From contig NW_021834109.1 in the NCBI RefSeq assembly GCF_006345805.1, forward strand, positions 1 through 29,136: a DNA stretch of 29,136 nt, given 5' to 3'. Each line of letters begins with the position of its first letter. The first letter of the stretch is position 1. Origin of the DNA: Octopus sinensis. Its lineage: Eukaryota. The position numbers and the translations under genes were made by a program. Shown here in pieces: positions 1-29,136 of the stretch. A model generated the notes under the pieces. The model worked only from the letters and a program-made list of their open reading frames with translations. It searched no databases and was not told the DNA's origin.

Positions 1-365
1 TATTCCAAATTTCTAATATTTTCTCCTTTTGTTGATGTTTATTTTTTGGTCGATTTTCTGTATCATCCCTCGATAATTCATATTTAATTTTTGACCAAAT
101 ATGTTCAATGGGATTCATATCGGGGGATTGAGCCGGCCAATCGAGTAAATTAATTTTGTTTGCAGAAAAATACTCCTTTGTTGCTTTCGAAGTATGACAT
201 GGGGCATTATCTTGCTGGAATATGAAGCTGTTTAATCCCATTTTAATGGCTGATTTTCCAGATTGTTAGCAAGAATGTTTATATATTGTCCTGAGTTTAT
301 TTTTTCATCAATGAAACATAACGAACCCATTCCAAAATATGAAAAGCATCCCCAGACCATAAAAA
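1..365 (-). mobile_element. Tc1/mariner transposase, C-terminal DD34E region (fragment, one frameshift, runs off the window)
   Basis: Minus strand reads MVWGCFSYFG...FIFQQDNAPCHTSK...LLDWPAQSPDMNPIEHIW, the Tc1 QDN and SPDxNPIE motifs. Confidence 0.9.
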
Positions 366-434
366 ATATAGAAAAAAATATTATGCTCAAAGGTTTTTTT
401 TTCTAAATTTGATAAAATGACGATTTATTAACTG

Positions 435-554
435 TCCGGATTTTAATGTCGAGGGGTGTAGATCTCAGACCCTGGGACATCGTCGTCTCAGGCCGATCAT
501 GTGGGCAGGATCGAACCTTTCAGTAGGATCTCCCTCGTTTGGATCGGCGATCAC
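435..554 (-). repeat. Dispersed repeat, inverted diverged copy of 20307-20460
   Basis: Reverse complement shares GTGATC..GGAGATCCT..GAAAGGTTC.ATCCT..CCTG.GACGACGATGTCCCAGGG with 20307-20393. Confidence 0.7.
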
Positions 555-589
555 GGGAATTATTATAATTAACTGGCTTATCCGTCTTT

Positions 590-960
590 GGTTTTTAATA
601 CATAAATAAGTTCCTTCAATTATTTAATTTTGAGGGATACAATGTGCAGGACAGTGGTCTATTAGAAATAAAATTTTCTTTTTAATTTTAAGCTAGAGAT
701 CAAAACTGATAATTCAATCAATAAATATAGATGCAGTCATCCAAGCTTTTGTGAGCTATAATATGAGACTAGAAATCCATAGTTAAAATTTCTAAAGCAT
801 AACTGGTTTTAATTTATGACTTCCGGTCATATTTGAACAAAGCATAAAAGACACACAGTCTTTATAATTTTTTATCCTTGGAATCGGTTTTTGCATATGC
901 TTTTTGATGGAATAAGTTGTAGTATAATTTAATGAATTTTTATAGGATTTATGAACCGAC
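590..960 (-). mobile_element. pogo/Tigger-type DDE transposase remnant
   Basis: Minus-strand pieces KDCVSFMLCSNMTGSHKLKPVML and KKKILFLIDHCPAH match pogo TVMLCxNxTGxxKLKP and KILLLxDNxPAH motifs; interrupted by stops. Confidence 0.7.
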
Positions 961-1380
961 ATGTTGTCTGTTTCCGAAATTTTTAGTGAGATAAAATAAT
1001 TTTTACCTATTAAAGTGCACTTTAGATATTTTGATACTTAAAGCTATAGAAGCTATAGAACATATAACAACATCTAAACAAAGAGAATGATTTCCAACAA
1101 TAAGGGGTGAATGCCTTAATTAAATAGTTTAACCTTAGTTAAAATTGGTTCCGTTTTAACAATGAGTAATATAAACGTTGAATCTCATGAGAATTTATTT
1201 TTGCATCGTAAAAAAAGTTATTCAAAAAAAACAACCGCACATGTTTACTTTACATTTAAGCTTCTTAAATTATTTAAAAAATAGTCCAACAGTAGTGCTT
1301 GTTATCAAAAAAATTTTGTTAATAATATTTCATGAGCAAGTAAAAAGTTCGCTTATAATTTTGTAACACTTGCATCCCAG

Positions 1381-1870
1381 TTATAATATAGACTTTTTAA
1401 TAGAAGAATTTCTCCTCTTCGTAACGTCAAAGCCTTCCAAAAAATACAATTGCATATGTTTACTATATTCATTATCATATAATTGAGAGCCATTTTCAGT
1501 TCCATCAAAATATATTTTCACTACATTTGAAATATAAGTCTCCGATAGTTCAGATTGAATGTTTATTAATTTCGAAATCATTTTTTTTAATTCACTCGAT
1601 TTCATACTTATCCTACAAATATGATAACTGTCGCATATTTATATTCAATAATGTCTCATAATAATTTTCATAAAGATCGCCAATACAAATTTCTTCATAT
1701 AGGACATTTGAAAAAGATAGTTGAAAAAAATTGACGATCCCCATATCAAGGAGTTCAAGAATGTATTCTTTGGAAATTTTAGGAAAGTAAGATTTGAATA
1801 ATTTAGACATCTATGACAAGTAGCATTATCAGGAAGAATTAAAATTTTTCTATTTTGTGAAAACATTTCA
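1381..1870 (-). mobile_element. Second pogo/Tigger-type transposase remnant
   Basis: RKILILPDNATCH...SNLTFLKFPKNT, then LDMGIVNFF in another frame, matching DNAxxH / FLPPNTT / QPLDxGII. The 1381-1640 part is assigned by position only. Confidence 0.6.
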
Positions 1871-2281
1871 TCATTAATTTTTCGTAACCAATTGTTAAAA
1901 AGAAAGAAATGAAATCAGAAATTAGTAGAGCTATATGGGACCCGGGAGTCAGTCCGACGAATCGAGAGGCAGTTCCGACGTAGAATAGAGACCGAAACGC
2001 GCTTGAAGAGCCAGCTCGCCTCCCTCCGGTTATGCGTCTTCAAGGTAATTTTATCGCCGAATCCGGAAATTGAAATTCCATTTTGTCTCAAATTCCTGAA
2101 AAGTTCAAAAACAAAAATTATTTTAAAAAATGCCCTAATAAGCGGGGTCGATAATATTTTAGTTTAGTATTCTATTAGTAGAAAATTAAATAAATTGCTA
2201 TAAAATGGACTTTATAAATAAAAGTACCCCAAATATGGAAGGTGCCCCAAGGCCAAGGTTTTATTGGGGCGGAGGTCGGAC

Positions 2282-2684
2282 TGTATAGGGTTTTTCGAGC
2301 TTTAACGTAGAAAGCGCAAGCATTAGTGTTAATGTAGCAGCATTAGTGCTGATAGATCTAGAATTAGTGTTAATGCATCAAGCATTCGTGTCGACGGTCT
2401 AAAAAACTAAGTTTTATTCATTTTTTAACTTTATTTTGCTGTTGACATTCTCGGAAATTACGAGACGTTTTTATCCGGAGAATACCTTAATGCAAATATA
2501 TTCTCAATTGATACATAAAAGGAGACTATGGTAGTAAATATTCAATATTAAAATTTGTAATGACTTCAGCTGTCTATATGTAGCTTCTACTTTTAACACG
2601 GAATTCTTGAGAATTAACACTAATGCTTAATGCGTCAACACTAATGCTTGCACTTTGACGTTAAAACTCGGAAAACCCTATACA
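2282..2684. mobile_element. MITE / non-autonomous DNA transposon with ~70-bp imperfect TIRs
   Basis: TGTATAGGGTTTTTCGAGCTTTAACG at 2282 is the near-perfect reverse complement of CGTTAAAACTCGGAAAACCCTATACA ending at 2684; GCATTAGTG subrepeats in both arms; TA at both ends. Confidence 0.8.
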
Positions 2685-2957
2685 TCTTTTATTATTCATT
2701 TTTTATACTGTTACTTTCTAAAACATAGCAGTTCAGCTTCCATACTCATTTATGGCGGATGGATGACAATCATTGTTATTCTTTGAATGATACCATCATA
2801 TTTTGATCGCATTCGTGAAGACCTTGAGCTCATGAGGAAGGACTCCTGAGTCTACTCCTCTTTGAGTCTATTCTGATTATTCGACGGATTGGTGTGATTC
2901 TATTGAAAAAGAATAGTTTTCAATAACTCTTATAGTTTATAATGTTTTTATTTACAA

Positions 2958-3478
2958 AAAATAGTTTGTGAAATCGTGGATGAAGTCATTGTGATGACAA
3001 ATTTGAACATCAATCAATTTGAGGGTTGTTCTGTCGTAATCGGGAGTTTTTACATGATGCTTCAAGAGTACTGATTGCAAATTACTATAAGTAGAATTTT
3101 TCGAATCGAGAACTTTAAATATTTAAGTTGAGTCCAGGCACTGAGTGGATACATCATCTTCGCCGTTCCCAATGAATTACAAACTCTTGAGTTTCTTAAA
3201 AATTTGATGTATGTAGAAGGAGAAGAACTGTATTTTTTACAACTGAGATATTTTAGGTTTGGAAGACTCGGTTACTATATTCGGAGATAAATCCTCAAAA
3301 ATAAAAAATTGGGAGTTAAGAAATTTGACGTGATTAAAGGCGGCTTGGATATAGATTTGCCGACAGTCTACTGTTATCATTTCGCTTACTTAAAGGAAAG
3401 ATGCAAACATAATAACAATGATCTGAAACTAGATTGCCGACGTAATTTTAGGCGATGACATGGGAGTATTTTTCTCAT
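2958..3478 (-). CDS. Exons of an unidentified protein-coding gene (partial; related copies near 5939-6450 and 8907-9165)
   Basis: Frame NLQSVLLKHHVKTPDYDRTTLKLIDVQICHHNDFIHDFTN; against unit 2, five differing codons are synonymous and two are not. Full model not resolved. Confidence 0.45.
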
Positions 3479-4269
3479 TTAACTGTTAAATAATCTTCTG
3501 TTCTCGTTAATTTGTCTTATCTGATTTAATCAAAGTTTTGTCGTTTCATTTTAAAGTTAATTTATAAGAACTATAAGAATAGTACTTTCACATTCACACT
3601 CCAAAAAAAAGAACTGTAGTTGAGTTAAACACCTCTTTAAAAAATCAAATAATAATTAACTATGCCTTTCGCAAAAACTTTAGGATGGAAGGAAAGTTTA
3701 GAAACGACTGATTCATAATAAAAGACCAAGCAAAAAAAGCTATTTGCCGATATTTTAGTCCTCTATTGAAAGAGAGCAAAAAAATAAAAACCAAAGAATA
3801 TACTGGTGCATCAGTCCTAGCTATTTTGCAGGAGGTTATACTCTCCTTTTTTCCATTTCCACTGTCTGCAAATGGTCTAGGCACGTGATGCCCACCTCCA
3901 CGATAACAATCTCTCCAGGAAAAAGTAGTCTAATATTTTTTAGTTTAAATTGCAATTTACAAATATTAAATAAAGCAGAAAAAATAAAATTGAATAAAAT
4001 AAATTCAAATTTATAACTTTATAACTCATCAAAGAATTAACATTGTGAATCACTTAGCAAAGATTATAGTTTAATAAATTTAATTTATTTGATAAAAAAA
4101 ATTTGTTGTTTTTGCAATCATAGTCAGGAGTTTCGGCTGGAGTCAGCTCAAAGTATCAATAAAATATAAAGACAATGTTCGTTCCAATATCTCCCAGGGC
4201 CATCAGTTTAATTTGAAACGGATTAAATATCCTAAAACATTTAGATGTTGAATGAACTAACCTTTGTTT

Positions 4270-4740
4270 ACAAAAAAATATCCATCACACAAAAAGACGG
4301 GCGATATTTCGAAGCAATCGCAACTTGAAATACGAAAAAAGGGAGACTTTGTATGCTCTAGGCATCAATCAATTCGGGGACATGCTATTTAATCACTTCT
4401 CTAACTAGTTAGGAATTTGGAGAAATGCATAAAGGATCTCATTTTGATCTCAATTTACCCGAATTTCAAGAATTTAGTTCTAAATCCGAATTTGGAGATA
4501 ATTTTGACGTCCCAGTCAACTTTAGTTGGGTGTGACTGATGTTAAAAGTGAAGGGAAAATGTGCATCCTGTTATATATTTGGAGCTATATAAGACACTAA
4601 TCAATTTGTAGTTGGGAAGTTTTGAAGGCCAATTCGCTATTAAATACGGCAAGCTTGTTAGCTTCAGTGAGCAGAATGTACTCGACTGTTTAAAACGGAC
4701 GGTTGGGACGGAAGCTAAGAGTTGGTTGGTCAAGAATAGG
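4270..4740 (+). pseudogene. Cathepsin L-like (papain family C1A) gene, frameshifted, copy 1
   Basis: I29 prodomain RRAIFRSN and YALGINQFGD, then DVPVNFSWV, TDVKSEGK-CASCYIFGA and SFEGQFAIKYGKLVSFSEQNVLDC, matching LPxxVDWR / VKNQGxCGSCWAF / LSEQNLVDC. Confidence 0.75.
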
Positions 4741-5640
4741 TAGAATCAACAGTTTTTAAAATACTTAACGATTTTAGAATGAATCGATTGAAATATTCTG
4801 CGCGCAATTTGTATATCTGAAATTTTGTGTGGTGAAATAGTTCGAACTATGTCATGTAAGTAAAAAATAATATTTATATTTATTTTAGTCATCAATTTCA
4901 CAAAGATTGTATAGATCCTTGGCTTTTTATGAAAGGAAAATGTCCATTATGTCAAAAAAACTTTTATTTCTTTAGTAGAAGTATAAATAAAGTTAATCAC
5001 TCTATAATAATTGAAAATATTTGTTTTAATAAGTGATTGATTTGGAAAATTTAACGACTTAATTATAAATAATTTAAAACTGCTGCCGTAAAAATTTCCA
5101 GATGCAATCAGCTTAGATATTGATAAATAAACTCGTTAAAGTTTAATATACACTACTGGACTCTTTAGAATTGTAATAAATCTGAATCTATTTTTTTTTA
5201 ATTATTTTACTACCACGTGTAGATGATCAATAAAATGAGTAGGACGTGGTCATATAACGTCACACATCTAAGTGAGCAAATTTTACTAAGTTACACAAAA
5301 CTTTATGGAGTGTGTCAAGTAATTCTCACATGAAGCATACTATTTTTTAAGAGTAGGTGATAGCCAGATAATTTGAAGGAGTTGACCAAACTTAAAGAGA
5401 ATTTAAACTTAAGCAAATCAGCTTAAAAGTCCTTGAAAAAAGTTCTTTATCAGGACGCATAGCCCACATACTTCTCTGATATCAATTTGCGTCAGTCGTT
5501 GGTATAAATAAAACATACACAAAAAATCCATAATTTAAAATTGAGTTTACTAAAAAGACATATTTCAATTGATTTTACAACCTGTACATACAATATGTTG
5601 TCAATTTTCTTTTAAAATAAAATTTATTTTTCTTCTAAAA

Positions 5641-5836
5641 ATGAAATACTTACTTTTAGCTTGCTTTTTATTAATTTCTAAAACTACTGTGCAAATTCCG
5701 GTATCTGAAGAATTTTCTATTTTTAAAGAGTTGGAGTCCAGGTGGTTTCGTTAATTTTAACGAAGACTTTAATAATTATCCACTCGAAGAAGAAGATGAA
5801 AATTCAGATATTCGTAAACCATTCCGATATGGATGA
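5641..5836 (+). CDS. Secreted RYamide-type peptide precursor, 55 aa (exons 5641-5700, 5729-5836), copy 1
   Basis: MKYLLLACFLLISKTTVQIP|SWSPGGFVNFNEDFNNYPLEEEDENSDIRKPFRYG* after removing a 28-nt GT-AG intron: hydrophobic leader, acidic spacer, RK, terminal Gly. Confidence 0.7.
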
Positions 5837-7229
5837 ACAGATCTTAAAATTACTAATTAATCATTATCACTAAATTACTAATCTATTTAATTCTTTAATT
5901 CCAAGAAAAAGTTCCAAAATAAATTTTAAACATTTTGAGTTTGTGAAATCGTGGATGAAATCATTATGATGACAAATTCTAACATCAATCAATTTGAGCG
6001 TTGTTCTGTCGTAATCGGAGTCTTTACATGATGGTTTAAGAGTACTGATTGCAAATACTCTAAGTATAACTTTCGAATCGGGAATTTTAAATATTTAAGT
6101 TGAGTCCAGGCACTGAGTGAATACATCATCTTCGCCGTTCCCATAATTACAAACTCTTGATTTCTTAAAAATTTGATGTATGTAGAAGGAGAAGAACTGT
6201 ATTTTTTACAACTGAGATATTTTAGGTTTGGAAGACTCGGTTACTATATTCGGAGATAAATCCTCAAAAATAAAAAATTGGGAGTTAAGAAATTTGACGT
6301 GATTAAAGGCGGCTTGGATATAGATTTGCCGACAGTCTACTGTTATCATTTCGCTTACTTAAAGGAAAGATGCAAACATAATAACAATGATCTGAAACTA
6401 GATGCCGACGTAATTTTAAGGCGATGACATGGGAGTATTTTTCTCATTTACTGTTTAAATAATCTTCTGTCTCGTTAATTTGTCTTATCTGATTTAATCA
6501 AAGTTTTGTCGTTTCATTTTAAAGTTAATTTATAAGAACTATAAGAATAGTACTTTCACATTCACACTCCAAAAAAAAGAACTGTAGTTGAGTTAAACAC
6601 CTCTTTAAAAAATCAAATAATTAACTATGCCTTTCGCAAAAACTTTAGGATGGAAGGAAAGTTTAGAAACGACTGATTCTAATAGAAAGACCAAGCAAAA
6701 AAAGCTATTTGCCAATTTTAGTTTAGTCCTCTATTGAAAGAGAGCAAAAAATAAAAACCAAAGAATATACTGGTGGCATCAGTCCTAGTATTTTGCCGGA
6801 GTTATACTCTCCTTTTTTCCATTTCCACTGTCTGCAAATGGTCTAGGCACGTGATGCCCACCTCCACGATAACAATCTCTCCAGGAAAAAGTAGTCTAAT
6901 ATTTTTTAGTTTAAATTGCAATTTACAAATATTAAATAAAGCAGAAAAAATAAAATTGAATAAATAAATTCAAATTTATAACTTTATAACTCATCAAAGA
7001 ATTAACATTGTGAATCACTTAGCAAAGATTATAGTTTAATAATTTAATTTATTTGATAAAAAAAATTTGTTGTTTTGCAATCATAGTCAGAGTTTCGGCT
7101 GGAGTCAGCTCAAAGTATCAATAAAATAAAACAATGTTCGTTCCAATATCTCCCAGGGCCATCAGTTTAATTTGAAACGGATTAAATATCCTAAAACATT
7201 TAGATGTTGAATGAACTAACCTTTGTTTA

Positions 7230-7700
7230 CAAAAAAATATCCATCACACAAAAAGACGGGCGATATTTCGAAGCAATCGAAACTTGAAATACGAAAAAAG
7301 GGAGACTTCGTATGCTCTAGGCATCAATCAGTTCGCGGACAGGCTATTTAATCACTTCTCTAACTAGTCAGGAATTGGAGAAATGCATAAAGGATCTCAT
7401 TTTGATCTCAATTTACCCGAATTTCAAGAATTTAGTTCTAAATCCGAATTTGGAGATAATTTTGACGTCCCAGTCAACTTTAGTTGGGTGGACTAATGTT
7501 AAAAGTGAAGGGAAAATGTGCATCCTGTTATATATTTGGAGCTATAAAAAGACTAATCAATTTGTAGTTGGGAAGTTTTGAAGGCCAATTCGCTATTAAA
7601 TACGGCAAGCTTGTTAGCTTCAGTGAGCAGAATGTACTCGACTGTATTAAACGGACGGTTGGGACGGAAGCTAAGAGTATTGGTTGGTCAAGAATAGGTA
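7230..7700 (+). pseudogene. Cathepsin L-like gene, frameshifted, copy 2
   Basis: Same motifs as copy 1 (YALGINQFAD, VPVNFSWV, CASCYIFGA, LVSFSEQNVLDC) with different 1-nt indels. Confidence 0.75.
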
Positions 7701-8606
7701 GAATCAACAGTTTTTAAAATACTTAACGATTTTAGAATGAATCGATTGAAATATTCTGCGCAATTTGTATATCTGAAATTTTGTGTGGTGAAATAGTTCG
7801 AACTATGTCATGTAAGTAAAAAATAATATTTATATTTTATTTTAGTCATCAATTTCACAAAGATTGTATAGATCCTTGGCTTTTTATGAAAGGAAAATGT
7901 CCATTATGTCAAAAAACTTTTATTTCTTTAGTAGAAGTATAAATAAAGTTAATCACTCTATAATAATTGAAAATATTTTGTTTTAATAAGTGATTGATTT
8001 GGAAAATTTAACGACTTAATTATAAATAATTTAAAACTGCTGCCGTAATAAATTTCCAGATGCAATCAGCTTAGATATTGATAAATAAACTCGTTAAAGT
8101 TTAATATACAACTACTGGACTCTTTAGAATTGTAATAAATCTGAATCTATTTATTTTTTAATTATTTTACTACCACGTGTAGATGATCAATAAAATGAGT
8201 AGGACGTGGTCATAATAACGTCACACATCTAAGTGAGCAAATTTTTACTAAGTTACACAAAACTTTATGGAGTGTGTCAAGTAATTCTCACATGAAGCAT
8301 ACTATTTTTTAAGAGTAGGTGATAGCCAGATAAATTTGAAGGAGTTGACCAAACTTTAAAGAGAATTTAAACTTAAGCAAATCAGCTTAAAAGTCCTTGA
8401 AAAAAGTTCTTTATCAGGACGCATAGCCCACATACTTCTCTGATATCAATTTGCGTCAGTCGTTGGTTATAAATAAAACATACACAAAAAATCCATAATT
8501 TAAAATTGAGTTTACTAAAAAAGACATATTTCAATTGATTTTACAACCTGTACATACAATATGTTGTCAATTTTCTTTTAAAATAAAATTTATTTTTCTT
8601 TTAAAA

Positions 8607-8803
8607 ATGAAATACTTACTTTTAGCTTGTTTTTTATTAATTGCTAAAACTACTGTGCAAATTCCGGTATCTGAAAAATTTTCTATTTTTTAAAGAGTTG
8701 GAGTCCAGGTGGTTTCGTTAATTTTAACGAAGACTTTAATAATTATCCACTCGAAGAAGAAGATGAAAATTCAGATATTCGTAAACCATTCCGATATGGA
8801 TGA
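8607..8803 (+). CDS. Secreted RYamide-type peptide precursor, 55 aa (exons 8607-8666, 8696-8803), copy 2
   Basis: Same protein except S13A and a synonymous Cys codon; the only indel between copies lies in the intron (29 vs 28 nt). Confidence 0.7.
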
Positions 8804-9174
8804 ACAGATCTTAAAATTACTAATTAATCATTATCATTAAATTACTAATCTAAATTAATTCTTTAATTCCAAGAAAAAGTTCCAAAATAAATTTTAAACA
8901 TTTTGAGTTTGTGAAATCGTGGATGAAATCATTATGATGACAAATTCTAACATCAATCAATTTGAGCGTTGTTCTGTCGTAATCGGGAGTCTTTCATGAT
9001 GGTTTAAGAGTACTGATTGCAAATTACTATAAGTAGAACTTTTCGAATCGGGATTTTAAATATTTAAGTTTAGTTCAGGCACTGAGTGAATACATCATCT
9101 TCGCCGTTCCCATAAATTACAAACTCTTGAGTTTCTTAAAAATTTTGATGTAGTAGAAAGGAGAAGACGTATTT

Positions 9175-12112
9175 GTTGCTATGTCCTTCAATGTCAGAGG
9201 TCTGAAAACCGTGGCTAAGAGGCACCTTCTATGTACTGATCTCGAAAAATACCAGGGCTCTATATGCTGTCTACAGGAGACTAAAGTAAAACACGGACTT
9301 GACGAAATACACGGAAATTATCGCCTAATACTGCTTCCCTCAGAATCTATACATTATGGACAAGGATTCGCAATACACAAGAACCACACCTCCAGACTAT
9401 ATCGATATTGGAAAGTCAGCGATAGGATCAGCGTCTTACAACTACGTACAATCTCAAGCAGCAAGTCGAGGAGACTCACGTCAATTGTCAATGTCTACGC
9501 GCCACACAGTGGACGTATTCAAAAAAATCCAGAAGAACTTGATATCTTCTATGAGGAATTAGGAAGGACATTAACAGACCTCGGTTCTTCGTACTTTCTG
9601 TTTGTTGCCGGGGACTGGAATGCGAAAGTTGGAACCCGTAAGGAAACGAAAGTTTTATTGGCCATCACGGAAGAGGAATCAGAACTATCCAGGAACTGTT
9701 CTAGCTGAATTCTGTCGGGTCTTTGACCTATTCCTATGCAACACCGGTTTCCAGCATCCCGCGCGTCACAAAACGACGTGGACTGGCCAACGACCCTCAC
9801 CGACCGCAGGGTCCGTCAACATTTTCAACCAAATTGACTACATCGTCTGTCGAGCCGGGGAAAAATCGCTTCTCCGAGACTCAAGGTCTTATGGAGGTGC
9901 AGCTACTTACAGTGATCATAAAATTGTCTCTGCCAAGTTTGCTATGAAGACATCAATTGACCTACGACGAAGAGGGCCCAACGCTGATGTAAGGATAAGG
10001 CATAAAATCGAACAACTGTGCTCATCTACGCTGGTCAGAGACAACTACCAACTGTCAATCATGAAATCTCTTGGAAACATAAATGCCGAACTTTCTCCAG
10101 GAGGTGCCTGGGCGGAGACAATGAAAGGGATCCTCTTGGCAGCCGACGAGGCAATTGGCCTTCGGTCGCAAGTACTATGCAACAAAGGTATACACTCTGA
10201 TCTCCCTGCCCTCATCAAAGAACAAAAGGAGCTAAGACTACAACTGGAAAACACATCTGATCCGAAGAAGAAACAAATCTTACAGAATAGACGTTCATCT
10301 ACCCAGAAAAAAATCAAAATGTTGAACAAGACAAACTTCACTAACAAACTCGACTTAATAGCTGCAGGAATTGAACAGCTAAAGGACTCTTCAAAATGTT
10401 TACGGCAATCCGCCTACTCAACAGGAAAAACACAAACTCAAATCCATGACAGCAATGGAAGATTCATCACAAATCCCAAAGAGCAGGCTGAATATATAGC
10501 CTCGTATTTCGAGAGTATATTAACCGCTCACGGAGAAATATCCGATTACACCAGCGGATACACCACTCATCTCAGCCTACCTATCACCACCGGTGAAGTA
10601 TCAACTGCAATAGCCAAACTTAAAAATGGCCGCTCCTCTGGACCGGATGGAATAAATTCAGAACTGTTTTAATACGGACCGCCTGCACTAACAGACAAAC
10701 TGGCGGAGCTACTCAATGGTATGTTTATGAAAAAGGAATTCCTCGGTCTTGATTCCGGATTATTAATACCGATCCAAAAGCCTAACAAGCAGGCTGGGCC
10801 TGTCGAAAATCTACGCCCTATAATCTTGCTAAACACCTTACGGAAACTTTTGGGATTAGTTACACTGAACCGAATAAGAGAACAAGTGGACAACTATCTA
10901 TCCCCGAGTCATAGTGGATTTAGGACAGGAAGATCCACCGCCGATGCTGTTTGGGCCCACAAGTGGTACTGCGCTATCACCCAGAGATACAAAAAAGTGC
11001 AAAACAGTCCTGGGAATAGACCTGTCTAGGGCCTTTGACACGGTACGCCGTGGTCTACTCCTCAAAATACTGGAACAATTCCTGGACCCTGACTCTGTCA
11101 ATATGATAAGAGTACTACTATCGAACACAAAGCTCAAGGTGCGGGTCGGCACGGCGTTTTCCCGTGAATTCACGTGCAACGTGGTACCCCTCAGGGAGAC
11201 GCCCTCTCGCCGTTGCTATTCGTGATCTATCTGGAGACGGCACTACGAGACCTTCGAAAATTCTATGCTGGCAATATCGTCGAAATTGTATATGCAGATG
11301 ACGTCGACTTCGTGTCAGACGACAAATCGGCCTTACTTCGACTCCTTGAAGTGGCACCTGCTGAGCTGAACAGATGGTTCCTTAAAATGAACGTTGGAAA
11401 AACCGACATCGTTGAAATCATGAGGATGGAGAGCAGCTCAAGTGAAGCCTGGCGCAAAACGAGCAAACTCGGTTCTCTACTTGGGGACGGCCATGATATT
11501 GTCAGAAGAAAGGCTCTCGCTTGGGCCACGATGAACAAGATAAAGAAAGAGTGGATCGGCAAACGACGACTCTGTACGTCACTTCGTCTGAGGATGTATG
11601 AAGCCTTTGTCAAACCAATCCTGACATATAATTCGGCGACCTGGGGAATGTCTAGTACTGAACAACGTGGACTCGATTCTTTTCACCGCAGGCAACTTAG
11701 ATCCCTACTGGGATTGAACTGGCCTATAAGAATCAACCAGGAATCGCTATACAATAGATGCAGAACTGGCCCTCTGAGTGTGGAAATCGTTAATATGCGG
11801 TGGAGGTTATTTGGCCATATTCTACGAATGGACATGCTTGCCCCAGCTAACATAGCAATGGAGGGCTACTTCCTGAAGAGGGATCGAGCTTCCGTGGACG
11901 TCCACGTGTTACGCTGCCGGAAACACTTGACGGAGACCTGAAATGTGTGAAGAAAAGGCTAAGGAGTGGTGAGGATCTGGACAAGCTGAGGAAACTCGCT
12001 CACGACAGAGGAGGTTGGAGGAGGCTGGTTCAAAGGATTGTTTTTAATGCTGCACGAGTAAAATTATAACTAATATGATTCTACGTATGTTGCAAATAAT
12101 AATAATAATAAA
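9175..12112 (+). mobile_element. Non-LTR retrotransposon (LINE), APE endonuclease plus RT, RTE-like; stop at 10670 and several frameshifts; (AAT)5 tail
   Basis: SFNVRGL..CLQETK, VYAP, GDWNA, IDYI, SDHK (APE); GPDGI, RPIILL, IDLSRAFD, GTPQGDALSP, YADD (RT); DRGGWRRLV C-terminus; AAT repeats at 12095-12109. Confidence 0.95.
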
Positions 12113-12591
12113 CATTTTGAATCGTTCCGTCAATATAGAAAACCAGAATTCTCTTACGACAAAAAATAAACCAAATATGTATGATATGAATTTAAGTAAC
12201 TAAAACCAAAAGAACGTTATGAAAATTTGATAATCTAAAAATTAAAAAATTGTTGAAGTATAAAAATTTTATAATTTGACAATCTACAAAGTATTTAGGG
12301 ATTTTTACAACTTTAAAGTTAAAATAACTTCAATTGTTCTTGCATAGGAAAGCATTATTTCACAACATGCATGGAGATTACTGGCATTAAAGACAGTACC
12401 TGAGTAAATACAAAATCAATTTCGTTAATAGTATTATAAGGATATCGCGAGTATTTTTTACATTGCCAAACAGAAAAATCGGGTTGAACAGAATAAATAA
12501 TGATTGACGAATTAATTAAAATATTTAACCGAAAAATTAAACTTAATAACATTTAATGTTAATTAATGAAACAAGAAAAAAGAGAAGTTAA

Positions 12592-12665
12592 CTAAATTAG
12601 ATGAGTCGCCGAGCGGATGGACAGGCAATTTCCACGTAATATCGCGAACGATATCCGCTGATCAA
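12592..12665 (-). mobile_element. 3' fragment of an RLE-type (CRE-like) non-LTR retrotransposon
   Basis: DQRISFAILRGNCLSIRSATHLI*, matching the QRxSxAxxRGN terminal motif. Confidence 0.65.
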
Positions 12666-13415
12666 TAAGCCCATAGAAGATTTGAATCATCTAACTATAG
12701 AACTGAGTTAGAAAACCACCATGAGGATTTAGCAAGACAAGCCACCAAGAATGGGAAGACATCTCCTCCCTTACTTTACATGTCGAAAAAATTTTTTATT
12801 CTTATTTCAATTGTTGTCATTGTAAACTTTCATGCTACTGTGAAATGCTGCGGGCCATGAAAGGAATTCGGTTTTGACGACAATAAATGCAATCCTCAGT
12901 AGTTGTATGGCATAAAACGCAAAAGCCTATAATTTTGATGCCAGAAGAATCGATTTGCAATGAAACGATTTGATAATGCGTTCATTTTTCAAACTTAAAA
13001 TTAATTATTTTAAGTTTTGTAACTTTTAAGAAAAATAGCGACATTACTTTTTTAAGATTTCTATTAAGATGAAGAATATGGCAAGACTTTTTAGGGAAAT
13101 TTTATATTATTAGGGATTAGTTAGATTTTTATTTCTATAAACAGCTCTGTTCATGGCTGTCTCGATGTCCCTGTCAATTACAATGGAATTCAGCATTGAT
13201 ATTAAAGTTGAGCAAAAATAGTATTTGATGGGGTTTAATATATTTTACGTATCTCTGTTTTTCGTTCGTAGCTAAAAACAACATTTTTCATTGTGCACTG
13301 GAGTCACCAATTTTCTAACTCAGTTAAAGTTTGGTGACATAGTCTTCAACCTCATTGTACTGGGTGCCTTGATGGCAATGATAATAAAACAAAGTGCTTT
13401 TTTCTTTTTAGTATG

Positions 13416-13847
13416 ATTATGCATGACTTGAGTGCTCAGTCGATCATGAATAGAAGGCACGCTGTCACAAACAGGGAATATAGATAAGAAACCTTAATTC
13501 AAATATCTGAGCAGAATCAAACGTCACTGAAGATGGGAAAAAGTTGAAGAGAATTTGGTAGAATTGACTAATGATTGACGAGTTAATTAAAATATTGGAG
13601 CAGACTAAAACTGTCATTGATTAGCTTGTTTACTTATAATTTAAAGTAAATTACTTATGGCCATATGGCCATATGGATACGAATTTATAAAACCTGCTTT
13701 CATTCTATTGTAAAATGCTACAGGCTAAAAAAGTCAGGTAATGAAACAAAAGAAACAAATAAGGATCTGCTGTAAATGCAACCCTCAGTGGTTGCATGGG
13801 GCATAAAAAGGAAACGCCTCTTTTTTAACACCAAAAAATTCAATTTG
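13416..13847. repeat. Degenerate repeat family copy A, possibly decayed hAT-like coding sequence
   Basis: Aligns with 14822-15347; shorter related pieces near 12495-12530 and 12870-12960. Plus-strand MIDELIKILEQ is only weakly hAT-like. Confidence 0.8.
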
Positions 13848-13984
13848 TTTTGTTACACATACAAATTACATAACTTTTAACGTGTTTTTCAAAATCTGTT
13901 AATCGCGAACTCATTCAAGGTCATTTTTTTATTTAATCACGAACCTTTATTGATAAAAAAAGAAACTAATTAACTAAGGAGGCT

Positions 13985-14085
13985 CAAGGACACGTGAGAG
14001 GGCCTCTGGTCCCGCCAGCGCATCGGCCTGGCCATTGTTCAGGACAACGCACACTGCGTCCTCGCCGCTGGGACTAAATTGCTTA
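13985..14085 (+). mobile_element. 3' fragment of an RLE-type (CRE-like) retrotransposon
   Basis: GC-rich patch reading WSRQRIGLAIVQDNAHCVLAAG, resembling QRLSLAIQRGNAASVLG. Confidence 0.55.
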
Positions 14086-14821
14086 TCTTAAAAAAATTAA
14101 CTAAGTAATTTTTCTAACTAAGTGCAGAGCCTTCAAAGTGTTAATAATTTCAAAATAATGTGATTTTATACTCCTATTTTACAGATTAGGCACAGCGTAA
14201 AATAGAAACTTAAACCTAACGCAAAACAGAATTATAACCCTATCTATACCATTTCAGATTTAAAGTGAAACTTAACAAAAGCAAAGTGGAACAATAAAAT
14301 TATTTAATAAACCATATCATCATTATTTAAGACAGATGAGGCCAACCCCTTAATTCTTGCAAATACGATGTTGCATATAAATGGAGTGATTATAAATAAA
14401 GAGTTAATCATAGTTTCTTCTAACTTTTGAAGTCGAAACTCAGTAGTTAACAAAGCTTCTTCTTCCACACCATTCAAAATATTTTTAATGTCTGTTGCAA
14501 TGTGTTTTTTGTCAGCTTTAAATACTGACTGAATATTCTCAAATGGGGTGGCCTATAAAGAGATGGTGACTGAAGGGAACTTGATCTCTTGGATTGTTAC
14601 ATTATAAATTGAAACGTGGATCCTTTAATAAGGAATCTGCCCATGAATGGATGAGAATTTGTCTACGAAAAGGCAGGGAATCTCACAATTTTTTAGCAGT
14701 GCTAGTGGTAGGCAATGGTCCATGGCATTTACGAATTGAAGAAATTGTTAAAGAAAAGGAATTCATTGGAAATAAAATTTAAAGATTGGGTTCTTATAGC
14801 TTTATGCTTTTGGCCAGTCCC

Positions 14822-15347
14822 ATTATGCATGAATTAAGTGGTCAGTCGATCGTCAATAGAAGGCACGCGTTACAAACGGAGAATACAGATAAGAAACGTT
14901 TATTCTAATATCAGAGCAGAATCAAACGTCACTGAGGATGTGAAAATGAGGAATAGAATTTGCTAGAATTAACTAATGATTGACAAATTTTTTTTTCTGT
15001 ATAGAAAAATTTATCAATTAATATCGATTAATCGCAGGGAAGGCCAGAGGTCTGGCGGATCGCCAAACTGTTCCCCCGGATAACGGCAATCGAGAATTGA
15101 TTAAAATATTGTAGCAGACTAAAACTGTCATTGATTAGCTTTATTACTTATAATTTAAAGTAAATTACCAATGGCCATATGGCCATATGGATAGAAATCC
15201 ATAAACTCTGAATTCATGAGTCAGTAAAATGATACAGGAAAGAAAAGTATGATCAACAAAAAATATGTCAGCGATAAATGCAACCACTGAGGGTAGCATG
15301 GGGCATAAAAAGGAAAAGCCTCTTTTTTAAAACAAAAGATTCAATTG
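14822..15347. repeat. Degenerate repeat family copy B, with an insertion at 14985-15091
   Basis: Colinear with 13416-13847 apart from a ~105-bp insert. Confidence 0.8.
14985..15091 (-). mobile_element. Extremely 5'-truncated RLE-type retrotransposon insertion with A-tail
   Basis: Minus strand IAVIRGNSLAIRQTSGLPCD*, short 3' UTR and A9; absent from paralogous copy A. Confidence 0.7.
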
Positions 15348-15404
15348 GCATAGAATATTCATTTTTCAAACTTTAAATCAATCAATTTCAGATTTTTTGA
15401 ACTC

Positions 15405-15880
15405 TGCGCCTCGGACTAAGGCAATGTGTCCCGCACACGTGCCGCTGTGGCTGCACTGTTGACCCTTTCGGTCTGCACCCTTTATCATGCAGGAGGAGTG
15501 CCGGACGTTTCCCGAGGCACTCTGCTATGAATGACATCATACGGAGGGCCCTCGACTCGGCGGGATTTCCTTTGGTCCTCGAACCACCGGGTCTTGACCG
15601 CGGCGATGGGAAACGTCCTGACGGGATGACCCTTTTCCCTTTTGAAGGCGGAAAAGGTCTCGTATGGGATGCAACCTGCTGGGACACCTATTCTGCTTCT
15701 CATTTAACTTCGTGTGCTCTGGAGGCTAAATCTGCAGCTAAGAAGGCTGAAGATTTAAAGCTAGACTGCTAGCTAACACACAGTTTTGAGACTTTAGCTG
15801 TTCGAACTACATATTTGATCTCAGCCTCAGGGTTCCGAAGAACACAGGAGACTAGTGGTAATATTTCGTTCTTAACTGAA
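15405..15880 (+). mobile_element. RLE-type (CRE-like) retrotransposon: zinc knuckle and restriction-like endonuclease fragment
   Basis: [85 protein letters not shown], then FETLA after a break. Confidence 0.85.
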
Positions 15881-16119
15881 TTTCCAACCAATGTCAGTAA
15901 AAAAAAGTATATGGTTTTATCGACACAATAGTGAGAGAAGGAAATAACAAAAAATTGGTTTAACAAAAAAAATATTTAAGGAATTAGCGCTTAGGGGGCT
16001 TGAAAACTAGAACCATGATGGTCTCGGAAGCCCTCAAAACTTAAAGAACACTCCTCAGACTGCACCCATTAATATATGAGTGTGCCTGACAACTATCTTA
16101 ATAGTGTATCCAAGGAAAC

Positions 16120-17346
16120 ATGGTGATAAGAGTGCGGGATGTGGAGTGGGGCCAATCGGAGAGTGCATTATATCTCAAACTTGAACTGCATGGGAGCAGT
16201 CCGTCGTCGGTGGACATTGTGTGCACGAGGAGATACATCAAAGTATATAACCCCACCAATCAGGCCAATTACCAGCCTTACTTGTTTGAGTGTCTGCTCT
16301 ATGCAGATGTGGAAGAGGACGAGTCAACTGTGGTGATAAAAGAAGGACAAATAATGTTCAATCTGAGAAAAGTAGTCCCCGAAGTGTGGCCGACGTTCAT
16401 GTCGGAGGGTAGGGAAATGAAATAAGTTGCAGACAACAAGGAGAAGATGAGAGATGAAAGGGAGTGGAGGAAGGTGAAGGAAGACAAGAGTAGTGCACGC
16501 AAACAAATGGCAGTGAGGGCGGCCATTGCTGTACTCATCCCATCACACTTGCCCAGCTCGACTCAGAGAAGACTAGTCAAATCGAGCTGTTCAAGGAAAA
16601 GGAGAACAAGAAAGTGGCAGATGGACTGACAGCCCTGAAGGTGGCCTCCCCGAGTCATCCATCGACCACCAGACAAAATGAGTCTCCTAAAGAATTCCCA
16701 ATTCGTGATGCCGGGAAAATAAAAATGTCATTCACTGAGCGATATTTCCCAACACCCTCTCGGGAGTCGAGGGCGGAAGAGGAGGAGGAAGTGAGTGGTG
16801 AATCATAAGTGGCAGTGGTTGAGGAAGCAGGCGAGTGGTTGTCGGATCACAGGAGGGGAGTTGGAGTCCAACCCAGTCCTCATAAGGGACAAAGCAAAGT
16901 AAATATTCACAATATTCAGCAAATTTTACATTCACGGAGACTACGATTCTGCCATAAGCGCCTACTCCCACGGAATATCCCTCAGCCCAGGAATGCCCTC
17001 GTATTCCCCACTGTACTTTCAACAGACTCTACTCCAACCGGGCAGCCTCCTACCTTCAGAAGGGGTTATATTCAAACTGCATTCAGGATTGTCGCCAGGT
17101 ATTCCTCACCACACACCCAGGCACTCACACTCCTCCTCCCTCCAGTCCAGGCCAACAAACATAGTCGTCTGAAGGCGCTCTGTCGAATGGGGACTTCCTA
17201 CTTTCACCTTGGAGAGTATGGGGAAGGTGGGAGTATTCTGGCATCCTCTAGCTCGGGCTGCCCTTGAGAGTGCTCTTTCAATCGACCCCCTCAACCCACA
17301 ACTCCTCAGTGATTTGGAGATGATCAAGACGGTTGTTAACCAATAA
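16120..17346 (+). CDS. DNAAF4: Dynein axonemal assembly factor 4 (DYX1C1), 345 aa, CS/p23 domain plus TPRs. Introns 16243-16263, 16409-16432, 16531-16556, 16791-16815, 16899-16919, 17001-17025, 17099-17120, 17227-17251
   Basis: Spliced frame is open end to end and colinear with DYX1C1: VRDVEWGQS, YIKANYQPYLFE, GKIKMSFTERYFPTPSRES.AEEEEEWLRKQA, LYSNRAASYL, LKALCRMGT, ALSIDP. Confidence 0.92.
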
Positions 17347-17364
17347 ATGGTTTTGTGATGTGCT

Positions 17365-17600
17365 CAAATGGCAATAGAACAGAAAAGAGTGTCAATAGGA
17401 CAATGCAATAGGGCAGTCGTGAATTGCGTCTGATTGGCGTGCTATGGAAAATAGGACAGAAAAGGGTGCCAATTGAGCAGTACCAATGGGCAGTCGTATA
17501 CATAAGACAGTAGGATGAATTGCATCTGGTTGTCGGGTTGATAGTCCCAATAGGACACTCCCAATAGGACAGTCATAGCGTGAATTGCGTTCGATGAGCA
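17365..17600. repeat. Degenerate hierarchical minisatellite
   Basis: Recurring AATAGGACA, GGGCAGTCGT and TGAATTGC in three loose 55-100-bp blocks. Confidence 0.7.
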
Positions 17601-17659
17601 TTGTTTAATAAATGAGCATTCTCATCATTTCGTGATATATTTAATAAGTGCTACGGGAA

Positions 17660-18082
17660 ATGAGGAGAATGACGGAATTGGAAGACGTGTTGAAAGAGGA
17701 GGAATTTTACGTGTGGGATGAAGAAGACAAGTGTGGGAGCACGGTGAGTACAGTGCGACTGCACTCTTCGCAAATGTTCCTGACAGTAAAGACGAATTTG
17801 ATAGACGTGGTGAGTGATTGTGAGGAGGTAAAAGTGATCGACTGTTATCGGGTGCGTGACCTGAGGACGAAAGTGGAGTGTGGGTGGGCGAGACTGCAAT
17901 TCTGGCTGGGATCAGACCTGTTGAATTTGAGTGGAATGAACATGGCTTGCAATTTGTAGGAGAGAATAAAAGTAGAGGGATGTGTAACGTGGAAAAATAG
18001 AGTGGTGTTCGGCCCGGTGGTGAACAATTTGTGTCCACCGGACATAATTGTGAGGCAGTTGTTGTGGTTGTGTGAAGAGTAG
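17660..18082 (+). CDS. Possible unidentified coding region in the GC-rich island
   Basis: Purine-rich strand bias like DNAAF4; 99-codon frame MRRMTELEDVLKEEEFYVW, continuing in frame after TAG 17957-17959. No family recognised, no clean intron model. Confidence 0.3.
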
Positions 18083-18813
18083 GTTTATGATGTCGGCGGA
18101 GGGAGTGGTGAACGTGGGGAAATAAAGTAATTTTAGGAAGAGTAGAATTATTCGGTTTTTCCACGGGAAAATAAGCGAAAAGTCTTTTTTCGATTTTGGC
18201 AATTAGTCGGTCATAAACCAAGGACTGACATCGTTGTTGGGTTGAGTCTGGCGATGAATTTTACTAGCACTATTTTTGCACGGGAATCTGTCTAGCGGGG
18301 GATATTATATAGAGGTAACTAAAGCTTTTATTCGTTTTGAAAAATTGTTGATTACTTTTTGAATTGTTTACTTTAACGTATTATTGGAATCTGGAATATT
18401 TGGGACTTATATTGATTGAAAAACGTCAAATTTTTTATTATTCAAAGTTTCATAAATATTTTTTTTGTTTGAATAATTGAAATTATGTTCCCACGTGTTA
18501 TAGAGCTCCAGGCCTTTCTAGTGATATTCTTATGTTCTGAGAGGAAAAATAGTTCACGCACGTAGCATCTCAAACAATACACTTTTTCTTTGAAAGAGAG
18601 GTCTTATTTTTGCCATTCTTTTGCATCATAATTTTAACAAAAAATTCTACTCTTTTTGGTGATTTGTTGATTAATGAATATAAGAAATGAGGTTTGCATA
18701 ATTTTTAAATATTTAATTTTTCTAAATAGCTCAAATTTTTTACTGAATTTAACATTAACTTTTTTTTTTAAAAATTTTTTTTTTTAATAACGAAAACAAA
18801 AAAAAACTAGCTA

Positions 18814-18975
18814 TTATGAACTGGCTCGCAGGATTGAAAGACAATTCCCGCGTAAAACAGCCACCGAGATCCTCTGAATGAGGAATATAAATTCCCTCGG
18901 ATCTCTGGAGCGGTGGGTGCACAAGCGGCCAAGTTTCTTGAGATGGGCAAGCGTCTTGGCCCCAAACTTTATCAA
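18814..18975 (-). mobile_element. 3' fragment of an RLE-type (CRE-like) retrotransposon
   Basis: LKKLGRLCTHRSRDPREFIFLIQRISVAVLRGNCLSILRASS*. Confidence 0.8.
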
Positions 18976-19576
18976 CGAAATTAAGATTGTATTATGTTTT
19001 ACTGAATTCATATGAAATTGATTTATAATTATCGTTGATAATAACCTTTTTGGTTGCAAATAGGATAATAGTCGTCCTTATGAATGACGATCGGTCTTCC
19101 GCTGAAAATGAAAGAGAGACAGAGAGATATTATTGACCAAAAGACCAGGGTAAGCAAGTTAATTATAATTTCAAGTGATCCCCGATATCGCAAGCTTATT
19201 TTAGTATTTTTTTGTAAGATGGATAATTTTAGGCTTAGTTTTATTCACCAAGGCAAGTCTGAGCTTCTTTATTTAAAGAGAAGTACGATTTCCAACGTCA
19301 CAGGTTTCAAAGACAAAGGAAAAAGCACATTTTTTATTTTTGTCTATTTGCCATAATGTGGAATTTCAAAAAGTTACGGAAGATACCCGAAGTTGACTTT
19401 GATCTCTGAGATGAAGCTGTCTTTCAGTTGTTTTAAGAAAGTGGCTTGCATTAAACGCGACTTTCTCTAATATCTTATACTGTAAAAATCAAGCAGACTT
19501 ATATCTTGAATTTAAATAAAAATTGATAAGAATGAAAAACAATTGATGTTAACATTGATTTATCCCAAATTAAGAA

Positions 19577-19760
19577 GGCTTTGTGGTTGGTCGTAAGTGA
19601 TGCCTGTTGCCATCGTATGGTTGATGTGAACATGATAGTATTATGAAAGTAATACTCTCAGGTTTGAATAATGAGGGTCGTACTGGCTCAGGCCGGAAAC
19701 GGAGCAGGCAAAAGACCCCGCTTCTTCTATACGGTGATTACACCAATGGCGTCGCTTTTT
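19577..19760 (+). ncRNA. Signal recognition particle RNA (7SL), unusually short (~180 nt)
   Basis: Helix 8 motif CAGGCC-GGAA-ACGGAGCAGG (19689-19708) inside GGGTC/GACCC; helix 6 AGTATTAT-GAAA-GTAATACT; helix 5 pairings 19597-19604/19748-19755 and 19611-19620/19727-19736; T5 at 19756-19760. Confidence 0.9.
19756..19760 (+). terminator. RNA polymerase III oligo(T) terminator of the SRP RNA
   Basis: TTTTT directly after the 3' strand of helix 5. Confidence 0.75.
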
Positions 19761-20306
19761 GTTACAGCGTATATTGTCATAAGATCGCTAAATGTTCAAT
19801 AAATTTTTTTAATTTTAATTATTTCATTATGTGACCAAAAACAGACAAAGTAGGTAACTAAAAAACAGTCGAGAGCCTAAAAGTCAGCTCAACAACGCTG
19901 CGCTGTGTATTTAGTGACAGTTTTCGCGAAGCGCAGCGACTGAAATTTGCTAAAAAAGCCAACTAGTCGCCTTCCGGTCATTAATTTTCTTTGAAACTTT
20001 CAACCAATGTTAGAAAGAAGTAGAGTCGCAGCATTGCCGACGATTCCAAAGGTTTCGAAGACTACGGGGACAATGTAAATTAAGTGTAATGCGGAATTCT
20101 AATGGCACTTGTTTGCACAACAAGACATGAAAGCCGTTTGACAAAACTGTAGACACGCACCGCCAAGGGTGGGGCTGGCAGGTATCCAAAGCCTAAGCTT
20201 TAATGGATACCAATCATTAAAGATTCATCTTCCAGGAGTAATCTGTCGTAGAGATTATTTATTTATTAAACACCAAGACCACAGTTAAGACCAAACTAAT
20301 TAGCGT

Positions 20307-20460
20307 GTGATCCCGACGCACTTCGACGGAGATCCTCCGGAAAGGTTCAATCCTATGCAAAGTGCATCGTCCTGCGACGACGATGTCCCAGGGGGTAGGA
20401 GAGCTATTGGTCCTTTTTCGGTGAGCATTAGGTGCCCCCTCGGCGTTTTCAAATCCAGTC
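20307..20460 (+). repeat. Dispersed repeat, copy of 435-554
   Basis: See 435-554; both copies also read GDPxERFxP and LRRRCPR. Confidence 0.7.
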
Positions 20461-21870
20461 GAAATCTCCAAGTGAATTTGGTGGACCACGTAACGCCTTT
20501 CTAAGGCCGGATAGGAAGTCTTTAGATAGAAAGTCTTTAGAGTCAATCTCCCGTATGCGTCTTACACGGGTAGTTTAGTGAAGCCAACTGACGCAGGTTC
20601 GACTTTGAGTTAAGTTTGTATAATGTATTTAGGCAGAAGAATGGTTTTAATTCATTAATCAAATTATTAAATTCTTCTTTACATTATTCTAGTTTTTTTT
20701 TATTTTAATGTTAATATAAGTGAAATTTAATAATAAGTTCTTTGACTTCCATGTTATAGATCAACATTATGTTTTTATTTTCATAAAAAAACACGTCTTG
20801 AACAATCCTATGTATTATAAATGGCACATACTACTTATAACTATGGATAGAGTTGTTTCAAAATGCTGTTAAAATTACATGGATAAAATAACCCTTGAAT
20901 AATCAACGAAAATTTATATCCAATCCGTTATACTGAAAAGGACGCTTGAAAGTATGTTGATTAAACATAAGTATGGGATGAAGGTATTTGGTGAAGAATA
21001 TACCTTCGCTACCGACCTACCCGTGGTACTGGCATTCTTGTGGGATACTTCAATTAAAGGTATGAGACACATAACTTTATCTATGGTAGAAAATTCTCCC
21101 CTTTAAAAAGGAAAGAGATTTCCAACAGTAAAAAGTCAAAATCTCAATTAAATAGTGTAACCTTGATTAAATTTTGTTTTGTTTTAATAAAATTTTCTTA
21201 TAACTAAATTAATTTTTACTCAGTCTTAAAACATAAATATTATTTCGCGAGGCTGGCCGGGTGTCTAGTGAGGCCTTTAATTTCTTTCTTGTTTCTAACT
21301 AAAAAAAATGAAGCATATTGTGACAAAATGAGACATTTAATGACTAATTATGATTAAATTAATCTATCCATCCCTTTTAACATACATAAATTGACGAGTC
21401 TATTTATTCCTCCACACAGAGATGTATATTACTTGATTGATTAATATTGTTTCTAGTAACTTTTAATTGCTCTTAGATTTTACTTCAATTTTTACGTTTA
21501 ATTTTCATATTTCCGTGCAAGTTTTAATATAAATGATTACATAACAACTTGTAATATACTTTATGGAGTCACTTGTCATGTTTTTAATTTCCTTTATATT
21601 TAATTCCAAATTTAGAAATTAAAAATCCTGCAATTCTTGATTTCTGTAATCTATTTGTATTACTCGCAGGATTTTCACTTCTCTAGGCAAAACCAGTTTT
21701 TGAGATTTCAAAAAATTGAAATTGTGTAAGCTTAATTTTGAAGACTGTTGACGTTAACTCTTTTTATAAAAATAGACATAAATAGCACACAAGGAAATAA
21801 ATTATAAATATGTATAATTCCGTAGATGACGACAAATGTTAGTTTATCTGCTCATATTTATTTATCCAAG

Positions 21871-23407
21871 TATATCCCTCCACTGCACTCCCCCGACAAT
21901 GGATATGTCACAAACTACATTTCTACTCACTTATTATAAGCGTAGTATTACATGTCCAATAGAGACAAATACAACTGAATACAAGTATATTTATATATAA
22001 AATATTCAGTTGGACTAAAGATGGGATTCCTATTGACTTTGAAACTAATTACTATTTTTATAAAAATGGCAATAAGCTCGCATTTAGCAAGGGGTTCCAA
22101 GGAAATGGAATATTTCAATGTTCTGTCGAAAACGAATGTGGTTACGAAATATCTCTCCCAATGAATGTAGAGAGTCCAATACTACATATCGGTATATAGA
22201 AATGTTATAATTATAGTATATAATACATATACACTTCCATTTGCCATTCTAAGTGGAAATGGAATCACTGGCCAATGCACCTGGCACAGATGGCCCCAAT
22301 ATGCAGAGGAAATGACCAAAATTATAGGGAAAGCAGATCATGACAGATTTTATGTGGTCGACAATGATTTATATATAAAATACTTAATTGCCGAAGACTC
22401 TACGTGCAAGTATATTTGTATTGGGAACAAAGAGTTAAAATCATATTTTTTTAATTTCACTATTCAGGGTTTATTTTGATAATAATCTAAATTTTTAAGA
22501 ATCCGATTTTGATCTAATTCACTTTTTTCCAAAAACGTCAAACGTCGCGTTAGAGTTTGGAAAAGTCCATAATATCGTCCCTTGTTTCTATTTTGGAAGG
22601 TTTTCCCACCAACATTGATTTTAGGGTTGGAAACCCTGGCCTTTATTATAAGAATAATGAACTTATCTCATCTCACGTTATGAAAATAGTTGCCACTGAA
22701 AAAAAAGAACCTGAAATTTTTGCTTGTAGGTCTGAACACAAACCTCCACGAAAGAAAACCGAATTTTTATGTTTGAACGAGACATATGTAGATACGAAAG
22801 AAACTGAAAAAACATTTACTGTATCTATTTACGGTTAAAATAGTTTTAAATATTAAAGAATTGCCTGCCATTTCTGACTCCCTTCGCTCACAAAACGTCA
22901 CGTCTGGTAATACGGCGAATTTTAAATGTATTCCTGAAAAAGGGTACCCCGAACCTAAAATAAAGTGGTATATAAATTTAGAGGAATATGGTAATCACAC
23001 TATTATTACATTTAGAGACTTATTCGGATAAATTGGTATCAACACTGTCACAAAATAATTCATTTTTGAGTATTTTGACAGAAAAGTCAATGAGTATTCG
23101 ATGTCTTGTCGAAAATGATTTCGGAAAAGCTGTAAAGACTGTTTATTTGGTGGTCTCAGAACCACTAAATTTATTTCCAGATAGCCGGCAAAAGAGACGT
23201 GTGGTGTCTGCCTGGATTATTTTTCTCATATTTTTAGTAATAAGTATCATATTCATTGGAGTCGTATTTTATCGTCAATCAAAATACTCAAATAAGACAC
23301 AGAGGGACCCAAAAATATTTTATTTGACGGATCCTGAATATATGACACATTATAAAACTACGCTTTCGAGTATGGGCATTGCACGTCACCTAGTTGATGA
23401 TTTATAA
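21871..23407 (+). CDS. Ig-superfamily single-pass membrane protein (~4 Ig domains, TM, short tail); 5' exons unresolved. Introns 21985-22009, 22192-22216, 22469-22499, 22600-22624, 22834-22858, 22991-23015
   Basis: Removing six 25-31-nt introns gives 459 open codons: SITCP..WTKDG..GIFQCSVENECG; DSTCKYIC; NVTSGNTANFKCIPEKGYPEPKIKWY..IRCLVENDFG; TM AWIIFLIFLVISIIFIGVVFY; tail YLTDPEYM..DDL*. Confidence 0.85.
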
Positions 23408-23884
23408 TTCTTTATTATTTTTTAAATATTTTCAACTTCATCGTTTTACGGAACTTTGAAAAAACGCTTTAAAACTATTATTTTACTTGCATAATTATAG
23501 CGTTTTCAGTCTTCAACGTCGAAAGCGTGAGCATTTGTATTGATGCCTCAAGCACTAATTTTGAAGCTCTAAACATCAGCGTTTAAACGGCATATATGCA
23601 GACAGTAACGTTTTTTGGGAAATTGTGTGGATGGACCAACGAAACATTAACAATAAATACGAGATTTTTTTAACAGAAAAAAAATAGATGCTTGAACATT
23701 TGATTAATAAAGTTTAGGAAAGAAATTAATGATTATCTAAATAAAAATCAATTCTCTATAATTCGGATGTTTTTTCAATGAAGAAAAATTGAGATATTGA
23801 GAGCAAACCTCGTTATGAAGATTATTCTTTCAAATTGAATCGTTTACACAAGCAATACATTTTCAGTTTTATAATTGACATTAT

Positions 23885-24165
23885 GATACTGCAAGGTATA
23901 TGATGGCCGGTATTTTTAATTTATTTTCGATTTACCCAGGAAAATTTTTATTTTTACAAATCTATATCCTAATATTTTCTAGGTCAATTGTGTTGCCCAT
24001 ATTTTACATAATTGTTCAATGGAGATCAGAAAATTTTATCCAGAAGTTGATGATGTGATATCGAGTGTACAAGCTGCAATTAGGAAAAATCAAAACCGAC
24101 AATTGTTGTTTTCAGAAATTAGAATTCCGCCGAAAGTAGTATTGACCAGATGGGATACTGGTTAA
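23885..24165 (+). mobile_element. hAT-superfamily transposase remnant
   Basis: DTARYMMAG..YPNIF*VNCVAHILHNCSMEIRKFYPEVDDVISSV..PPKVVLTRWDT, with the hAT CxAH and TRW motifs. Confidence 0.8.
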
Positions 24166-24414
24166 AAGTTCCATCTTATTATTCCAAAAAAATTTATATC
24201 AGGGATTAATATTTTTGAAATAAATGAGAACGAGGTAATTTTCTATCATATTCGACTCTTAGTGCAGTAGATTTTGGGTAAAATAAAACAGTGGCTAAAA
24301 ATATTTTCAGAAGAAAATTTTGGAAAGCGATCCAATTAAAATTATTAATTTAGAAGTTTAAGTAAAGAAAAAATAAAGTTAATTTTTAAGTTAAAAATTT
24401 TAGTTTATAGGTTA

Positions 24415-25078
24415 ATAAAGTTAACTTTTTAAGGTTAAATTTTGTTAATTTTTAAGGTTAAAAAATGTTTTCCTAATAATTAGTTTTGTGTTTGCCTTTT
24501 ATTTTGGGTTCAGGAGTAACTGAGAAGCCGAAACTAACTAACCCTCCACCACTCCTGTCCTCCTCTCTTTGACTTAACCTCCTTGTCCATACTTCTGTTT
24601 CTCCAATGCACTGCCCAAAAGGGAAAACGCATTTGCTTTCTTTCAGGCTGGAAAGATGGAATAAGTGGACTTTTTTTGACAATCCAAAACCTTTATCTTT
24701 CATGAGGTTCTTGTTTCTCGGAGTTCAAAGTTTGGTGGGTTCTCCGTCAACTTCTAAATAGAGCAATTTTAAATGTTAGAAATTAATATAAAATAAATAC
24801 TTTGCCCAAATCCAATTCGGATATAATAAAGTCGTCTATAAATAAATATTAACCAATAAAACCTTTAAATTCTTCATCGTTAGAGATTAAAAAAGGTAAA
24901 ATGAGAAAGACAAACATTTTTATTTAACTGTGCGAAATGGTCTATTTATACCATAAAGTTAATTTCTAAGTTGAAAATTTTTCTAAATAAAGTTAACTTT
25001 TTAAGGTTATTTTTTCAATTTTTAAGGTTCATAAATGTTCGCCCTAATCATTAGTCTTGTGTTTGCCTTTTATTTTGC
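24415..25078 (+). repeat. Direct repeat of ~90 bp (24415-24505 and 24989-25078)
   Basis: AAAGTTAACTTTTTAAGGTTA..AATTTTTAAGGTT..AAATGTT..CTAAT.ATTAGT.TTGTGTTTGCCTTTTATTTTG occurs twice. Confidence 0.75.
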
Positions 25079-25259
25079 TAATCCCTCTGTGGATGAGTTT
25101 TGTAAGCTCGAGAGTGGCAATCGGTTTTTGATTTTGTGTCATTGCTTTCTAAACTTGGAGTGGAGGACCACCAGACATTCTATGCCCACAAGAAGGACTT
25201 GGGAGTTGTCTTTAAGCATGGACACGAAAATGAGCTTCTAGATTCTATAGAGTTTTCGT

Positions 25260-26540
25260 TTCAAAAAGTGCCGGATTTTTAAATAATCTTCCATCAAAAC
25301 TACAACAATCAAAAAACTCAGACTAACCAATACTTATTTAAGCATGATAAATCGTGCCAGAATATCTCCAAATTGCCTCAGACGACTCTAATAATGTCTC
25401 CTGGTATTAAAATAATGAAATAACTTAAAATAAGCATCACCATTCTAGCATACGCGGAAAACGATAAAGGAATCACCCACGTACTCAAACATATGGCTAT
25501 TTGTGGCAGCAAAAAGCATCCAGTTAGATATCTTTTCTTTTAATGCTGAATACCTACATGAACGCATTCACGTTTTAATGATTTGATGACCAATTAATTT
25601 TCAACGCGGCCTACAAACCGTTTTTCACTCAAAACCACGTATATTTTAGAAATCTGTTAAATGTCTATTTCTTATGGGTGTTCAATCTACTATTAAAAGA
25701 ATCCAATTTCTGGTAAATTCAGTTTTTCAATTTCTCGAGGTAGAAGGGGCTTCGATATGAATTTACGGACACAAAATATATAAATTCCAAAATAATCGTC
25801 AAAAGAGGAGATTTGGTACACAGTACTCGACTATTCCTGGTCCTTCATCGGCAATGTGTATTTTTGCGAATTAGAGTTTGAATTGATGCCTACGAAAACA
25901 TATAAGTGGCATTAAGAAGAAATCCCCTTCTCAATAATGGACTTAAACCAATCTGATTTGCTCAAATTTCACCAGAGACATTACCACACTACAAATATAT
26001 TGTGCTCTCACTCGTTCCATCAGTTTAGGTTTGTAACACACAAAAACATCCTCCTTGAGATTAATACCAAAATGATTGACGACAAATTTAGGGTTTTTTC
26101 CAGGATGGATGTCTACGCCATGGATGACCCGCTTGAGAAGTGGGGAAAAGAAGTTGGAAGTCTGTTTTTTTGGGTAGAAAAATTACTTTTTCGTCTGCTG
26201 ACCTACTAGTTACTGTCGATTCAAATAATTCGACTACTTTTTTGCTTAAAAAGTTTTTTTTGATATTTTGCAGTAATTTTAATGTCTACACAAACTTTTA
26301 GTGTTCTTTTTTTGTGGGTGGCGATACCTATCCTTTTTACGAGGCTTTATCATCCCACAAATAGGAGCAGATTTCTCGTGGAGTACAGGGTTGGATCTGT
26401 TTTATTTATTGAAAGATACTCAAATAAAACGAAGGATTCATTTTTTTCAGTGGAGCTTCAGAAAATCGCGGAGAATGATGTCGACAAAGTTGTGAAAATA
26501 ATAGAAGAAATGCTCAAAACAGTGGCCAGGTCAGTGTAAT
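25260..26540 (+). pseudogene. PITRM1: Presequence protease (PreP, M16C) pseudogene, N-terminal part
   Basis: KHDKS..EYLQIASDDSNN; GITHVLKHMAICGSKKHPVR; TYMNAFT; FTQN..FRNLLNVY; DLLKFHQRHYH; PFYEAL..GADFS; FFSVELQKIAENDVDKV. Colinear with PITRM1, with stops, deletions and frameshifts. Confidence 0.85.
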
Positions 26541-26691
26541 GCACAAGCGCCAAGGTTTAAATTTTTTGATTTATCACTACTGAGTCAATGTTCACTATTT
26601 GTTGAGTAAGCAGCCAGAGGAAAATAGGCAGCGAGATTCCAAGATGTTAGCCACATGGAGGAGAAAGTCCTACCTCGCAAAAAAGTGGATT

Positions 26692-26790
26692 TGCAGTCCC
26701 CATGTCCAGACCGACTGGTTCGAGTATTATTTGGGAAAACGACAGAATTGAGTGCTCGCGAGATGATGTCGTTAAGTGCCTCATGGCAAG
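26692..26790 (-). mobile_element. RLE-type retrotransposon fragment
   Basis: HEALNDIISRALNSVVFP, then LEPVGLD after a frameshift; homologous to 15520-15610. Confidence 0.7.
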
Positions 26791-27181
26791 GCCATACCTC
26801 CACATCGACACCGATGAGGTTAATTATAATAAAATATTTGTTTTATTGCAGTTAATTTTATTTGGAAAACCTAATGTAGTTAGATAATCACGTTAAAACT
26901 CATTATTTATTTTGTTCTATGAAAATATTCTTCCATTATATTTATGGTTTATATTTTTGTTAAAATTGATTAAATTTAAAATATTCGATATTCTGTAATT
27001 GAATTGTTTTTATTTTAACAGTATTTTAATCTTTTATTTCATCTTAACTATTTAATCTATATTCTTTTTAATCATTTTTAGACCGTTTTTATTTTGAACT
27101 ATTAGATATCTCGCCAAATACATGGCGCTAGACACAGAATAATTTAATTTTTTTCAAGTCAGAACTTTTATTAAGTTAGTT

Positions 27182-27560
27182 TTAATCACAATTACCTATG
27201 ATCGAGAAAACAATACCCCTCAGAACCGCAATGGAGATTCTTTGGAACAGCCAATTCTTCTCCCGAGACTCTCTTCGTCTTCTGGAGATCAGTTGCCCGA
27301 TTCCCCCAACGAGCTCCAGATGATTAATTAGTCATGCTCCGATGTTTCTACGGAGATTGGGGAAAAGATCATGTTGTCTGTAAAATTAACGTATTTCGAG
27401 TTTTTAAGTTCTTCAGCCTTTTTAGCGGCAGACCCTGGAATGATTGTCGAGTCGACTATATTCGTCTTTGAAAAAGTGTTGACTGGCTCGGTACATCTGC
27501 TAAACAAGGTGAGAGGGTGGAACAGAAATGTACCAAGTTTTGGCTGGCTAGAAAAGTTAA
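27182..27560 (-). mobile_element. RLE-type (CRE-like) retrotransposon 3' fragment with internal deletions
   Basis: GSAAKKAEELKNSKYVNFTDNMIFSPISVET and ESREKNWLFQRISIAVLRG..GNCD*. Confidence 0.8.
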
Positions 27561-27719
27561 ATTTCAAAATGGCCTTAATTTAAACAAATTTTATGGAGAA
27601 AACTTTTGAGCTGAATTTCCCAATTTGAAATAAATCATATAATTAAAGATTGAAACATTGGGAAATTGTCAGCACAGTCTTAGATTCAAGGGGTACCTCC
27701 TCAAAAGGCACCTTGTTTT

Positions 27720-28250
27720 TGTATGCATTCTAAGGTCTGTGTCTGGATATATGCTTCGACTTGTCCTCCACTCCCAGCGCCTCCAGGTGGTTCTTGAAGA
27801 ATTTTGACACAATTCCGTACCAGGTCATAACGACAAGGACAATCTTTACTTTCGCCAGGTGGATCGCTTTCAGTTCATTTGCCAACAAGTCGTATTATGG
27901 AACTTTTTAACTTAGATCTACCTGAGACAATTTTGTAAAGTAATCCTCAGTTTGATAAATTTAATTCTGTTGCTGGATTTGTCGTGGAAAAATTTGATAT
28001 TCGGGATACTATTATAGTTGAAAGGTCTGTGTTAACTCGGATTTACACAAATTTGTTGGTAATAACAGAATGGACTAAATGAGTTTTTAATTTTTAGATT
28101 TTTTAATTCCGTATTTGTGATATAGATGCAGATTCGAGCATTCGCCCACATCAGGTGACAACGGTCTTTTTTGAATGAGTTGCAGTGGCTGCATTTATTC
28201 TCTCCGTTATTGAAAACAATTTTCGGTCTTGCAGAAGTCACAAGTTTGCT
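27720..28250 (-). mobile_element. R4/Dong-like RLE retrotransposon remnant (a different clade from the CRE-like pieces)
   Basis: QDRKLF..KCSHCNSFKKTV..CGRML (zinc knuckle) and YDLLANELKAIHLAKVKIVLVVMTWYGIVSKFFKNHLEALGV. Confidence 0.7.
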
Positions 28251-28536
28251 TCAGTCAGTGGAAATCTTCTAGTCATTTGTATATAAAAAGGAATATTTAA
28301 TATATTGTAAGTTCGTGTTTCAACAATAAAATATTGTCTAAATTGCATCTCGAATTCGTTTTACTGTATTAGTTTATGATTTTTAAAAACAAAAAGTTAA
28401 ATTCTTATGCAAAAAAATCTTAGATATTTTTATATAATCTTAATCTATTGACAAATGGTCAACAGTTTTAGAAATTATTTGATTAGCTATATCAGATTTA
28501 ACTTAAGAATTCATTTTCTAAATAGTAAGTTGTTAA

Positions 28537-29136
28537 TTATAGTATGTAACAAGTATTGTCCAATTCTTTCGTCGTGGTTAACAACATATCAATAGCTACT
28601 TGAAATACATTTCGAACATTATAAAAAGTCGTAGAAGAACATTCAATATATTTTGAAGCACCTGATAAATCAAAACTAAAATACCAAGTTTTTTAGATTC
28701 CTTTAATCCTTTTTGGTAAGAAATTAATTTCAATTCACGTCTATTTAAATCATCGATGACATCCTGACTTTCTCTAAGGTCAGTCTTGGTCCCTACAACA
28801 ATAAATGGGGTGGTCTTTGGAAGGTGACAAGTCCACTGAGGATCACATAACTCGATTACCTTAGAAGGCAGAACATTAAATGACTGAGGTTCCACAACTG
28901 AACAACATATAATAAATATATCCTTATGTCAATATATAAAAGCGAACTGTCTCAGGATATAACAGTGGCCATGCTTGGTCTGAACTTTCATGTTCTGAAG
29001 TATCAATTATTTCAAATTTGATGGGAGTAGGGCCAGACTTCCCCTGACACATCAGCTTAGTAAAAGAAGGTTTAAGAATCCGGGGGACTTTGCTGGTGGC
29101 TGGTCCGTCGCTTGTGTAACTAACAATCAAACTGGT
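28537..29136 (-). CDS. Atypical Rho-family small GTPase; N-terminus and P-loop lie outside the window. Introns 28923-28947, 28836-28859, 28662-28684
   Basis: Spliced: TSLIVSYTSD..VPRILKPS..IIDTSEHESSDQAWPLLYPETDIFIICCSVVEPQSF..SKW..PFIVVGTKTDLR..KYIECSS..NVRNVFQVAI..TCYIL*, ending in a CAAX box. Confidence 0.88.

Follow-up and report, generated by a model that had tools for sequence, protein, structure and literature searches.

A putative two-exon reading frame ending in RK-PFRY-Gly, doubled by a young tandem repeat on a probable dicyemid contig of the Octopus sinensis assembly

A two-exon reading frame and its surroundings

The window analysed here is the whole of contig VCDQ01010037.1 (29,136 nucleotides) of the Octopus sinensis assembly GCA_006345805.1. 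Direct reading of the sequence gives a 55-codon two-exon frame ending in RK-PFRY-G-stop, which is present twice and has the following parts and surroundings.

5503 to 5510 (copy 2: 8468-8475), plus strand: TATA-like TATAAATA, 138 nt before the copy 1 ATG, a motif frequent by chance at 27% GC
5595 to 5615, plus strand: out-of-frame ATG of a 6-codon uORF, upstream of the proposed start and downstream of the TATA-like box
5641 to 5700, plus strand: putative exon 1 of copy 1, ATG and hydrophobic leader MKYLLLACFLLISKTTVQIP, best 9-residue Kyte-Doolittle mean 3.4
5701 to 5728, plus strand: putative intron of copy 1, GTA...AAAG, 28 nt, phase 0, GTATCTGAAGAATTTTCTATTTTTAAAG, of the same class as the verified introns of the contig
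5729 to 5836, plus strand: putative exon 2 of copy 1, SWSPGGFVNFNEDFNNYPLEEEDENSDIRKPFRYG and TGA, GC 0.34
5814 to 5840, plus strand: alternative 27-nt intron, GTA...CAG, as canonical as the proposed one
5918 to 5923 (copy 2: 8886-8891), plus strand: AATAAA, 82 nt past the copy 1 stop
8607 to 8666, plus strand: putative exon 1 of copy 2, differing from copy 1 by Ser13Ala and a synonymous change
8667 to 8695, plus strand: putative intron of copy 2, 29 nt, differing from copy 1 by T5>T6 and G>A
8696 to 8803, plus strand: putative exon 2 of copy 2, identical to that of copy 1

The spliced product of 55 aa, MKYLLLACFLLI[S/A]KTTVQIPSWSPGGFVNFNEDFNNYPLEEEDENSDIRKPFRYG followed by a stop, runs from a hydrophobic leader through an acidic stretch to RK-PFRY-G, and the copies are alike apart from one residue. 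The first-pass annotation had arrived at this order of leader, acidic spacer, RK-PFRY and terminal Gly by removing a GT-AG intron of 28 or 29 nt, and our reading confirms it for both copies. In copy 1 the splice junction between 5700 and 5729 would read GTGCAAATTCCG joined to AGTTGGAGTCCAGG, and the two coding sequences differ at 2 of 168 nt (TGC>TGT, synonymous, and TCT>GCT, giving Ser13Ala). As had also been noted, the unspliced reading is not conserved, the frame stopping after 37 aa in copy 1 and after 28 aa in copy 2. The putative intron starts with GTA, carries an A-run before its AG, has a length that is not a multiple of three and is low in GC, all of which is in keeping with dicyemid introns (PMC13644364); its GC is 0.21, against 0.34 in exon 2 and 0.27-0.29 in the flanks.

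The leader, a candidate signal peptide, shows a clear n-region at Lys2 followed by 10 hydrophobic core residues (hydropathy 3.4), and only three ATGs in the window open a leader with a hydropathy of at least 3.0, two of them being the two copies. By the -3/-1 rule, its cleavage looks likelier after Thr15 than after Gln18. In the predicted product Arg47-Lys48 lies directly before PFRY, and both copies end in RYG-TGA. Dibasic sites fall into four types, of which RK is one (PMC9070308). Of these, RK is reportedly used least, and a Pro in the P1' position is said to be disfavoured.

An AATAAA within 100 nt is expected by chance in about 18% of cases at the local composition (by arithmetic), and NCBI has no gene model at either copy. 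If the alternative 27-nt intron were spliced, KPFRYG-stop would be lost and the product would acquire a new end, ENSDIHLKITN and a stop. In one alternative reading, the locus yields a real small secreted or translated product that is not amidated, such as an acidic secreted protein or the isoform spliced at 5814-5840, and its RK-PFRY-G end is incidental. We consider this very unlikely. Against it, no homologue or Pfam family was found in the searched collections, and the 27-nt intron is a multiple of three, though with a stop codon inside; in its favour are the gene-like features that it shares with the prepropeptide reading discussed below, an alternative intron as canonical as the proposed one, and the reportedly unfavourable RK-Pro context.

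Origin of the contig

The homology-anchored introns on the contig measure 21-34 nt, and include introns of 25 and 23 nt in a Rho-like GTPase gene (whose CAAX end, CYIL, is followed by TAA), 25-nt introns in an Ig-domain gene and a 25-nt intron in a DNAAF4-like gene. Within the animals, only myxobolids and Dicyema japonicum are reported to have introns so short (PMC13644364), and O. sinensis is a host of D. japonicum (PMC6736024). Because introns of this length occur together with standard stop codons, the contig is most likely a dicyemid-parasite contaminant of the Octopus sinensis assembly. The first-pass proposal of a dicyemid organism is thus supported by the intron lengths, the reduced GTa...AG signals, the standard code and the host.

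Three other origins were considered and rejected. A ciliate, to which the tiny introns and an Rfam match to a protozoan SRP model could point, is contradicted by the TAA that ends the Rho-like CAAX box and by the presence of Ig-domain, LINE and Tc1 sequences, and a myxozoan by the source of the contig in an octopus assembly and by its cilia gene (DNAAF4-like). The GC-rich DNAAF4 island was also considered as host DNA or a chimeric join, but its 25-nt intron restores EEEEE joined to WLRKQ, and no octopus paralogue was matched in a word search.

A young tandem repeat and the chance expectation

The two copies lie in successive units of one tandem repeat.

2963 to 5932, no strand assigned: tandem repeat unit A, 2.97 kb, with copy 1, a cathepsin-L-like pseudogene fragment and a RING-H2 fragment
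5938 to 8900, no strand assigned: tandem repeat unit B, with copy 2, 97.1% identical to unit A
8868 to 9177, no strand assigned: incomplete third unit of 94% identity, running up to the start of a LINE element (9181)

Both copies derive from a single very recent tandem duplication. The differences between units A and B are evenly spread (1.5-3.5% per 200 nt) and comprise 45 mismatches and 38 indel events, 32 of them of 1 nt and only 11 in runs of at least 4, which suggests that the indels are partly long-read consensus noise. The coding sequence would be expected to hold 2.2 indels, and the probability of its holding none is 0.12. It is true within the gene that the only indel between copies is intronic, as the first-pass annotation had pointed out, but in view of the apparent consensus noise and of this probability the argument is weak. 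Nor does the conservation between copies, which had been taken as support, hold as such: within a young repeat of 97% identity the agreement says almost nothing on selection, the coding divergence of 2 in 168 nt is not significantly under the repeat background, and from so few differences no signal of selection between the copies can be derived. Since both sit in one tandem repeat, the two copies are not independent evidence either.

The cathepsin-L fragment in the unit is truncated, and its frame is disrupted and contains a stop. The RING-H2 end fragment differs between units by a frameshift, whereas the ORF is intact in both. The possibility that the peptide leader is the signal peptide which the cathepsin-L fragment lacks was also considered and rejected, the two being 1.5 kb apart and similarity being absent. 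A repeat unit that is a patchwork of truncated gene pieces would suit a relic, the 5' end (leader exon and the one after it) of what was once a larger gene for a secreted protein, brought into the mosaic repeat along with the cathepsin-L and RING fragments and now non-functional. One option, a decayed luqin-type precursor, would account for PSWSPGG right after the leader, and PSWxPxG shares 5 of 7 positions with SAPSWRPQGRFa, which likewise comes straight after the leader in luqin precursors (PMC4208409). However, a 5-residue match found post hoc among many known peptides is weak, and neither a parent gene nor a homologue is detectable in the searched collections. We give a relic only a slim chance.

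In order to estimate how often such a locus arises by chance, we used 29-kb Markov sequences as a null set (300 of order 3, 200 of order 5) and counted the loci that combine a leader of signal type with an ORF of 45-120 aa, at most one GT-AG intron of 20-45 nt and a [KR][KR]x2-12 G-stop end. Equivalent loci appeared at 0.04 per 29 kb, in 3.3-3.5% of the sequences, and the reversed window contained none; the pattern is thus unusual in a single window, though only moderately above chance. Extrapolated to a 67.5-Mb genome, the chance rate corresponds to about 90 such loci. Leader-type ORF starts number 9 in the window, one of which belongs to the Ig-domain gene, against 3.7 ± 2 expected, and some are therefore real. 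With a codon-usage model trained on 658 verified codons of the contig, the candidate ranks by log-likelihood at the 84th percentile among stop-free null windows, a result without significance from a test of low power.

In collections that hold no dicyemids, a word-indexed search of 5.8e9 proteins gave no homologue of the 55-mer, and exact look-up of both 55-mers and of eight plain ORFs gave nothing real. A phmmer search against 1.84e9 representatives returned two spurious matches, both to tandem-repeat proteins, a degenerate-pattern scan of JGI metagenome contigs found no relative, and neither the 55-mer nor any of five further frames in the repeat unit falls in a Pfam family. The spliced Rho-like GTPase from the same contig, run as a control, likewise had no match in the searched collections; because this shows them to be devoid of dicyemid data, the homologue negatives are not counted against a gene. 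A literature search yielded nothing on PAM, convertases or neuropeptide precursors in dicyemids.

In our view, the locus is probably, though far from certainly, a fortuitous, non-functional ORF, which is the most likely single reading, and we infer that it is not expressed. It would be an orphan two-exon ORF on a dicyemid contaminant contig, doubled only through the young 2.97-kb tandem duplication, in which the Leu/Phe/Ile leader would be readily encoded by T-rich, AT-rich DNA, the acidic spacer could be supplied by a (GAA)n-like run, and very loose intron signals (GTa...AG, 20-35 nt) would let a reader bridge two short open frames. T-rich leader codons and an intron definition reduced to GTa...AG (PMC13644364) are shared with fortuitous ORFs of AT-rich genomes that have minimal splice signals. 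We favour this reading because of the young repeat, the chance rate of 0.04 per 29 kb, the 84th-percentile codon usage, the 27-nt intron that would remove the peptide, the upstream ATG, the neighbouring gene fragments, and the lack of a homologue and of an NCBI model at either copy. Counting against a fortuitous ORF are the integrity of the frame in both units, the strong leader, the dicyemid-type intron, the GC of exon 2, the plausibly placed TATAAATA and AATAAA, and the excess of leader-type starts. That the locus is a real gene of some kind seems doubtful to us, and that it encodes an amidated signal, unlikely.

Likeness to peptide families and a possible prepropeptide

Of the family likenesses considered, only the resemblance to spiralian xFRYamides survives, as judged from the predicted peptide. 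VFRYamide exists in Platynereis (PMC3503879), LFRYamide in Lottia (PMC4208409) and GSVFRYamide in the flatworm Schmidtea (bioRxiv 10.1101/712687), and the predicted C-terminus of the candidate is likewise x-Phe-Arg-Tyr-Gly, as in Platynereis RYa, Lottia and oyster LFRYa and Schmidtea GSVFRYa, which are sNPF-type candidates. The product would be an amidated tetrapeptide, like VFRYamide, and the lineage is likewise spiralian. In contrast to these peptides, the candidate has Pro and not an aliphatic residue at -4, and beyond the 3-residue end similarity is nil. Unlike LFRFa, which occurs in multiple copies, it has a single peptide, at the extreme C-terminus after RK, and it is without the Cys-containing associated peptide, Cys-bridged in LFRYamide precursors (PMC4200219). 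The xFRYamide likeness suggested at first pass may be kept to the extent that such peptides are real in spiralians and FRY-Gly is present, Pro standing at -4.

Membership in the luqin and NPY types fails on defining features. The candidate has PSWxPxG right after the leader, as in luqin/RYamide (Aplysia SAPSWRPQGRFamide), and ends in RY-Gly like the precursors of ecdysozoan RYamides (PMC4208409). The luqin comparison of the first-pass annotation is nevertheless not supported: IPSWSPGGFVNFNEDF lacks Arg-Phe-Gly-Lys-Arg when compared with Table 4 of PMC4208409, so that no RF-Gly-dibasic follows PSWxPxG, the proline-rich C-terminal domain with two Cys is absent, the candidate having no Cys after the leader, and RY-Gly stands at the opposite end of the precursor. 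As for NPY/NPF, the possible 36-residue length (I19-Y54, for which the earlier arithmetic was correct), Pro2-Ser3 and an Arg-Tyr-amide end recall this family. However, the end is R-K-P-F-R-Y and not RxR[FY]; in place of a proline-rich N-terminus and an amphipathic basic helix, the 36-mer carries 8 acidic against 3 basic residues, a run EEEDENSD and a net charge of about -5; the stop directly follows Gly, in contrast to G-[KR]-R and a C-terminal flanking peptide (PMC4200219, PMC4208409); and the only proposed intron lies after codon 20, and not in the Arg codon of the RF/RYamide (PMC4200219). The length also needs an unlikely, atypical leader cleavage after Gln18, and the NPY-type assignment is not upheld.

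With the xFRYamide resemblance retained, the locus may be a genuine lineage-specific prepropeptide gene, whose product would be PFRY-NH2 or, if RK were left uncut, a long acidic peptide with an RY-NH2 end, although we regard this as unlikely. The leader would direct secretion, a convertase or cathepsin-L-type protease would cut at Arg47-Lys48, a carboxypeptidase would trim and PAM would amidate the Gly; the target would be one of the few dicyemid rhodopsin-type GPCRs (controlling, for example, ciliary beating) or the host renal epithelium. Such a gene is consistent with the confirmed architecture, with a putative intron typical of the contig, with a pattern found in only about 3.5% of random windows, and with xFRYamides being real spiralian signals (PMC3503879, PMC4208409, bioRxiv 10.1101/712687). 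In addition, Dicyema sp. retains two rhodopsin-family GPCRs whose closest counterparts are neuropeptide receptors (PMC6543705), infusoriform apical cells have been reported to show neuropeptide-like immunoreactivity (PMC6854800), and PAM is linked to cilia throughout the eukaryotes (PMC5461114, PMC6529398), dicyemids being heavily ciliated. Against it, expression, homology and selection all find no support in the searched data, the peptide occurs once and its RK is followed by Pro, there is no Cys-bridged associated peptide such as LFRYamide precursors carry (PMC4200219), and the locus is placed in a repeat amid gene fragments. The fullest version, a first peptide-hormone-type precursor in Dicyemida, giving a secreted, amidated xFRYamide akin to RYa/LFRYa/sNPF-type peptides with a role in non-neuronal, cilia-linked peptide signalling in the parasite (infusoriform apical cells, for example) or an action on host renal-sac receptors, we consider rather improbable.

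A dicyemid is a neuron-less animal of about 30 cells, and if the product were expressed and amidated, peptidergic signalling would survive in a bilaterian without a nervous system, and the two neuropeptide-receptor-like Dicyema GPCRs, as well as host receptors, would gain a concrete ligand. As it stands, the value of the locus is mostly cautionary: genomes whose introns of 20-35 nt are marked by hardly anything beyond GTa...AG should each yield by chance tens of 'hidden' short spliced ORFs with attractive ends, and young tandem-repeat copies do not amount to conservation. As a by-product, 'dynein assembly factor 4, axonemal-like', a RefSeq protein of Octopus sinensis, seems to come from a dicyemid parasite, as does the contig that encodes it.

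The candidate precursor and the repeat that carries it

The observation made in the first-pass annotation was confirmed, and its interpretation as an amidated neuropeptide is partly supported. On direct reading of the sequence, a leader, a short putative GT-AG intron and an RK-PFRY-Gly-stop end are present in both copies of the ORF, as described.

Putative exons and introns of the candidate ORF
5641-5700, + strand: copy 1 exon 1, ATG at 5641
5701-5728, + strand: copy 1 putative intron, 28 nt, GTATCT...TAAAG
5729-5836, + strand: copy 1 exon 2, TGA at end
8607-8666, + strand: copy 2 exon 1
8667-8695, + strand: copy 2 putative intron, 29 nt
8696-8803, + strand: copy 2 exon 2

The predicted spliced product of 55 aa, MKYLLLACFLLI[S/A]KTTVQIPSWSPGGFVNFNEDFNNYPLEEEDENSDIRKPFRYG-stop, displays precursor-type traits, namely the leader, a dibasic site and the Gly-stop. 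Two base differences separate the coding sequences (one synonymous and one Ser13Ala), and the putative introns are set apart by a single substitution plus one extra T within a T-run. The unspliced frames end after 37 codons in copy 1 and 28 in copy 2, in agreement with the claim that this reading is not kept and that copy 2 stops early.

Both copies lie in one 2.97-kb tandem repeat, copy 1 in unit A and copy 2 in unit B, and are therefore not independent of each other. Each unit also carries two gene pieces, one cathepsin-L-like and one RING-H2.

Features of the tandem repeat
2963-5932: repeat unit A
5938-8900: repeat unit B, 97.1% identity to unit A
8868-9177: partial third unit, which stops at the start of the LINE element
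9181-11941, + strand: LINE element (endonuclease + reverse transcriptase), beginning where the third unit stops
4240-4760 and 7200-7720, + strand: cathepsin-L-like pseudogene fragment (part of the I29 propeptide + Peptidase_C1)
4790-4990 and 7745-7942, + strand: RING-H2 end piece (zf-RING_2, E=1e-10)
5873-6240, also 2955-3271 and 8840-9177, - strand: ORF pair (…GTAKMMYSLSAWTQLKYLKF… / …DYDRTTLKLIDVRICHHNDFIHDFTN…)

Differences between units A and B are evenly spread (3-7 per 200 nt), the left edge excepted, and the local rate predicts about 3-4 over the 168 nt of coding sequence, against the 2 seen; measured against this local divergence, copies 1 and 2 give no signal of purifying selection on the coding sequence. 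The presence of two copies does not count as an independent line of support. It is correct that the only indel, one T, is intronic and that the coding sequence has none, but this carries little weight, because the 38 indel events between the units (32 of them single-base, and only 11 in runs of 4 or more) against 45 mismatches give a ratio that is less typical of evolution than of a long-read consensus with incomplete polishing, and the 2.2 indels expected in the coding sequence leave P(0)=0.12.

The cathepsin-L-like fragment covers Peptidase_C1 profile positions 17-60 of 220, with the catalytic-Cys region KGKCASCYIFGA only, and has frame disruptions, together with an in-frame stop in unit A. 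The RING-H2 piece has a 34-nt GTAAGT...TTTTAG intron, and a 1-nt A-run indel between the units, either decay or consensus error, shifts its frame and alters the C-terminus. The minus-strand ORF pair, for which no matching Pfam family was found, occurs in all three units, is convergent with the peptide ORF and ends 37 nt from its stop. A neighbourhood made up of gene fragments counts against a gene, and an ORF intact in both units counts for one; that the candidate is the relic of a former gene we regard as improbable, and the least probable of the readings considered here.

The LINE element (Exo_endo_phos + RVT_1, 43-49% GC) is broken across several frames, and it adjoins and terminates the array, consistent with the LINE-rich genome of Dicyema japonicum (PMC6736024). 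Just left of the array lies a foldback or MITE-like element (2282-2684) made of GCATTAGTGTTAATG-like subrepeats, whose inverted arms measure about 100 nt (27 nt at 93%, 20 nt at 95%). Transposase remnants are found at the contig start (2-402, - strand; Tc1/mariner DDE_3, E=6e-12) and at 1648-1914 (- strand; pogo-like DDE_1, weak). Three related fragments, at 15401-15769 (+), 26588-26842 (-) and 27331-27579 (-), share the pattern …PDG…AAKKAEDLK…, have no Pfam match and resemble the tail of a mobile-element ORF, one being GC-rich and the others decayed. A direct repeat pair (13464-13749 and 14869-15263) has 81-85% identity at a spacing of about 1.4-1.5 kb.

Origin of the contig

Genes used to place the contig
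16120-17343, + strand: DNAAF4/DYX1C1-like gene (CS domain, acidic region, TPR-like tail)
21836-23404, + strand: gene for an Ig-domain single-pass membrane protein with signal peptide, 25-nt introns
28540-29136, - strand: very divergent Rho-family GTPase, 3' two-thirds, cut by the contig end

The window corresponds in full to contig VCDQ01010037.1 of the Octopus sinensis assembly GCA_006345805.1. The only NCBI gene model within the 6120-26808 span is 'dynein assembly factor 4, axonemal-like [Octopus sinensis]', and this 176-aa protein is the single match of the CS-domain ORF (16120-16422) in the protein collection; the Ig-domain gene has no annotation in the NCBI record. The DNAAF4-like gene lies in a 41-48% GC island in a contig of about 30% GC, and excision of a 25-nt intron (16791-16815) restores ...EEEEE|WLRKQ.... 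Since such introns are unmodelled, the RefSeq model looks truncated or mis-spliced.

The Rho-family GTPase (39% identity to human RAC1 across 86 residues) contains two introns, 25 and 23 nt long, and TAA comes directly after its CAAX box, CYIL, so the genetic code is the standard one. The homology-anchored introns of the contig, among them those of the Rho-family GTPase, Ig-domain, RING and DNAAF4-like sequences, measure 21-34 nt. According to a 2026 survey, the only animals with such tiny introns are myxobolid myxozoans and D. japonicum, with splice signals cut down to GTa...AG plus a few A residues ahead of the AG (PMC13644364), and specimens of D. japonicum have come from the O. sinensis renal sac (PMC6736024). 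For these reasons the contig, whose introns are unlike those of octopus, is most likely a dicyemid contaminant, as had been guessed, and this points to parasite sequence within the reference genome of a host.

An SRP RNA at 19542-19758 (+) scores best with the Rfam model 'Protozoa_SRP' (75 bits, full length), above the metazoan model. Such a preference is unexpected in an animal and may be a result of fast dicyemid evolution.

Chance occurrence or gene

We defined a deliberately broad class of loci: an ATG and leader whose best 9-residue hydropathy reaches 2.5 or more, an ORF encoding 45-120 aa when read either without splicing or across a single GT-AG intron of 20-45 nt, and the end [KR][KR]x2-12 Gly-stop. 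The window holds 9 leader-type starts, with the peptide-type end in the two copies only. Markov sequences (order 3 and order 5) trained on its AT-rich parts gave, per 29 kb, 3.7 +/- 2 starts of the leader type and 0.04 loci of the peptide type; at least one such locus turned up in about 3.5% of the sequences, and the reversed window had none under the same definition. The locus is therefore uncommon for one window, yet chance alone should produce about 90 like it in a genome of 67.5 Mb.

When codon usage is scored after training on 658 verified codons from this contig, the candidate ranks at the 84th percentile among stop-free null windows, which is suggestive at most. In favour of a gene are the strong leader, an intron with a GTA start, an A-run before the AG and a non-3n length, a GC content of 0.21 in the intron vs 0.34 in exon 2, and TATAAATA at -138 with AATAAA at +82. 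Against it are an out-of-frame upstream ATG at 5595 and a possible 27-nt intron (5814-5840), just as canonical, whose use would remove KPFRYG-stop. No homologues were found in protein collections or metagenome loci. The spliced Rho-like protein, a real gene of the contig, was likewise unmatched; dicyemid data are thus missing from these collections apart from the one NCBI model, and the lack of homologues is not evidence of absence.

We weighed the chance rate of about 0.035 per window against the handful of true genes that a genome might plausibly contain, and raised the odds roughly ten-fold on account of the additional gene-like features. On this basis, by weights that we infer rather than compute, a fortuitous ORF is the reading we favour, by somewhat better than an even chance, and a real gene whose product is not amidated seems distinctly unlikely.

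A further ATG with a strong leader (MFALIISLVFAFYFANPS…), at 25035-25241 (+), has several possible short-intron continuations and may belong to another unannotated secreted-protein gene.

Known peptide families and dicyemid signalling

Release of a PFRYamide had been proposed to follow cleavage at RK. RK is the dibasic site used least, and a Pro at P1' disfavours cleavage. RK itself is a recognised dibasic site (PMC9070308). The proposed link to spiralian xFRYamides holds as a three-residue likeness to VFRYamide (PMC3503879), LFRYamide (PMC4208409) and GSVFRYamide (bioRxiv 10.1101/712687), but their precursors contain either numerous copies or an associated peptide with a Cys bridge (PMC4200219), neither of which is seen in the candidate. 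The luqin resemblance is present, PSWSPGG matching 5/7 positions of SAPSWRPQGRFa directly after the leader (PMC4208409), but membership fails without RF-Gly-Lys-Arg and the two-Cys domain. The NPY-type reading of I19-Y54 as a 36-mer does not survive comparison: NPY/NPF peptides end in RxR[FY], whereas the candidate ends in K-P-F-R-Y; of the residues in the 36-mer, 8 are acidic and 3 basic; the Gly is the last residue; and the candidate lacks the intron that the family conserves within the Arg codon (PMC4200219). Its length would also require a cut after Gln18, whereas Ser13-Lys-Thr15 would suit the -3/-1 rule better.

Our search of the dicyemid literature turned up no neuropeptide precursor, PAM or convertase, and the case for plausible peptide signalling in these animals is drawn entirely from published work. 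We weigh a real amidated signal as unlikely, though ahead of the non-amidated product. Dicyema sp. has two rhodopsin-family GPCRs nearest in similarity to neuropeptide receptors (PMC6543705), antibody staining for vasopressin/oxytocin-like material is reported in the apical cells of infusoriforms (PMC6854800), and PAM has been linked to cilia (PMC5461114, PMC6529398).

Follow-up and report, generated by a model that had tools for sequence, protein, structure and literature searches.

A candidate miniature SRP RNA with a single-hairpin Alu domain on a probable dicyemid contig of the Octopus sinensis assembly

The canonical signal recognition particle (SRP) must span the distance from the ribosomal exit tunnel to the elongation-factor site, as is known from cryo-EM of mammalian SRP–ribosome complexes. 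The SRP RNA of animals is generally regarded as canonical throughout, with a length of about 300 nt and a pair of Alu hairpins to which SRP9/14 binds, and a reduced Alu domain is not known to us from animals, also with PMC4605306 and PMC8137916 taken into account. In canonical Alu domains the UGUNR motif lies between helices 3 and 4, where it presumably contributes to the shape in which the Alu fold binds SRP9/14; the dikaryan fungi are without helices 3 and 4, and there the motif tends toward loop regions (PMC4605306; PMC8137916). Partial loss of the Alu domain is also described in Theileria annulata, the SRP RNA of which is without helix 4, and in Trypanosoma, where shortened helices occur together with a tRNA-like partner RNA (PMC8137916). 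The SRP RNA of microsporidia is reported to be only about 60 nt shorter than that of human, and these organisms are apparently without SRP9/14 and SRP68/72 (PMC5499648).

In this work, we describe an SRP RNA gene of about 180 nt that is encoded at positions 19577–19760 (+) of contig VCDQ01010037.1 of the Octopus sinensis assembly GCA_006345805.1. The whole contig of 29,136 bases (G+C 34.6%) was analysed and is referred to below as the window. The explanation towards which we lean is that the locus encodes a working SRP RNA of a dicyemid whose DNA is present in the O. sinensis assembly, and that the Alu domain of this RNA is reduced as in dikaryan fungi. If the scaffold is indeed dicyemid, this would be the first time that an Alu domain of the fungal style, with one hairpin, is seen in the SRP RNA of an animal. 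Our literature search combining dicyemids with SRP RNA or SRP components found no link between them in the papers and supplements that it covered.

Family membership, S domain and helix 5

Membership in the SRP RNA family was judged against Rfam clan CL00003, a check against the SRP models that had been suggested by a sequence-only reading of this DNA. The sole Rfam match at gathering threshold across the 29,136-base window was Protozoa_SRP (RF01856) at 19542–19758 (+), with 75.1 bits against a gathering threshold of 65 and E = 4.8e-14; the first 60 model positions at the 5' side of this alignment have low posterior probability. In a permissive scan of 19000–20300, the top match within the clan was Metazoa_SRP (RF00017), which reached 69.8 bits (E = 3.5e-17) and stayed 0.2 bits short of its threshold of 70. 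The metazoan match was local only: positions 19605–19745 aligned to model positions 104–247 of 299, which comprise the S domain and the proximal part of helix 5, and model positions 1–103 and 248–299 have no counterpart in the RNA at 19577–19760. The RNA falls narrowly outside Metazoa_SRP by score and clearly outside it by the helix 3/4 Alu domain.

The minimum free energy (MFE) fold of 19577–19760 has an energy of −62.4 kcal/mol and a z-score of −3.05 relative to shuffled sequences. The 20-mer at the core of helix 8 occurs a single time in the window, with 0 chance matches expected, and neither the search with this 20-mer nor the Rfam scan revealed a second SRP RNA copy in the 29 kb. Metagenome contigs yielded 0 matches both to the lineage-specific S-domain pattern and to a generic pattern of helix 8 followed by a short tail and T5. 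The 63-aa spurious ORF overlapping the SRP RNA had no record on contigs from other samples.

The two hairpins of the S domain are delimited by the Rfam alignments. Helix 6, at 19628–19665 (+), is capped by a GAAA tetraloop of the GNAR type (19645–19648) and corresponds to the SRP19 site. Helix 8, at 19674–19719 (+), carries a GAAA tetraloop of the GNRA type (19696–19699) closed by a G–C pair, and corresponds to the site of the SRP54 M domain. The symmetric loop of helix 8 is formed by the strands CAGG (19689–19692) and AGCA (19703–19706), the asymmetric loop is also present, and the posterior probabilities are near 1 throughout the helix. The sequence-only reading had placed a GGAA loop on helix 8; the loop is there, but the register of the model makes it GAAA, one base further to the right.

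The 5' strand of helix 5 occupies about 19595–19628 (+, 34 nt) and the 3' strand about 19719–19757 (+, 39 nt), close to the lengths of 35–40 nt that had been proposed for both. The first is defined by the MFE fold, in which its pair probabilities are about 1.0, and the second by the same fold and by the Rfam alignment. Along the 5' strand, a distal block of 13 bp is followed by a 5e-like internal loop, a block of 10 bp and a short proximal segment, and 19605–19627 is the part aligned to helix 5 of Metazoa_SRP. The 3' strand includes an AUU loop at 19737–19739 and a 5-nt bulge, CCAAU, at 19743–19747. In the 5e region, UGC faces this AUU in a 3 × 3 internal loop, which is near the GAU of the model and matches it in part.

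Measured from the 5' hairpin described below to the S domain, helix 5 comprises about 28 bp, 13 of them distal to the 5e-like loop, and going by the 299-position metazoan model both of its strands have roughly half their usual extent. The whole RNA, about 180 nt against the 299 nt of the metazoan model, agrees with the shortening by some 40% that had been suggested from the letters. The S domain is complete: helix 6 and helix 8 are intact together with the loops for SRP54, and a 5e-like loop is present that matches the motif in part. The identification of an SRP RNA with a full S domain, which the sequence-only reading had made, is borne out both by the 75.1-bit match to Protozoa_SRP and by the S-domain match to Metazoa_SRP. 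Judging from these features, the RNA is predicted to bind SRP19 through the tetraloops of helices 6 and 8 and SRP54 through the loops of helix 8, and it probably binds SRP68/72 through the 5e-like loop.

The 5' hairpin, gene ends and signs of selection

Only 18 nt precede helix 5 in the fold (the earlier count was 20), and they consist of a 16-nt hairpin and a GU dinucleotide. The hairpin, at 19577–19592 (+) in the MFE fold, has a 4-bp stem (GGCU/GGUC) and an 8-nt loop, UUGUGGUU. It is weak in energy (−3.2 kcal/mol), and the pair probabilities of its stem are 0.96–0.97. The loop contains UGUGG at 19582–19586, a match to UGUNR, the motif that makes the U-turn contacted by SRP9/14 in eukaryotic Alu domains. 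A hairpin of at least this stability with UGUNR in its loop was formed by 0.33% of the shuffles of these 20 nt and by 5 of the 29,116 20-mers of the window, figures that give moderate support, as this chance test was devised after the motif had been noticed. We propose that this hairpin would be the sole remnant of the Alu 5' domain. The sequence-only reading had called the Alu domain vestigial and had seen no Alu hairpins upstream; the domain is much reduced indeed, but the 5' hairpin with its UGUNR loop makes it more than a bare vestige.

No other part of an Alu domain could be recognised nearby. The permissive Rfam scan returned no SRP-clan match within 19400–19630, even at E ≤ 10 with lax filters. 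The 77 nt immediately upstream (19500–19576) are no better structured than their shuffles (z = −0.24), and the centroid structure of 19500–19760 leaves them unpaired. Neither this upstream search nor refolding gives a pair of helices 3 and 4, and helix 2 is absent from the RNA as well. We considered a two-hairpin fold in which the stem GGCU/GGUC is followed by a second one, GAUG/CAUC, with GUAAGU as the linker, and rejected it, as it costs 13.5 kcal/mol and its ensemble probability is zero. This is the only way to draw helix 3, GUAAGU and helix 4 from the 5' end of the RNA itself, and it competes with helix 5. The UGG in the hairpin loop (19584–19586) is complementary to the CCA in the CCAAU bulge (19743–19747), and their pairing could mimic the canonical loop–loop contact of the Alu domain, a speculative idea, since a complementarity of three base pairs is well within chance.

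At the 3' side, a T5 run at 19756–19760 (+), a terminator of the RNA polymerase III type, is located exactly at the end of helix 5. It is the only run of T4 or longer between 19435 and 19800, with none inside the RNA. At the 5' side, the T4 at 19431–19434 and the T6 and T5 runs at 19330–19341 limit the upstream reach of any polymerase III start. The AT-rich flank between these points and the RNA (19435–19576, +), delimited by a scan of G+C content and T runs, is the presumed promoter region; no promoter element was recognised in it, only AT-rich stretches. The G+C content is 47.5% in the RNA and 12–35% in its flanks (12–30% in the upstream one), and neither an A-rich tail nor flanking direct repeats, as target-site duplications would be, were found around the RNA. 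The sequence-only reading had noted the T5 terminator as well as an AT-rich upstream flank without Alu hairpins, and both observations hold: the terminator is joined by the lack of an internal T4, and the flank by its G+C content, the z-score given above and the missing SRP-clan match.

Several repeats lie close to the gene. A 13-nt direct repeat, TTGATGTTAACAT / TTGATGTGAACAT, is located at 19543–19555 and 19621–19633 (+). Its first copy precedes the presumed RNA start by 22–34 nt, and its second falls within the RNA, where helices 5 and 6 meet; the repeat may be due to chance, as we estimate that roughly 0.1–0.3 such pairs are expected in the stretch. A weak palindrome covers 19541–19560. 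On the downstream side, a perfect 9-bp inverted repeat with a 25-nt spacer, CGCTGCGCT ... AGCGCAGCG, at 19896–19938 (+), follows the SRP RNA at a distance of about 140 nt, in a patch where the G+C content is locally higher; near it Rfam gave only an insignificant, snoRNA-like match (SNORA26, 16.7 bits, E = 5.8).

In the region aligned to Metazoa_SRP, 45 of the 58 model pairs are canonical. Pairs altered on both sides yet still able to form number 21, against 3 with a one-sided change, in a count made relative to the Rfam consensus sequences only and on an alignment that is itself fitted to the model. Among the 11 non-canonical pairs, three repeat a non-Watson–Crick pair of the consensus, while eight pairs of the model are broken. 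In helix 6, all eight apical pairs have been switched on both sides, from G–C to A–U or U–A, with pairing kept. The RNA does not look like a simple truncation or a 5'-truncated retrocopy, since the helix 5 strands are both short and pair with each other with a probability of about 1.0. Several features thus argue for an RNA that has been shaped by long-standing selection on its structure and not by decay.

Source of the contig and competing explanations

The genes that flank the SRP RNA have extremely small introns. Upstream of it, a gene for DNAAF4 with CS and TPR domains (16120–17347, +) contains eight GT..AG introns of 21–26 nt, and removal of these introns, which lie between 16409 and 17251, yields a single 344-codon frame with no in-frame stop. 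The product aligns with metazoan DNAAF4 proteins at 99–100% coverage and at only 30–36% identity; its closest matches are gastropod proteins (best 36%), and a close cephalopod relative is absent. The NCBI model on this contig, 'dynein assembly factor 4, axonemal-like [Octopus sinensis]', has 176 aa and one intron of 158 nt, and the search for its relatives returned only the model itself. As the full-length 344-aa frame appears once the eight mini-introns are removed, the deposited model is, judging from the gene structure, a mis-prediction. Downstream of the RNA, a gene for an Ig-domain transmembrane protein (21830–23407, +) has at least four clear GT..AG introns, AT-rich and 25–31 nt long; its product ends in a C-terminal transmembrane segment, and the matches to Ig domains lie below the Pfam thresholds. 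Mini-intron genes are therefore present on both sides, which places the RNA gene within mini-intron DNA and argues that the contig is no chimera.

Introns of 21–31 nt are, to our knowledge, not typical of cephalopods. In dicyemids the median intron is 27 bp long, and two thirds of the introns are shorter than 30 bp (PMC6543705), a property shared by the DNAAF4 gene (21–26 nt) and the Ig gene (25–31 nt). Dicyema japonicum has been collected from the renal sacs of O. sinensis, and its genome of 67.5 Mb has a G+C content of 36.7%, 49% of repeats and many LINE copies (PMC6736024). From the gene structure and this host association, we consider it probable that the contig is dicyemid mesozoan DNA contaminating the O. 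sinensis assembly. The most likely owner of the SRP RNA is then a dicyemid, a highly reduced and fast-evolving parasite that is still an animal. The sequence-only reading had described an animal SRP RNA, which remains correct if the source is a dicyemid; the octopus itself is very probably not the owner, given the mini-introns of the flanking genes.

An origin of the contig from a ciliate or another protist is unlikely. Named animals and Logan contigs account for all of the 84 best DNAAF4 matches, and the only further match is a plant STI1-domain protein in the last place; the presence of Ig domains and the 344-codon DNAAF4 frame uninterrupted by stops also oppose such an origin. The window contains in addition a degenerate LINE (non-LTR retrotransposon) at 9037–11941 (+), with an AP-endonuclease domain and a frameshifted reverse transcriptase. 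The nearest relatives of the latter are labelled O. sinensis (47–59% identity) and are followed by elements of sponges, sea slugs and oomycetes; the relatives labelled O. sinensis could belong to the host or to the contaminant alike, and would thus be uninformative for the taxonomy of the contig. A gene for a small GTPase of the Ras superfamily (Pfam Ras, 37.5 bits) at 28511–29136 (−) runs off the end of the window and is Rho/Rac-like by eye. Just downstream of DNAAF4, positions 17400–18300 have on both strands a G+C content of 40–47% with a strong positive GC skew. An ORF of 198 aa in this stretch, rich in Pro, Ser and Thr and read from the minus strand, matched nothing in Pfam; the stretch may be either another mini-intron gene or a repeat.

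Several other explanations of the short RNA have to be weighed. Many animal genomes contain several 7SL copies, and our inspection covered one 29-kb contig of the genome in question, so that the gene might be a secondary or decaying copy while a canonical 7SL of roughly 300 nt elsewhere in the same genome does the work. The Metazoa_SRP score below its threshold and the eight broken pairs would fit such a copy. We nevertheless regard this as unlikely: the shortening is matched on the two strands of helix 5, which pair; double changes that keep the pairing outnumber one-sided ones by 21 to 3; all protein-binding motifs are intact, the terminator is precise, and the G+C content has been retained in an AT-rich setting. 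Neutral decay is disfavoured because it would not yield matched shortening, compensated pairs, intact motifs and a precise terminator. The RNA could also start further upstream, at about 19435–19576, and be a longer molecule with a non-canonical, AT-rich 5' extension. No run of T4 or longer would stop such a transcript between 19435 and 19755, the TATA-like stretches at 19500–19530 are too distant to serve a start at 19577 at the usual TATA-to-start spacing of about 25–30 bp, and the weak palindrome at 19541–19560 would belong to the extension. This reading appears distinctly unlikely to us, as the 77 nt fold like their shuffles and are unpaired in the centroid, and the G+C content falls to 12–30% just before 19577; with no SRP-family match there, the extension would in any case be no helix 3/4 Alu domain.

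Still less probable are two explanations that concern the nature of the DNA. One is that the contig really belongs to the nuclear genome of the octopus, in which case the RNA would be an octopus small RNA derived from 7SL or a divergent extra copy; this is suggested by the deposition of the contig as O. sinensis, by the NCBI-annotated gene on it and by the O. sinensis labels of the nearest LINE reverse-transcriptase relatives (47–59% identity). Yet those relatives may themselves sit on contaminant contigs, DNAAF4 is without a close cephalopod relative (its best match, at 36%, being from a gastropod), and the introns of 21–31 nt in the genes flanking the RNA are typical of dicyemids (PMC6543705), which makes an octopus origin improbable. 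A SINE derived from 7SL, or a retroposed pseudogene, is the least likely of all, and we give it very little credence. The T5 run follows directly after the RNA, which is without an A-rich tail or target-site duplications and is present as one copy in the window. In the 7SL SINEs that are known, the Alu part remains and the S domain is gone; here it is the S domain that is retained, which is the wrong part for such an element. It may be said in favour of a retroposed origin that 7SL-derived SINEs occur in primates, rodents and hagfish (PMC10886601), and that a LINE is present in the window at 9037–11941.

Possible function and relation to known SRP RNAs

We thus return to a working dicyemid SRP RNA as the favoured reading. 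With a start near G19577 and an end in the T5 run, the gene would produce an RNA polymerase III transcript of about 181–184 nt. Its complete S domain would bind SRP19, SRP54 and SRP68/72, and recognition of signal sequences and docking to the receptor would proceed as in other eukaryotes. At the opposite end, helices 3 and 4 appear from the in silico folding to be replaced by one 4-bp hairpin with a UGUNR loop, and the Alu end would consist of this hairpin stacked on a 13-bp helix. An SRP14-type protein may still bind there, as in fungi, because the 5' hairpin with UGUNR matches the arrangement of dikaryan fungi (PMC4605306). With a helix 5 of about 28 bp, the particle would probably not be long enough to connect the exit tunnel with the elongation-factor site. 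Because such a particle could not span this distance, elongation arrest would be absent, weak or achieved by other means, as judged from the length alone.

It is our tentative suggestion, which we hold with less assurance than the assignment of the contig, that the SRP RNA used by dicyemids is about 180 nt long, with a single UGUNR hairpin as the Alu 5' domain and a halved helix 5. If this is true, an animal lineage has either given up the arrest of elongation by SRP or moved it to another factor or to a partner RNA as in trypanosomatids. The fungal type of Alu reduction would then have evolved twice and independently, and the dicyemid SRP RNA would have a smaller length than the one reported for microsporidia. 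Such an RNA would offer a natural test, in a metazoan, of the extent to which targeting and elongation arrest depend on the Alu domain and on the 'ruler' of helix 5, and would add a molecular example to the extreme reduction seen in dicyemids. The locus also draws attention to probable parasite DNA, and to a gene that has been modelled wrongly, in the public reference assembly of the octopus.

In comparison with the metazoan 7SL RNA (RF00017), the proximal helix 5 and helices 6 and 8 align, and the tetraloop classes, the CAGG/AGCA symmetric loop for SRP54 and the U-tract end of the polymerase III type are shared, and the 5e-like loop resembles that of the model in part. The differences are in the length, about 181–184 nt against a model of 299 positions, and in the lack of helix 2 and of the helix 3/helix 4 pair. 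The SRP RNAs of fungi are longer, about 250–520 nt. It is nevertheless the dikaryan fungi, including S. pombe, C. neoformans and their relatives, that come closest in architecture, being without helices 3 and 4 and having UGUNR in a loop; they differ in that fungal SRP RNAs often contain extra helices 9–11, and Srp21 takes the place of SRP9 (PMC4605306). As the RNA at 19577–19760 would belong to an animal lineage, its reduction would be independent of the fungal one. With the SRP RNAs of protists it shares the loss of one or both Alu hairpins, and its best global Rfam match is the protozoan model; unlike it, the RNAs of Theileria and Trypanosoma retain a long helix 5. The closest biology is that of the microsporidian Encephalitozoon, a reduced parasite with a shortened SRP RNA and no canonical Alu domain (PMC5499648). 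Compared with the microsporidian RNA, the RNA described here goes further in its reduction of length, as it falls about 115 nt short of the metazoan model, and at the same time keeps a 5e-like loop, the putative site of SRP72.
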